Assembly: GCA_041483895.1 (NCBI GenBank)
Contig: JBGPGO010000010.1
Span: forward strand, 32,001 to 96,000
Source: Fimbriimonadia bacterium
GTDB taxonomy: Bacteria; Armatimonadota; Fimbriimonadia; Fimbriimonadales; JABRVX01
DNA length: 64,000 nt
Reading direction: 5' to 3'
Made by a program: the position numbers and the translations under genes. The notes under the pieces are model-generated. The model ran no database searches, was not told the DNA's origin, and saw only the letters and a program-made list of their open reading frames with translations. Shown here piece after piece: positions 1 through 64,000 of the stretch (its first letter is position 1; each line of letters starts with the position of its first letter).

Positions 1-124
1 TGAAGGACCTTCTCTTATGCCACGTCCACCATGGCAACGCGCTGATTCTCTTGTTGGAAAAAGGAAGGAATCCCAATGCGAACTTGCGGCTGCTTCGGCT
101 GGCTCCCCGCTCGCTGCAAAAGAC

Positions 125-781
125 TCAATCTGCTCGCCAGTGAACAAAGTTGCTGAAAAACGTCTCGTGATGTACTGAACTATTTCGTTGTACGACCGCC
201 GCCACAACCATGAGTGCGCATATCAGAACGATCAGCCATCCGACAGCCTTGTACATTCCGCTGCACCTGATTGCAAGAAAGAGCGCGCAACCCAATGCTC
301 CAAGGTAAAGGGCAAATCCGATGCAGGATATCAACCACAATGCAGCCTTCACCGCAGCGACCTCAGCCCAATTCTCTGATCGCTTCGCCCTGATATCGTT
401 CCCTCTATCCATGTCATTCAGAAACTGCGGAACTTCATCATAGGCATGCGGGCTGAAACTTAGAACTGTTACGCCAACCGGTCCTTGTGACAAGTAAACC
501 GAACCCATAAGGGTGGCTATCGCAATGACAACGATCAGGAGCGGGGACCGTGGACGCTTGTCAGCGTAGGCTCGGCTTGGATCCAAACTAGGCGTCTCAA
601 TTCTTTGAGAATCCGATCGCCGGTACCAGTCAACAATCGGCGAACCATTCTGGTCCACGATCACATCTGTGGGTCGCAGAAATCCGCTGCGGCGCAACTC
701 GATTACCCGGTCCCATGTGATCGGCCCGATTTTCTCGTGCCCCGCCCGTACGATCCAAAATGACTTGTTCTCCATCGACAT
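125..781 (-). CDS. Membrane protein with N-terminal GYF_2 (DUF4339)-like domain
   Basis: N-terminal W-x6-IGP..W..V.EL...G.L.P.D pattern, followed by about three hydrophobic segments. Confidence 0.6.
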   Translation of the reverse strand: MSMENKSFWIVRAGHEKIGPITWDRVIELRRSGFLRPTDVIVDQNGSPIVDWYRRSDSQRIETPSLDPSRAYADKRPRSPLLIVVIAIATLMGSVYLSQGPVGVTVLSFSPHAYDEVPQFLNDMDRGNDIRAKRSENWAEVAAVKAALWLISCIGFALYLGALGCALFLAIRCSGMYKAVGWLIVLICALMVVAAVVQRNSSVHHETFFSNFVHWRAD

Positions 782-796
782 TTCTCTTTCCCCAGA

Positions 797-817
797 GCTG
801 GCTGGAAGCCAGCGTTA
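797..817 (-). repeat. REP-like hairpin repeat (family B) overlapping the pgk stop codon
   Basis: gctggc-tggaa-gccagc-gtta; same layout as copies at 42966, 54870 and 62851. Confidence 0.65.
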
Positions 818-1968
818 AGCGTTTTGCAGCGCGGCGACGCCGGGGAGGGTTTTGCCTTCAAAGAATTCTAGGGATGCGCCGCCGCCGGTGCTGACGTGGG
901 TCACTATGTCGGCGAAGCCGAACTGTTCGATAGCTGCCGCAGAATCGCCGCCGCCGACGATGGTGGTGCCGGGGCAGGCCGCCATCGATTCGCATAGAGA
1001 ACGGGTGCCGGCGGCGTAGGCGGCATTCTCGAACACACCCATCGGGCCGTTCCACACCACGGTCCCGGCGGCCCGGATGTGAGTGCCGAAGATGGACGCC
1101 GATTGCGGACCGATGTCGCCGCCAATTTGGTCCGCGGGCATCTTGTCGCTATCGTACGTGGTGGTCGCGACGCCGAGATCGAGAGACGGGCCGCAGACGA
1201 TGTCGCACGGCAGCACAATCTTATCCGTCCGCGCCAAAACGTCGGCGGCAAACGAAACATGCTCCGCGTCCAACAACGATTTTCCGATCTCATGTCCCTG
1301 CGCCTTGAGAAACGTGAACGCCATCCCGCCGCCGATCAGCAGCCGATCTACTTTTGGCAAGAGGTTCTCGATGACCGCGATCTTGTCCGCCACCTTCGCC
1401 CCGCCCAAAATCGCCACAAACGGCCGCTTGGGATTCGTCAAAGCGTCACCAAGAAACTTGAGCTCCTTTTCCATCAGCAACCCAGCCACCCCGGGCAAAA
1501 TGTGCGCGACCCCCTCCGTGCTGGCATGCGCGCGATGCGCCGACCCAAACGCGTCGTTTACATACAGATCGCCGAGTCGCGCCAATTGTGCGGCAAACGC
1601 CGGGTCGTTCGCCTCTTCTTCTTTATGGAAACGCAAATTCTCCAACATCAAAATGCTTGATTCGGCAGCGAGAGTCTCCACTGCAGGTCCAACGCAGTCC
1701 GGCGCGAGCGGCACGGGAACACCCAACAGCTGCGATAAACGCGCGGCAACGGGAGCGAGAGAAAACGTGGGATCGGGGGCGCCTTTCGGCCTGCCCAAAT
1801 GAGACATCAGCACAACCGACGCCCCGCCAGAGAGCAATAGCTTAATAGTAGGTATCGCTTCGCGGATGCGTCTATCATCTGTTATCACGCCGTCTTTGAG
1901 CGGCACATTGAAATCCACACGCACCAACACACGCTTACCGGTAACCGAAACATCGCGAACCGTCTTTT

Positions 1969-1972
<4 letters not shown>
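815..1972 (-). CDS. pgk: Phosphoglycerate kinase
   Basis: [39 protein letters not shown] and [11 protein letters not shown] motifs; ATG at 1972 overlaps the gap stop (ATGA). Confidence 0.99.
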
Positions 1973-2982
<1,010 letters not shown>

Positions 2983-3538
2983 TCCGCCTCCCGATTTCAA
3001 GTCGATCTGAACGCCCGGATTCTACCTCGCGAGCCCCGTTGCCCTTCGGTCATAGAGCCGGAACATTTGCCGGCGTCAAGCAATAATACTATGTTTTTAA
3101 GTTAACCAATGGCCATTGCAGGAAACCCTTTCGGAGGAACGAACTCTCTCTATGTCCTACAGCATTGCCGTGCGAGGCAGGTCGGAACAGGGATTGGTGA
3201 CCGCAGGCACATCGAAACGGCGCAGGCTGGGTACCTCGATTCGCTGCCGTCCCCACTCAACCGTGTTCGCTTAGCTTAATTTTTTGTTGGGGAGAGGTGA
3301 AGGTGTGGGCGGCTTGATTCGATATTCCTGGACTGTATGTTCCAGGCGCGATCATCGCTGGGTTGATGACGCGTTCCCACTCCCACGCAGATCCCCGCGA
3401 CATATTCATAACGGAAGCGATGGCGGATTTCACCACCGATGGCCATTTGTGCGGCAAAGGACAGATTCAGCGCTACCCGTCTTATGGACGGGTTCCGCTA
3501 GAGAAATCAGAAAACATATCAAGAAAGGTGACCAGCAA

Positions 3539-6500
3539 ATGAAACGCATCATGTTAAGCGGCATTCTCTTGGCCGTCTGTGTTGCGGCGCCCGCCGCAAC
3601 AATCACCGTGCCAGGAGACTGGCCCGATGTGCAGGCAGCTGTTATTGCGGCCAACGGGAACGGCGATCCGAGCAATACAATCGTCGTTGCGGCTGGGACT
3701 TGGCCCGCAACATACCAAGTCCACAGCACGAAAAACCTAACAATCATCGGAGCCGGTGCGGCGCTCACGACGATTGTGCCGACCGCAGACACGGGCTCGA
3801 GCGGCGACGCTCGCGGTTGGTTCCTCGCGGACGCCGGGACTTCGCTGACGATATTGAACCTTACGCTGGATGGTTTGGCCGGCACATACCGCGTCAACAT
3901 CGCGGTTCTCTCCTACGCCAACACCCTCGTACGTGGATGCGTGATTAAGAACATCCACACCCTCTACGTCGCCACCCATGATTACGCGGGCCGGGGCGTG
4001 CAAGTCCGGGACAACAATGGAATCATAAACGACTGCACGTTCATGAACATTGGTCGGATCAGCACCTATGTATTTGGCGAGAACGCCACCGTGCTGATAA
4101 CCGGCAACACATTTCTCTGCAAGGGTCAGGGCGACTGGTTGGACTACGCGGTGGAGGTCGAAGGCGATGCCAACGTAAAAGTCAGTCATAACAAAATCTC
4201 GAACTGCCTCGGCGTCGCGGTTTCCGACGGTTCCACGTCGGCGGGCATCCTGGCGACGACCTTCTTTGATGACGTCGGACCCAATGTCACAACCATTGCC
4301 GCGGAGTACAACACGTTCTCCTGCAACTCATATGGAGTCGTTGCTGGATATCCCGGCGGCGACGCCACCATCGCGTCGGTCCATTACAACAACTTCGTAG
4401 GCGGTCAGTACGATGCCGTTTATGCGGATCCGTTGATACCGATGGTCAATGCGGAGAATAATTGGTACGGAGCGGCGGATGGCCCCGGGCCTGTCGGGTC
4501 CGGCAGTGGGGACGGCGTCAGTTTGAACGTCGATTTCACCCCCTGGCAGGTCGCTTCCGTCTCCGAGTGCGGCCTTCAGGTTGACCTCAACGGCACGTAT
4601 ATGATGCCCCACAAGGACTTCGCCGAAGCTGCCACGTCAGTCCCGCTGGTGGCGGAAACAAGCAATGCGGTGTCCGCGGTCGATGCCACGTTCACGCCGT
4701 TTTCGAACGTCGTCAAGCCACCGCGGCTTCTCGCCGCGTCTCTTCTCGGGCGCTCATACGAGTGTGACATTGATCTCAGTGGGAACTGGTTCCCGCTGGA
4801 CAGCGCCAGCATCGGCGCGACCGTCGGAGTAGGAATAACCGGTTCGTACGTGTCGATCAAGAAGAGCGGTGGGAATTTCAATTTCACCCTCCGCAGCACG
4901 GACGGTTCTCTTTCTACGGCGACGTATAGCGACACGACGGGCGCCACGCGCTGGCGTGTTGAAGTGGACGTGGATGGGTCGGGCGCCTCCTCGGCATCCG
5001 TCATACCATTGAATGGCAGCGCGCCTTGGTCGATGAATTCCCTCGGCGGCATCGCCACCACTGTCACTGGTTCGGCATCCTTCTTCGTGACGATGTCTGG
5101 CAACGGCGACGCATCAGCGAAGTCGACTGCCAAGATGAAGGTCTCCGACTTCCTGACCTCGGCGGAGGACAACGTCATGTCGCTCTTCGCCGATGATCCG
5201 TACGTGAAAACGACCGAATCGATCCAGTATCGCTTCGGAATGGCGAACCTATTGCAGAACGTGTTCGGGTTCCAAGCGTTCTTAGATAACCCTTCATTCG
5301 CCGTTCAGGGGGCCCTGGACTCGAGGTCATATAGCTCATCGCCATTCCCTTCCCACATACTTCCGCCCGGGCTGGACATCGATGGCAACGTCGGATTCGG
5401 TATGCCGGCGTTCCTGCTGAGCGGAACACTGACTCATCTCAACTTCAATTCACCGGCAGTTGCCGTTGAAGGATCGGCGAAGCTCACGATCGATGTGGAC
5501 AGTGGCTCTCCATCGTTTGCCCCAACTCGATTCTCGGATGAGTTCGGCGGCAACGTCACACCTACCCGCGAGGCATCAAACACGGTTGTCGTGGACTCCA
5601 CGCTTCCCGTCCTTAGCGGTTTGACGGCGACGGAGGGCGTCACCAATGTTCTAAATGGCGTCAACCCGACGATTCAGGGCACCGTTCACATCTGTGTCAA
5701 CGCTGAGGACCTCGGGGTTGCTCCATCCGGTCTGGCCTGCCAGCCCACGATCAGCATCAACTTCCCGAGCGGTCCGGACGTGCTGAATCAGCCGATGTAT
5801 GCTGATACGGGCAACACCTTCTGCTACGACGCGACGGTCACCGCGGCCTCCGGTTGCGGGACGGCGACCATCACGATCGATGTCTCCGATGACGCGGGCA
5901 ACGCCGCCGCTCCGGCAGCCGGAACCCTCAACCTGAACACTACGCAGGTCGCGGTCACGGTTGAACTCTTCACCTTGACGACCTCCATGACTCGTGGAAT
6001 CCAGTTCGTGCTTGGTGGCACGCTTCTCTCAGGAAATTCACCCGTCACCATCAACAAGGATGTCGTGTTTACGAGTGGCACGGGCACCGTGACGCTGACG
6101 GCCCTCGACGTCCCAATTCCGTGCGGCGCCGCGTTTACGCGCATCAGCGCGAAAGACGTCAAGCACACGCTTCGCCAGAACATCGCTCTGGCAGGAGGCC
6201 CGAGCTTCACCGCTTCGTTCACCGGCTCGGATTCGCTCCTAGGTGGTGACGCGAACGGTGACAACCTAATCGACATTCTCGACTTTGGTGTCTTCGCATC
6301 GCAGTTCGGCTTCGTGCTCGGCGCGAATACACTAGTCGGGTACGTGGGCAACCATGCCGACTTCAGTGGGAACGGAACCGTGTTTACCGAGGACTACACG
6401 TTCATCGCGACGCAGTTCCTAGCCACCGGTGATTTGCCGCCGGACTTCTACGGTCCGCAGGGCACACCGAAGACGACCGCGACGATCGCGGAGCTGGTGA

Positions 6501-6625
6501 AAGCCGGCGTTCCGCTCCTCATGGCTCGGATGATGGACGCCAACCATGACGGCATTGTCACGATGCAGGAGATCTCCAACTTCATCGCCAACGGCGGAGC
6601 CAGCCGAAACGCGATTGGCAAATGA
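3539..6625 (+). CDS. Large secreted protein: signal peptide, parallel beta-helix (pectin-lyase-like) region, cohesin-like and Ig-like domains, dockerin-like/EF-hand C-terminus
   Basis: Start MKRIMLSGILLAVCVAAPA after an AAGGTG RBS; beta-helix repeats and NAENNWYG motif; GDANGDNLIDILDF...ADFSGNGTVFTEDY pair; DANHDGIVTMQE EF loop. Confidence 0.8.
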   Translation: MKRIMLSGILLAVCVAAPAATITVPGDWPDVQAAVIAANGNGDPSNTIVVAAGTWPATYQVHSTKNLTIIGAGAALTTIVPTADTGSSGDARGWFLADAGTSLTILNLTLDGLAGTYRVNIAVLSYANTLVRGCVIKNIHTLYVATHDYAGRGVQVRDNNGIINDCTFMNIGRISTYVFGENATVLITGNTFLCKGQGDWLDYAVEVEGDANVKVSHNKISNCLGVAVSDGSTSAGILATTFFDDVGPNVTTIAAEYNTFSCNSYGVVAGYPGGDATIASVHYNNFVGGQYDAVYADPLIPMVNAENNWYGAADGPGPVGSGSGDGVSLNVDFTPWQVASVSECGLQVDLNGTYMMPHKDFAEAATSVPLVAETSNAVSAVDATFTPFSNVVKPPRLLAASLLGRSYECDIDLSGNWFPLDSASIGATVGVGITGSYVSIKKSGGNFNFTLRSTDGSLSTATYSDTTGATRWRVEVDVDGSGASSASVIPLNGSAPWSMNSLGGIATTVTGSASFFVTMSGNGDASAKSTAKMKVSDFLTSAEDNVMSLFADDPYVKTTESIQYRFGMANLLQNVFGFQAFLDNPSFAVQGALDSRSYSSSPFPSHILPPGLDIDGNVGFGMPAFLLSGTLTHLNFNSPAVAVEGSAKLTIDVDSGSPSFAPTRFSDEFGGNVTPTREASNTVVVDSTLPVLSGLTATEGVTNVLNGVNPTIQGTVHICVNAEDLGVAPSGLACQPTISINFPSGPDVLNQPMYADTGNTFCYDATVTAASGCGTATITIDVSDDAGNAAAPAAGTLNLNTTQVAVTVELFTLTTSMTRGIQFVLGGTLLSGNSPVTINKDVVFTSGTGTVTLTALDVPIPCGAAFTRISAKDVKHTLRQNIALAGGPSFTASFTGSDSLLGGDANGDNLIDILDFGVFASQFGFVLGANTLVGYVGNHADFSGNGTVFTEDYTFIATQFLATGDLPPDFYGPQGTPKTTATIAELVKAGVPLLMARMMDANHDGIVTMQEISNFIANGGASRNAIGK

Positions 6626-6636
6626 GATCACCCAAA

Positions 6637-6661
6637 GGCGGCGGGCACTCCGCCCGCCGCC
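6637..6661 (+). terminator. GC-rich intergenic stem-loop without a U-tract
   Basis: ggcggcgggc-actcc-gcccgccgcc, perfect 10-bp stem. Confidence 0.55.
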
Positions 6662-6694
6662 TAAGGGATAAATTCTAAGGGAGGTAACAGCACA

Positions 6695-9600
6695 ATGCGT
6701 AGTTTTGCGACGATCATCTTAGCCGCGGTGTGCGTCATGGCTTTGGCACAGAAACCCGCGCCCGGGATCGGCAGAGTTCCGGGTGGGCCTGCCAAGCGCC
6801 TGACAATCGCGCTTTCCACCAATCAACCGCGCACACCCGGTCCGATCACCCTCTACGATAACAACAATATTTCAACGGGATTTTATTACTACGATCCGCC
6901 GAATTATGCCGCGGATGATTTGCATATGACAGCGGGTGGAATAATCAATGGGTTCTCATTCGGTTATTACGATCCGCCGACAGACGGTGCCGTGACATCG
7001 GCCGTGATAAGCTTTTGGAACAACGACCCAGCGGACGACCCGCCCACCGGGCCAATCCGAACCTTTACCGTCGGCGTTCCCGCGAACGGAGCATACATCG
7101 TCACAGTAGATCTGTCCGGCGGGTTCGAGTTCACCGCGCCGAAGGACATCTGGATGTCCGTCCAATGGCCGGGCTCCGACGCGGGCTGGCTCATCTTCGG
7201 CCCTCCATCCGTCGGCGCAACCCACGATCTCTTCTATCGGTTTCCGGGCGGCGGGTACTTTTTCTTCGGCGGTAGCCCAAAGGCCAACTTCTGCGCCGCG
7301 ATCTTTGGGGCTCCCTTTGGTCCGTGCCCCCCGTGTGACTACAACAGCACGTTCAACCAGTTGGGAGATCATGAGACGGATGCCTTTGGGTGGTATTACG
7401 CCGTCGTAGGCGGGGTATTTCCGCCGGGCCATACGCTCAATGGAGACAATGCCTCAGGCGGCACGATGCGGTATCTCCTCGATGATTCAATATGGGGAGC
7501 GTATCCGCTCGACACATGGAACAAGGACGACTGGTTCTCCGACAACAGCAGCCTGGCGCTAACCCTAAAGAACGGCCCTTCAATTGTCTACGACAACAAC
7601 GGGCTGGAAACCGCAACATATCCGCCCGGATTCTACACGGCGCCCAATCACGGAGCATACATCGGTTACTCGATGTCCAACAATTTCGACTGGATCTACT
7701 CCGGGTGGTTGATACTGACAGCTCCAACGACCTTTGACCAGTTGAACGGATACTTCGACGAGCGCGGCATCGGTCCGGCGTTCGGGGTACCCGCCTTCAA
7801 TCCCTATTCGCCAAACATTCGGTATCGAATGAACATCTGGTCGAAAGTGACAGGCGACCTGCTGCCATTCAACACGGGCAGCTTTGTGGGCGATGTGTTG
7901 ACGAGCGACATGGGTTATGCTTCCTCCCGAACCGGCGCATTTTCATGGTCGGACACGGGCGTCGATCGCGTCGGCTCATCGCTGACAAGCAACATATTCC
8001 GGCTTAAATACAAGCTGGACTCGCCCGTCACGTTACCGGCAGGTCAATACTACTTCAGCCACGATGCGGTCATCGTCGAATGCGACATGCCCGTGGACTT
8101 GAGCGGGACATACTGCTCCCCTTCCGGCGTCAGTGCCGTCGGCCGGTGCGATGCGACGACCGATCCGGCGGGGGTGACGTACGCGCCGGGGCAGAAGGTG
8201 TACGAAGAAAGCGGCAGCCTACTCGCGCAGGATGCGACGTATACTCCGTTCTCCGATGGCCTCAAGCCCCCTGTTTCGCTCACAGCGGACATGGACGAGC
8301 AGTGCTATGATTACGACGTGGACCTCCACGAACTAAGCAAGTGGAATACGGGGCTGACGACCAACTACTTCACGGGTGAGTATTTCACCGTCGGTCTCGG
8401 CCGAAACGTGCGGTGGACCACGGCGCAAGGTCCCGAGGTGTGGACGACCTTCTGGCGGCCGCAAGGGCAGCCGGGGTTCCGGATTGAGCTGATGAGCGCG
8501 GTTCCGACCGCCCCACCGGCCTCCTATCTTTACTACCAGGCGCCCGCGGACGAGTCCCGATTCCGGATCTGTGTCTGCATCAATGGCGGCCTCATCGCCG
8601 CACAGATCACCGCGCTCAATGGAGCGGGCGCAGGCCTGTCACACATCATCGGACCGATGCCACTCGATGGCGCGGATGACGTTTCGAACACCGGGTTCTT
8701 TGCGGGCTTCCGCAGCTACAGTCTGGAGAACAAAGCGCTGGCTACGATTAGCGGATTATCCACGTGGGCAAAGCCGAATGCTCTCTACCTGTATTGCGAT
8801 GACCCGTATGTGAAACCGGGCGAAACCGCTTACTATCGCATGGGGATGGCCGCACTCGATCAGCCGACGTGGGGATATCAGGCGTTCCTGTCCAATAGCA
8901 ACCCCGCGCTGCAGACGCTGAGTTTCCGCGCTTATACGGGGTGGCCGTTCCCGACGAAAAACATTCCCACCATCACGGACCCGCCGCTTGCCATGTCCGC
9001 GGGAGTTTTTGGCTCGCTGGCATCACCCGTGCAACGCAACACTACCCTTGTGACGCTCGACTATACGACGATCGGCCAAGGCATCGGGTCGCTGGACTTC
9101 CGATCCAACAACCCGCCGACCCGGTTCTCCGATGCGAATGGCAACCCCATCAACCCCTACACACAGAACTCGAACCTGGTGTTGAGCGATGGAGTCGCGC
9201 CGAGTCTCAGCATCGTTTCTGCCAAGCAGGGCGTGACGAACATCATCGGCGGCACGGCCATTCAAGGGCAAGTTGACATTACGGTAAGCGCCGCCGACCT
9301 GGGCGTTGGGATCCCTAACATCGGCTCTGGTCTCGCCTGTCGGCCGGTAATCAAGATTGATTTCTCGCCGCCGGGGCCCGGACCGGAAGACGTGACTTTG
9401 GACACTTTCTCCGGTCCCGACAATCAGTTCATGGCAAAGTACACCATCGTGCCAACGACTCCATGCGGGCCCGCCACAATCACGGCGACGGCGACGGACA
9501 ACGCGGGAAATTCCGCGTCCCAATCCGCCAGCTTCAACGTCAATACCGCCCAGATCACTGTCAACTTATCGCTGACTCTTGTCGGGGCGACGATTCAACG

Positions 9601-10219
9601 AGGCATCGAGTTCACGGTTGGCGGAACATCTGGATTGAATCCCCCGATCACCTTCTGCAAGAATGTGAACTTCGTATCCGGCGCGGCTATGGTTGTGCTC
9701 AATGCCTTCGACGGCATTTTGTGCGGCGCGGCGTTCACGAGAATCGGCGCCAAGGACACCTTGCACACGCTTAACCGCACGGTGGCGTTGGTTCCTCTCG
9801 GCAACAGCCAGTTCACCGCGGCAATGGCGCTCGCCGGTGGGGACGCGAACAACGACAACCTGATCGACATTCTTGATTACGGCGTCTTCGCGTTCAAGTA
9901 CGGTACCAACTACGGGACGGGAGATACGCCTTGTGGAACGCTCCCGCCGCATCCGGACTTCAGCGGCAACGGCATCGTCGGTACGGAGGACTATACGTTC
10001 ATCGCGACGCAGTTCCTTGCTATAGGAGATGCCTCGCCGGGGAACTATGGTCCTATCGGCACACCGAAGACGACGGCGACGATTGCGGAGATCGTCAAAG
10101 CGGGCGTTCCCCGTATGATTGCTCTGCAATTCGACGCAAACAAGGATGGTATCGTTACCATGCGGGAGATCGCGGATTGGCTGGCTCACCAGCCGAAACC
10201 GCGCGAGATACAGCACTGA
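6695..10219 (+). CDS. Large secreted protein, paralog of 3539..6625 in its C-terminal half (cohesin-like, Ig-like, dockerin-like, EF-hand) with a different N-terminal region
   Basis: GGAGG RBS and signal peptide; shared motifs DDPYVK, PTRFSD, SGLAC.P, CGAAFTRI, GGDAN.DNLIDILD, TEDYTFIATQFLA, GTPKTTATIAE. Confidence 0.85.
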   Translation: MRSFATIILAAVCVMALAQKPAPGIGRVPGGPAKRLTIALSTNQPRTPGPITLYDNNNISTGFYYYDPPNYAADDLHMTAGGIINGFSFGYYDPPTDGAVTSAVISFWNNDPADDPPTGPIRTFTVGVPANGAYIVTVDLSGGFEFTAPKDIWMSVQWPGSDAGWLIFGPPSVGATHDLFYRFPGGGYFFFGGSPKANFCAAIFGAPFGPCPPCDYNSTFNQLGDHETDAFGWYYAVVGGVFPPGHTLNGDNASGGTMRYLLDDSIWGAYPLDTWNKDDWFSDNSSLALTLKNGPSIVYDNNGLETATYPPGFYTAPNHGAYIGYSMSNNFDWIYSGWLILTAPTTFDQLNGYFDERGIGPAFGVPAFNPYSPNIRYRMNIWSKVTGDLLPFNTGSFVGDVLTSDMGYASSRTGAFSWSDTGVDRVGSSLTSNIFRLKYKLDSPVTLPAGQYYFSHDAVIVECDMPVDLSGTYCSPSGVSAVGRCDATTDPAGVTYAPGQKVYEESGSLLAQDATYTPFSDGLKPPVSLTADMDEQCYDYDVDLHELSKWNTGLTTNYFTGEYFTVGLGRNVRWTTAQGPEVWTTFWRPQGQPGFRIELMSAVPTAPPASYLYYQAPADESRFRICVCINGGLIAAQITALNGAGAGLSHIIGPMPLDGADDVSNTGFFAGFRSYSLENKALATISGLSTWAKPNALYLYCDDPYVKPGETAYYRMGMAALDQPTWGYQAFLSNSNPALQTLSFRAYTGWPFPTKNIPTITDPPLAMSAGVFGSLASPVQRNTTLVTLDYTTIGQGIGSLDFRSNNPPTRFSDANGNPINPYTQNSNLVLSDGVAPSLSIVSAKQGVTNIIGGTAIQGQVDITVSAADLGVGIPNIGSGLACRPVIKIDFSPPGPGPEDVTLDTFSGPDNQFMAKYTIVPTTPCGPATITATATDNAGNSASQSASFNVNTAQITVNLSLTLVGATIQRGIEFTVGGTSGLNPPITFCKNVNFVSGAAMVVLNAFDGILCGAAFTRIGAKDTLHTLNRTVALVPLGNSQFTAAMALAGGDANNDNLIDILDYGVFAFKYGTNYGTGDTPCGTLPPHPDFSGNGIVGTEDYTFIATQFLAIGDASPGNYGPIGTPKTTATIAEIVKAGVPRMIALQFDANKDGIVTMREIADWLAHQPKPREIQH

Positions 10220-10237
10220 TAAGAAACTCGGGAAGGT

Positions 10238-10261
10238 ACCGGGAGCGCTTGCGCTCCCGGT
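10238..10261 (+). terminator. Intergenic stem-loop without a U-tract
   Basis: accgggagcg-cttg-cgctcccggt. Confidence 0.55.
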
Positions 10262-10289
10262 CACCCTCCAATTTGTGAGGGAGTGACAT

Positions 10290-11255
10290 ATGATGCGAAT
10301 TAGATTTGCCACAATTGCCGGAGGGTTGCTGGCATTGGCCCCATGCTTTGCCAATATCAATCTTGAGCTGCGACCGATCACGCAGACGGCATTTGTTGGG
10401 AACACGGTCAGCGTTGGCCTATACGCCGTTTCCGATAACGGCTCGAATCAACTCACGGCTGCCATGGACGTGGTTGTTATATGGGACCCCACGAAGCTGA
10501 ACCCAATCAGTTTTTCGAACTCCGGGGCCGGATATTCCTGGTTTCAAAGCGGATTCCTTTACCCAGGCGGCGCCAATGCGAGCCTGAACGACGGGGATGC
10601 CGTTTGGACGGCCTTTGCCGCACCGGGAAGCCCCGCGGCCGCTACGCCCGCCGGCTTATTGGTGACGACGTTCAAGTTTCAAGCGATTGCGGCGACCCCC
10701 ACTACAACTGTACAGCTTCGCCGAAGCTACTCCCCCTATATGACAGTCGTCTATGACGGCACGACGCCCAACACCGACGTGACCGGTACGCTGACAAATG
10801 CCGACGTGACCATACTGCAAACTGCCACCGTAAAGGGCCACGTGGATTTGGAGGTATATGAGGGGCCGCCGGGAATCGGCGCGTCGTTGGAATTCCGCCA
10901 ACCCTCAACGATTACGGTCCTTCAGTCGGTACCAATCACCCTTGACGGTGCGGGCAACTATACGGCGCCAGGCGTGATCGTCGGAACGTATGATGTCGCG
11001 GTCAAGTTTTCCAACTGGTTGCGGCAGGTGAGACCAGGGGTCGTGGTCACCAATCCAACGACGTCCGGAGTCGATTTCGCCCTGACCAACGGCGATGCGG
11101 ACGATAGCAATAGGGTCGATCTCCCCGATCTTAATGAAACGTTCGTCAACTTTGCGAGCCCGGGCGGTCCCGGTGATGTCACCCACAACAATTCGGTGGA
11201 CCTAGGGGATCTGAATTTGGAGCTTATCAACTTCGCGATGACCGGCGATTCCTAG
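10290..11255 (+). CDS. Secreted cohesin-like domain protein with C-terminal dockerin-like domain
   Basis: Signal peptide; cohesin-type pattern VG.TVSV.L...AMDVVVIWDPTKL...LLVTTFKFQA; GDADDSNRVDLPDL and GDVTHNNSVDLGDL repeats. Confidence 0.8.
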   Translation: MMRIRFATIAGGLLALAPCFANINLELRPITQTAFVGNTVSVGLYAVSDNGSNQLTAAMDVVVIWDPTKLNPISFSNSGAGYSWFQSGFLYPGGANASLNDGDAVWTAFAAPGSPAAATPAGLLVTTFKFQAIAATPTTTVQLRRSYSPYMTVVYDGTTPNTDVTGTLTNADVTILQTATVKGHVDLEVYEGPPGIGASLEFRQPSTITVLQSVPITLDGAGNYTAPGVIVGTYDVAVKFSNWLRQVRPGVVVTNPTTSGVDFALTNGDADDSNRVDLPDLNETFVNFASPGGPGDVTHNNSVDLGDLNLELINFAMTGDS

Positions 11256-11269
11256 GAGTGGAGTCCCTA

Positions 11270-11498
11270 CAAGGGGACCGCGGCGATGCGGTCCCCTATG
11301 ATTTCTAGCTGCGGATCGCCGGGGTATGAAGCGTTGGCGCCGGGGTCTGTCAGGTCGTTGACCGCGACCACGTTTAGGTCGAGTACTGAAGGATGGTGCG
11401 CAGGGAGAGCCTCCCGATGCGCCCGAACCCGTTGATGCCGATTTTTGTAGCCATTCCGCCTCCCGATTTTCAGGTGAAATTGTGGCTGGATTCTACCT
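11270..11498 (-). pseudogene. gap: Degenerate copy of the gap 5' end and upstream region
   Basis: 11331-11498 aligns with 2852-3027; ATG at 11454 gives MATKIGINGFGRIGRLSLRTILQY, then a 7-nt deletion frameshift; VVAVNDLTDPG.NA continues in another frame. Confidence 0.9.
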
Positions 11499-11598
11499 GA
11501 CACGCGAAGGAACGAACTCGTCCATTGCAGCTGGACACTTGGGCCCGGTCGTGGTCAACAACTTTGCAATCCGTTGCTGGCGTGTCATAATTTGGCAA

Positions 11599-12897
11599 AT
11601 GGAAGAACTCCGGACAGGTACATGGCTATTGCATATGGCGAAGCATTTGGGTGCTGTCGACACGGCGTCCGACGAATTGTCTTACTTTGATTGTGCTTAT
11701 GAAGCAGGAAAAGCAGGCAGCCTCCGGGGCCGGATGGCTGCCGATACAGCCGAAATCATTAATTGCGGGCAGTTGAAGGTATTTGCAAGGGCGGCTGGGG
11801 TGCGGAAACCAGAAATCAGTACTTGCCTTCGCCTCCTAAAGAATCAAGGAAGGATTGATTTCACGACCAACTCAGAGGGAGAGCCGGTTGAAGTCGAGGT
11901 ATATATCTTCTCAAGCAAGGACGCGATTGAAACAACCGCCCGCATATTTGGAGTGTCTGATGCTACTGATGAGGAAAGGGGCTCCATCGTTACACTTGAG
12001 GAGACTTTTCACCTACCCCTTACTAAACAGGAGATGTTGAGCAATCTTCATCGTGCTGGTTGTGATGATGAATCTGCGGAATTCTCTGTGGAACTCCAGG
12101 TAGCACTAAGGTTGGTAAAGTCGTCAGATGTTGGAGGGAAGACCCTCTACTTCAATGAATACGCATTTGCAGATGATCCGATGAAGGTAGTAAGGGCTTT
12201 CGCTTCTATGAATCCAGAACTCTTGCGAAATATTCGGGACGTGCAAGATATGCTAAAAGCGCAACCTGGCTATCCGCTGGAATCCTTGAAGAGGAGCTTC
12301 CCGCATCACGCATTGGAAGCGATGGAGGGAATCGGACTGATCGATGTTATGCCAGTTCGCTCACCAAATGGGATTGCAATGTACGTAACGATTCCGCAGT
12401 TAAGGGGCGTGGCTATTGGCGAGCCGTTCCTGTCGGCGGATGTCTTTCACAAAGCCAAGACGTTATTGAACTGTCTGCGATATGGTCAATTCAATTCGAG
12501 ACCGGGGCGAGGCAAAATTGTGGACGATGCGATGCTGCGCGCAATTGTCGCAAAGCTCGTTCGGGGAGAGGAACTTGCTCCTTCGACGGCCGCAGCCGAA
12601 GACTACCGCGTCCTTGAAAAAGATGGGGTCATTGAGACGCGAGAGGATGCTGGGACGATGCGCATTATGAAGTTGAGACAGCTCGAGGTAGGACGGATCG
12701 TTCTTCAAATGCTTGATCATAATGCCGCTCTTCCAGAAGCTGATTACGGACCCTTGACAGACCTGGGTGTTGCGTCGTTCGACAGGGACATTCCAGAAGT
12801 CAGCCGGTCTGCCATTCTGGCTCACAAGAGCAAGGAAGTGATTGAAGCCCACAATCTCATGCTCCAGGCTGTTCGAACAGGAGGTAGATCGCAATGA
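11599..12897 (+). CDS. Hypothetical protein, possibly with winged-helix elements; first gene of an AT-richer islet
   Basis: Long ORF (433 codons from the ATG at 11599); ATGA overlap with the next gene; L..LK..G.IDF and Y..LE..GVI resemble wHTH segments. Confidence 0.7.
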   Translation: MEELRTGTWLLHMAKHLGAVDTASDELSYFDCAYEAGKAGSLRGRMAADTAEIINCGQLKVFARAAGVRKPEISTCLRLLKNQGRIDFTTNSEGEPVEVEVYIFSSKDAIETTARIFGVSDATDEERGSIVTLEETFHLPLTKQEMLSNLHRAGCDDESAEFSVELQVALRLVKSSDVGGKTLYFNEYAFADDPMKVVRAFASMNPELLRNIRDVQDMLKAQPGYPLESLKRSFPHHALEAMEGIGLIDVMPVRSPNGIAMYVTIPQLRGVAIGEPFLSADVFHKAKTLLNCLRYGQFNSRPGRGKIVDDAMLRAIVAKLVRGEELAPSTAAAEDYRVLEKDGVIETREDAGTMRIMKLRQLEVGRIVLQMLDHNAALPEADYGPLTDLGVASFDRDIPEVSRSAILAHKSKEVIEAHNLMLQAVRTGGRSQ

Positions 12898-14093
12898 GCC
12901 CAAAAAAGGAAATGCTTGAGAAACGCGGCGATGCAATTGAGTTCGCTGCTGCATCCCTTTTTCAATCACAGGGCTTTCTAGTAAGAAGATCGCTGCCACT
13001 ACGACTTGCTGCAAACCTTGATGCAACAGACGTGGACGTGTTCGGCGTCAAGTTCGTTTATCCATTCCAGCCGGTTCGATTGATCTGTGACTGTAAAGAT
13101 CGTATGAAGTCCCAGGCCATGGAGAGGGTGTTTTGGGCCAAAGGACTCAGTTCATGCATCCAAGCCAGCGAAGTTTATGTCGCTGCGCGGAGCGCTCGGT
13201 CGGAGGTCGTCCAGTATGCGAGTCAACACGGCGTCCGGGTACTGACCGAAGAAGTGCTCAAAGAATTCATTGATTCTGGAGCGATACAGCAGGGACTTGA
13301 ATACAGTCACGCCGATGCCAACGCAATGGGGAGTTTCGTGCCAACGATTAAAGATGGCATAGCGAGAGATCCGCGAGCTAAGAAACTCATCGATGAATCG
13401 GTTCTCATGTTTCATGGGGCAAATCCTTTTGAAGATCTCAACGTATCTATCGATAAAATAGCGCTTTGCGCTGATAGCTTGCTCTCAGTCGGAGCCACTG
13501 ATCCGACGGTGCGATTTGCTTATGCATATGCGATGTGCAACTACATTGTTGTGGTGTCGTTGCAACTACTCTTAATTGCATCTGAAACTCTTTCGATGAC
13601 TCGGCAGGCTCGAAAGAGTTACATGCTTCAGCGATTAACGTATGGGGCAATGAACCGTTCACAGGTCCATGCCATTCTTGATGCAGCAATGAAATTTGCC
13701 CGTCGATCAACGGAGCCGATTAGCAGAAAGACAGATCAAGTTGCATTGCCTTTAGCGGAAAAGCTTTTCCAGCCGCCACCGTACGCTGACGATGTCGTGG
13801 GGCTGGTTGAACGCGCCATCGCCAATCCGAAGATGTACCATTCTCTACCTGCGGCCTTGGACTTTGTTTTGTTTGACGGAGGGCTATTCAAAGGGGGATT
13901 TGACGGTCAGATGTTTGCCAGAGTGTTTACAACGAGCCCAGGATCTGACGTAATAAAGGCCACTAAGAATGTATTCGCGTTTCTCAAACAACATACGCCT
14001 TTTACACAGAGCATGGTGATGCCGACGGTCGATTTGCCCAATGAAGCGGTCTCGAAAGATCCGGTGGCCCCATTACCCGGGCTGGGAATCTAG
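12894..14093 (+). CDS. Protein with N-terminal restriction-endonuclease-like PD-(D/E)xK domain and helical C-terminus
   Basis: E.AA...F...G..V.R ... TDVDV ... ICDCK spacing typical of Mrr/REase-like nucleases. Confidence 0.7.
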   Translation: MSPKKEMLEKRGDAIEFAAASLFQSQGFLVRRSLPLRLAANLDATDVDVFGVKFVYPFQPVRLICDCKDRMKSQAMERVFWAKGLSSCIQASEVYVAARSARSEVVQYASQHGVRVLTEEVLKEFIDSGAIQQGLEYSHADANAMGSFVPTIKDGIARDPRAKKLIDESVLMFHGANPFEDLNVSIDKIALCADSLLSVGATDPTVRFAYAYAMCNYIVVVSLQLLLIASETLSMTRQARKSYMLQRLTYGAMNRSQVHAILDAAMKFARRSTEPISRKTDQVALPLAEKLFQPPPYADDVVGLVERAIANPKMYHSLPAALDFVLFDGGLFKGGFDGQMFARVFTTSPGSDVIKATKNVFAFLKQHTPFTQSMVMPTVDLPNEAVSKDPVAPLPGLGI

Positions 14094-14201
14094 GCAATCA
14101 ACCTGACTTTGCAGTTCGGCTGCAGTCGAATTCAAGTTCTGAGGTTAGCCGGTCGGTCAATATCGATATCTCGACACTAATAGACGTCATCCTTAACCAC
14201 G

Positions 14202-14243
14202 GTAGGCTTCTCATGAATCTGCAACAATTCATGAGAAGCCTAC
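14202..14243. repeat. Perfect 17-bp inverted repeat (terminator or GTAG-footed REP-like element)
   Basis: gtaggcttctcatgaat-ctgcaaca-attcatgagaagcctac. Confidence 0.8.
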
Positions 14244-14245
14244 TG

Positions 14246-14330
14246 AGGAAGCGGCGGGATTCGAACCCGCGAGGCCTTTCGACCTAGACGATTTTCAGTC
14301 GCCCGCCATAAACCACTCGGCCACGCTTGG
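14246..14330 (-). tRNA. tRNA-like element or pseudo-tRNA: Ser-type class II body, anticodon reads GAA, first two acceptor pairs broken
   Basis: Minus strand CCAAGCG TG GCC-GAGTGGTTTAT-GGC G GGCGA-CTGAAAA-TCGTC T AGGTC-GAAA-GGCCT C GCGGG-TTCGAAT-CCCGC CGCTTCC T. Confidence 0.8.
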
Positions 14331-14508
14331 GATAACCTCTGGACATCCCGAGATTGACCTCGATGGCAACCGTATTATACCTAATTCGTCATTCCATTTT
14401 GGGGCATCCATCCGGCGTGAACGGATGAGCCCATTACTCGCCCTATGCAAGGAAACCTGCAACGTCATCGTTGGCGGTTTCCGAAGAAGTGTGGAACCAG
14501 TTAACCTG

Positions 14509-14682
14509 ATGTCTCTGAAAGCCTATATCTGGTTCGGGATGGCGGTGGGTTCGACCGTTGGGTCCTACGTGCCGGTAGTTCTGGGGGCCGACATGTTCTC
14601 CGCTTGGTCGGTCATTGGCAGCGCCGTCGGTGGCATCGCCGGCATTTGGGCTGGGTTCCGCATCGGCAACAGTTACTGCTGA
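14509..14682 (+). CDS. Small glycine-rich two-TM membrane protein
   Basis: 57 aa with two hydrophobic Gly-rich helices. Confidence 0.6.
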   Translation: MSLKAYIWFGMAVGSTVGSYVPVVLGADMFSAWSVIGSAVGGIAGIWAGFRIGNSYC

Positions 14683-14694
14683 TCGAGAAGAAGA

Positions 14695-14820
14695 ACCCCC
14701 ACCCAACCCTCCCCCTTTCCCAGGCTAACGCCTGAAAAAAGGGGAGGGCTTCTTCCAGACCCACTACCCAAACCCCTCCGCCTTTTCCAGGCTGACGCCT
14801 GAAAAAAGGGGAGGGCTTTT
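14695..14820. repeat. Tandem REP-like palindromes (family A, CCCTCCCC...GGGGAGGG)
   Basis: Two units of ccctcc..cttt.ccaggct.acgcctgaaaaaaggggagggct; related units at 39160 and 55601. Confidence 0.75.
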
Positions 14821-14900
14821 TCCTTTTCCCCAGCCCTTCGGCAATCTAACGGCAGGCTGGAGCACGAACATCTTCGCGCCTCAGATATAATCCGCGCAGT

Positions 14901-15755
14901 ATGGCCATTGGCAAGCAAATTCGTCTCAACAGGCTCTTCGCTCACCCATCCGGTCGGTTCTGTTCGGTCGCCGTTGACCATTTCGTGGGCTATGCGCATG
15001 GCATGCCCGAGGGTCTGATCGACCTCCGCAAGGCGTTGTCCGCCATTGTCGCAGCACGTCCGTGCGCCGTGACGATGCAAAAGGGCACGGCGCTCACCTG
15101 CTGGGCGCCCCACGCGGGCAAAGTTCCGATGATCATCCAATCCGGCTGTTTCACCCCCGACGATGGCATCATCGAGACACTGAGCAACCCGGAAGAGTGC
15201 GTTCGATTGGGTGCGGATGCGATCGCGATTGCCATCGGCGTGCGGGGCCCTAACGAGGGCCGATTTATCAAGATTCTTTCCGACGGGGTGGATGCCGCAT
15301 CGCGATTCGATCTGCCTGTCATCGCGCACATCTATCCGCGTGAGTTCAGCCGGCAAGATGCCAGCGTTACCAGGGACGCGGAAGGCCGGCAAGATGCCAG
15401 CGTTACGTTAGGCGGCAAGATTGTGCACGATCCGGACAACATCGCCTGGGCCGTGCGCGTCGGCATCGAGTGCGGCGCGGACGTGATCAAGGTGGCCTAC
15501 ACGGGCGACGTGGCCTCATTCTCTCAAATAGTGGCCTGTTCCCCCGTGCCGGTCGTCGCCGCCGGCGGGCCGCAGACCGACACGTTGGAACAAGCCTTGC
15601 AAGCCATGTCGGAGGTTGTGGAGAGCGGCGCGAAGGGCGCGACGATCGGCCGCAATGTCTGGGGACATGGAGACATCGGCAAGGCGCTGCGAGCCTTCAA
15701 AGCTGTGATTCTTGATCGAATTTCGCCCGCCGAGGCGATCTCGCATGCCGGATAA
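14901..15755 (+). CDS. Class I aldolase (DhnA/LsrF-like) with an in-frame repeat insertion
   Basis: VAVDH, Schiff-base GADVIK..Y, VVAAGGP and GATIGRNVW motifs. Confidence 0.9.
   Translation: MAIGKQIRLNRLFAHPSGRFCSVAVDHFVGYAHGMPEGLIDLRKALSAIVAARPCAVTMQKGTALTCWAPHAGKVPMIIQSGCFTPDDGIIETLSNPEECVRLGADAIAIAIGVRGPNEGRFIKILSDGVDAASRFDLPVIAHIYPREFSRQDASVTRDAEGRQDASVTLGGKIVHDPDNIAWAVRVGIECGADVIKVAYTGDVASFSQIVACSPVPVVAAGGPQTDTLEQALQAMSEVVESGAKGATIGRNVWGHGDIGKALRAFKAVILDRISPAEAISHAG
15349..15406 (-). repeat. Two identical 22-bp REP-like units (family B) inside the aldolase CDS
   Basis: gccggcaagatgccagcgttac at 15349-15370 and 15385-15406, 36-bp period. Confidence 0.9.
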
Positions 15756-16626
15756 GTTCGATATTCTCGGCATTGGCTGCATCGCGGTCGACGACATCTT
15801 CTATGTGGATCAGTATCCGGCGGCGGATTCCAAAGTGCGCGCCAAGAGAATGGAGCGCCGATTTGGCGGATTGACGGGGGTTGCGCTCGTCACGGCGGCC
15901 AAAATGGGTGCCCGCTGCGCTTTCGGTGGGTTGCTCGGGTGCGACGAACTTTCGACATTTGTCGAGCGGCAATTTCATGACAATGGAATTGATACGACGC
16001 CGGCAACAAGAATTTCCGGCGCGAGCCCAATTCGATCCGTAGTAATTGTTGACGCATCAACTCGGACGATCGTTTACGATGCCTCCGGGGCTACCAATTC
16101 CGAGTTCAGCGGCCCAAGCGAAGATACGATTTCGGATTGCCGCGTGCTTTTTCTGGACAGTTTCGATGTCCCCCAATCGCTGCGCGCGGCCAAGATCGCA
16201 AAGCGACATGGAGTTCCCATCGTGGCGGACTTTGAGAGCGATGTCGGGATGCTGCTGTGGCTTGCAGACCACTTGATCGTCGGCGAGTCGTATGGTCGGC
16301 AAATCATGGATGATGACGGTCTCCGTTCGCTCTGGTGCGTCGGTCGGAATGCCGTCGTCGTGACGCGGGGCGAGCGCGGCGCCACCTATCTCTCCATCGA
16401 GCGGCCCGGCGAGGAAATTCAGGCGCCGGCCTTTGCCGTAAACGCCGTGGACACAACCGGATGCGGCGATGTCTTTCATGGCGCATACGCGGCCGCACTA
16501 GCCCAAAATCGCGCCATGGAAGATCGTATTCGGATTGCAAGCGCCGCCGCGGCATCTAAGGCGCAGACCGGCGAAATCCCCACGCGGCAGGAATTGGACT
16601 TGTTCTTGTCAAAACATCTGCCATGA
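15745..16626 (+). CDS. PfkB-family sugar kinase (YihV/sulfofructose-kinase-like)
   Basis: VDTTGCGDVFHGA and VVTRGERG motifs; N-terminal IG.I.VD.I.YV...P...SK pattern. Confidence 0.9.
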   Translation: MPDKFDILGIGCIAVDDIFYVDQYPAADSKVRAKRMERRFGGLTGVALVTAAKMGARCAFGGLLGCDELSTFVERQFHDNGIDTTPATRISGASPIRSVVIVDASTRTIVYDASGATNSEFSGPSEDTISDCRVLFLDSFDVPQSLRAAKIAKRHGVPIVADFESDVGMLLWLADHLIVGESYGRQIMDDDGLRSLWCVGRNAVVVTRGERGATYLSIERPGEEIQAPAFAVNAVDTTGCGDVFHGAYAAALAQNRAMEDRIRIASAAAASKAQTGEIPTRQELDLFLSKHLP

Positions 16627-17948
16627 TCCACCAGCTTCTCAACGGCCTTGCTGAAATCCCAACTCTCGACGTTCACAGCCACCTCGCCGGCGGCCGCCTC
16701 GGCGCGCGCGGATTGCATGACATCCTGCTCTATCACATGGTGGTGAGCGACCTTTACGCCGCGGGCTGTCCCAGTGGCAAGCGCCTCACAGAATTCCCCG
16801 GCTGGCCAGATAAAGCGGAGGCCCACGCCCGCATCCAAGAGGCATTGCCGTACCTGGACAAAATTCGTGGTACAAGCTGCATGTGGGGCGTACGCATTAT
16901 TCTGCGCGACCTATATGGTTGGGACGAGCCGATCACCGAATCGAACTGGCGTCGATTGGATGATATGATCCGGGAGCGAGCCGACGATCGCGCATGGCAT
17001 CACTCGATTTTCGATCGCATCAACGTCAAGAGAACCTGCGCGGAGTATGCCCGGCGCGGCGAAGGCATAGATGATGATCGCCTTCAATATCAGTTGGAAT
17101 GGGGCATGTTCACTCGCACGCAATGGGGCGAGTTCGATACCGCCATCTATGATCTGGAACGAACCTGGGGCCGCCAACCCGAGAGCCCGGTGGCCATCGG
17201 CGGCAAACGCGCTCCGACAGACCGGACGATCCACACGCTGGACGATGTGCACGCCGCAATCCGCCATTATGTTTCTGTCATTCCCCATGACAAATGCATC
17301 TCCACCGCCACCAGCATGTCAACGGACATAGACTATACGCTGCCATCCGATTCGGAGATGGAATCGGCGCTGGCCAATCGCGCGAATGCCGGCAAAAAGG
17401 AACGCGACATCTACGCCGCCTACATCTTGGAGCACTTCCTAACAGAACTAGAAAAGAACGGCAAAGGGATTGTGTTTCAGTTCAGCATCGGCGCGGAACC
17501 TCTGCCTTTCGAGACCGCAAGCCGCCTGAGTCAGCACACGATGGGACAGCTCGCCGAAATTATTGGGCGCCATCTCAACCTGCGGTTCCAGGCATTTCTC
17601 GGCAGCAAGCATGCGAATCAAACGTTCTGCACGATGTGCCGGGAGCTTCCCAATTTCAGCCTGGCCGGATATTGGTGGCACAACTTCTTCCCGCAGACCA
17701 TCCGCCACGTAATGAACGAGCGATTCGACATGGTCCCGACGAACAAGCAGATGGGCTTCTTCTCCGACGCTTACGTCGTGGAATGGGCATACGCAAAGAT
17801 GATCATGGTGCGGAAACAGATGGCGCGAGTTTTCGCGGAGAAGATAGCCCAGGGACAGTACGGAATCGACGACGCCCTCAGTTTCGCGCGTTCAATTCTG
17901 TACGAGAGTCCACAGGAATTTGGGATGATCCCTCGGGTCGTCGTCTAG
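16623..17948 (+). CDS. Amidohydrolase-fold protein, glucuronate isomerase (UxaC)-like
   Basis: DVHSHL metal motif, YHMV.SDL..AG, YWWHNF, FSDA; ATGA coupling to the kinase. Confidence 0.75.
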   Translation: MIHQLLNGLAEIPTLDVHSHLAGGRLGARGLHDILLYHMVVSDLYAAGCPSGKRLTEFPGWPDKAEAHARIQEALPYLDKIRGTSCMWGVRIILRDLYGWDEPITESNWRRLDDMIRERADDRAWHHSIFDRINVKRTCAEYARRGEGIDDDRLQYQLEWGMFTRTQWGEFDTAIYDLERTWGRQPESPVAIGGKRAPTDRTIHTLDDVHAAIRHYVSVIPHDKCISTATSMSTDIDYTLPSDSEMESALANRANAGKKERDIYAAYILEHFLTELEKNGKGIVFQFSIGAEPLPFETASRLSQHTMGQLAEIIGRHLNLRFQAFLGSKHANQTFCTMCRELPNFSLAGYWWHNFFPQTIRHVMNERFDMVPTNKQMGFFSDAYVVEWAYAKMIMVRKQMARVFAEKIAQGQYGIDDALSFARSILYESPQEFGMIPRVVV

Positions 17949-19257
17949 GCCGCCAAGCAACGGAAAGCAGCAAGGTGATGGCGCCGATCCCGATGGCAGG
18001 TTCCGGTACCGGTGTAGATAGGTACACCGAATAAGAACCGCTCGTCGAGGAGTACCATAGAACTTGACCGCTTGCACCAACCGCCATAGGAATGGCGCCA
18101 AGGTAATCTGAGTCACCGAGCGCATCGCGACTGAGACTGAAGTTGTCGACAAAAACCTCCTGCCGCCCATCGGTCTTCGATCCGGCTCCGCCCCACACGG
18201 CACGCCCTTGTGGGTCAAAGCCAATCATCAGTCCGATCACCCGCGAATCCCCCAATACATCTGAAGCAATGTCCGTTGTGTTCCTGTAAACGTAATACGC
18301 TTTTGCGTCCTTGTCATATGCTGACCACAGGACATTTCCAACTCCCCCAAGGACTCCCCCAGGGCGCAAAGTATAAGCTCGATTTCCAAACACAGCCATC
18401 GTTAAATCGGTTGAGTCCATTATCAGGTGTTCGTTGCTATCCGACCAATTCCAGAGAATGTGACCATCATCGCCAATGGCGTCCGGATGAATCGATGCAT
18501 TCACCGGTCCGGAGCCGAGTAAATTGGAGTCAATGTACATTTGGTCATACGAGCCCGTTGCGGAGCCGTGGCCAGCCCAAAAAACATGGCCGAGTGAATT
18601 GATTACTGCGCCTCGCAACAAGCGATTGTTTCCTAACTGGGAGCCGGATAGGATGGTTTGATTTTTGTAGACATCTTCGTTGTAAACTCCGCTCGTCACA
18701 GTTTCTCCCATCCAGATCGCATCCCCAGCGGAGCTAATCGACCAAGCGAATCCGTCGTATAAATTCTTGCCATCGCTCAGGTTCTGTGTGCCTCGATAGA
18801 TTCGCAAATCGGAACCCAGTTTCCTCGCCCAAAGTGGCCGGCCCGTGTCATCTACGCCTTTCACATCGATCTGGAGGTTCGGATCGTTGGATGGAGGTGA
18901 AATATCGGCGGCAAAATCGTGTCCATCGACCATAACCCTCTTGTTGCCCTGCGAATCCGTCGCATAGTAGGCGGTCTGATTGAGGGAATTGATACCCTTG
19001 ACCCACCCATGACTTCCAGAACCGAGGTATTGCTGCGTGAGATTCGTCAAGCCCGCAAAAGCCTGCAAACCCACTCCACTGCGCAATGTCGCGGAAAATG
19101 CTGCTAAGCCCGTTTTGCTGATTCCAGGCTTAACCTGATTTTGATCGCCTGGCATGGAAAGGACATTGCTGAGTAGCAGATCGTGCCGCCATCCCTGAGC
19201 CATCGTTGATAGAACTGTTGCCGTCACAACCAACGTAACGGCGAATAGGTTTCGCAC
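17878..19257 (-). CDS. PEP-CTERM surface protein with internal ~45-aa repeats (paralog 1)
   Basis: Probable GTG start after GGAGG; signal peptide; C-terminal STPVPEP + TM helix + RPRRR. Confidence 0.85.
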   Translation of the reverse strand: MRNLFAVTLVVTATVLSTMAQGWRHDLLLSNVLSMPGDQNQVKPGISKTGLAAFSATLRSGVGLQAFAGLTNLTQQYLGSGSHGWVKGINSLNQTAYYATDSQGNKRVMVDGHDFAADISPPSNDPNLQIDVKGVDDTGRPLWARKLGSDLRIYRGTQNLSDGKNLYDGFAWSISSAGDAIWMGETVTSGVYNEDVYKNQTILSGSQLGNNRLLRGAVINSLGHVFWAGHGSATGSYDQMYIDSNLLGSGPVNASIHPDAIGDDGHILWNWSDSNEHLIMDSTDLTMAVFGNRAYTLRPGGVLGGVGNVLWSAYDKDAKAYYVYRNTTDIASDVLGDSRVIGLMIGFDPQGRAVWGGAGSKTDGRQEVFVDNFSLSRDALGDSDYLGAIPMAVGASGQVLWYSSTSGSYSVYLSTPVPEPAIGIGAITLLLSVAWRPRRRPEGSSQIPVDSRTELNARN

Positions 19258-19382
19258 GCCGCCCTCCCGGCAAAACAAAATCAAACGAACAACTACATTA
19301 TACAGCAGTTTTAATGGCACGGCAACATCGGTCTCGGCATCGGTCTGAAGGATTTATTGACTTACCCGTCAAAATCCATCCC

Positions 19383-21119
19383 ATGCGAACAAGCCTCGTC
19401 GTCGCCTTCCTAGCAATCGTCGCCCACGTCCTCGCACTCGGTCCCGAAAATACCATCATCGTTGTCAATGATGACAGCCCCGATTCCGTCGCAATTGCAG
19501 CCGAGTATGTCAAGCTCCGCCACATCCCGTCTGGCAACATCATTCGGCTGAGCGCCCTGCCAAAGGACCCTGTCATCAAAGCCGACGATTTTCGAAACCT
19601 AATTCTAAAGCCAATTCTCGACACAATCCGCAGTCGCGGCCTTCAGGATCAGATCGACCTCGTGGCATACTCGGCCGGGTTCCCGTATGGCGTCGATGTG
19701 AGTGCAGACATGGGAGGGAAGTCCTTCCCAATGTACATAACCCAGCCGGCTTCGCTCACTGGATTGACCTATCTATATGAGTTGACGCTCGCCAAAGACA
19801 TCACATATCTTTCGCTTGACGTCAACGGCTATTACCGGGCTCCAAAATCCGCCTCCAAAGATACCCCCTGGAGTGCTGAAGACCTTCAGCGACAGAAGGA
19901 CGTAGAAACGCTCTTCGCCAAATTCCACGAAGCCCAAAAGGCAAATCCGACGCCGAATGATGACATGAAGGTTTGGATGATCGGAGCCGGCGATGGCTTG
20001 CGAAAGTTAGAAGGCGCTCATCCAAATAGCCCGGATGTCTATTACAACATCGCTTGCGCGTATGCATTGCAAGGGAAGACTAAGGAAGCCATATCTGCGC
20101 TGACCGTTTCGTGCCGCCTCGGATGGTGGAGCGCGGCCCAGAGCGAATCCGATCCCGATCTGGCTTCCCTCCGGGATCGCCCGGATTTCAAGGCGTTGAT
20201 GGACCGAGTCCGAAGCGTGGTAATCGAAACCGATCCTCCCGTTCCTTTCCACGCCGCCGAGCCGATTGGCGGACGTCGATACCTTCTCAGCGCCATGCTC
20301 GCGTACACGGGAGGCATTGCCAACACCATGCCGGAAGCGCTCGCGTCGCTCCGAGCCTCCGCACTCGCGGACGGGACAATTCCAAAGGGGACTGTATATT
20401 TCATGCGGTCCGACGACGCCGCGCGGACGAGTCCGCGTATTTGGGCTTTCAATTCAGCGGCGGCAGCCCTCAAGAAGTTGGGTGTCAACGCGGAGGTCAT
20501 CCATGGGGTACTCCCGCCCAACAAACAGGATGTTGCAGGCGCGGTTGTCGGCATCGCGACCTTTTCTTGGAAAGACAGCGGCAGCCACATCCTGCCGGGC
20601 GCATTCTGCGATCATTTGACAAGCTGCGCGGGCATCATGACCGGGGGAGGTCAAACTCTGTTGAGCGAATGGCTCCGCTCAGGCGCCGCGGGCTCATCGG
20701 GAACCGTCACCGAGCCCTACGCCTTGCAGCAAAAGTCTCCGACTCCATTCCTCCAAGTATTCTATGCGTCCGGCTGCACGCTTGCCGAAGCGTTTTATCA
20801 GTCGGTTTCCGGCCCCTACCAACAACTTCTTGTCGGCGATCCGCTTTGCCGCCCGTGGGGCAAAATGCCAACGCTGACTGTGAAGGGTCTGAAGTCCGGA
20901 GACACGTTGCGCGAATCGGTCGCCTTGCTAGTAACAGCAAGCGGAGCAAGCCGACTCGAATTGTACGTCGACGGGGTGCTGAAGAAGACTGTAAAGCCTG
21001 GGTCAGCGCTCACGATCGCGAGGGCATGGCTGAAACCTGGTTCGCATGAAGCAAGAGTCGTGGCGGTAGGTCCAATGGATGTCTCTGCTCGGCAAATAAT
21101 GAACTTCTATGTGAAGTAA
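19383..21119 (+). CDS. TIGR03790-family secreted protein with TPR insert
   Basis: PEN..IVVN..S.DS.AIA.EY...R, PGA..DHLTS, SSGTV.EPY, LAEAFY and VGDPLC.P motifs; YYNIACAYAL TPR. Confidence 0.8.
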   Translation: MRTSLVVAFLAIVAHVLALGPENTIIVVNDDSPDSVAIAAEYVKLRHIPSGNIIRLSALPKDPVIKADDFRNLILKPILDTIRSRGLQDQIDLVAYSAGFPYGVDVSADMGGKSFPMYITQPASLTGLTYLYELTLAKDITYLSLDVNGYYRAPKSASKDTPWSAEDLQRQKDVETLFAKFHEAQKANPTPNDDMKVWMIGAGDGLRKLEGAHPNSPDVYYNIACAYALQGKTKEAISALTVSCRLGWWSAAQSESDPDLASLRDRPDFKALMDRVRSVVIETDPPVPFHAAEPIGGRRYLLSAMLAYTGGIANTMPEALASLRASALADGTIPKGTVYFMRSDDAARTSPRIWAFNSAAAALKKLGVNAEVIHGVLPPNKQDVAGAVVGIATFSWKDSGSHILPGAFCDHLTSCAGIMTGGGQTLLSEWLRSGAAGSSGTVTEPYALQQKSPTPFLQVFYASGCTLAEAFYQSVSGPYQQLLVGDPLCRPWGKMPTLTVKGLKSGDTLRESVALLVTASGASRLELYVDGVLKKTVKPGSALTIARAWLKPGSHEARVVAVGPMDVSARQIMNFYVK

Positions 21120-21132
21120 GTCCGAACCAAAC

Positions 21133-23688
21133 CTATCGCCGAATCGCTAACGCGACCGGGCCGCCCAGCCCGGCCTGCGGAGGCTCTTTGAAAAGTGACT
21201 TCTCCTCCGGCGCGGGGAATCGGTTGCCGTAAACTTTTCGCATCGCCCCAAGGTCTTGATCCGGCAGGCCCAAGAATCGATTCAGTGGTAGGTTGCCGAC
21301 CGTAATCTCAATCGTGTTGGGTCCATGCCGGAGCAGGGACGTGATATCCACCTCGAAGGGAGGGCACCAGGCCGCCCCGGCCGCCTTGCCGTTCATCCGC
21401 ACCTCCGCCACCTCTCGCACGTCGCTTAAACGCAAAATGGCCCTATTCGGCAACGGCCCTTCCCATTGGACCGTCGTTGCATACGTCCCCTGACCGGAGA
21501 AATATTTGTCCTTCCAATACGCCGGCGATGGCGGATCGTATGGCGCCGGCGCATCGGGGCCGGTGAAGGAAAGATGCCACGGACCGGAGAGCGGAATCGC
21601 TTCATTGGGAGGTTCTTTAGCTTGCGTCTTTGTCCGAACTCCAAACACAACAAATATGGAACCGCGGGCGGGAAGCTGAATCGCGATGGACGGTCCATGC
21701 GCAGCCACAATGTCTCCGGCAATCGGATCCCAGATCGATGCCTCTGATTTCTTCGTTGCAAACGTCGCGTGAAAGGCCGTTGGTTTGTCCGAAGCGTTGA
21801 CGAGAAAATAGATGTCGCGATCCCCCGCACGCCGATGCACAAATTCCACCTCAGGCTGATAGGGTTCCATCCGCACATCGGGCGTCAAGGTCGCGAGAGC
21901 TTTTATCAGGGATTCGCCGTCATCAGGCACCAAAATCGCCCGACCTTTTCCATATCGCTCCTGCGAGAACATGCGCTTAACCAACTCTTGCAGTTTTCTG
22001 CTATCCGAGCCACGCCCGAATCCGTACACCCGATCGGGGAATCGCTTAACGGCAATCACCGTCCCCCCGCTATGGCAAAATCGTTCCAACTTCTCCATCG
22101 CTGCCAGGTCCATGCCTGTCAAGTTGAATAGTATGATCGTCGAATAATGTCCATCTCCCGCAACCAATTTGCCACCGTGCACCTTGGCGATCCGATTCAT
22201 CGCCCAAAAATCGATACCATCGAAATCAAAGCCTTGTGTGATCAGGTTGTGGATCAGATTCGAATGATGCCGCAAGGCATTTCCCAACCCAAATTCGCTT
22301 GTCGGCTTGCCTGTCACTAAACTGTCCCGAAGCGCAAAATCCAGGAGCATCCCATCCATCGGCCCCTTCGCCAAGCAGTCCTCCACGGGAAGATACACCG
22401 CAACCGTGGCCGTCGGTTTGCCCTGCCGCAGCATCCATTGACAGCGGTTGATATAGTCCACAAAATAGTGAAAAACCGGCCACTGCGGGTTATTCTGGTT
22501 CATCGTCGGACCATAGTATGGCTGCCAACCCGGTGCGCCGGCGGAACGGGGCGAATAGGGAAAATCGACGCCGGTCAGATCGTTCACTCCACCCAAAAAG
22601 TGAAAATCGCTGAGCAGTTTAAGATCGCTGAGAGTATCACCCAATCGGTTGGGGATTCCTGACCAGGTCCATGCCTCCGCACCGATAATTCGCTTGCCGC
22701 AAAGGTGCGCCGCCGATGCCATATAACGAGATGGGTGATAGCCCTTCCACTCATAGTGTTCGCCAGTCGGCTCGTCGATATATCGCGCTGCGGTCATTGG
22801 GTTGGGCGGCATGCCATACGCCTCCATCTCCAACTTCACATGATGCTTTTTGGACCACTCACCGACTGTTTTGGTGAACTGCTCTTCCGTCATCTCCGCA
22901 AGCGTGCGCCAAAAGTCGAATCGCAGGTCCTTATCACCATCGAACAGACCTGCCAGATGCGAGGTGATATCAGATCCCCGGCTCTGGCGAAAATATGACG
23001 GAAACGCATCTGTCCAATTGGAAGCATATACTTCTAAACTGTCGCACCCAATCGCTTCCACCAGACCCGGCGCCGCATCCACCAACGGCTTTACCGCCTT
23101 ATCCAAATACATGATCGCCGCATCTCGGCTGTAGTGATCGAGCACCGGACCTTCGCTGCCGTACGCCGGGCGCTTGACACCCATCCGCGTCGGACCAGTG
23201 ATGAACTGCGAATCCCCATCCCTCGCAATCAGCTTCTCCCCCTCGCCCAACTTCTCCCCGATCTTCCCGACCCGGATCCGTTGCGCCGCGTCATCGCCAG
23301 AAACCCAAGGCCCACCAAACGGCCATCCTGTGCCGCCATTCACCCCGAAACGAAGTCCAAGCTCCTTCGCCTTTCCCGCCGCATACCGAAACGTGTTCAG
23401 GAACTCCTCGGACAGGTACTTCTGGTTGTGGATACCCAGCGCGGGATCGTCGAGCGCCACCGGGTACATAAAGTAGGCCGTCACTCCACCAACCCCGGCC
23501 TCTTTCAAGAGCCCCAACTGATAGTCGATCTCGCTCGGTGTCCAAGCCGGCCCAAAAATCCGCCAATACATCCGCATCCGCGCCTCGTTCGGAACGGTCT
23601 TGAATCCTACCGCCATGGGATCAGACGACTGAGCGGCAGCGGTAAGGAAGGCGAAGGATACTGCGGCCAGTGAAAGGATTGGCGTCAT
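21133..23688 (-). CDS. Secreted glycoside hydrolase, GH106 alpha-L-rhamnosidase-like
   Basis: P.EAR..MYW, GTGWPFGGPWV, DSLEV, ASAAH..GK....AEA motifs; C-terminal W.PPF.VDIT..L..G.N beta-sandwich. Confidence 0.85.
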   Translation of the reverse strand: MTPILSLAAVSFAFLTAAAQSSDPMAVGFKTVPNEARMRMYWRIFGPAWTPSEIDYQLGLLKEAGVGGVTAYFMYPVALDDPALGIHNQKYLSEEFLNTFRYAAGKAKELGLRFGVNGGTGWPFGGPWVSGDDAAQRIRVGKIGEKLGEGEKLIARDGDSQFITGPTRMGVKRPAYGSEGPVLDHYSRDAAIMYLDKAVKPLVDAAPGLVEAIGCDSLEVYASNWTDAFPSYFRQSRGSDITSHLAGLFDGDKDLRFDFWRTLAEMTEEQFTKTVGEWSKKHHVKLEMEAYGMPPNPMTAARYIDEPTGEHYEWKGYHPSRYMASAAHLCGKRIIGAEAWTWSGIPNRLGDTLSDLKLLSDFHFLGGVNDLTGVDFPYSPRSAGAPGWQPYYGPTMNQNNPQWPVFHYFVDYINRCQWMLRQGKPTATVAVYLPVEDCLAKGPMDGMLLDFALRDSLVTGKPTSEFGLGNALRHHSNLIHNLITQGFDFDGIDFWAMNRIAKVHGGKLVAGDGHYSTIILFNLTGMDLAAMEKLERFCHSGGTVIAVKRFPDRVYGFGRGSDSRKLQELVKRMFSQERYGKGRAILVPDDGESLIKALATLTPDVRMEPYQPEVEFVHRRAGDRDIYFLVNASDKPTAFHATFATKKSEASIWDPIAGDIVAAHGPSIAIQLPARGSIFVVFGVRTKTQAKEPPNEAIPLSGPWHLSFTGPDAPAPYDPPSPAYWKDKYFSGQGTYATTVQWEGPLPNRAILRLSDVREVAEVRMNGKAAGAAWCPPFEVDITSLLRHGPNTIEITVGNLPLNRFLGLPDQDLGAMRKVYGNRFPAPEEKSLFKEPPQAGLGGPVALAIRR

Positions 23689-23778
23689 GAATCCCAATTT
23701 CGACCAGACGCGAGAGGCAACCTTTTCGCCCGGCAGGAAAACCTAGCAACCGTCGAAACCTGATGGCGGAACCAGATA

Positions 23779-24789
23779 ATGATCGCCGCCCTTCTTCTCT
23801 GCGCACTTGCAGCAACCGGCCAGGACGCCGTCTGCCGAACGTTCGTCAATACACTTGACCTCGATCCATCCAAGAGAGAAGCTTGGCAACGTTCTTGGCG
23901 GTCATTTGCGGCGGCGATTCCCGAAACCTACGATCTTAGCTTCCTCACGAGTCTCTCCCCAAAGGTAGCCACAAATCATTTTGAACAGCTATTCGAAGGC
24001 TCCTTGGGTAAGTTGGACGGTGCGTTCGCGTCGCCGGAACTCATCGAACCGGTGGTCGGCAGCCGCGGGATGTACGTCCTTTGGATCAGTTCGTACCCAA
24101 CTAGAAATCAGAAGTGGGAATGGGCCGAACAATTGATCTTGTTTTCGAAAGTCGGAAAGACATGGCGGTCGTATCTGCTTCAGTCGGCCAACGACCGTAT
24201 TCCGTTCCTGAGCGCCACCCCGCATCTCGTTGGGTCCAACTTAATTCTTGCAGGAGCATTCGAGGATGGCAGCAACTTCAGCAAGGTTGGGGCCGGTGTG
24301 TGGAGGCGCACGAAATCCGGTTGGAAAAGCATGGGGCAAGTGTATCTTTGGAATCGCGAAAGCGCCAGCTCCACCGAATACCCCATGCGCCGCGGAATGC
24401 CGATCCAGGTGTACGCGAGGGTAGAGCCACCTGATCTCCCTGTCCCCCACGCTGGCCCTTATTTGCAGTATAAATCGATCCTCACGCTCCGCAACGGACA
24501 TCCCCATTTCGGTCCCTTCCAACGGGTTGAAAATGCGCTCGCAGCTCTGAACGACCTGTTTCGTAATTGGGGTACGCGCCGGGCCCGGAGGATGGTTGGC
24601 TCAAAGATTATCGCGAGTATGCTGGACATGCTGTTTTACAAGTTCCCAATGTATATCGGCGGCGATCCGGGTGGCACGGAGTTCGAGTTCCCCGAATGGC
24701 AAGAGATTCTTCACTTCGACCGAATCCATGGGCGCTGGATCCTGACCTCTATCCGATCGTACACTCCGAGATGGAGTCCGAGTTGGTAG
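23779..24789 (+). CDS. Secreted hypothetical protein (tandem paralog A)
   Basis: Signal peptide; shares AG...DG.N....G..W....W and H.GP...Y.S with the next ORF. Confidence 0.7.
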   Translation: MIAALLLCALAATGQDAVCRTFVNTLDLDPSKREAWQRSWRSFAAAIPETYDLSFLTSLSPKVATNHFEQLFEGSLGKLDGAFASPELIEPVVGSRGMYVLWISSYPTRNQKWEWAEQLILFSKVGKTWRSYLLQSANDRIPFLSATPHLVGSNLILAGAFEDGSNFSKVGAGVWRRTKSGWKSMGQVYLWNRESASSTEYPMRRGMPIQVYARVEPPDLPVPHAGPYLQYKSILTLRNGHPHFGPFQRVENALAALNDLFRNWGTRRARRMVGSKIIASMLDMLFYKFPMYIGGDPGGTEFEFPEWQEILHFDRIHGRWILTSIRSYTPRWSPSW

Positions 24790-25802
24790 CGCTGATCATT
24801 CTTATCCTCCAATTTGGAGCAAACCCGCTATTGACCGCGTGGCCCACGTTGCTACATGGGATCGAAGCCAAACATCCGGCGGCCGGCTGGCAAAGCGTGG
24901 CGACGGCCCTGCCAAGAGCGATGGACTTTGACGACCTTACAAAGTTGGGAGAAAAAGCTGCCGGTAAGAGACTCGATGCAATGTTCAAGAATCTGATCCA
25001 TTCAGAGGATCGGTTGGTGTTGGCTGACTACGAGGGCGGTATCAGATGGGCGGATCGAGAACGCAACACCGCCGTTATTTGGTTGTTCGCGTCCAGCAAG
25101 AAGGTGATGAGTCTGGCATCCATCGTGGTATGGAGGAAGGGTGACATGTGGTTTGGACAACGGCTGAATTCAACCTTGTATTCAGAACCGATGCTCATCG
25201 GCAATGCGGCCCGCGAAGGGCAATATCTGTCGTTAGCGGGCCAATACTACGACGGAGGCAATTCTCCATCCGCCGGCCTCGAGCTGTGGAAACTTCAAGG
25301 GAATCATTGGAAGCAAATGCAAATGATGGCGACGAAGATGGAATGTTGGGAGCGCCCCGATTTTCCCGTGGTGGATGGCAGGAAATCGATCAGCCCCGTG
25401 CGGGTCGAGACGCGCACCGACGGTCAACTGATTGGTATGGCTCACATCGGCCCGCGGATCACTTATGAATCTATGTGGACTTTTCGCCATGGAAAATATC
25501 ATCAGGGTTCTTACAGGCGGCGCAAAACCGCGGTAGCGACCTTGGATAACATCGCCAAAGCAACGCTGCACGGGAACTACAATGAGGTCCGGCGGAGATG
25601 CGCGAATTCGAAGCTTTCGAAGCGAATCTACGATTTCTTCGTGGATGCACAGTCTAACATGGGGAATCCGCACGATGTGCTGGTTCGGTCGCCGAATAGT
25701 ACCGTGTCAGACGATTGTAGGGAACTTTGCCTCGACGATGATGAGCGGGTTCTAACGTTCCGAAAACGCAACGGACGTTTGATGCTGGTATCATGGCGAT
25801 AG
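24783..25802 (+). CDS. Secreted hypothetical protein (tandem paralog B)
   Basis: Probable TTG start after GGAG (alternative ATG at 24771); hydrophobic N-terminus; motifs shared with the previous ORF. Confidence 0.65.
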   Translation: MVALIILILQFGANPLLTAWPTLLHGIEAKHPAAGWQSVATALPRAMDFDDLTKLGEKAAGKRLDAMFKNLIHSEDRLVLADYEGGIRWADRERNTAVIWLFASSKKVMSLASIVVWRKGDMWFGQRLNSTLYSEPMLIGNAAREGQYLSLAGQYYDGGNSPSAGLELWKLQGNHWKQMQMMATKMECWERPDFPVVDGRKSISPVRVETRTDGQLIGMAHIGPRITYESMWTFRHGKYHQGSYRRRKTAVATLDNIAKATLHGNYNEVRRRCANSKLSKRIYDFFVDAQSNMGNPHDVLVRSPNSTVSDDCRELCLDDDERVLTFRKRNGRLMLVSWR

Positions 25803-25812
25803 GATGATCAAC

Positions 25813-27132
25813 CTAGACATAGTGGGCATCATGACGCCACGAAATAGTCCACTTTCCATTCTTCCGCACGAATAGATAGGTCGCCGATGCGCCGTGCTCC
25901 GTGGGCCCAAAGTTAACCCTCAGCACCGCATTGTCACCGCTGGCGGAAAAGCCGGGAAGATACACCCAAACCCATGGCGCGCGGTCCTTGCCTAAGAAGC
26001 TGCCGATCGGCTTTTGGGTCCGCAGCGACACGTAGCTTGCATTCAATTTGAGGCTGGAAAGTGACATCGCCCCGGGATTCCGCCGCATTAAATCTCGGCG
26101 CATTTCCAGCGTCACATCCTTCGCCTGCTCGGCTTTCAGGTCCGAGTTCATTTGATCATCCTGAATGCCGGAGTATTCTCCCAGCGTTTCATTGACCAGC
26201 ATGACGATGTCGCCCTTTCCGGCCTGTTTCCAGCCCGGCATATCCTCCTTCGATCGCTTCAGTTGGTCAAGGGCTGCCACCTCTATGATAATTCGATCCG
26301 TGTCAGACAGTTTTGCCTGCTTCAGCCAAAGGGTCGCGTTTTCCTTTTGCCTCCTGGCTTTCATCTCTTCAAATTGCTTCCGATCGGCGGCGCGCTCCTT
26401 CTCGATCTCGTCTTGCGATCTGCCTTTGCCCCCGGCCTTGCGGATCATCTCCGCACCTTCGGAATTGTAGTTGTTCAATGCGGACTCGACCGGGGTAACC
26501 GATCCGCGATGGGTCAAATTTGGATCCGCTCCTCTGTCAAGCAGCAGCCGAACTGTCTCGTTGAATCCGTTGTAAGCCGCGTGCATCAATGGCGTATCTC
26601 CACCGCCACCATTGATATCCGCTCCCTTAGACAAGAGCAGCTTGACCAAGTTGTTCTGGCCATCGTTCGCGGCAAACACCAACGCAGTGTCGCCGTACAT
26701 GTTCCTTTGGTCTGGCTTCGCTCCACGATCAAGCAGCATTTTTGCAACTTCGAATTTGTGAGATGACACTGCACAAATCAGTGGCGTGAATCCATATGCG
26801 TCTCGTTTTTCAATGTCCGCCCCATGATCGAGCAGCAATGTCACCGTAGGCTCATCGCCGGCAGTCACGGCGAGGATCAGGGCAGTGTCCTTCGGGACGG
26901 ACTTACCGCCGCCGTCGTCGGTCGCTACGTTGGGCTTCGTGAGAACCAGTTCCCGCGCGTTCGGGTCTGCCCCCTGGCGCAGTAAAGTCTTTGCGGCAAC
27001 CGTATCATGAGCCTTCACGGCAGCAATCAACTTGGCGTTCAAGGGATCGGTGCCCGTAGTAGATTGGCCGGTTCCCAATACCAACAAAATCGCCGTACAC
27101 CCTATATATGCGTGGGCTGCTTTCATTGTCAT
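25813..27132 (-). CDS. Secreted ankyrin-repeat protein
   Basis: Several G.TPL/TAL..A....LL..GAD repeats. Confidence 0.9.
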   Translation of the reverse strand: MTMKAAHAYIGCTAILLVLGTGQSTTGTDPLNAKLIAAVKAHDTVAAKTLLRQGADPNARELVLTKPNVATDDGGGKSVPKDTALILAVTAGDEPTVTLLLDHGADIEKRDAYGFTPLICAVSSHKFEVAKMLLDRGAKPDQRNMYGDTALVFAANDGQNNLVKLLLSKGADINGGGGDTPLMHAAYNGFNETVRLLLDRGADPNLTHRGSVTPVESALNNYNSEGAEMIRKAGGKGRSQDEIEKERAADRKQFEEMKARRQKENATLWLKQAKLSDTDRIIIEVAALDQLKRSKEDMPGWKQAGKGDIVMLVNETLGEYSGIQDDQMNSDLKAEQAKDVTLEMRRDLMRRNPGAMSLSSLKLNASYVSLRTQKPIGSFLGKDRAPWVWVYLPGFSASGDNAVLRVNFGPTEHGASATYLFVRKNGKWTISWRHDAHYV

Positions 27133-27264
27133 CTCTCGCTCCAATTATACGCATTCTTCTGTCTCGTAATCTGCCTCATATTGCTGTCCCAGGTCAAGCG
27201 ACGAAGTGACTAGGCGATCGGTTCCGTGCCCAAGTGGTAGACTTTGCGGGCGGAAGGAACCAGA

Positions 27265-27714
27265 ATGCTAATCAAAACCACCTGTCCGTCCTGTGGAAAA
27301 GAGACCCCGACCAGCAATCGGGTCTGCGAGTGGTGTGGGGCGAATCTCTCGGGAGGCCCGGCGCCGGCCTCGCGCCCACCCTCCGCGCTGCCAAAGGGCA
27401 AGACGCCGGGGAACACCTACATTTGGGGCGCCTTTGCCCTTGCAATCGGCGGCCCCATCCTACTCGTTTGGCTCTGGCTGGTTGGCCTCATGCCCACTTT
27501 AGGCGTCGGCATCCTCGCAGTCGTCAGTTGGGGCGTGGCCGGCGACATGCTGCGCCGATCGCGCCGGTTCAAGTTCTGCGCAAAATGCGGCGGCAAGGTA
27601 GTGATGGACGACGTTCAGGAAATTCGCAGCCAATTCGATAACGAAGTGCAAGGATACGAATATCGCCTCCGATGCATTCGCTGCGGCGCAATAAAGCCAA
27701 TCGTCGACGCATAA
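27265..27714 (+). CDS. Zinc-ribbon membrane protein
   Basis: CPSC/CEWC at the N-terminus, two TM helices, CAKC/CIRC at the C-terminus. Confidence 0.75.
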   Translation: MLIKTTCPSCGKETPTSNRVCEWCGANLSGGPAPASRPPSALPKGKTPGNTYIWGAFALAIGGPILLVWLWLVGLMPTLGVGILAVVSWGVAGDMLRRSRRFKFCAKCGGKVVMDDVQEIRSQFDNEVQGYEYRLRCIRCGAIKPIVDA

Positions 27715-27718
27715 AAGA

Positions 27719-27743
27719 ACCCCCGGGGACAGACCCCGGGGGT
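27719..27743. terminator. Stem-loop between convergent genes
   Basis: acccccgggg-acaga-ccccgggggt. Confidence 0.6.
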
Positions 27744-27771
27744 GGGAGGTAAAGCAATCGGTAGTACCATG

Positions 27772-28758
27772 CTAATTTGCTCCGGACATGCCAAAGTTGA
27801 TAAACACGATATTCATGTCCGGAAGATCTACTAATCCACTGCCATCCAAATCCGCATTCGGATCGGAAACGCCGAACGAGATAAATACCGAATTCAAGTC
27901 CTGTATATTAACCGAATTATCACCGTTGGCGTCCCCATTCATTTGTGTAAAGCTGATCAGATTGGGACCGGGCAAAATGACAGGATTCGGTAGCGTCTCC
28001 CGCAGCCAGTGAGAGAACTTAACCGACACGTCCCACGTTCCTTCGGCAACGACCCCTGCGTCATAGTTGCAGAGCACGTCTAACGTGATCGGATAGCTGT
28101 GCGCCACAGTTGTCGTCCCAGGGTACCGAAATTCCAGATTGGCGCTGTACCCCGCCGAGCCAACTTCGAGGCCATCCAAACAGATGTTGCCTGTCAGGGT
28201 TGGCGGATCGTTCGCCGCGGTCACATACATGTCGTCCGCCAGAAATATGGGACCCCAGTCGCTGCAGGTCGGCGGCTTCTTGTCGTAATGGATCACCACG
28301 CTGTTGAACCCCTGAGTGGCGCTTAGCGACAACGTAACAGTTGGCCAAACGCCCTCCGATCCGATCGCCGTGTTCGACGCGACGAATACGCCGTCCATAT
28401 ATCCCGTTACCTTCATCGTCCCGGTCGGATCGCAGTTGTATTCTTGGATCGCGCACAAGATCGAAATGTCGGTCAACCTTCTTGAAAACAGGATGACGAG
28501 ATCGGCTTGGAATACGCTGTTCGGGTAGATGCAAAAGCCGGAAAATCCGGCTGGCGTAAAACCAAGTGCGTCGGCCTGCTGAATAGAAAAGTTTTGGCCC
28601 GTCCCAGCGAAGTGGGCCGAGATGCCGTTCACGGTCAGATCGATGGGAAGCGAAGTGTGTATCGGGGCGTCATTGAAGTCGAACAAGGCGCTTTGCGCGC
28701 CGGATTGCATAGATAGCAGCCCAAGAGCTGCTACGAAGAGAAGACTCCTTGGTTTCAT
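27772..28758 (-). CDS. Secreted protein with C-terminal Ig-like and dockerin-like domain
   Basis: GTWDVSVKFSHWLR..., GDANGDNSVNIQDLN, ADLDGSGLVDLPDMN; C-terminus homologous to 10290..11255. Confidence 0.85.
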   Translation of the reverse strand: MKPRSLLFVAALGLLSMQSGAQSALFDFNDAPIHTSLPIDLTVNGISAHFAGTGQNFSIQQADALGFTPAGFSGFCIYPNSVFQADLVILFSRRLTDISILCAIQEYNCDPTGTMKVTGYMDGVFVASNTAIGSEGVWPTVTLSLSATQGFNSVVIHYDKKPPTCSDWGPIFLADDMYVTAANDPPTLTGNICLDGLEVGSAGYSANLEFRYPGTTTVAHSYPITLDVLCNYDAGVVAEGTWDVSVKFSHWLRETLPNPVILPGPNLISFTQMNGDANGDNSVNIQDLNSVFISFGVSDPNADLDGSGLVDLPDMNIVFINFGMSGAN

Positions 28759-28848
28759 GGTTTGCCAACTCCTTTGTTGGACAAGAAGTGACATCGCTGT
28801 CCAAAAGGATGTTAACATGCGATGATGGTCTGTGTCTGTCGATTAAAG

Positions 28849-29619
28849 TTATGACAGAGGCCTGCGGTCAGCCCGCTGCTGTCTCGCAGTCTGTTTCTGC
28901 CGGTTCCAGGTGTGATCCCGCGGCGTCTCCAGCTTCCGGCCCTCGCCGTAGAACCCCATGATGTAGGCACGGCGCGGCTGGTCGGTGGTGTTTGGGCCCG
29001 CGTAGTGGAGCGTGCGGCAATGATGCAGCGTCGCGCCGCCGGCTGGGATGGGGCATGCGACCGCCCCCGTCGTGTCGATCTGATCTACCTCCAGCCCATG
29101 GATTCGGGGATCGTTATCGATACAATGATGCGGCAAGACGGCCAAACGGTGGCTGCCTGGCAGGAAATGCAGGCAACCGTTTTCCACCGTCGCCTTCTGC
29201 AGCGGGATCCATACGCTCAGGGCCTCGTGGTCGAACTCTTCGGACCAATAGGCTTCGTCCTGGTGCCAGGGGGTTGGCGCGCCGTGACCGGCCGGCTTTA
29301 GGATGGCATGATCGCCGCCATAGTGAGCCGCAGGGCCGAACAAATCCTGGGCGATCTCAAGCGCCTTCCCCCGAAATGGCGCATCCAGCAGCTCCGGAGC
29401 GTATTTGCTCGGCGATAAGATCTGTGGCAGCCCAGCCACGACACCCTCCTCGTCCGCTCCGGCAAGATCGAACTGATCGCCCGCATCGCGTCCGGCCTGC
29501 TGAGAGAAGATCCGGTCGTACGCTTCCCGCATGAACGCAATTTCATCGGCTGACACGAGCAATTGGATGACGAGGTAGCCTTCCCGATGAAAGAAATCCA
29601 TTTGTTCTTGAGTTAGCAT
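28849..29619 (-). CDS. Phytanoyl-CoA dioxygenase (PhyH)-family Fe/2OG enzyme
   Basis: F..EGYL, PWHQD, WIPL..AT.ENGCL..PGSH and TLH.AGPN motifs. Confidence 0.92.
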   Translation of the reverse strand: MLTQEQMDFFHREGYLVIQLLVSADEIAFMREAYDRIFSQQAGRDAGDQFDLAGADEEGVVAGLPQILSPSKYAPELLDAPFRGKALEIAQDLFGPAAHYGGDHAILKPAGHGAPTPWHQDEAYWSEEFDHEALSVWIPLQKATVENGCLHFLPGSHRLAVLPHHCIDNDPRIHGLEVDQIDTTGAVACPIPAGGATLHHCRTLHYAGPNTTDQPRRAYIMGFYGEGRKLETPRDHTWNRQKQTARQQRADRRPLS

Positions 29620-29840
29620 CGTTACTCCTGATCGGTCAATTGGAACCAATTTCCGTCCGGATCGGTGAAAACCGGACAGCCGCCGTCGTCATTAATGGCT
29701 CACGAACGAAAATTTCAATATGCCGCAATTTTGCCCTTGCGAAGGGATCGTACCGAATTTGCGAGGAAAAACCGGGAAACTCTTCACACGGCTCGACCGG
29801 TTTGTTACAATGAGAGGACGACTTTGCAGGGGGTCAGGAC

Positions 29841-31889
29841 ATGAAATGGATTTGGGGAGTTGCGGCCGCAATCACGAGCATCGGCATCGCATCGGCGCAA
29901 AAGGATTATGACTTCGAGAGCGGCAAGAGGCAAATGGCCGCCGCGTTTTTCAATCATGTCCCTGGCTGGGATGACGGAGTACATCTTGCCGCGAGCAGCG
30001 ACACCGACGTGGTGCACTACGATCTAAACATTGCGATCGACCCCGCTGCGCAAACGATCGGCGGCGGCAACCTCATGACGATCAAGAGTCTGAATCCCGA
30101 TCTGCGCTGGTTCGAGTTTCAGCTCAGCAACACGTTTACGATATCCTCTCTGCGCGTCGATGGACTATCCGTGCCGTGGAGTCGCCTATCGTCAACTACT
30201 GTGCTAGTGAAGTTACCGCATTCGTACAAGTACGGCGCTAGATTTCGACTGTACGTGGCCTATTCCGGCGCGCCCGTATCCGGCGGCTTCGGCTCGATCG
30301 TTTATTCGACGCAGGGCGGTGCGCCGCTAGTCTACACTCTGAGCGAACCCTGGTATGCCTATACGTGGTGGCCCGAGAAAGAGGATAATACCGACAAAGC
30401 CACGGCGGATCTCCGATTCACGGTCCCCAACGGTCTGACCGCGGTATCGAATGGACTATTGCAATCGGTGACTCCTGTCTCCGGCAACAGGCAGCAGTTC
30501 TATTGGAAGACGAAATTCCAAACGGCACCCTATCTGTTCTTCTTTTCCGTCACAAACTATAACCATTACACTTTGAACTATGACTATGGTGGTGGAACCA
30601 TGCCGCTGGAGTTTTACATCTATCCGATTAATGACACCTCGGGCAACCGTGCCGCGTGGTTTTTGGCGAAGGATGTTCTCGGAGTATACGCCGACTACTA
30701 TGGCCTCTATCCGTTCATCGAAGAGAGATATGGCATCTATGAATTTGGATATGGCGGCGGCATGGAGCACCAGACATCAACAGGCGAAGGGACGTTTGCG
30801 GAGTGGGTTACCGCCCATGAGACCGGTCACCAGTGGTGGGGCGATAACATAACGTGCGCCACCTGGAGCGACATCTGGCTCAACGAAGGGTTTGCCACCT
30901 ACAGCGAAGCGATTTGGTATGAACACAAGCCCGGCTCCGGAAGTTTTGCGGCATACAAGAACCACATGGCAAACCGCAGGCCGGGGGACCTATCTTTTAC
31001 CGTGTACGTGTACAATCCAACGGATCCTTGGCGAATTTTCAATTATGATGGCACATACTTAAAAGGGGCATGGGTATTGCACATGTTGCGCCATATTCTG
31101 GGCGATGATCAGTTCTTTGCCGCCCTGGCAAATTATCGTCTCGTATATGCAGGAAAATCTGCCACTACCGATGATTTCAAGAACATGGTCTCCGTAACCG
31201 CGGACCTCGACATGAGCTATTACTTCAATCAATGGGTGTATCAGCCCGGTGCGCCTGCCTATCGATATGCATGGAAAAACTATGCCGCCAATGGGAAAAC
31301 CTACACGGAGTTTTACGTAGGGCAAGTCCAAAATGCCGGCTACCCCACCTACAAGATGCCAATCGACATGAGATGCACGATCGGCGCGCAAACTCCCACG
31401 TATGTGATCTGGAACAACGCCAAAGCCCAAAATTTGCTCGTTGAGACAAGTGGCGCCGTCACGAGCGTTGCTATGGATCCCGACGACTGGATTTTGAACA
31501 CGGGAAAGGCGTCGGTATTGTTCGTCGAGGGTCCTCCAAAGGTCGTTTCGGTATTTCCCCACGACGGCGACCTGAAGAAGCAGGGCGACGTCAACCAGAT
31601 TCTTGCCACGTTCCATAAAGACGTGAACATCCAGGCTTCGGATGTCTCCCTCGTTGGAGATCAGACCGGCAGCATCGCCTTTTCATTCTCCTATGACTCC
31701 GCGACGAATACGGCGACAATCACGCCACTATCGGCCCTGCCCAACCAATCATACACCTTGACGATTGCGGATACGGTGACTGACAAGGCAGCCGGCAAGA
31801 AACTGGATGGCGAATATGGTCTACCCAGCGGAGACGGCCTGCCGGGCGGCAACTTCGTGATGCATTTTGCCGTCAGCCAAGGCGGCTAA
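29841..31889 (+). CDS. Secreted M1-family aminopeptidase with C-terminal Ig-like domain
   Basis: GGMEH, HETGHQWWG, WLNEGFATY and Y.KGAWVLHMLR motifs. Confidence 0.93.
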   Translation: MKWIWGVAAAITSIGIASAQKDYDFESGKRQMAAAFFNHVPGWDDGVHLAASSDTDVVHYDLNIAIDPAAQTIGGGNLMTIKSLNPDLRWFEFQLSNTFTISSLRVDGLSVPWSRLSSTTVLVKLPHSYKYGARFRLYVAYSGAPVSGGFGSIVYSTQGGAPLVYTLSEPWYAYTWWPEKEDNTDKATADLRFTVPNGLTAVSNGLLQSVTPVSGNRQQFYWKTKFQTAPYLFFFSVTNYNHYTLNYDYGGGTMPLEFYIYPINDTSGNRAAWFLAKDVLGVYADYYGLYPFIEERYGIYEFGYGGGMEHQTSTGEGTFAEWVTAHETGHQWWGDNITCATWSDIWLNEGFATYSEAIWYEHKPGSGSFAAYKNHMANRRPGDLSFTVYVYNPTDPWRIFNYDGTYLKGAWVLHMLRHILGDDQFFAALANYRLVYAGKSATTDDFKNMVSVTADLDMSYYFNQWVYQPGAPAYRYAWKNYAANGKTYTEFYVGQVQNAGYPTYKMPIDMRCTIGAQTPTYVIWNNAKAQNLLVETSGAVTSVAMDPDDWILNTGKASVLFVEGPPKVVSVFPHDGDLKKQGDVNQILATFHKDVNIQASDVSLVGDQTGSIAFSFSYDSATNTATITPLSALPNQSYTLTIADTVTDKAAGKKLDGEYGLPSGDGLPGGNFVMHFAVSQGG

Positions 31890-31891
31890 AG

Positions 31892-32578
31892 CTACTTGTG
31901 CAAATTCAAATTGATCGCTGTGCATAGACCGACGAAGAAGTCCTTGTGGGTCACCCCGGCCTGAAATCGGAAAAACTCATTCAACACATAGCGGGCCGCG
32001 AAGTTGCCATCAACGCCGTTATATTCTCCAATCAAACTGAGTTGATTGTTAAAAAGCAGCTCCGCGCCACCGATAAGCTTGTCCTTAAACAACCCGGTAC
32101 CGCCGCCGAGCGTCGCCCGAAATCCCACAAAATTCTTCTTGAGAATCTCGGGGGTGGCCAGGTCCGCCGTCGCGACTACATAATACGTTCGTTTGATGGC
32201 GTCCACCACATCAATCACACCGATGCCCAGCTCAAACCATCGGAAATTCGATGGGACAATGTTCACCTTCCCATTCGCAATGAACTTATCCGTCGCATTT
32301 TCCCGATCTACAAAAGTAGCCCCGACCTCAAAATTGTCAAAAATTCCATAGTTGCCCGAAAGCGTCTTCTGATCCCCGAAAAATGTTCCAGCCACCACGC
32401 GATTGGGCGTCGCCACATAGGCGTTGGGAACCGTGATCAAGCCGTTGGGACCGTATAGTGTATTGAACCTGGCTCGAAGAATATCGTTGCGAATATCCTC
32501 ATCCTGAGCCGTCGCCGTCGTCCCGAACGACAGGATCGAAATACACAGAACCGCACTCAACATCGTTCTCGTCTTCAC
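31892..32578 (-). CDS. Secreted or outer-membrane beta-rich protein (YjbH-like)
   Basis: G..GLITVP.A motif, amphipathic beta strands, signal peptide. Confidence 0.6.
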   Translation of the reverse strand: MKTRTMLSAVLCISILSFGTTATAQDEDIRNDILRARFNTLYGPNGLITVPNAYVATPNRVVAGTFFGDQKTLSGNYGIFDNFEVGATFVDRENATDKFIANGKVNIVPSNFRWFELGIGVIDVVDAIKRTYYVVATADLATPEILKKNFVGFRATLGGGTGLFKDKLIGGAELLFNNQLSLIGEYNGVDGNFAARYVLNEFFRFQAGVTHKDFFVGLCTAINLNLHK

Positions 32579-32647
32579 GTCTGCGCACCTCCGTATGTCA
32601 GCAAACATCAGAGGGATGTTACCACATCCGGATTCGTGGAAGGTTCG

Positions 32648-33232
32648 CTAAACGAGGCTTGTCGCAAGCGATCGGAGGCGCCCGGCCGTCAATCGGTCAA
32701 GCCGATCGAACTTCACGAGAATCTTGTGGAAGTCCCGGCCTCCGGGTTGCAGTTGTTCAACACGACCGGGCAGCGTGAGCCGTTGCATCTTGCCAATGGT
32801 CAGATCGGCGGTGACCTGAGAGCGGAGTCGAATCGCCTCTGTGGCGAACGTCGTAAGCGAATCGTCTCCCAGCAACACGCATCGGCTGTCATAAATGAGT
32901 GGGGTCATATCGAGGGTCTGAATTCTGCACGGCATGTCGCATTGAGCAACCATCTTTTCCCCGTGCTTTTCCAGGCGAATCTGAGTCGGCGCGGTCAAAA
33001 GCAGCATGGAACCCTTCTTGCCAAGCAGGTCCGTGCTGATGTATGCAATCGAATCTTCCGTAATAATCTGGATCTGAACGTTCCTCGGCGGATTCTCCGG
33101 ATCCAGTCCGGTTGCATCGCCCAGGGTGTATTCGAAGATGAAGACTTCGGTATGGTCCACGAGCCGACCATACACCTCCCTCTCTCCGAAACCCCACACC
33201 AATCGAGCTAGGCGACCCTTGTAGTTCGTCAT
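32648..33232 (-). CDS. Hypothetical protein, possibly degenerate YcgR/PilZ-like
   Basis: Two beta-rich halves and a C-terminal ILVKF..LD....RL pattern; no RxxxR motif. Confidence 0.4.
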   Translation of the reverse strand: MTNYKGRLARLVWGFGEREVYGRLVDHTEVFIFEYTLGDATGLDPENPPRNVQIQIITEDSIAYISTDLLGKKGSMLLLTAPTQIRLEKHGEKMVAQCDMPCRIQTLDMTPLIYDSRCVLLGDDSLTTFATEAIRLRSQVTADLTIGKMQRLTLPGRVEQLQPGGRDFHKILVKFDRLDRLTAGRLRSLATSLV

Positions 33233-33355
33233 GTGTTCCGTTCCAACCGACTTGCGGCTACCCTGATCTATGCCGCCGCACGCAACGCGGGTACCACGTG
33301 CGAGAAACAGGTTTCGCAACGGAAAACTAAAAAAATGGACGGGTAAACCTGCTGA

Positions 33356-34936
33356 TTATTCCGGGTCTGGCGTCTTCAGATACCGTTTGGTCAGCCAGCG
33401 CTCAATGGCTTCTAACCCGGCTGGAGCGACCTTGTTATCTGGCGTGGTGAGCGAATAACCGACCCCAGGAACGAGTATCGAGCTTACATCCTTGTTCCCG
33501 GCCTTCTGGATTTTTGCGGCTATCGCTGACATGGACTTTGGGCTGATAAAAGTGTCAGCTGCGCCGCTGATGAGCAAGACCGGCTTCTGGATCTTCCCAA
33601 AATCCAATCCGGGATCGTATTCAGCAATCTCCTTCAACCAAACTCCTGGGTAACCGCTCTGGGTGGTCGTCTTACCGGCTTTTGCCTCTGTAAAAGAGCC
33701 TTTCAATTTCGCCAAATCGAGAGAGGACTGTGCCCGTTCGACCTCAGATCGTTTTGGGTCTTTCGCCATGGCCTCATATCTGTTCAACAGGACCTTGTCA
33801 TAGGACGTTGCGGGAGTTGCCAAAAGGATGCAGCCTGCCAGGGATTTGTTCTGAGTCATCAACATCGTGGCTATCAAACCGCCTTCACCTTGGCCGACGA
33901 GGATGATTCGGTTTCTGTCCACCAATGGAATCCGTGATAGATAGTCGATCAGATATTGGTTATCAATGCGAGTAGTTTTGAAACCTGCATCTTCCCGGGA
34001 TCCTTGGCTTGATCCGACGCCCCTTTCGTCCGCGCGCAAAACAACAAACCCCGATGCGCCCAATCGGTCCGCGAGAATTCCAAATAGCTTTGCCCGCTCT
34101 GATCCGGCCCTAAGAGTATCGCCATTCCGATCTTGGCCTCCTTCGCCGCCAATGAGCAGGATCGCCGGATGTCGGCCGGCAGTTTTCGGAATGGTGAGTG
34201 TCGCCGCAAGAAAGAGACCAAACGAGGGGACGGAGATTTCAGCCGCAGAGTACTTGTCTCGATGCTCCATCCATGCCGGATCGAGCCCAGCGACCGGCTC
34301 GTAGCCGTCGCGATAGGCAATGTGACCGAAATTACGCAGATTGGCTATAACGATCTTTCCGTTGTCCTCAAACCAATCCGCACCGACATTCCCGCTGGCG
34401 GCAAATCGGTCGAGCTGCTTTACCCCATCCTTCGTCTGAATGCCGTCCCGGCCCAGATATTCCAAGATGCAATCTCCAGCGACAATATCCTGAATGCGAA
34501 AAGTGGATATCGTCTGCTTGCCTTCCTTTCCGCGGGAGACGGCTGAAGCAAGAAAATAGAGAGTTGCGGGACTGAAATCTGAGACTGGAGTTCCGACGTC
34601 ATCGAACTGAAAAATGACCGGCTTGGTGGAAGATTCGTAGGAGACGGAAACCCCTTGAGCATTTGCTTCCACGAGCAATGTGGTTTTTCCGTCCTTAGAT
34701 ATTCGGGAACTGCGAAGCCGATTCGCGCTCGTGGTGGCAACGAGGTCGAAATCCTTCGTGCCACCGCTGGTAACCACATGAACTTTCGATTTAATCTCAC
34801 CGTTCGCTAGGCTGAACTCTTCGGATCCAGCCGCCTTTCCACCCAGCAAAAAGTGAAATGTGCCGCTGTCCGCAGGCACAGACGGCGCCTGCGAAAAGAC
34901 CAAGAGACCTAAGAACTGAGTGAGAATGCCAAACAT
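33356..34936 (-). CDS. Secreted alpha/beta-hydrolase-fold protein, likely inactive
   Basis: TLT.P.....PAILL..G.G.QDR.G and LR.D.RGVG.S motifs; nucleophile elbow reads GQGEGG. Confidence 0.8.
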   Translation of the reverse strand: MFGILTQFLGLLVFSQAPSVPADSGTFHFLLGGKAAGSEEFSLANGEIKSKVHVVTSGGTKDFDLVATTSANRLRSSRISKDGKTTLLVEANAQGVSVSYESSTKPVIFQFDDVGTPVSDFSPATLYFLASAVSRGKEGKQTISTFRIQDIVAGDCILEYLGRDGIQTKDGVKQLDRFAASGNVGADWFEDNGKIVIANLRNFGHIAYRDGYEPVAGLDPAWMEHRDKYSAAEISVPSFGLFLAATLTIPKTAGRHPAILLIGGEGGQDRNGDTLRAGSERAKLFGILADRLGASGFVVLRADERGVGSSQGSREDAGFKTTRIDNQYLIDYLSRIPLVDRNRIILVGQGEGGLIATMLMTQNKSLAGCILLATPATSYDKVLLNRYEAMAKDPKRSEVERAQSSLDLAKLKGSFTEAKAGKTTTQSGYPGVWLKEIAEYDPGLDFGKIQKPVLLISGAADTFISPKSMSAIAAKIQKAGNKDVSSILVPGVGYSLTTPDNKVAPAGLEAIERWLTKRYLKTPDPE

Positions 34937-35043
34937 GATGCTACTATTATTACGCAAAAGCCCGATGGTGCTACGCAACCAATTTCACCGGCTTCCAGTA
35001 TCGTCGAATGGTGCGATCGAAGGCGGTCTTCTGAAAGGACACT

Positions 35044-36774
35044 ATGGCTCGACCTAGGCGTGGGCTCTGTATCGGCTGCGGAGCGGCAGGAATTATCTTT
35101 ATCGTCGGTACTGCCTGGTTCGGCTTCAGCCGAATGAAACCTGCGGCAGCAACACAACGAACATTTGAAGCAAAAAAGGGCGACCTTGTTCTCGATGTGG
35201 TGGAATCGGGAACGATAACCGCCGTCCGGACGGTAGACGTTCGACCCCGCACCGGCGGTCGCGTTTCCCATCTCGAGGTGGATGAAGGCAACACCGTGAC
35301 ACCAGGCCAAGTCTTGGCCACCGTCGACCCGCAGGAGACCCAATTGGTGGTGAACCAATTTCAGGCCCAGCGAAAATCAGCGGAATCGCGCCTCAAAGAG
35401 GTCAAGATTCAGACGAATACCACCATCTCCACCTCCAATGCCGATATCCGGCAGGCGGAAGCCCAGCTCCGCCAAGCGCAACAGGACTGGGAAAACCAGC
35501 CAAAGATTACTGAGGCTTCCATCGCCCAATCCAAGGCCGGCTGGGAAAGCGCAAAAGAGGACATCCGGCTCCTGGAGACCTCGACAATCCCAAACAGCAT
35601 CGTCCAGGCCGACAACGCTGTCAATCAAGCAAAGGCCAGTTTGGAAGAGGCCGATGCGAATTACAAACGGATGCAGTATCTCGTCTCCAAGGGCTTCCGA
35701 GCGAAACGCGACGAAGAGGTAGGCAAAGCCCAATTTGATACCGCAAAGACTCAATACGATTCTGCGGTTCAATCACGAAAAATCCTCGATCGGCAGAATG
35801 AGAGCCAGCGTAAGGCCGCCGACCAGCGCCTTGCCCAAACGAAAGCCGCGTATGATCAGGCTGTCGCCAATTCCTATCTGGTCCAGCAGCGCAAAGACGC
35901 GCTCGAATCGGCGAAGGCGGGCCTGGCCGGGGTCCGCGCAAGACGAAATGGGATCAATCGACAGAGTGAAACCCAAGCGGCAGCAGGCATTCAGGAGATT
36001 GACAGCCGCCTGGAAGACGCCAACCGCCAGCTTAACGAAACGGAAATCAAGGCCCCGATCAATGGCATGGTCACCAAGCGATACGTCCAGATCGGCGACC
36101 TCGTTACGGCTCTATCCGGGTTCAGCTCCGGAACTCCGGTCTATCAAATCGCCGATCTGAGCCAACTGAAAATAAATTTGTCGATCAACGAGGTCGATGT
36201 ATCGCGATTGAAGGTCGGCCAGGAAGTGGAAGTGACCGTCGACGCGGTCCGTGGCGAGACGTTTCACGGAATAGTCAACAAAATCGCGCCCGCTTCGGAC
36301 TCCAGCAGCCAGGCCCAGCAGCAGGTGGCGCCGGGTACCGCCACGGTCGTGAAATTTCAGGTAGAAGTTTATCTCACCAACTCCGATCGCCGTCTCAAGC
36401 CCGGCATGAGCGCAAAGTGCCGAATCATAACCGACCGCGCCACAAACGTGCTCCTGATGGATGCCGAGGCCGTGGGCAAAGAGATGAAAGACGGCAAAGA
36501 GACCTACTTCGCCATGAAGCTGTCCGGCAAGAAGGTGAAGGACAAGAAGACAGGCCAATTGGTGGACGAGACTGAGCGAGTACCGTTGCAGGTCGGCCTC
36601 CAGGCCCCCACCCGCTATGAAATCACGGCCGGCGCGAAAGAGGGGGACAAGTTTGCCAGAGCCCCCTTCGGCGGCCCAAAACGGCGTGATCTTCGCATGG
36701 ATTTCGGCGCCAATAGCGACGACGAAGAAAAGAACAAAGACGATCAGAAGAGCAAGGACGAAAAGAAAGAGTGA
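35044..36774 (+). CDS. Efflux periplasmic adaptor subunit (MacA/HlyD-like) with long coiled coil
   Basis: SGTI.A...VDV, V.EG..V..GQVL, IKAPING.V and LKPGMSA motifs. Confidence 0.92.
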   Translation: MARPRRGLCIGCGAAGIIFIVGTAWFGFSRMKPAAATQRTFEAKKGDLVLDVVESGTITAVRTVDVRPRTGGRVSHLEVDEGNTVTPGQVLATVDPQETQLVVNQFQAQRKSAESRLKEVKIQTNTTISTSNADIRQAEAQLRQAQQDWENQPKITEASIAQSKAGWESAKEDIRLLETSTIPNSIVQADNAVNQAKASLEEADANYKRMQYLVSKGFRAKRDEEVGKAQFDTAKTQYDSAVQSRKILDRQNESQRKAADQRLAQTKAAYDQAVANSYLVQQRKDALESAKAGLAGVRARRNGINRQSETQAAAGIQEIDSRLEDANRQLNETEIKAPINGMVTKRYVQIGDLVTALSGFSSGTPVYQIADLSQLKINLSINEVDVSRLKVGQEVEVTVDAVRGETFHGIVNKIAPASDSSSQAQQQVAPGTATVVKFQVEVYLTNSDRRLKPGMSAKCRIITDRATNVLLMDAEAVGKEMKDGKETYFAMKLSGKKVKDKKTGQLVDETERVPLQVGLQAPTRYEITAGAKEGDKFARAPFGGPKRRDLRMDFGANSDDEEKNKDDQKSKDEKKE

Positions 36775-38003
36775 ACATACTCCAGTCGCTGCTCGTCGCC
36801 GTGGGGATGCTGCGGGCAAACAAAATTCGCTCGTTCCTCACCATGCTCGGCATCATCATCGGCGTCATGGCCGTCACCGTGACGATCGAGATGGTGGAAG
36901 GCTTCCGCAGCTACATGAACAACCAGTTCGCCAGCCTGGGTTCAAATACTGTTTTTGTTTTCTATGATCCGAGCGGCCGGCGGCGGGGAGAGACGTTGGG
37001 TGGAGTAGGCGGTCTCAAGCAAGAAGATGTGGAAGCGATCCGAGACGAATGCTCCCTTGTCAATCTGGTCAGTGAGGAACTTCGTCTTGGCGCAAAGACC
37101 GTCTCCTACGGGGACCTGCAGCTCGAGAGTACCGATGTCATCGGCGCCGATGGATCGTATGCCGAGATGCACGCGCTGCAGACCGACGAAGGCCGGTTTT
37201 TCACCGATACAAGCTCCGACAAATGGGCGAACAATGTTGTCCTCGGCTACGACGTTGCGCAAAAGCTTTTTCCGCGCGGCGGGGCGATTGGCAGCGACGT
37301 GATCATCGATGGCCGGGCATTGCGCGTGATCGGTACGATCAAGAAAAAGGGTCAGACGCTCGGCGAGCAGGAGGACAAACGGGTGTACGTGCCGGCCTCC
37401 ACCGCGCAAAAACGTTGGCTCGGATCGGACGACGTGCATGTTCTGTTGGCACGGCCGGTCTCAATGGCGGACACGGACGGCGCGATGGACCAAATGTGGC
37501 AGACGCTCATGCGCCGCCACGACAACAAGCAGGTGTTTCGCATCGGTTCACAAGAAGCGATGACCGCGGCGTTCGGCGGCATCATCACCGCTTTTGGGGC
37601 CGTCTTTTCCGCAATCGCAGCGCTGTCGCTTCTCGTCGGCGGAATTGGCATCATGAACATCATGCTCGTGTCCGTTACCGAGCGCACGCGAGAGATCGGT
37701 CTGCGCATGGCGGTCGGCGCGAAACGCTACGAGCTGCTCTTCCAGTTTCTCGTCGAGGCCGCCACGTTGTCGCTCATCGGCGGTCTCATCGGCATGGCTC
37801 TTGGTTGGGGATTGGGCGCGGCGGTCGATTGGTTCACTCATTCACCGATGGCGCAAGGCATGCCCGGCATCACGATGACTTTTCCGCTCTGGGCCGCGAT
37901 CGGGGCTTCGCTCTTCAGCGCATCCGTGGGCCTCGTCTTCGGCATCTATCCCGCCTGGCGCGCCGCCAAACTCGACCCCATCGAAGCCCTCCGCCACGAG
38001 TAA
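36771..38003 (+). CDS. MacB-like ABC transporter permease
   Basis: RS.LTMLGIIIG, SLLVGGIGIMNIMLVSVTERTREIGLR.AVGA and PA.RAA.LDPIEALR motifs. Confidence 0.95.
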   Translation: MNILQSLLVAVGMLRANKIRSFLTMLGIIIGVMAVTVTIEMVEGFRSYMNNQFASLGSNTVFVFYDPSGRRRGETLGGVGGLKQEDVEAIRDECSLVNLVSEELRLGAKTVSYGDLQLESTDVIGADGSYAEMHALQTDEGRFFTDTSSDKWANNVVLGYDVAQKLFPRGGAIGSDVIIDGRALRVIGTIKKKGQTLGEQEDKRVYVPASTAQKRWLGSDDVHVLLARPVSMADTDGAMDQMWQTLMRRHDNKQVFRIGSQEAMTAAFGGIITAFGAVFSAIAALSLLVGGIGIMNIMLVSVTERTREIGLRMAVGAKRYELLFQFLVEAATLSLIGGLIGMALGWGLGAAVDWFTHSPMAQGMPGITMTFPLWAAIGASLFSASVGLVFGIYPAWRAAKLDPIEALRHE

Positions 38004-38105
38004 TCCGATCTCTGTAGCCGCAGGTCCTCTTGCCGCTACTCCACCAATTGCCACGTACCCAAGCGCCCGCGGATTCCGACGGAGAAGGGCTGGGCCGCGA
38101 GATCT

Positions 38106-38873
38106 TCAATCACATGCCCAATACCACGTGCCGATGTTCGGGTCCGGGTGCGTCTCCCCGCTCGCATGTCCCGACGGCGACACGAGCGTCTTATCGAATG
38201 CCCCCGCAGACGTGATGAACTTCGCGTGACCATCCGCAAAGATCATGCTCCCGCCATTCCGGTGCCATTCGCGGAAGTAGTCGTCATATCCCGCGCACTC
38301 GTATCCATAGTAGCAACCCCCCTGCGGGTCCAGCGCCTTCGAGAAAAAGGGAAACTCCTCATCTCGAATGATCCGCGTCTGTGCAGGCAGTTGATACGCG
38401 GCATCCTTCACGATCTGCGTGGTGCCGTCCGGGTACACATTGCCATTTTGGCTGCTATAGTTTGCGATTGTTGAAAACCCGCAGTGATCGAATCGATAGC
38501 TCGATCCATAAGCTTCCCAATAGTTCCTGGATTTCGGCACGTCGCCCTCTTGAAACGGACTCCCGATATCTTCCGGACAATCAAAGACACGCTTGTCCTT
38601 CGTATATGTCAGTAGTGCCATCTCAATACCCAAATGCCCCGGTTCCCATGGACTCGGCGTTTTGTTATACGCCTGGAAAATCGGCCATGTCGCGTTGTTG
38701 TCATCCACGTACATGCGGACCGCCAAGCCGACCTGCCGCGCGTTGGAAACGCACGTCGTCACCTTCGCTTGCCGTCTTGCGTTCGCGAACACGGGAAACA
38801 GAATCGCGGCCAATATCGCGATGATCGCGATCACCACCAACAGCTCAATCAGCGTAAACGCTTTTCTATGCAC
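38106..38873 (-). CDS. Prepilin-type N-terminal methylation / DUF1559 protein with H-X9-DG motif
   Basis: AFTLIELLVVIAIIAILAAILFPVFA, C.SN.RQ and HRNGGSMIFADGHAK; GGAGG RBS. Confidence 0.93.
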   Translation of the reverse strand: MHRKAFTLIELLVVIAIIAILAAILFPVFANARRQAKVTTCVSNARQVGLAVRMYVDDNNATWPIFQAYNKTPSPWEPGHLGIEMALLTYTKDKRVFDCPEDIGSPFQEGDVPKSRNYWEAYGSSYRFDHCGFSTIANYSSQNGNVYPDGTTQIVKDAAYQLPAQTRIIRDEEFPFFSKALDPQGGCYYGYECAGYDDYFREWHRNGGSMIFADGHAKFITSAGAFDKTLVSPSGHASGETHPDPNIGTWYWACD

Positions 38874-38895
38874 TTTTTCGCCCCCTCCGATTTAT

Positions 38896-38998
38896 CCCTC
38901 CACGGTCACACTGCGGAGGGTCGTCGTTCGTCATCCCTTGACAATCGCACTGTCAAGGGCCGACGGCGTCTCCCTTCACAATCCCAATTGTGAAGGGG
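38896..38998. repeat. Three tandem ~25-bp hairpin repeats (family C, CCCTTCACA...TGTGAAGGG)
   Basis: Units at 38896, 38935 and 38972; same family at 55166-55285. Confidence 0.8.
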
Positions 38999-39039
38999 CG
39001 CAAGATGACTAGGGGACGGACAAGTACGGGGGGAGAAGT

Positions 39040-39131
39040 CTCTGCGTTCCCTCCGCCGGAATTATCCGTCTCAGGTTCAAGGGGTCTATGCGCTACCGCA
39101 ATCTCAGCCCTTTCGGGCTCCCCCAGCAGAA
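39040..39131 (-). promoter_or_regulatory. TPP (thiamine pyrophosphate) riboswitch
   Basis: Minus strand GGGGAGCCC-GAAA-GGGCTGAGA...GACCCCTTGAACCTGA...GGATAATTCCGGCGGAGGGA, with P1 tctgc/gcaga. Confidence 0.92.
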
Positions 39132-39159
39132 CGCCTCAATTCTACCACATCAAATAAGA

Positions 39160-39277
39160 AGCCCTCCTCTTTTTCCGAGCCGAAGGCGAGGAAAAGCGGC
39201 GGATGATGGCAAGTTGGAAAGCCCTCCCCTTTTTCCGAGCCAAAGGCGAGGAAAAGGGGGAGGGCTGGGTGGGGGTC
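39160..39277. repeat. Tandem REP-like palindromes (family A)
   Basis: Two units of gccctcc.ctttttccgagcc.aaggcgaggaaaag.gg.gg, ending gagggctgggtggggg. Confidence 0.75.
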
Positions 39278-39692
39278 AAAGGCACTGTCGCGAACGAGGA
39301 TATCCCTCCTCCTTTCCAAGAAGCGGCCAGCGGGAGGTTGGAAACGACGGGCATCATTGGGCGACGGCGACATGGCCGCCTGGTAGGCTCTTGGAGGTAT
39401 TTGCAGGTATTTCCTTGGACCGAAGAATAGAAACCCGCTCGGCGAGAGTCTTCATTGATAAAAGCGTCCGCTGGGAATGAAGAACTCCTGGCCGAATCCG
39501 GAAATTTGCTGTATCATAGTAAGCGGACAGCCACATTGGAAGTTGTTGAAACGTGACAATGCAACTCTTCCCATCCATCGGGACATGGGAACAAGTACTC
39601 GGTAATTGGCGCGATCCGTTTCAGAGGTGTATGTTGACAATCGGGCGGATCGATCAACGTTGGTGCGCTGCGAGGAGAGAGGCGGTGCCAAA

Positions 39693-41036
39693 ATGAAGTC
39701 GCGACTGCTTTGCACGGAGATTGCAATTTGCTGTATCCAGGCATTTCAGATTCCACAATTAGCCACAGCCCAGCAATATACTCATCGCCGGATCGGCACC
39801 TACCGCGGGGTCGGGTTTGGCTATATAACTGACGACGGTGTACCGATTTACCTTGTCACCGAAGGGGATCCGAACGATCTTGGCGCACCCTATGATGTCT
39901 ATGTTGACGGCGTAAACTACACCGGCAGCGTATTCAATGGAGATCATTATTGCTATGGTCCGAAATTGCTGCGCAACGGCGACATCTACTGGACTGGAGG
40001 ACAAACTAGGATCGATGTTTACAAAAACAATGTAAACATTACCCAAACGTTGTATGGCAACGCCTATAATGTTTCAGAATACAGGGTGAATGAACGTGGC
40101 AATGTCGCGGTTCACCTCAGTCTGGATCATTCGTCCACACAGGACACATTCTTGGACGGGTTCAACATGTCGAAGGCCGCTCTTGGCAATGGCTTGCGGC
40201 AGACCCAGCTCCTCCATTTGACAGACGACGGAACTCTCTTTTGGCGCGGGACGGGGCCAAAAGATCAAGGAAATGATGACGTATTCAGGAATCTCCAGAA
40301 TACGGACGCCGATGCCTTGGGCGCCAATCGGGCTGCCTATCAATACTATGTGAATTCTAACGGACAGTACCTTTGGACCGGTTTGGGAGACAAGACAGGT
40401 GGCTGGAAGCATGTGTTCCTCGGCCAAGCAGACGTGACAAGAGCCTTGTTCGGCTCCACCGACCACAACGATTGGGCGGTAGCGCTCAGCGATACCGGCA
40501 GTGTTCTGATGGAGACCTTCGATGCCGAGTCGCGGACGCTTGGTATGTACAAGGATGGCGATCGGATCTCCGACGTGTTGGGAGTGGCCGGGGGCATTGA
40601 CATCATCGGCTACTTCGCCTCCGATGGTCGAGCGGTGTGGAGCGGAGGAGGCACTGCATTCGGGAAATTTACCGACGTGTTCGCGGATAGGGCTAATCTA
40701 TCAGCGGCACTACTCGGTGGGAACCGTCAAACTAGGCTGGACGGTGTGATCCCCAATGGAAATGTGCTTTGGCATGGATATGGCAACCTGAATCCGCATT
40801 TCGACTTATTTGTTGAACAGTTCAATCTCTCGGCCAGCGCCATAGGCGATGCGTCGCAGAGTTACTGGGCGCTAGGCGCTTCCGGCAACAAGAAGGGACA
40901 GATCATTTGGGGGGTTGCCAGGAATGGAATGGAAGAACTTTGGGTCAGCACGCCGGTGCCGGAACCGGGTGCAATTGCGGCTGCAGGGTTCGCCATCCTG
41001 GGCCTGATACTGCGGAGGCGTCAGCGGGCGAAGTAG
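39693..41036 (+). CDS. PEP-CTERM surface protein with internal repeats (paralog 2)
   Basis: Repeats W.G.G....DVF....NLS...LG; C-terminal STPVPEP + TM helix + RRRQR. Confidence 0.88.
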   Translation: MKSRLLCTEIAICCIQAFQIPQLATAQQYTHRRIGTYRGVGFGYITDDGVPIYLVTEGDPNDLGAPYDVYVDGVNYTGSVFNGDHYCYGPKLLRNGDIYWTGGQTRIDVYKNNVNITQTLYGNAYNVSEYRVNERGNVAVHLSLDHSSTQDTFLDGFNMSKAALGNGLRQTQLLHLTDDGTLFWRGTGPKDQGNDDVFRNLQNTDADALGANRAAYQYYVNSNGQYLWTGLGDKTGGWKHVFLGQADVTRALFGSTDHNDWAVALSDTGSVLMETFDAESRTLGMYKDGDRISDVLGVAGGIDIIGYFASDGRAVWSGGGTAFGKFTDVFADRANLSAALLGGNRQTRLDGVIPNGNVLWHGYGNLNPHFDLFVEQFNLSASAIGDASQSYWALGASGNKKGQIIWGVARNGMEELWVSTPVPEPGAIAAAGFAILGLILRRRQRAK

Positions 41037-42775
41037 CCGTCGAGGATCTTCTGCTGCACAGGGGTCAGCCTGTCCGAAACGGAAAGGACCGCCTCGGACT
41101 GGCTCATCGCCGTAATCGTGCCGGTGAACTCCATCTTCGTCCCGCGCCGCAGCACCTGGACCACATAGCTGTCGTTGGGCTTTACACCTTGCAATGGGGT
41201 GGCCGCGCCGCGAACATCCTTCTCGTTTACCTTCAGCAGCACGTCCCCAACCTGAAGACCGATCTGGGTAGCGATCGCGTGCACCTCGCTCACTCGCGGG
41301 TACGCCGTCGTTCCGGGCAGTTCCGTGCTAAATCCCGCATCCGTCTTCGGCTGGGACGCCTCATAGTGCAGGCCCGCGGCGGCGAACAGCTCCTGATAGG
41401 GGGGTTCCTTCGTCGAGCGCACCAAGACATCATAAAGCTCCGTGAAATCCTGGCCGGTGACCTCGTTTATCGTAGTAAGGATCCCATCCTCTTCGTATCC
41501 CGGTTTGGGCGGATTGTGCTCCTTCATCAGGGTCCGCATCACATCATCCAGCGACTTCTGGCCGCCGGTCCGAGCGCGAATGGCGATATCCAGCATGGCG
41601 CCGATCACAAATCCCTTGTTGTAATAGCTGAGGTTGCCGTACCCCATGCTGCCGCCCTCCCAGCCCTTCCAACTCGCGTCCTCCGCCGTGTACCGAAGGC
41701 GGTCGCTCGAGCCAAACAGCCCATTGATCTCGCCCAGCACGCGGCCGAGCCATCCCGCCTTGTCCATCATGCCGGCTCGATACATCGCGCGGTCGCCGTA
41801 ATAGCTCGTGACCCCCTCGGCAAACCACAAATTCTTCGTCCGCTGCTCGCCGCCAAAGTCGAACGGTCCCAGTATCTTTGGCCGAATGCGCTTGACGTTC
41901 CACAGATGAAAAAACTCGTGCGAGGCCAGCCCGCGGATATCGAGATTCTCGCGATCGCCGATGGCCAGCGTCGTCGATGCGCGGTGTTCCAAACCGCCGC
42001 CAAAACTGCCGACGTCCATGTGGATGTTGAACATGTATCGCTTCATGGGCGCGCCGCCGAATAGGGCGATGTGGGTCTCGGCAATCTTTTTCAGGTCCGC
42101 GACCACCTTGGCGGGGTCCGCGTGCATCTCGCCACGATAGGTGAACGTCGCGAACATGGGCACGCCGGCCGCCTCGAAATCCACCCGCTTGAATTTCCCC
42201 AGCTCAAACGGGCTGTCAATCAATTCTTCGAAGTCCTTCGCCTTGAATGTGGCAGGTTGCGGACCCTCCTCCAAAGGCGTCGCGATCTGCCAGCCAACGG
42301 GAAGATCGAAATGGATGGACACCGGCTCCAACGTCCGTCCTTTGATATACATGCAGGTCGAGACCGCATTGATGAACCCATGATCCGGCTCCAAATGAGC
42401 AGCGAAGAACCCGAATCCGGGATCGGTGGCTTTCACATCGTAGCTGATTTTAACTAACGGGGAGCCGTCGCTTCGGATCTCCCACAACCGATCTTCCGGC
42501 GTCGCGATGTGCAATTCCCGCCCATTCGCCTCTGCCCGAACGTGCGAAATCTGTTCCTGGTAGCGGGTAATCGTATACCATCCGGGACACCAATGAGATA
42601 TGCGGACCGGCAGCACGGAATCCCGCACGCCTTTCACAAACATTTCCACATGGAACACAGCCGACGCCGGGTCGGAAACCGTGACGGTGTAAGAAATCTT
42701 CTCCTGCGCCCAGGCTGATAGGGCTAGAACCAGACAGGCGAACACCATGGTTGGTCGGAAGCGGGTCAAACTCAA
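41021..42775 (-). CDS. M61-family glycyl aminopeptidase with PDZ domain
   Basis: W.PG.Y, GGGLEH, SHEFFHLWNVKRIRP, W..EG.TSYY, YY.KG; GL..GD.LL.VN PDZ. Confidence 0.93.
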   Translation of the reverse strand: MSLTRFRPTMVFACLVLALSAWAQEKISYTVTVSDPASAVFHVEMFVKGVRDSVLPVRISHWCPGWYTITRYQEQISHVRAEANGRELHIATPEDRLWEIRSDGSPLVKISYDVKATDPGFGFFAAHLEPDHGFINAVSTCMYIKGRTLEPVSIHFDLPVGWQIATPLEEGPQPATFKAKDFEELIDSPFELGKFKRVDFEAAGVPMFATFTYRGEMHADPAKVVADLKKIAETHIALFGGAPMKRYMFNIHMDVGSFGGGLEHRASTTLAIGDRENLDIRGLASHEFFHLWNVKRIRPKILGPFDFGGEQRTKNLWFAEGVTSYYGDRAMYRAGMMDKAGWLGRVLGEINGLFGSSDRLRYTAEDASWKGWEGGSMGYGNLSYYNKGFVIGAMLDIAIRARTGGQKSLDDVMRTLMKEHNPPKPGYEEDGILTTINEVTGQDFTELYDVLVRSTKEPPYQELFAAAGLHYEASQPKTDAGFSTELPGTTAYPRVSEVHAIATQIGLQVGDVLLKVNEKDVRGAATPLQGVKPNDSYVVQVLRRGTKMEFTGTITAMSQSEAVLSVSDRLTPVQQKILDGYFAR

Positions 42776-42867
42776 TTCGGCACCTCAGTCACTTAGACGC
42801 ACGGCCCGCAAGGGAGTGTTAATAGTAGGGCGAAAGACCAGCATCGCATAAGTATACTGAATGCTCC

Positions 42868-42987
42868 GTAACGCCGGCATCTTGCCGGCAACTACCGAAT
42901 GCTGGGAGCGCCGGCATCTCGCCGGCACTGCATGGACCGTAACGCTGGCATCCTGCCGGCATAATGCCGCCTGGAAGGCAGCGTTAC
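42868..42987. repeat. Cluster of four 22-bp REP-like units (family B)
   Basis: gtaacgccggcatcttgccggc (42868), ggagcgccggcatctcgccggc (42905), gtaacgctggcatcctgccggc (42939) and an inverted unit at 42966-42987. Confidence 0.88.
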
Positions 42988-44693
42988 TTAATCCCTATCG
43001 GCTTCCCAACCGCCGCGCTCGGAAACGCCACCCCAAGAATCGTCGCTATCGTCGGCGCGATGTCCTCCGGCGAAACAGGATCGGTATATATCCCCTTCTT
43101 GATCCCCGGCCCGCGCATGAGCAATGCCACGTGCTGATCATACGTAAATGGCTGCCCGTGCGAGGTGCCGCCAGAACCCGAATCCATCTGCCACCACGGC
43201 TCCACCACCGCCACCACATCCCCGCACCGAGAGGCCAGGAACCCGCGCTCCAACGACCGACCAACCTCGGTGTGCGGCAGGCTGCCGGATAGAAACTGCG
43301 TCCTCGTGTAAGCGGCGAAAATCCCCGGCTGCCGGCGCAAGTATTCCGCCATGGCGTCCTCGACCTGCGCCTCCGTCACCGTGCGTCCCGCCAACGCCTT
43401 ATGATCGAAGTAGAACCACTGCTCACTGGCGCGAACGACAAATGAATTGCCGCCGGGAAACTTTGAGTTGAGGGTATCTGCGAGGCCCTTCTCCAAATTC
43501 TCCGCGGGCGTTCGGCCTACGGGAAACCCAACCTTGGCGGCCTCCTCCGGGATCGGCGCGACGCCGTGATCGGCGGTCAAAGTGATAAGGCAGGAATCCA
43601 GCCCCCCGGTAACATGTTTATCAAGCCATCCGAAGAAGTCGGAAAGTGCATGGTCTGTCCCCAAGCACATCTCCAAAACCTCAGGACTGTCGGGTCCAAA
43701 TCGGTGTCCGAGATAGTCGTTCGGCGATAGATTGATCGTGAGCGAATCCGGCACCTCGTCGCCGCCCATCGATCGGGCACCAATGGCCCGTTCGGCGCAA
43801 GTCAATATGTAATCGTTTCCCCACGGCGTAAATGTAAATCGATCGATCTCGCTCGATTTCTCTTTGTCCGGATCGTTTGCCCGCGCGGCATCGCCGGGGG
43901 GAAGAATGACGGGATGGGGGAATCGAGCGCCAAAGCCTTTCGCCGGAGTGACGTGGGACCTGTCCGGCTGCCACGCCCGGTCCAAGTTCGCTTTGCCGAC
44001 TGCGCTCAAATCCCATGTCGGCTGAATGAATTTGCGTACGAAATCTTCGTCGTCAATCTTCTGCGCCCAATCCGGAAGCTTGCCGTTTCGGCAATAGAAG
44101 TCGCTGCTTTCCAAATGTCCGTTCGATTTGTCCAGCCACACAACGTCGTCCGCCAATCGCCCCGCCATTAGGATGGCCGCGCGGTCCTTCATAGAAATCG
44201 ACACTACCATCGCTTTTCCGCCCGTCGCTCGCTTCAGCTCATCGCCAAACGTCGAAACAAGGAGGTTCTTCGGCGACATCGGTATTCCCACACCGCCAAT
44301 CACTTTCGCCGACAGATCCAGCACACAGTACATCGGCAGCAGGCTCCGCCGATCCAGCCATTCGTTGCCGACGATGCCTGTCAGATATGGGGGTGCGCCC
44401 GTGCCGATGACCGCATGTCCCGGTCCCGTGTAGGTGGGGAAATGCTGGAATTTCGCGTTCGTGAACCATGCGCCGGTCTCCATCAGATAGAGGAACCCAC
44501 CCGGCTTGCCGTTTTTCATGGCCGGTAGATAGAGGTCGCGATAACGAGTTAGGTAATCGGCGCGAAACTGGTCGATGGAGATCACCACTGCCAACCGCGG
44601 CTGTTGCTTCGCGAACATCGCCTGATCCAGAGTCGCCTGCCCATTGCTCCCCGCCACGAGTACCGCCAACAACGCGACCAACTTCACCTTCAT
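42984..44693 (-). CDS. Alkaline phosphatase-superfamily protein (PafA/PhoV-like)
   Basis: SIDQFRADYL, PT.TGPGHA...TG, KDRAAI..AG, D..GH.FGP.S.E, TADHG and HG....YD.HV motifs. Confidence 0.92.
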   Translation of the reverse strand: MKVKLVALLAVLVAGSNGQATLDQAMFAKQQPRLAVVISIDQFRADYLTRYRDLYLPAMKNGKPGGFLYLMETGAWFTNAKFQHFPTYTGPGHAVIGTGAPPYLTGIVGNEWLDRRSLLPMYCVLDLSAKVIGGVGIPMSPKNLLVSTFGDELKRATGGKAMVVSISMKDRAAILMAGRLADDVVWLDKSNGHLESSDFYCRNGKLPDWAQKIDDEDFVRKFIQPTWDLSAVGKANLDRAWQPDRSHVTPAKGFGARFPHPVILPPGDAARANDPDKEKSSEIDRFTFTPWGNDYILTCAERAIGARSMGGDEVPDSLTINLSPNDYLGHRFGPDSPEVLEMCLGTDHALSDFFGWLDKHVTGGLDSCLITLTADHGVAPIPEEAAKVGFPVGRTPAENLEKGLADTLNSKFPGGNSFVVRASEQWFYFDHKALAGRTVTEAQVEDAMAEYLRRQPGIFAAYTRTQFLSGSLPHTEVGRSLERGFLASRCGDVVAVVEPWWQMDSGSGGTSHGQPFTYDQHVALLMRGPGIKKGIYTDPVSPEDIAPTIATILGVAFPSAAVGKPIGIK

Positions 44694-44816
44694 CCCAATT
44701 CCTCCCTGACTCTGACATATTAATTCTGTAGGCGCGGGTCCGAATGGCAATTCGTATCAACTGGCAACACGCCAAGGCCCGCGCGACAACGACCACCCAT
44801 CTTACCAAACAAATTG

Positions 44817-47081
44817 TTACCGTTTGGCTAACGAAGAAACCCCCGCCGAAACGCACACCATCAACCCGATCAATGAAAGGAAAAACCCAACGCGAAACGT
44901 CGCCGGCTCATACCGCGCCACGATCCGGTCCGAAGAACGCGTGGCATGCGCAAACACCCAAGGCGTATCGCGGGCCTGCTCCGGGACGCCCAATTCCTTC
45001 CCATCACCAAACACCCGCCAACCGGGAGCGTTCGGTATCTTCAAGCCCAGCGTTCCGGCCCCAGATACCTCTGTCACCACGACATTCGGCCCCCGCCAAG
45101 AAACCTCCACAGGTGTCATCCCCGACTGTTCCCCATCAAACAGCCCCAACGGCATGGGATGCGGGATCTCATAGATCGCCGGCGACTCGCCCGGCTTCGA
45201 TCGCAATACCAGCGGCGGCAAATCCCCAATCGGCTCACGCGTCACGATATATCGCACGCCCAATGTCGCCAGCACGGACCGCATGCCGCCCGGCTTCACG
45301 AACATCATATTGCCGTTTTCTTGCGGCGCGCTGTCCTCGCCGTTCAGCGCGTCCAAAACATCTTTCTTGATCTGTTTCAAGATGATCGAATCGTATCCGC
45401 CGACCTCGTCAAACCCATACGCGAGGGCCGAATTGGGGGGCAACACTGCCTCGGATGGATAGTCTCGCATTCCCCACCTGTCGTTGATGATCGCGACTCG
45501 GTACGGTGTGGCCCGCCGCAGCAGTTCGAGCCCCGGAAACGCGGGATACACTTCCGACGCCTTGGCGGTGGTATTGAAGTCCGCGGCGAACGGCGCCAGG
45601 GTAGCGATCTGGAGGAGCAGGATCGCCGGCCGCAATGGCATCCACCCCAGCGGCTCTCGGAAGAAGCTCAGCCCGATCCCCAGCGTCAGCAGTCCAGCAG
45701 CCAGCATCAGGATCGGCCCATGCGCGCTGACGCCGGTTCCGTATGATGCCGCGATCACAATGATCGCGACGGTGGCAAGAATCTGCATGGCACAAAGGCC
45801 CCACGCGAGTCGCTGCTTCGGCGCTGCCTTCTGATCCTCGTTGAGCCGTTGCCATCCAAACCCCGCGAGCACGGCAATCGCGACGGCGGAAAGACAGAGG
45901 ATACGCGCCGGGCTCCCGGTCGCCGACCACCCCGGCACGCCGAAATAAAGCAGCCGATTGAGCGGCGTCCCCAAAGCGATCAGCCACGCGAAAGCGGCCA
46001 ACCCCCCGAACAGCCCGACAACATGCCCGCCAACCCGAAATCGGACCAAAGCATACGCCGCAAGCGCAAGCCCGACCCAGCCCAGGAAGGATGCATATTC
46101 CGGCAACGGCTGCTCGCCCGAGTAGGCCCCCTCCTCCGGATGCGAGGCCAATGCGCTCCCGTAGGCGGGATTGCCGTTGAAATAGGGGTCAGATATCAGT
46201 CCGGCCTGCGCGCCAGGCATCGCCAGCCGCACGTAGAACGGATAGGCCTCCTCCGTCGGGCTGGCAGCCCTGTGTGACAGTTTCCCCATCTCGTACGTCG
46301 GCAGGAACTGCACCGCCGCCAGCATCCCCGCCATCGCCAACCCCGCAACCGAGCAGGCCAGCCCCCGTGGAACCGACCCGCGCTGCCAAAAGGCGAGATG
46401 CCCCACCGCCAGCGCCGCGGCAATGAGCCCATAGACCGCTATCTGTAAGTGCCCAGCCAGCACCATCATCCCACCGCAAACCCCGACGCGGACAACGGCC
46501 CCAAAATCCGGACGCCCCCAAAGCCTCAGAACGGCCGCCAGCAGCCAAGGAATCCAGGACGCCGTCATCGGCACCGAGGGAAGCTGGAGCCAGGCGACAA
46601 ACCACTGTGACAGCTCGAACGTGGCGCCCGCGAACAGCCCGGCCCCCGCCGAGCAGCCCAGCCGCCGAAGCAGCACGTACATCCCCAGCCCAGCCCACAC
46701 CAAATGCAGCCACGCCGACAGGCCCATCGCCGCCAACGTCCCCAGCGGCGCCAGCAGCCAATGCACCGGATAAAAAACCGCGCTCTGCGAATTCCCCAGG
46801 AACGGCGTGCCAAGCAGCTCGTGCCGGTTCCACAGCGGCACGTCCCCGCGCCGCAAATTCCGATACAGATAATTCCGCCACGGGTAGAACTGCGCTACCC
46901 CATCCCACCGCAGCACATCCCACGCCTCCGTTGGCTGGGAGCCCCACGGCGCGATCCCCCTCTGCATCCCCGCAGGCACGAAGGCCTCGCCAAGGAACAC
47001 CACGCGCCAAAGCGGGATCACAGCAAGAATGCAGAAGAATAGGGCGGCGATCAGAAATGCGCGGGCGGGAGAGGTTCCCAT
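44817..47081 (-). CDS. YfhO-family multi-TM protein (GT-C-like glycosyltransferase)
   Basis: PLWN.....G.PF..N.QS..FYP, LAGH.Q, GGYDS, PGW.V..DG and Y.P..F..G motifs. Confidence 0.85.
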   Translation of the reverse strand: MGTSPARAFLIAALFFCILAVIPLWRVVFLGEAFVPAGMQRGIAPWGSQPTEAWDVLRWDGVAQFYPWRNYLYRNLRRGDVPLWNRHELLGTPFLGNSQSAVFYPVHWLLAPLGTLAAMGLSAWLHLVWAGLGMYVLLRRLGCSAGAGLFAGATFELSQWFVAWLQLPSVPMTASWIPWLLAAVLRLWGRPDFGAVVRVGVCGGMMVLAGHLQIAVYGLIAAALAVGHLAFWQRGSVPRGLACSVAGLAMAGMLAAVQFLPTYEMGKLSHRAASPTEEAYPFYVRLAMPGAQAGLISDPYFNGNPAYGSALASHPEEGAYSGEQPLPEYASFLGWVGLALAAYALVRFRVGGHVVGLFGGLAAFAWLIALGTPLNRLLYFGVPGWSATGSPARILCLSAVAIAVLAGFGWQRLNEDQKAAPKQRLAWGLCAMQILATVAIIVIAASYGTGVSAHGPILMLAAGLLTLGIGLSFFREPLGWMPLRPAILLLQIATLAPFAADFNTTAKASEVYPAFPGLELLRRATPYRVAIINDRWGMRDYPSEAVLPPNSALAYGFDEVGGYDSIILKQIKKDVLDALNGEDSAPQENGNMMFVKPGGMRSVLATLGVRYIVTREPIGDLPPLVLRSKPGESPAIYEIPHPMPLGLFDGEQSGMTPVEVSWRGPNVVVTEVSGAGTLGLKIPNAPGWRVFGDGKELGVPEQARDTPWVFAHATRSSDRIVARYEPATFRVGFFLSLIGLMVCVSAGVSSLAKR

Positions 47082-47082
47082 A

Positions 47083-47433
47083 TTACGGGAAGTAGGCGAG
47101 TTGCTTGGCCGCGTTGTCGTTCGCGGGATCCAGGGCAAGGACCGCCTCGAACTGCGCCCGCGCCTCGTCGTTGTAGCCGAGCATCATGTAGGTCATACCC
47201 AAATCGTAGCGCGCCTTGACGTGGTTTGGATTCAACTTGACGGCCTTCTCGAGGGCCGCGAGTGACGCGTCGAAGTCACCCAGAAAGCATTGAACCAGAC
47301 CTATCTGCCAATGCGCGTCCGGGTTATCGGGATCTTCGTCGACGCAGGCCTGTAAATCGCTTACGGCTTCGTCGTATCTGCCTGCCTCTTTCGCAGCTAC
47401 GGCTCGGTCGAAAAGCTCCGCTATGGTACTCAA
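47083..47433 (-). CDS. Small TPR protein
   Basis: Three TPR units; start uncertain (TTG at 47433 assumed). Confidence 0.8.
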   Translation of the reverse strand: MSTIAELFDRAVAAKEAGRYDEAVSDLQACVDEDPDNPDAHWQIGLVQCFLGDFDASLAALEKAVKLNPNHVKARYDLGMTYMMLGYNDEARAQFEAVLALDPANDNAAKQLAYFP

Positions 47434-47533
47434 GCCGCTTGTCTCCGAAGATGTATATGGGGCATCGGTGTCGACACGGACAATAATCGTCAGTATAGCA
47501 TGGGTCCAGGCCATCGTCAAGGGAGAGTAGCCT

Positions 47534-49558
47534 CTGGAAGCAATCGCTACAAATCAATCGACTCATACCGGGGCGGGGCTCGAACTGCTGGCCGAGTTCG
47601 CTTCGTTCGGCGCTTCGCCCGATCGTCTGCGCCGCCTGGCAAAGGGGTTGCGGGCGCGCGGATGCTGGCTGTTGGTGCGTTCCGAATGCGAAGATTGCCT
47701 CCGATTTGAGGAAGGCTGGGGCGGCTCCCTTCGAACCTGGCGAAAACTAAAGCTGCCAATTCAGGAGCTGCCGCTGGCGGAACTGCCACTCAACCACGGC
47801 TTTCCCATCGGCCCGTGTATCTCAGAAACCATCCGAGAACCGGACGGATCGTTGCGCGGCATGTTCTTCGTTGCCCGGCAGGAAGGCGCCCCCGCATTTT
47901 CCGAGGAAGAACGGCTGCTGGTCTATGCGATCACCACCCATTTGGCAACCGACATCGCAAACCGCCGGCTCCAAATGCGATTGAATGCCCTGACCACGCT
48001 CATCGATGAAGCAACAAGCGCAAAGGACCCTGACAAATTCCTAACTTACATGGCGGATGAGGCGCTGACCTCGCTCGGCTTCGCCCGCTGCGCCGTATTC
48101 CTCGTGGAAAGCGGGCCAAAGGGCCGCTGTCTGTCCTTGGTCGTGAATCGGGGATATCCAAGTCGAAGCTTCCCGTCCAAAGGCTTGCGCTGCTCCCCGG
48201 ACACGCTGTTGGGCACTGTCGTATGCTTTGGCCGAACGATCGTGGGCTCCAGCGACGACGCGCATCGTGGCTTTCGGCGGATGATGGGCGCTAGCTCCTT
48301 CGTTGCGGTCCCAATCCTGTCCGAGCGGGCGGTCATCGGTGTGATGCTTGCGGACAATCGGATCGGCGCCCAGACGATTGGGCCGGAGCGGACCACTCTC
48401 TTGGCGCTGTTTGCCGATCAGGCGGGGGGGGTGCTCGAACGGCTGCGGTCCAACGCCTCATTGGCCTCATCCGCGTCCGACATCGATGTTTCTCGCGCCT
48501 TCCTGCAGCAGGTCCTCGAGTCTCTGGGAGCCGGCGTTGCCGCGATAGACGGCAACGGCAATATGACGGCATGGAACCCGCGGATGGAGGCGATCCTCGG
48601 TATTCCGGCTGCCGACGTGCTGGGTCAACCCCTCGCACAGGTGTTTCAGTCCAGCCTCCGCGCCGATTCGACTGAACCCATCGTTGAGGCAATCGCCACA
48701 GGCATCGAGACAAATCATCAGACAAACCTCTGGCAGCAGCGGGTCGAGCGCCTCGATGGTCAGGTTCTCGCCCTCAATATGGTCTTTGCCCCAATGGGAG
48801 TTGGGCTGCCACTCGGATCCGGCCTCACTATCGTCGCCGAAGATGTGACGGATCGGGTCATCTTGGGTACGGAAATGGAACGGATGCGCCATCTCGCCCA
48901 GGTCGGTCAATTCACCGCCCAAATCGCCCACGAGCTTCGCAATCCGCTCACCAGCATTCGCGGGGCCGCCCAACTGCTGAGGCAACTGGATGTAAGCAAA
49001 GACGCGCAGGAATTCTCCGAGATCATATTACAAGAGGTCAACGCCCTCAACGGAATTGCCGATGACTTCCTTGACTTCGCCCGCCCGGTCGAGCTGCATC
49101 TGGAGGAGGCGGACATTGCAGAATCCCTCGAGGAGCTGGCGAACCTGTGGAAGCCGATGGTCAAGGACCGTGGTATTCGGATCACCTTGAAGCATGGCGC
49201 CGAAGTGCCGAAAATCTGGATCGATCGGCCTCGCATGGCGCAAGTGTTCCGCAACCTGATCCTGAACGCCATCCAAGCTATGCCGGATGGGGGGAAACTC
49301 GCACTGTCCTCGTCTTTCGACCCGACGCTTGCCGAAGTGAGCGTCTTCGTCCGCGATTCGGGCTTTGGGATGACCCCCGACCAGGTCAGGCGGGTGTTCG
49401 AGCCGTTCTTCACAACCAAGACCAAGGGGACCGGGCTGGGGATGTCGGTGGTGGACAAACTGGTTCGCGCGCACGGCGGCAGCATCGGCGTGCGGTCGGA
49501 TCTGGGTAAAGGCACGGAGTTCGAAATACGGTTGTCGGCGCATCCCCCAGTGCAATAA
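47534..49558 (+). CDS. GAF/PAS sensor histidine kinase
   Basis: [25 protein letters not shown] and GTGLG motifs; frame open from a CTG at 47534 after a GGGAG RBS (ORF track starts at TTG 47648). Confidence 0.9.
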
Positions 49559-49655
49559 AAATGGAATTTGTAGGCGCGGGTCAGCCTTGCAGATGGTTTC
49601 GATTGCCGATACCAGAGACCCGCGTTGGGTGATGATGGCCCAAGAGGGAGGAAAT

Positions 49656-50834
49656 TTGGCAGAACCGAAAACCACAATCCTGGTTGTTGACGACGAACCG
49701 AATATCCGGCGCATCCTTCAGGCCGCGTTCGAGCGCGACGGCCATCGCGTCTTGGTGGCCGAAAACGGATGCAAGGCGATCGAGGTCATGGGAAAAGAGA
49801 CCCCGGACCTGGTGTTGTCCGACGTCGTCATGCCGGATATGGGCGGCTCGGAACTGCTCGTCTGGCTGCGGGATAATCGGCCGGAAATCGTCCCCGTCCT
49901 GATGACCTCCTTCGGAACCATCCCCGCCGCCGTCCACGCCATGCGACTCGGCGCCTTCGATTACGTCAGCAAGCCGTTCGACCTCGATGTTCTGAAAAAG
50001 GTGATCGCCGCCGCGCTGGAAGACAGAGGCAGCGCCAAGCCGAAGAAGAAGCGCGGGACAAAGGGCAAGGCATTGGACGTCATCGCCGTGGGTCCGAAGA
50101 TGCAAGCCGTGATGCAGATGATCGAGCAGGTGGCCGATTCCCGTGCGACCGTGCTGCTGACGGGCGAGAGCGGAACCGGCAAAGAGGTGATCGCGAAGGC
50201 CCTCCATGAGCAGAGCGCTCGGTCGGGCAAGCTGTTTGTGGCCCTCAGTTGCGCCGCCATTCCCGAAACGCTCTTGGAAGCCGAGCTGTTCGGTCACGAG
50301 AAGGGCGCATTTACCGGTGCCGCTGGCCAGCGCATCGGCCGGTTCGAGGCCGCCGACGGCGGGACGTTGTTCTTGGACGAAATCGGTGAGGTGCCCGCGG
50401 GCATCCAGGTAAAGCTGCTGCGGGTCATCCAAGAACGCGAGATCGTGCGACTGGGCAGCACGAAACCGATCAAGGTGGATGTTCGAATGGTCGCCGCCAC
50501 CAATCGCAACCTGCAGGAGGCCGTGGACGCGGGGACCTTCCGCCTGGACCTCTACTACCGCCTGCAAGTGGTCGCCATCGAGCTGCCTCCGCTGCGGGAG
50601 CGCCCGGAAGACCTGCCGGTTCTCGCCGAGCACTTCATGAAGAAGTACAACGCCGAAAACTCCCGCTCCCTTACCACCATCCATCCGGCCGCCCTCGCCG
50701 CGCTGCACTCCCACCGATGGCCCGGCAACGTGCGGGAGTTGGAGAACGTGATCGAGCGCGCCGTCGTCCTCTCCAAATCCGACGCCACCGAAATCACCCT
50801 CGATCTCCTCCCGCCGACACTGAAGGCAGCGTAG
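49656..50834 (+). CDS. Sigma-54-dependent response regulator (NtrC-like) lacking a C-terminal HTH
   Basis: Receiver [46 protein letters not shown] start after GGAGG. Confidence 0.93.
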
Positions 50835-50946
50835 TCCCGCCCTTCCTCCTCTCTTCCTAGCCTATCCAGACCTGAACGGCAAAAGATGTGGTTGGCGGAG
50901 ATCCATGTCCGCAGGTTTCCTCGGCCCACTGCGAGAATGAAGGAGC

Positions 50947-53148
50947 ATGATTCGATGCCTGTCGATAGCCGCTGGGGCGCTCATGGTGGCCGCGGCCGTA
51001 CCCAATGGATTAAGCCTTGATGATGTCCTGGCAGCCAAGAGAGATCTGTGGGGTGAGGCTGCCATGCGGGAGGCGAACGGGCCGAGCTATCAGTTTTTCG
51101 CTCGACTCTTGCCTCCGTTGCGCTACGTCGATGCAAAGTTTCGGCACTACCCGATCATCCTGGGGATGCCGGGGGCGAAGCGCAAAGCCCGGTGGATCAG
51201 TGATGGCAGTGGTGTCAACTTGCCAGGCGAGTTATGGACGTGGCACGACCAAGGCCTGACTCCGGTTGCCTTCTCTGTCGGCAGCGCTGCCGAGCCGTTC
51301 GGGAAGGACTCCGCTCGCATCGTTGGTCCGAAATACGCTGACGGCTATCTGCCTATCGTCAACATCCGGTACCGGCATGGCGCGTCGGAATACCGGCAAG
51401 AAGCGTTCGCGGCAATTGGGGCAAGCAACGGTACCGTGGTCTATGTCTCGTTCTCTTTGGCAAACGGCAAGACGGGAGTCGTTCACGCCGACTTGCCGGG
51501 TCTGCATGTGGAGGGCCCTGTCTGGAAGGACGCGAAGGGAATCGTCCGCGCCTGGCACGGACCAGGCTGGCGATTGGAAGGATCACGTGCCACTGCGGAT
51601 GTCGCCGCCGGCGGGAAGGTCTGGCTGGCGGTTGCCGACGATCCGCCATCGATCCGATTGGGCGACTATGATGTGGAGCGCAAGAGATCCGATCGATTCT
51701 GGAAGGCTTGGATTTCGCGCGCCGCAACCATCGAGACGCCGGAAAAGTTGGTCAATGATGCCTATCGCGCCGTACTGTTGGGAACCCTCGCTCTCACGAT
51801 TGGCGATACGCTCTATTACAGCGCACTAAATTTGTACGAGCAGACGTTTGAGGCGGAATGTGGCGATGCCGTGCGCGCGATGGCTTTATTCGGTATTCCC
51901 GGCGACGGTCGTTTCGTCACCCCGATGCTACAGCGGCCGCACCAGCAAGGATTGGGTTTCCATGACACCGCCTTTAAGATGCAATTGCTCGCACACTACT
52001 ATTGGCTTTCGAAGGACAGCGCGTTTGTGCGAAAGGCGCTGGAACCGATGGTTGCGGAGGCTCGGGAAGGCATACGCGTTATCGAACCCGGCACTGGCCT
52101 CCTGCCGCGCGAGGCCTATTGTGGCGATATTTCGACACCGGTGTACTCGCTTAATTCCAACGCGAACTTCTGGCGGGGCCTCCGCGATCTGTCCGTTGTC
52201 TTGACGGAACTGGGCGACAAGAAGAACGCCGCGGAGCTGAAGGAAACTGCCGAGCGCATGCGGCGAGCTACGCTGATTGCGGTCGAGAAGAGCGTGCGGA
52301 AGGATGTAACGCCGCCATTCGTCCCAATCGCCCTGTTTGGGGAGGAGCAGCCGTCTGACAGGCTGACGGACACGAAGCTCGGCTCCTATTGGGATCTCAT
52401 GGCGCCATACGTTTTGGGTTCGGGCGTGTTTGGCGTCATCTCTCAGGAATCGCGTTGGATCCGCGAGACGCTGCAACAGCACGGCGGCCTTTGCATGGGA
52501 ATGGTGCGGTTCCACCAGCATTCCGGTTACTTCGCGAATGACGACGCAGTGGACGATCTGTACACCCTTCGCTACGTCCTGGACCTGCTCCAAGTCGACG
52601 AGCCGGATCGAGCTTTGGTCACTTTCTATGGGAAATTGGCGCAAGGCTTTACAAGAGATACGTTTATCGCCGGGGAAGGGACAGGATTACGGTCGCTGGG
52701 CCCGCATGGCCGCTCGATGTATTTACCTCCCAACGCAGCGGCAAACGCCCTCTTCTTACAGTGTCTGCGGTACCTGATGATTCAAGACTGGGATATGGAT
52801 GATGACGGCAAACCTGAGACGCTGCGATTGATGTTTGCCACTCCACGAACTTGGCTGTCGGATCGCAAGCGCGTTCGAATCGAGAGCGCGCCGACCGCTT
52901 TTGGAAAGGTGTCTGTCACGATGGTATCGGATTTGCGCCATCACAAAGTTGTAGCCGCCGTCGACCTGCCGGCCCGGTCGCCGCAACGAACATTGCTCCG
53001 TTTCCGAGTTCCGGATGGTCATAAAGTGGTATCGGCTCATGTCGGCGCCCGAAAGCTTCGACCGGATTCCAAAGGAACGGTGGACCTGAGCGGTATGAAG
53101 GGCCGCGTCAAGATTGTGGCGGATGTGCGGCCGACAAAAACCCACTGA
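50947..53148 (+). CDS. Secreted hypothetical protein, probable (alpha/alpha)6 glycoside hydrolase-like fold
   Basis: Signal peptide; helical core; C-terminal P..WL......AP T.FG.VS beta domain. Confidence 0.65.
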   Translation: MIRCLSIAAGALMVAAAVPNGLSLDDVLAAKRDLWGEAAMREANGPSYQFFARLLPPLRYVDAKFRHYPIILGMPGAKRKARWISDGSGVNLPGELWTWHDQGLTPVAFSVGSAAEPFGKDSARIVGPKYADGYLPIVNIRYRHGASEYRQEAFAAIGASNGTVVYVSFSLANGKTGVVHADLPGLHVEGPVWKDAKGIVRAWHGPGWRLEGSRATADVAAGGKVWLAVADDPPSIRLGDYDVERKRSDRFWKAWISRAATIETPEKLVNDAYRAVLLGTLALTIGDTLYYSALNLYEQTFEAECGDAVRAMALFGIPGDGRFVTPMLQRPHQQGLGFHDTAFKMQLLAHYYWLSKDSAFVRKALEPMVAEAREGIRVIEPGTGLLPREAYCGDISTPVYSLNSNANFWRGLRDLSVVLTELGDKKNAAELKETAERMRRATLIAVEKSVRKDVTPPFVPIALFGEEQPSDRLTDTKLGSYWDLMAPYVLGSGVFGVISQESRWIRETLQQHGGLCMGMVRFHQHSGYFANDDAVDDLYTLRYVLDLLQVDEPDRALVTFYGKLAQGFTRDTFIAGEGTGLRSLGPHGRSMYLPPNAAANALFLQCLRYLMIQDWDMDDDGKPETLRLMFATPRTWLSDRKRVRIESAPTAFGKVSVTMVSDLRHHKVVAAVDLPARSPQRTLLRFRVPDGHKVVSAHVGARKLRPDSKGTVDLSGMKGRVKIVADVRPTKTH

Positions 53149-53489
53149 CGATGCGATCGTCAAATCCTCCAAAACTCTTGCCAACCGGACATATCCGTGT
53201 TATTATGTATGGGATATTTGCGGTCGAGAATCCTCGGCCGGTTTCTGGTGAAGGGTCTTTGTCGATCCCACCAGTTTGAAGACTTTCTTAGAATTGGGGC
53301 ACCCGTGTCGTGTTTTAGTGATTTTGGATGGAGACTTCCTTGCAAAGCCTTGGCCAATTCCATCGGCGAGTTTCGTCGTCGACCGTCAACCGGCTTGTGC
53401 CACCTAAGAACCAATGGGACGCCATTCACGCAACGTGTGCTCGCTCTACGAAACTCGTATGCCGTTCCAATTGGAAGTGTTAGGACGGA

Positions 53490-54827
53490 ATGAGAACAAC
53501 CGCACTCATTCTTATCTTCACGGCCATTCCCCTTGCCGCATCGTCGCAGACGCAGTGGGTTCACGAGGTCTTGCTGCAAGGCGACATTGCGCTGTCGGGC
53601 GGCCAATTTGACTACGCTGTTAATAAAGATGGGATCCCGGTCTATTCATCGTCAAAGCCAGGCGGAGCATTATTTCACGCTTGGAGGTATCGGACGAACC
53701 TGGACGAGGCCTATCTTGGGCCTGGCACGGAGGGGTTCGCCACAGCGATCAATGATTTGGGCCATGCCGCATACCGCGCGCGCAACAGCGCTTCCTACCA
53801 TGTTATGGTGGAGGGGCACGACTACTTTACCGATGTGTTCGGCCAAAGTCGGGATCCAAACTTGGATCCTGGGGTCCGATATGTTGACAACAACGATAAG
53901 CCCTTTTGGTCCACCGAGCGGCAGGACAACTATCGCATCCGAGTGTTCCACGGTACGGATGAATTATCAGCGGGCTACGAGGTTGTGGATTTCAGTCCGG
54001 ACGACATGAACCGCAACGGCGATTCGGTTTGGGTGGCGAACGTGCGAACGAATCCCAACGATTCCTTTTCCTACGACCTGTTCCGAAACAACGTCGACTA
54101 TTCGAAGCAAATCCTGGGCTCGGGCAGCTACGGGTATAGCCCTAGAATCAATGATAATGGAGACGTCATCTGGTCCGGCGGATACAACGCAATCGGTGAC
54201 GATGATCTTTATCTCAATGGTCAGAACCTGACGACTGGTATGCCGAAGATCGATGGCGTGGTTCCCTATGGCATCAACAACAAGGGTGACTTCGTTTGGG
54301 TTGGATTTGAACACAGGCCATACAAACAGAAGGTTTACAAGAACATGACCGATATTTCGACGCCGATTTTCGGCGATGAGGCCTATAATGCTGGAGATCC
54401 CCATTTGTCGGACAATGGAGACGTTGTGTGGACCGCGGACAGCAAAAGCACGGGCCGCCGGCTGTTTCACAATGCCGATGACATCTCATCTTCCCTGCTC
54501 GGTACCAATACGCTTTCGACGTCTTTTACGATTAGAGGCATCGATCGCAATGGGAACGCCATGTGGTCCGGGTATGGAGCCCTCACCAGCGGCCTCCCCC
54601 ATGTCTACTCCGGACAGTTCGATCTGACGCGCGACGCGCTCGGCCCGAATTTTACCTGGGGAAACGCCGGCATCTTGGCCGGCGGCGACAACGGCAGTGT
54701 CTTGTGGGGGGCATGGGATAGTGTGAACGGAGGCCGTCTCTATCTATCGACTCCGGTCCCAGAGCCCGGCTGGATTGTTCCGCTCGGCATGGCGATTGGA
54801 ATTCTCATCCGGCGGCGGGCCAAATAG
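53490..54827 (+). CDS. PEP-CTERM surface protein with internal repeats (paralog 3)
   Basis: IN..G..W repeats; STPVPEP + TM helix + RRRAK; DPNL and HD/E.LL N-terminal similarity to paralog 1. Confidence 0.9.
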   Translation: MRTTALILIFTAIPLAASSQTQWVHEVLLQGDIALSGGQFDYAVNKDGIPVYSSSKPGGALFHAWRYRTNLDEAYLGPGTEGFATAINDLGHAAYRARNSASYHVMVEGHDYFTDVFGQSRDPNLDPGVRYVDNNDKPFWSTERQDNYRIRVFHGTDELSAGYEVVDFSPDDMNRNGDSVWVANVRTNPNDSFSYDLFRNNVDYSKQILGSGSYGYSPRINDNGDVIWSGGYNAIGDDDLYLNGQNLTTGMPKIDGVVPYGINNKGDFVWVGFEHRPYKQKVYKNMTDISTPIFGDEAYNAGDPHLSDNGDVVWTADSKSTGRRLFHNADDISSSLLGTNTLSTSFTIRGIDRNGNAMWSGYGALTSGLPHVYSGQFDLTRDALGPNFTWGNAGILAGGDNGSVLWGAWDSVNGGRLYLSTPVPEPGWIVPLGMAIGILIRRRAK

Positions 54828-54829
54828 AA

Positions 54830-54860
54830 TATGCTTTGACGTTGCGAAAGTCAAGGCATA
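54830..54860. terminator. Stem-loop between convergent genes
   Basis: tatgctttgac-gttgcgaaa-gtcaaggcata. Confidence 0.6.
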
Positions 54861-54869
54861 AGATTTCGG

Positions 54870-54891
54870 GCCGCCTGGAATGCAGCGTTAC
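54870..54891 (-). repeat. REP-like unit (family B) overlapping the rpmA stop codon
   Basis: gccgcctggaatgcagcgttac. Confidence 0.75.
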
Positions 54892-55145
54892 GCGGGGGAG
54901 GCGGTGATGGCGACGCGGCGGCGTTTTTTCGGCCCCTCGAACACCACATGGCCGGCGGCGAGGGCGAACAGCGTGTCGTCCCGGCCGATGCCGACGTTCG
55001 TGCCCGGAAACAGCTTCGTTCCGCGCTGGCGCACCAGTATCTCGCCCGCCTTGACGACCTGACCGTCGAATCGCTTCACGCCCAGCATCTTCGGATTGCT
55101 GTCGCGTCCGTTTCTTGAACTCCCAACGCCTTTTTTATGTGCCAT
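54888..55145 (-). CDS. rpmA: 50S ribosomal protein L27
   Basis: [16 protein letters not shown]...RQRGT. Confidence 0.99.
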
Positions 55146-55165
55146 ATCAAATCCTCCGCCCCTTC

Positions 55166-55285
55166 ACCTTCACAGTGCGACTGTGAAGGTATGAAAAAAA
55201 CACCTTATCCCTTCACAGTCGCACTGTGAAGGGGCCGACATAATGCCATATCCCCACGCAGCCGTACTGTGAAGGGGCCGACTAC
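55166..55285. repeat. Three family-C hairpin repeats between rplU and rpmA
   Basis: ccttcacagt..cactgtgaagg units; the last ends in ggggccgactac and overlaps the rplU TAG. Confidence 0.8.
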
Positions 55286-55593
55286 CCCGCTATCTCCGTG
55301 ACCTTGATGTGGGTCTGCTCTTGCCGATGGCCGTAGTGGTGGCGCTCCCGCTTCTTCGCCTTGTACGTGAAGCCCACAATCTTCGGCCCGCGGTCCTGCC
55401 TCAAAATCGTGCCCTTGACAATCGCGCCCGGAACCACCGGCGTGCCGACCTTCACACCCTTGTCCGTCCGAACAAGCAGGACCTCGCCGACCTCGATCTC
55501 CGTGCCCGGCTCGCCCTCGATCTTCTCAACAACCAGCGTGCCGTCCGGCACCGCCTTATACTGTTTTCCGCCCGTTCTGACTATCGCGTACAT
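55282..55593 (-). CDS. rplU: 50S ribosomal protein L21
   Basis: MYAIVRTGGKQYK...GHRQ. Confidence 0.98.
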   Translation of the reverse strand: MYAIVRTGGKQYKAVPDGTLVVEKIEGEPGTEIEVGEVLLVRTDKGVKVGTPVVPGAIVKGTILRQDRGPKIVGFTYKAKKRERHHYGHRQEQTHIKVTEIAG

Positions 55594-55600
55594 TCTGAAA

Positions 55601-55680
55601 ACCCCCACCCTAGCCCTCCCCCGCAAGCGGGGGAGGGGATCAAATTCGGCTCGCCCCACCCCATAACCGGGGGAGGGGAT
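55601..55680. repeat. Family-A palindromes upstream of rplU
   Basis: accctagccctcccc-cgcaagcg-ggggagggga plus a degenerate second unit. Confidence 0.7.
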
Positions 55681-55732
55681 TCGAAATCCTACGCCCGCTT
55701 GGAAAGAGACAGGGCTGCCATTATGACAAAAA

Positions 55733-57928
55733 CTAGCCGGTGTTTGCTACCGGTTCCGGTCGGGCCGGGGCAATAAGAGCGCCAATCTCGATGGGAATCA
55801 CCTCGCCCGAGGCCGCTCCGGCCATGATGCCGAAGGTGGACAGGGACAGCGCCGCCAAGTCTTCGAGCGAAACCGGCATCTTTGCGCCCGTCTTCACCAG
55901 CTGGGCAAATAAGGCCATTTCCGCTTTATGACCCTTGTCCTGACCCGCCGCCTTGATCTCTTTCTCCTTGCCGCCGGAATAGAGGTGCAATGACCGGAAA
56001 TCGTCCAAGACGGCGCCCTTGCCGTCGCCGAAAACCTCCAGCCGCTCCTTGGGCAGCTTGGGATCGCATGTTGTAACGTAGGTCAGGGTCCCAACGCTTC
56101 CATCGGAGAAAGTGATCACCCCATGCGCCGTATCCGGTTCATGTCCCCCGGTCGGCGCCGCCCCGGACACAGAGATGGGCCGCGAGCCGGCAAGCGCCAT
56201 CATCATATCAACAAAGTGGCAGCCCTCGCTTATCACGCGGCTGCCGCCCTCCTCCGTGGCGCGCATCCAATGCTTTTCATCCAGCGGCCCGGCGTTCACC
56301 CGGTAGTTCATCATCAGCGGCCCGCTCCGGTGGCTAAAGAAGCCGGCAATCTCCTTCACCATGGGCGAGAACCGGCGATTGTGCCCGACAAAGATGAACC
56401 CGCCCGTCTGTTGATAGGTCTGGACCACCTCTGCCAACTGCTCCTCGTTCAACGCGAGCGGCTTTTCGACAAAGACCGCCTTCCCCGCCCGCAGCGCGTC
56501 ACAGACCAGATGGGCGTGGGAGTTGTGGCGGGTGGCGATCAGAACCGCGTTGATGTCCCGGTCTTCAAAAATGTCCTTCGCGGAACTCGCCGCGTACCGG
56601 AACCCGAACCGATCGGCGGCCCCTTTGGCTGTCACACCCCGCACGCTGGCCACCCCGACCATCTCGACCTCGGGGACCCCTTTCAGGTGCGGAAGGAGGG
56701 TGCCGGTGCAGAAGTTGCCCACGCCGATGACCCCCATTCGCACACTGCCCGGATGCTTGGCCGCCTCCTGGTGTACGGGAACGGTGCGAGAAAACTGGGT
56801 TCGGCCCTCGTACTTCAGAAGCACACCAAGCGTGGACGCCGCGTCGGGCCCCATCAGCAGGCTGTAGGCGGAAAGGGCGTCGTCGAAATCGAAAACGTTG
56901 GTGGTGATGCCCTTGACATTGACCAAGCCCGCTGCGACCAGCCGCAGGAACTCCCGCATGTTCTCCCGCTCGGTCCACCGCACGTAGCCGATCGGATAGT
57001 CGATGCCACCTTCTTCGTACAGCGGATCGTATCGGCCCGGGCCGTACGAACGAGAGGTGGTGAGGCTCAATTCTTTCTCGTAATAGGTGCGGCGCGGCAG
57101 GTCGGTTTTCACCATCCCAACGACGACCACGTGCCCCCGGTCGCGGCAGACCTCACCGGCAAGCTCCACTGGGTCATTGTTCTGCTCGCCCCCGGCGGTG
57201 ATGATGACCGCATCAACCCCGGCGCCTCGTGTGAACGCCTCGGTCGTTGCCTCGATGTCTTCATTGCGCAGCAGGGCCATGTCGCAGCCGAGTTTTCGGG
57301 CCGCATCGACACGGCTGGGGGCGACATCGACGCCGATCACCTTGCATCCCGAAGCCTTGAGAAGCTGCACGGTTATGATTCCCAGCAGCCCCAGCCCAAT
57401 CACCATCACATAGTCCCCGAGTTGTGCCTTCGACTGCCGAACGCCATGAAGGGCGATCGCGCCGACCGTCGTGAAAGCGGCGTCGGCCAAGTCCACGCCT
57501 TCGGGCACCGGCACGCAAAGATTGTTGGGGACGGAGATCAGCTCCGCATGGTGAGCATATTCGGCGCCGGCGCAGGCCACTCGATCACCGACTCGGATGT
57601 CTGGTATGTCCACACCGACCTCGACTACGATACCGGCTGTGCTGTAGCCGAGCGGGGTGGGCTGGTCGAGCCGGGCAATCACCTTGCGATAGGTCGTTCC
57701 CAAGCCCTCGACCTGAACTGAGCGAAGCACTTTCTTGAGCTGGTCGGGCCGGGCGCGGGCCTTGCCCAGATAGCTCATTTTCGCCTGTTCCACCTTTTGC
57801 CGCTCGGTACCGGCGCTGATCAGGGAATAATGGTTGGCGACGAGGAGGCCGCCGGATCGGCACTGGGGCGGCGGGACCTCGGCCACCTCCATCTTGCCGG
57901 TCTTGTAATTCTGTAATAGCTGCTTCAT
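55733..57928 (-). CDS. Bi-domain oxidoreductase (Zn-ADH-like + Gfo/Idh/MocA), polysaccharide-biosynthesis type
   Basis: SLISAGTE, PLGYS.AG, SYGPGRYDP.YEE.G.DYP.GYVRWTE and VFVEKP motifs. Confidence 0.92.
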   Translation of the reverse strand: MKQLLQNYKTGKMEVAEVPPPQCRSGGLLVANHYSLISAGTERQKVEQAKMSYLGKARARPDQLKKVLRSVQVEGLGTTYRKVIARLDQPTPLGYSTAGIVVEVGVDIPDIRVGDRVACAGAEYAHHAELISVPNNLCVPVPEGVDLADAAFTTVGAIALHGVRQSKAQLGDYVMVIGLGLLGIITVQLLKASGCKVIGVDVAPSRVDAARKLGCDMALLRNEDIEATTEAFTRGAGVDAVIITAGGEQNNDPVELAGEVCRDRGHVVVVGMVKTDLPRRTYYEKELSLTTSRSYGPGRYDPLYEEGGIDYPIGYVRWTERENMREFLRLVAAGLVNVKGITTNVFDFDDALSAYSLLMGPDAASTLGVLLKYEGRTQFSRTVPVHQEAAKHPGSVRMGVIGVGNFCTGTLLPHLKGVPEVEMVGVASVRGVTAKGAADRFGFRYAASSAKDIFEDRDINAVLIATRHNSHAHLVCDALRAGKAVFVEKPLALNEEQLAEVVQTYQQTGGFIFVGHNRRFSPMVKEIAGFFSHRSGPLMMNYRVNAGPLDEKHWMRATEEGGSRVISEGCHFVDMMMALAGSRPISVSGAAPTGGHEPDTAHGVITFSDGSVGTLTYVTTCDPKLPKERLEVFGDGKGAVLDDFRSLHLYSGGKEKEIKAAGQDKGHKAEMALFAQLVKTGAKMPVSLEDLAALSLSTFGIMAGAASGEVIPIEIGALIAPARPEPVANTG

Positions 57929-58040
57929 CTTCTGCTCCCTGATCGGCCAATTTGAACTGTTTTTGGGGAGATTACCTGAGAGGACCCCGCTCGAACCTAA
58001 TTATCGGCACCCCGGTAGCCGCTCGTAGCCCAGCCGCGCC

Positions 58041-58163
58041 GTAGCCGTGGGTCGGATTGCCGTCAGGTAACGCTTGATGACAACCAAGACCCACGCGGCA
58101 ACCTCCTGCGTGGGTCTTGGTCTGTCGTTGGAGAAGACGGCTGCCGATCCGACCCACGGCTAC
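58041..58163. repeat. Nested inverted-repeat element (REPIN/MITE-like)
   Basis: Outer gtagccgtgggtcggat / atccgacccacggctac; inner accaagacccacgc / gcgtgggtcttggt. Confidence 0.8.
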
Positions 58164-58185
58164 CGGGAAATTGCGAACGCGATCG

Positions 58186-59283
58186 TCAACCGAAAGGACC
58201 GACCGCAAACTCGATGGCCTTCCGGTAATCCTCCCGGATCCGGTCCCAGTTGCAGATCTCCTCCGCGACCCGGCGGGCATTAGCGCCCATCTGCGCTAGG
58301 CAGTCATCGCCGGCGGCAACGACCCGATCGAAGGCGGACCGGAGGCCCGCCGGGGTCGGATCGGCCACCCAGCCGCACTCGTACTGCCGGACGAAGCTCG
58401 CCATCTCGTCCACGTCGGTCAGCAGCAGCGGACGGCCCAGAGCCGCATATTCGCCAAACTTCGTCGGCATCGCGACACGCACGGCTGGATGGGACTTTCG
58501 GGGGATAACGAGCGCATGGCATTCCCGCAGCAGCTCGATCATATTCTCCCGCGGCATCGCGTCATGCAGGTCCGCCCGATCACCCAATTGCGAAGCAAAC
58601 TGAGCCTTGAGCGCGGCGTCAGCAGGCTGAAATCCGATTACCCGCAGCTTCAGGCCACCATGCCATCCGGCAAACGCGTCGAGGAGCATCGGCAAACCCT
58701 GCCAGACCTGCGTGGCCCCGGCGTATCCGATGATGGGCAGCTTTGCCGTCGGTACCCGCGTCGGGCTGAACAGGCTGAGGTCCACGCCGTTGCGCACCAG
58801 GAAGATGCGCTCCGGTGGAACGCCGGCCTTCAAATACAGTTCCCGCAGCGGATTGGAGACCACCAAGAGCGCCGCCGCGCCGCGCCGGGCCACGCGGTCC
58901 GCAACCGGCATCGTCCACATGTCAATCAGCGCGCTTCGGCTGTGATGCGCTTCCCAAAACAGACGCGCCTCCGCCGGAACGTCCCCATGCACGTCGAAAA
59001 TGACCGGCACCCGCCCGCCGACGGCCCGGATCGCCGCGGCAGCGGGCGTGCAGTTCGCGGCATGAATCACATCCGCGGCCAACAGCTCGTCGCGAAAAAA
59101 CCGGCCGTTGAAGGAGCGCCGGAAACTGGGGCGGGTCGCTCCCCGGTCCTGCAGGTACAAAAGGCTCGTTTCGTGCCCGTCTTCCCGGAGACCTTCCAAC
59201 AGACTGATCACCCGATGGGTGTAAGCGTCGCCAGGGTTTTGCGAAGAAGTGTCCAACAACCCGACGACTTTTAGGCGGCGCAT
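58186..59283 (-). CDS. Glycosyltransferase family 4
   Basis: IFDVHG, VVS..L, NGVDL..F and PTKFGEY.A.G.P motifs. Confidence 0.9.
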   Translation of the reverse strand: MRRLKVVGLLDTSSQNPGDAYTHRVISLLEGLREDGHETSLLYLQDRGATRPSFRRSFNGRFFRDELLAADVIHAANCTPAAAAIRAVGGRVPVIFDVHGDVPAEARLFWEAHHSRSALIDMWTMPVADRVARRGAAALLVVSNPLRELYLKAGVPPERIFLVRNGVDLSLFSPTRVPTAKLPIIGYAGATQVWQGLPMLLDAFAGWHGGLKLRVIGFQPADAALKAQFASQLGDRADLHDAMPRENMIELLRECHALVIPRKSHPAVRVAMPTKFGEYAALGRPLLLTDVDEMASFVRQYECGWVADPTPAGLRSAFDRVVAAGDDCLAQMGANARRVAEEICNWDRIREDYRKAIEFAVGPFG

Positions 59284-59296
59284 ACCCCTATTTTGG

Positions 59297-60109
59297 CTAG
59301 GCAGCCGGCACGGGCGAGCCGTTGGCGTACACCAACGGGTACATCTCGCCGGTCAGCCGCTCGCCAATTGCCACTGTCGTGTGCTTCTTCATGGGATGCT
59401 CCGTCTTGGCCGTGTACCGGCAGTCCCCGCTCATATAGTGCGCGATCACTGCGCTCCGCGCCTTGTCCGTTTGGTTGATCGAGGTTCCGTGGAATGTGAG
59501 CGAGTGGTGAAAAGTGCAATACCCCGCTTTGGTGGGGCAGGCAACGACCTCGATCTTCTCTCCTTCCGGAACTTGTGCCACCTCGAGCAGCTTGGACATG
59601 TCGCCGCCCAGATCGATGAACTCAAACAGGCCCCATTTGTGGCTGCGCGGCACAAACATCATGCAGCCGTTCTGCTCCGTCGCGTCGGTGAGCGGGATCC
59701 AACAGGTCAGCATGTCGGGCCGGTCCACCATCTGCCAATACATCCAGTCCTGATGCCAGGGAACCACCTTCCCGCCGCCCGGCGGCTTGATCAGCACCTG
59801 ATCGTGCCATAACCGGACCTCATCGGTTCCGAGCAACTGGGCGACGGCTGTGGTGATGGCCGGATTGTGAATGTGGCGTCTGAACACCGGATCCGCGCAC
59901 CAGGCATTGACCGTCTGATTGACCGCCTTTGTATCCGAATCGTCTTTCTGGCCGAGGCCTACGATGTATTCCGGCTTTCCTTCGGACTCCCCTCGCAGCA
60001 CCCGATCCAGGGCGGCTCGAAGCTCGACGAGCTGATCGTCGCTCAAAATTCGCGGCCCTTGTAAATAGCCGTTCTCGTGGAAAAACTCGACCTGCTCGGA
60101 TGTTAGCAT
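59297..60109 (-). CDS. PhyH-family Fe/2OG dioxygenase
   Basis: PWHQD, WIPL.DAT..NGCM and TFHG...N motifs. Confidence 0.92.
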   Translation of the reverse strand: MLTSEQVEFFHENGYLQGPRILSDDQLVELRAALDRVLRGESEGKPEYIVGLGQKDDSDTKAVNQTVNAWCADPVFRRHIHNPAITTAVAQLLGTDEVRLWHDQVLIKPPGGGKVVPWHQDWMYWQMVDRPDMLTCWIPLTDATEQNGCMMFVPRSHKWGLFEFIDLGGDMSKLLEVAQVPEGEKIEVVACPTKAGYCTFHHSLTFHGTSINQTDKARSAVIAHYMSGDCRYTAKTEHPMKKHTTVAIGERLTGEMYPLVYANGSPVPAA

Positions 60110-60284
60110 CGGCGCAAACTCCCCGTGAAGCGAATATCGGAACGATACCCTACCCGATCGCGACTTTCCGCCGTGATCGGCTGCCCCTCCAAGATTTGCG
60201 GGTTTTCATCGTAAGAAAATAGTACACGATATTCTGGGGACGAGGTAGGTAAGATCGAAAAAACTCAATATGGGAGGCGTGGCA

Positions 60285-61565
60285 ATGGTTGACACGTTGA
60301 CCGAACGGGCTATTCCGGAAGGAAAATTCAACCCGTTCGCGGTTGCACAGTCGCAACTCGATATGGCAGCAAAGATGCTGAAGCTGGACCCTTCCGTTCA
60401 TCAGTTCTTGCGCAATCCGATGCGCGAGCTTCATGTAAGCATCCCGGTTCGAATGGATGATGGTACGACACGCACATTTCAGGGTTTTCGCGTCCAATAC
60501 AATGACGCCCGTGGGCCGTGCAAAGGCGGGATACGCTTTCACCCCGACGAGACGATTGATACCGTCCGAGCCTTGGCGGCGTGGATGACCTGGAAGACGG
60601 CGGTCGTCGATATTCCATTGGGTGGCGGCAAGGGCGGCGTAATCTGCGATCCGAAGCATATGTCGGAACGTGAATTGGAGCGCTTGAGCCGCGGATATAT
60701 CCGAGCGGTCGGGCACTTTATCGGCCCCACTCGGGACGTGCCCGCACCCGACGTGTATACGACACCGCAAATCATGGGCTGGATGCTGGACGAGTACGAG
60801 ACGCTCATGTCTTTCAAGGCGCCCGGCGTCATCACCGGAAAACCCGTGGGGCTCGGCGGTTCAAAGGGGCGCGGAGACGCAACTGCCCGCGGCGCCATCT
60901 ACACGATTCGGGAGGCTGCCAAGCTGCTTGAGCTGCAACTGAAGGGTGCGACCGCTGTAATCCAGGGTTATGGGAACGCCGGCCAGTTTGCCCACCAACT
61001 TGGCGAAGAGATTCTTGGATTGAAAGTGATTGCTGTCAGCGATTCGAAGGGTGGCATTTTGAACCCGTCCGGCCTGCGATTCGCGGATGTCGCCAAGCAT
61101 AAACAGGATACTGGCAGCGTGATCAACTTCCCAGGCGCTGAGGCGATCTCGAACGCCAAGCTGCTGGAGTTGGGATGCGAAGTTCTGATGCCGGCGGCCT
61201 TGGAGAACGTGCTGACGGCGGAAAACGCGCCTCGCATCAAGCCGAAGATTATCGCGGAGCTGGCAAATGGCCCTACGGCGCAGGCGGCGGACGCGATCTT
61301 CTATCGCAACGGCGTCTACGTAATCCCGGACTTTCTGTGCAATGCCGGCGGGGTAACCGTCAGCTATTTCGAGCAGGTGCAGAACGCGAGCAACTTCTAT
61401 TGGAAGCTGGATGCGGTGCACCGGGAGTTGGACGAGCACATGACGACGGCATTCCATGCCGTGCACGAGATGTCGAAACTGCATCAGTGCGACAACCGGC
61501 AAGGGGCCTACCTGGTGGCGGTACATCGCGTCGCGGACGAGTGTATTCAGCGCGGCTGGGTATAA
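60285..61565 (+). CDS. gdhA: Glu/Leu/Phe/Val dehydrogenase (glutamate dehydrogenase)
   Basis: [29 protein letters not shown] and [11 protein letters not shown] motifs. Confidence 0.93.
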
Positions 61566-61605
61566 CGCCGGCAATCGAAAATAGGTCATTTAGGTCCTAT
61601 ATGTC

Positions 61606-62754
61606 CTATTGCTTTGGGGACTTTCGGTAGAAGCGATAGACGACGTCTTGGCGGAACTCGCCGGGGCCTTTACGATCGCGGAACCAGCTGTTGGAGACCG
61701 TAGTGTGAGGACTGACGAGGGATTCGAGGTCCAGGTACCAGGGAGCCTCTTCGGCCACCATGAGAAGGCTCGGATCGTTCGTTTCACCTTCGGAAGAGGT
61801 TCGGAGCTCGGCATAGTTTCGGTTGTAGCCGCCCTGCCATAGGGTCCGCAGGCGCGTGGCGTAGATTTCGCCGACCAAGATTGCGTCCGGGCCAGGATCG
61901 CGCGCTTGGCCAAACGTCACGCGGGCCAGCGTCGCCTCCACGCTCGCCCCTTCATCGTGCCGCTGATAGTCCAACGTCAAGGTACCGGCGGCTCGCGTGA
62001 TCGGTGTCGATCCAAACGTAACCATCACCCCCGTATACGCCTGTTCGTTTTCGCGCTTTTCGTAGAGGAAGCCGACCGTGAATGGGCCCAATTGCTTTCC
62101 AAGATAGAGGTCGATGCCGGGAATTGCGTTTCGGCCAAGGGGCTCCGGGCGGTTCGCCAGCCCGCCGGCCCGGAACTCCGTCCTCCATCCGCCGCCAATG
62201 TCCCGGCGGAAGAAGCCGTATGTCTCGACGACGGACGCGCCTGTCCGGCCGCCGAAACCCCAGGCGACATGCGTGAAGTGGGCGCCGAATCCGCTCGATT
62301 GGTCCAACTCGGCCGAGGTGATCATGCCTCGATAATCCGTCTGCGGGCCGCCGGTCAGGTCGCTGATGCCGGGGACCTGATCGAAGGCGGCGATGGCGTC
62401 CGGGTAGGGGAAGTGGCGGTAGCGGACGCGGCCCACCTTGCCGTCCAAGCTGAGATTCCATCGGTCCGCGACGTAAAAGGCGGATGACTGCAAGTAGGCC
62501 TCGTCGATATCGGGATGGAGCGGCATGTCGCGCCAGCTTCCCTCCCTGCGCCGGGCGATGGCGTTCGCGCGCAGCCAGGGGGTGATTTGGGCGGATCCAC
62601 GAAGCTGGAGGTTGCGCAATTCGCCTTGGTCGCGCCAGAACTTCGCCCCGATCCGAAGTTCCAAGTCGCCTCGGAAGCCGCCGAAGCCGCGCAGCTCCCA
62701 GCCGTCGGCTCGGGCTGCCATCGGGAGGATGCTCGCCGCAAGCAGGACTGCCAT
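61606..62754 (-). CDS. Secreted or outer-membrane beta-rich hypothetical protein
   Basis: Signal peptide ending ARA-DG; alternating amphipathic strands; start uncertain. Confidence 0.6.
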   Translation of the reverse strand: MAVLLAASILPMAARADGWELRGFGGFRGDLELRIGAKFWRDQGELRNLQLRGSAQITPWLRANAIARRREGSWRDMPLHPDIDEAYLQSSAFYVADRWNLSLDGKVGRVRYRHFPYPDAIAAFDQVPGISDLTGGPQTDYRGMITSAELDQSSGFGAHFTHVAWGFGGRTGASVVETYGFFRRDIGGGWRTEFRAGGLANRPEPLGRNAIPGIDLYLGKQLGPFTVGFLYEKRENEQAYTGVMVTFGSTPITRAAGTLTLDYQRHDEGASVEATLARVTFGQARDPGPDAILVGEIYATRLRTLWQGGYNRNYAELRTSSEGETNDPSLLMVAEEAPWYLDLESLVSPHTTVSNSWFRDRKGPGEFRQDVVYRFYRKSPKQ

Positions 62755-62786
62755 TCGTGCGTTCACAAGCAAAATTATCGGTGGAA

Positions 62787-62872
62787 GTAACGCTGCCTTC
62801 CAGGCGGCATTGCGAGAACCCCGGGGCCATCGCCATCTTGTAAGCACAATGCCGCCTGGAAGGCAGCGTTAC
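62787..62872. repeat. Inverted pair of family-B REP units (REPIN-like doublet)
   Basis: gtaacgctgccttccaggcggcattg ... caatgccgcctggaaggcagcgttac. Confidence 0.88.
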
Positions 62873-63426
62873 GGGTGCCGTTCGGCGAGGATGAACTCTT
62901 TGAATGCAGCCATCTGCTTGGCGATATTTTTCAATGCCATGTCGTCGGTCAACTCGCCATTCTCATTGATCTTCTTCTGCGATTGGCCAACGCAGATTTC
63001 GGGGAAAAACATCACCTTGGCGGGGAAGTAGGCCATCACCTGTCGGAGGTGAAGCTGCGCGCGGAGACCGCCGGCCCATCCACCCGCGGCGCTCTGCATG
63101 GCGATCGGCTTCCCTTCAAACACCCGGTCCATCGGCGGCCTCGATGCCCAATCGATCGCATTCTTTAGCACCCCGGAAAAGGAGAAATTGTGCTCCGGCA
63201 CCGCCATCAGAATGCCATCAGCGGCTTTGATCTTGTTCTTGAATTCCGTGACGATCGCGGGGAAGTCGGATTCCCTGTCCATGTTGTAGATGGGGAAGTC
63301 TCGAATCTCCAGATGCTCGATGGTCATCCCTTCGGGGGCCAGCCTTTTCGAGGTCTCAATCAAGATTCGATTATGGGATCCCTTTCGGATCGATCCGGCA
63401 AACGCGACGACGTGAACTTGTTCCAT
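62869..63426 (-). CDS. NAD(P)H-dependent FMN reductase (ChrR/SsuE family)
   Basis: GSIRKGS.N, PEHN.S.SGVLKNAIDWASR and GG.RAQ.HLR motifs. Confidence 0.93.
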   Translation of the reverse strand: MEQVHVVAFAGSIRKGSHNRILIETSKRLAPEGMTIEHLEIRDFPIYNMDRESDFPAIVTEFKNKIKAADGILMAVPEHNFSFSGVLKNAIDWASRPPMDRVFEGKPIAMQSAAGGWAGGLRAQLHLRQVMAYFPAKVMFFPEICVGQSQKKINENGELTDDMALKNIAKQMAAFKEFILAERHP

Positions 63427-63435
63427 CCGTTAATC

Positions 63436-64000
63436 TTATCCCAGAAGCGGCAGGTCTAGTTGGCGTTGGGAAAGCCATTCCACGCCTTTGTCAGTGATGA
63501 GGACCATCTCTTCGATGCCGAGATAGCCGCGACCCTCGATGTTGACGCCCAATTCCAATGTGTAGACCTGATCCTTTTGAATCGGCATCGTGGGTGTGCG
63601 GCCGTATCGCTCCCATTTGGGTCCGAGAATGGCGCCGCCGTCGTGGGCGACCCGGCCGACCTGGTGGCCGAACGCGTGCAGATATTCTTCGTATCCGCAG
63701 GAGACGAGATAGTCCCGCGCGGCCTTGTCCACCGTCCAGCCTTCGACGCCGGGTTTGAGGGTTTGGGAGCCTACGGTGATGGCGCCCGTCACCGCGTCCA
63801 TCGCCTTCGCCACGTCATCTGGCATTTGGTTTCCGACATACCAACAGCGTTGGATGTCCGAGCTGTAGCCGTTCTTCGTGATGCCGAGGTCGATGTGGAA
63901 GATGTGGCCTTCTTCGATGCGGATGTCGGCGGATGGGATGCCGTGGCCGACCATCGAGTTGGGGCCGCTGTTTACGATGGGGTCTTGCGCTGGGTCCCAC
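63436..64000 (-). CDS. M24-family Xaa-Pro peptidase, C-terminal part (cut by the window edge)
   Basis: IDLG....GY.SD..R, H..GH.VG...HD, TLE.G and GIEE motifs. Confidence 0.88.
   Translation of the reverse strand, partial: WDPAQDPIVNSGPNSMVGHGIPSADIRIEEGHIFHIDLGITKNGYSSDIQRCWYVGNQMPDDVAKAMDAVTGAITVGSQTLKPGVEGWTVDKAARDYLVSCGYEEYLHAFGHQVGRVAHDGGAILGPKWERYGRTPTMPIQKDQVYTLELGVNIEGRGYLGIEEMVLITDKGVEWLSQRQLDLPLLG

Follow-up and report, generated by a model that had tools for sequence, protein, structure and literature searches.

Why should a riboswitch for thiamine pyrophosphate (TPP) stand ahead of a gene for a pilin-like protein? The first-pass annotation of the window (the whole 64,000-nt stretch of DNA analysed here) had placed a TPP aptamer about 170 nt upstream of such a gene, on the same strand, and had suggested that the protein captures thiamine or a precursor as one of many substrate-specific subunits of a pilus-like uptake system. 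The question therefore has three parts: whether the pairing of switch and gene is a constant feature or an accident of this genome, what the gene accompanies in other genomes, and where in the cell envelope its product would act.

The riboswitch, its leader and the prepilin-like product

The aptamer aligns with all 105 positions (1–105) of the Rfam model RF00059 at 64.3 bits (cut-off 54.3; E 2.6e-10), and it is the sole TPP match in a scan of the whole genome (3.95 Mb, 95% complete). This is the Rfam check that the first-pass annotation had called for, and it bears out the placement, with 157 nt between the 3′ end of the aptamer and the start of the ORF and both elements on the minus strand (Table 1). 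The prepilin-like ORF had also been described as the only gene downstream, which holds because the next gene is convergent, so that the transcript likely comprises a single gene. This MacB-like permease neighbour is absent from the orthologous loci examined.

Table 1. Features of the switch–pilin locus and its borders (positions in the window)
Feature	Position	Strand	Basis or remark
TPP riboswitch aptamer	39030..39134	-	Rfam RF00059 match
Predicted anti-RBS strand	39011..39027	-	ViennaRNA folds
Two strong leader hairpins, dispersed genomic repeats	38935..38998	.	34 and 43 similar blastn hits
Shine-Dalgarno-like purine run 5′ of GTG start	38879..38888	-	Sequence, fold
255-aa prepilin-like ORF, GTG start, clade A of DUF1559/H-X9-DG-like proteins	38106..38873	-	ORF, profiles, tree
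Class III signal peptide-like N-terminus	38793..38873	-	Profiles, model
H204-x9-D214-G215 motif; W203 before it invariant in clade A	38229..38264	-	Literal sequence
Convergent MacB-like ABC permease gene, outside the system	36771..38003	+	Bounds transcript
Divergent PEP-CTERM protein gene, outside the system	39606..41036	+	ORF, family scan

When the aptamer is kept folded in ViennaRNA, the strand immediately downstream pairs with the Shine-Dalgarno sequence and the start codon, and in the fold with an open ribosome-binding site (RBS) the partners of the same strand are the aptamer's own strands. To open the RBS takes 19.6 kcal/mol when the aptamer is held and 11.3 kcal/mol when it is not, a difference in the direction of a translational OFF switch, for which sequestration of the RBS is the likely, predicted mode. 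The unpaired probability of the Shine-Dalgarno sequence is 0.15 both with and without the aptamer, i.e., the site is mostly paired in both equilibrium ensembles, and switching would thus have to be kinetic. A search of the leader for a terminator-like site found none; among the orthologue leaders, which to the eye also have strong stems near the RBS, a crude automated terminator test flagged 4 of 21. Most orthologues have a shorter leader, a difference likely due to the two hairpins formed here by dispersed repeats. Upstream of the switch (39159–39257), two near-identical 39-nt hairpin-forming repeats occur that are found nowhere else in the genome, and a tRNA-like match of modest score (41.8 bits) lies elsewhere in the window (14249–14328).

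The N-terminus of the protein consists of a 5-residue basic leader, Ala at position −1, Phe at +1, Glu at +5 and a hydrophobic helix, and its N-methylation motif scores over the cut-offs of both relevant models (PF07963, 33.4 bits against 21.2; TIGR02532, 31.6 against 16.3). The original assignment to the DUF1559/H-X9-DG proteins stands as regards this prepilin motif and the literal H-x9-DG sequence, but the two family models fall just short, at 20.7 against 23.3 for DUF1559 (PF07596) and 18.1 against 19 for H-X9-DG-CTERM (TIGR04294). Two orthologues pass the DUF1559 cut-off (28.1 and 23.4 bits), PF07596 is found in 18% and 34% of the members of the two nearest Atlas clusters, and the His of the H-X9-DG motif is substituted in many orthologues. 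Those two clusters and the named homologues belong to Fimbriimonadales and other Armatimonadota. The group of close relatives, here termed clade A, is a small one: a search of 1.84 billion representatives yields 52 clusters at E 0.001. A pattern scan of the genome returned 49 ORFs with a prepilin motif, about 45 of them of the DUF1559/H-X9-DG-like type.

The structure model (pLDDT 86, pTM 0.81) combines a 51-residue N-terminal helix (residues 8–58) with a compact head that has little regular structure. In the VIA structure search, type IV pilins or pseudopilins aligned across the head occupy every one of ranks 1–16; the best row reaches Z 4.8 (rmsd 4.6, 143 aligned) and no row reaches Z 5 or more, so that the assignment of a pilin head fold is suggestive only. 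Foldseek gave no match for the model at E 0.001, a thiamine-binding fold is not among the rows listed by either search, and PDB sequence matches of the ORF are confined to the pilin N-terminal helix. Known families of thiamine binders and transporters (ThiB, ThiY/NMT1, ThiT, PnuT, YkoE, OMthi) gave no Pfam or NCBIfam match in the ORF at E 0.01.

The heads of 73 clade A proteins share a mean identity of 48% (lowest 28%), and 14 positions in them are 99–100% conserved (Y69, H80, G82, E84, Y90, D102, G104, Y118, S125, S140, R170, W203, G207, and D214). Thiamine is a cationic aminopyrimidine-thiazolium compound, and aromatic and acidic residues suit such a ligand; the conserved aromatic and acidic set of clade A would therefore suit thiamine. 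Glu+5 is present in 73 of the 73 proteins, partly by construction of the search pattern, and the N-terminal helix is nearly invariant. Position −1 is Ala in 51 of the 73, including the protein of the window, and Gly in the other 22. Prepilin peptidases may tolerate Ala at this position. A passage of one source has bacterial class III leaders invariably ending in Gly (PMC4471445), a rule under which processing of an Ala leader is not assured.

Distribution of the pairing and of thiamine synthesis

The pairing of switch and gene is real and conserved, as seen in three samples that overlap in part and whose related genomes are not independent. The order-level sample, whose counts and alignments include one unpublished genome (G036), consists of 41 genomes, 27 of which have a close orthologue (E below 1e-40, 49–64% identity) that is well apart from the paralogue background near 1e-25. 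The TPP switch is directly upstream in 27/27, at 55–171 nt from the start of the match, and the genes that flank the orthologues vary by locus. In the phylum sample of 151 genomes, a profile built on the head domain alone identified 60 clade A members in 57 genomes, with a switch upstream of 60/60; these searches scored only about 22–24 candidates per genome, and a switch-less member could have been missed. Among 80 loci on metagenome contigs, 74 have enough upstream DNA and the switch is present in 74/74 (67 distinct proteins), as against 0/118 control loci scanned with the same local profile. A single-protein search of named genomes yielded 22 loci, none of them clade A and none with a TPP match.

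The presence of the pilin is nearly the mirror image of that of thiC. Within the order, thiC occurs in 12/41 genomes, namely in 0/27 carriers of the pilin and 12/14 non-carriers; in the 12 thiC genomes the TPP switch sits on thiC, and the remaining two genomes have neither thiC nor the pilin. Across the phylum, a thiC model that can over-count slightly (see below) places the gene in 3 of the 57 clade A carriers against 81 of the 94 non-carriers, and the three genomes with both genes have two switches each. Opposite states are found side by side: in genus g73, G105 differs from five thiC-positive members; in genus g69, G142 differs from five carriers; and in family f5, G018 differs from eleven carriers. 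The pattern thus does not reflect one inherited split. In six of the 13 phylum genomes without thiC and clade A, the TPP switch is on a pilin of a second clade, B. With clades A and B taken together, a TPP-controlled pilin is present in 60/67 thiC-negative genomes and 3/84 thiC-positive genomes. Judged by gene content, the clade A pilin would mark mainly thiamine auxotrophs across the phylum.

The 130 TPP switches of the phylum sample head clade A pilins (58), clade B pilins (6), other genes for synthesis or salvage (30) or membrane-anchored pilin-like ORFs (2), lie within 3 kb upstream of thiC (32), or belong to no assigned class (2). ThiB, ThiT, PnuT and TonB receptors are absent from the first genes assigned behind these 130 switches. 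In two genomes (G121 and G169), cobalamin switches (L205 and L211) precede second thiC-like genes, which we take to be likely benzimidazole-synthesis paralogues, and it is for this reason that the thiC model can over-count.

Partner genes and other riboswitch-controlled pilins

The genome of the window (95% complete) has no match over cut-off for ThiC, ThiG, ThiE or ThiD, ThiE being found below cut-off only. A check for ThiBPQ, ThiT and PnuT had been proposed at first pass; ThiB, ThiT and PnuC/T, and likewise YkoE and a TonB barrel, have no match over cut-off in the genome. A weak partial NMT1 match (E 3.6e-4, 21.3 bits) has no TPP switch, and a ThiY-like binder remains a candidate. For the families tested, the same gaps are found in four near-complete relatives, except for one TonB receptor (G034). 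On contig C3 of the genome, a gene for thiamine pyrophosphokinase is followed by a gene for a symporter of the SSF family. This kinase needs free thiamine. With the kinase present and no means of joining the two halves of the molecule, we infer that the compound needed is most likely intact thiamine. The suggestion that the protein captures thiamine or a precursor thus holds in its first half, in that a role in thiamine acquisition is strongly supported by comparative genomics, but not in its second, salvage of a precursor being unlikely in a genome with this set of matches (no ThiD, ThiE only below cut-off, pyrophosphokinase present). Passages on Fimbriimonas in PMC4072686 similarly describe a thiamine kinase only, no synthesis, and 79 PulG-like genes.

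The kinase and the symporter are recurrent partners of the pilin outside this order. Within the fetched flank of 1.5–2.5 kb, 43 clade A loci from outside the order include the kinase in 26, the SSF symporter in 20, and at least one of the two in 27; the usual gene order is pilin–kinase–symporter, and the spacing from pilin to kinase is in many loci of the kind seen in translational coupling. The kinase and/or the symporter are also present in 4/6 clade B loci. Within the order, neither gene is near the pilin (0/27 loci), and the two are adjacent to each other, away from the pilin, in 4/5 genomes checked; in the fifth, the end of the record interrupts the locus. The position of the pair in the genome of the window thus points to an operon that was split, with the switch kept by the pilin. 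Transporter genes of another kind accompany the pilin in three genomes: in G001 and G002 (L062; L063:5633-9400) the operon reads switch–pilin–ykoE–pilin–amidohydrolase, with the second copy 1458 nt downstream, and in one locus of G171 (L190) the pilin is followed by two YkoE-like genes.

The amidohydrolase (Amidohydro_3) of G001 and G002 may be a salvage enzyme. In G010 (L064:5658-7023) and G025 (L065:1431-2078), a second TPP switch precedes pilin-head-like ORFs with no Pfam match, in which N-terminal membrane helices replace the prepilin leader (likeness judged by eye). In G004, where thiC and the pilin are both absent, the gene behind the TPP switch encodes a multi-helix membrane protein of 227 aa without a Pfam match (L066:2041-2721), a candidate thiamine transporter of a new kind.

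Control by a riboswitch extends to other pilins of the family. In a FastTree phylogeny of 185 proteins, the 73 of clade A and the 6 of clade B each form one branch with support 99, and the pilins found behind cobalamin switches (B12 pilins) are apart from both; deeper branches are weak, and a sister relation of clades A and B has support 28 at 20% identity. A TPP switch precedes 6/6 clade B pilins, all in thiC-negative genomes, and a separate profile finds clade B only there. For cobalamin, 90 of at least 150 switches in the phylum were fetched (the 30 best and 60 spread across the ranking), and a pilin is the first gene behind 58/90 (15/30 of the best, 43/60 of the spread). A BtuB-type TonB-dependent receptor is downstream in 7 of the 17 non-pilin loci of the spread set, and a BtuF-type binder directly follows the pilin in 8 B12 loci (27 of 41 candidate ORFs scanned). 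In B12 operons, the place ahead of an existing periplasmic binder is thus taken by either a pilin or a receptor, which argues for a role of the pilin at the surface or outer membrane.

FMN switches are rare (2 in 151 genomes) and none is ahead of a pilin, and the regions ahead of 42 other paralogues in the genome of the window gave no riboswitch when scanned with Rfam, the only matches being sub-threshold miRNA hairpins. The survey of DUF1559-like genes for TPP, cobalamin and FMN switches that was advised at first pass is thus positive in the Armatimonadota sample for the first two ligands and negative for the third. Likewise, the idea of substrate-specific paralogues gains from the second TPP clade and the cobalamin clades, but draws nothing from FMN switches or from the 42 paralogues.

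A proposed minor pilin as receptor, and its alternatives

A TPP switch in a genome that yielded no genes for thiamine synthesis, and the same pairing mainly in members of the phylum without such genes, suggest that the protein likely captures thiamine at the envelope. That the 255-aa pilin has a role in thiamine acquisition is very probable. Direct binding of thiamine or its phosphates by the pilin seems a good deal likelier than not, and action within a filament, at the outer-membrane step, is slightly favoured over that of a static binder in the periplasm. The best reading, which we hold with moderate confidence, is that of a thiamine-capturing minor pilin on a type IV pilus, upstream of the symporter. 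When TPP is low, the RBS would be freed and the pilin made, and plentiful TPP would shut translation off. After processing, the prepilin would join a type IV filament as a minor subunit and there bind intact thiamine outside the inner membrane; retraction or disassembly would then bring the thiamine-loaded pilin to the periplasm, and thiamine would be handed to the sodium:solute symporter and then to thiamine pyrophosphokinase.

Pilus genes in the genome of the window include those for a prepilin peptidase, three secretins and PilM, and ten assembly-type ATPases are encoded, three of them PilT-family proteins over cut-off; PilB-like and PilC-like proteins are both below their cut-offs. A pilB-pilT-pilC cluster is followed by two paralogous pilins. 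No pilus-assembly genes are recognisable beside the orthologous loci examined. A TonB-dependent receptor of some kind is found in 30/57 clade A carrier genomes, and the pilin thus does not generally take the place of such receptors.

An unlikely but substantial alternative is that the pilin is a static periplasmic thiamine binder, anchored in the inner membrane and feeding the SSF symporter or YkoE, with no filament across the outer membrane. In its favour are the Ala at −1 in 51/73 clade A proteins and the linkage of the pilin gene to genes of inner-membrane transporters and not to pilus genes. DUF1559 is labelled a solute-binding family in passages of PMC2754498 and PMC4807772, and the related-looking, switch-headed ORFs of G010 and G025 (judged by eye) have membrane helices for a pilin leader. 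Against it, the N-terminal helix is nearly invariant together with its Glu+5, and B12 operons have a BtuF-type binder of their own behind the pilin, which occupies the position of the outer-membrane receptor.

It is improbable that the head is instead a surface salvage enzyme (e.g., a phosphatase that converts TMP or TPP to thiamine) or that the protein is a pseudopilin selecting a scavenger secreted by a T2SS. The invariant H80, E84, D102 and D214 could be catalytic, the requirement of the kinase for free thiamine would fit with a phosphatase, an amidohydrolase gene ends the operon in G001 and G002, and a pseudopilin cluster is possibly tied to enzyme export according to part of PMC13274419. 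Yet the structure searches single out no enzyme fold, the weak rows of the inositol-phosphatase family (Z 2.2–2.4) being at background, and no conserved gene for a secreted partner lies beside clade A.

The pilin-like fold of the model would also fit an adhesin that is made under thiamine shortage and attaches the cell to thiamine-producing neighbours or particles with no binding of the vitamin, and a passage of PMC4072686 suggests that pili serve for attachment in Fimbriimonas, a bacterium that lacks thiamine synthesis. We regard this as very improbable, given that genomes usually have a single copy of the gene and that the head is strongly conserved, unlike a variable adhesin, that separate clades track separate vitamins, and that spacing to the kinase gene resembles translational coupling in many loci. 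Finally, an orphan switch left by rearrangement, for which orthologues lacking the riboswitch had been named as the telltale, might be imagined to have come before one of about 45 such pilin genes by chance, the neighbouring genes differing between genomes, but this is ruled out to near certainty by the 27/27, 60/60 and 74/74 pairings that persist as the neighbours change.

With the minor pilin as the preferred reading, the pilin is the new component of an otherwise familiar arrangement, a TPP riboswitch of the usual kind ahead of an operon that works as other thiamine uptake operons do. In Neisseria, the minor pilin ComP binds DNA, and its head serves as the receptor in uptake. ComP (PDB 5hz7; VIA rank 5, Z 3.6) offers the likeness of a minor pilin head, but its ligand is DNA, not a small vitamin, and the sequence relation is limited to the pilin helix. 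The OMthi-pnuT-tnr3 operon of Bacteroidetes, as described in passages of PMC5613172, likewise combines a TPP switch, an envelope protein, an inner-membrane transporter and thiamine pyrophosphokinase, and in Bacteroides it can be split while the switch is kept. Here, by contrast, the first gene encodes a pilin-like protein and not a TonB-dependent barrel, the transporter is an SSF symporter and not PnuT, and the order is pilin–kinase–symporter. ThiV of SAR11, in the part of PMC11452348 that concerns it, is an SSF-family symporter under a TPP switch and tied to thiamine metabolism; the likeness is one of family, since ThiV imports HMP and has no pilin, whereas gene content here points to intact thiamine.

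The Sulfolobus bindosome is alike in its class III signal peptides and, on the preferred reading, in the capture of solutes, type IV filament-like assembly and an associated transporter; PMC3047682 and PMC4471445 present it as made of archaeal sugar binders of ABC transporters. The present protein is bacterial, its whole model is pilin-like, and it is under a vitamin riboswitch in a cell with an outer-membrane secretin. The proteins of DUF1559/SBP_bac_10 (PF07596) with H-X9-DG-CTERM (TIGR04294) share the prepilin N-terminus, the H-x9-DG motif and dozens of paralogues per genome, and clade A differs from DUF1559 at large in its specific regulatory and genomic link to thiamine. Passages of PMC2754498, PMC4807772 and PMC10632474 give DUF1559 a predicted solute-binding label and name no ligand, and part of the last reports 68 DUF1559-like pilins in P. 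limnophila, two of them essential. Searches of the open-licence text of PubMed Central and bioRxiv found no report of the pairing of switch and pilin; subscription journals, RegPrecise and supplements could list it.

Few paralogue families in Planctomycetes are larger than the DUF1559-like pilins, which are expanded to a similar degree here, and the locus names a candidate ligand for one of them. It also fills a gap, that of genomes which need thiamine and have no known thiamine receptor. More tentatively, and in our estimate somewhat short of an even chance, the DUF1559/H-X9-DG pilins may be interchangeable, ligand-specific receptors on a type IV filament that retracts and so brings small nutrients across the outer membrane, as an alternative to TonB-dependent receptors, with two clades for thiamine, others for cobalamin, and the rest for other nutrients. 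If the filament model is true, it would provide an outer-membrane route for vitamin uptake with no TonB-dependent receptors, and it would bear on the interpretation of vitamin cross-feeding from genomes of soil, sludge and hot springs.

Some further pilin genes and neighbours were recorded. A paralogue in the genome of the window (L317:222-980, contig C18) falls inside the B12 pilin group, with support 100 for its grouping with two second-position genes; it has only 221 nt of upstream DNA on its contig, and the genome has no cobalamin switch at E 1e-8. The same genome holds two tandem arrays of paralogous pilin genes, one of eight (C14:53667-62100), in which one pilin is truncated at about 100 aa, and one of four (C9:11500-15350). 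In five B12 operons (L233, L238, L289, L278, and L281), secreted-looking proteins of 300–490 aa with no Pfam match are encoded after or near the pilin.
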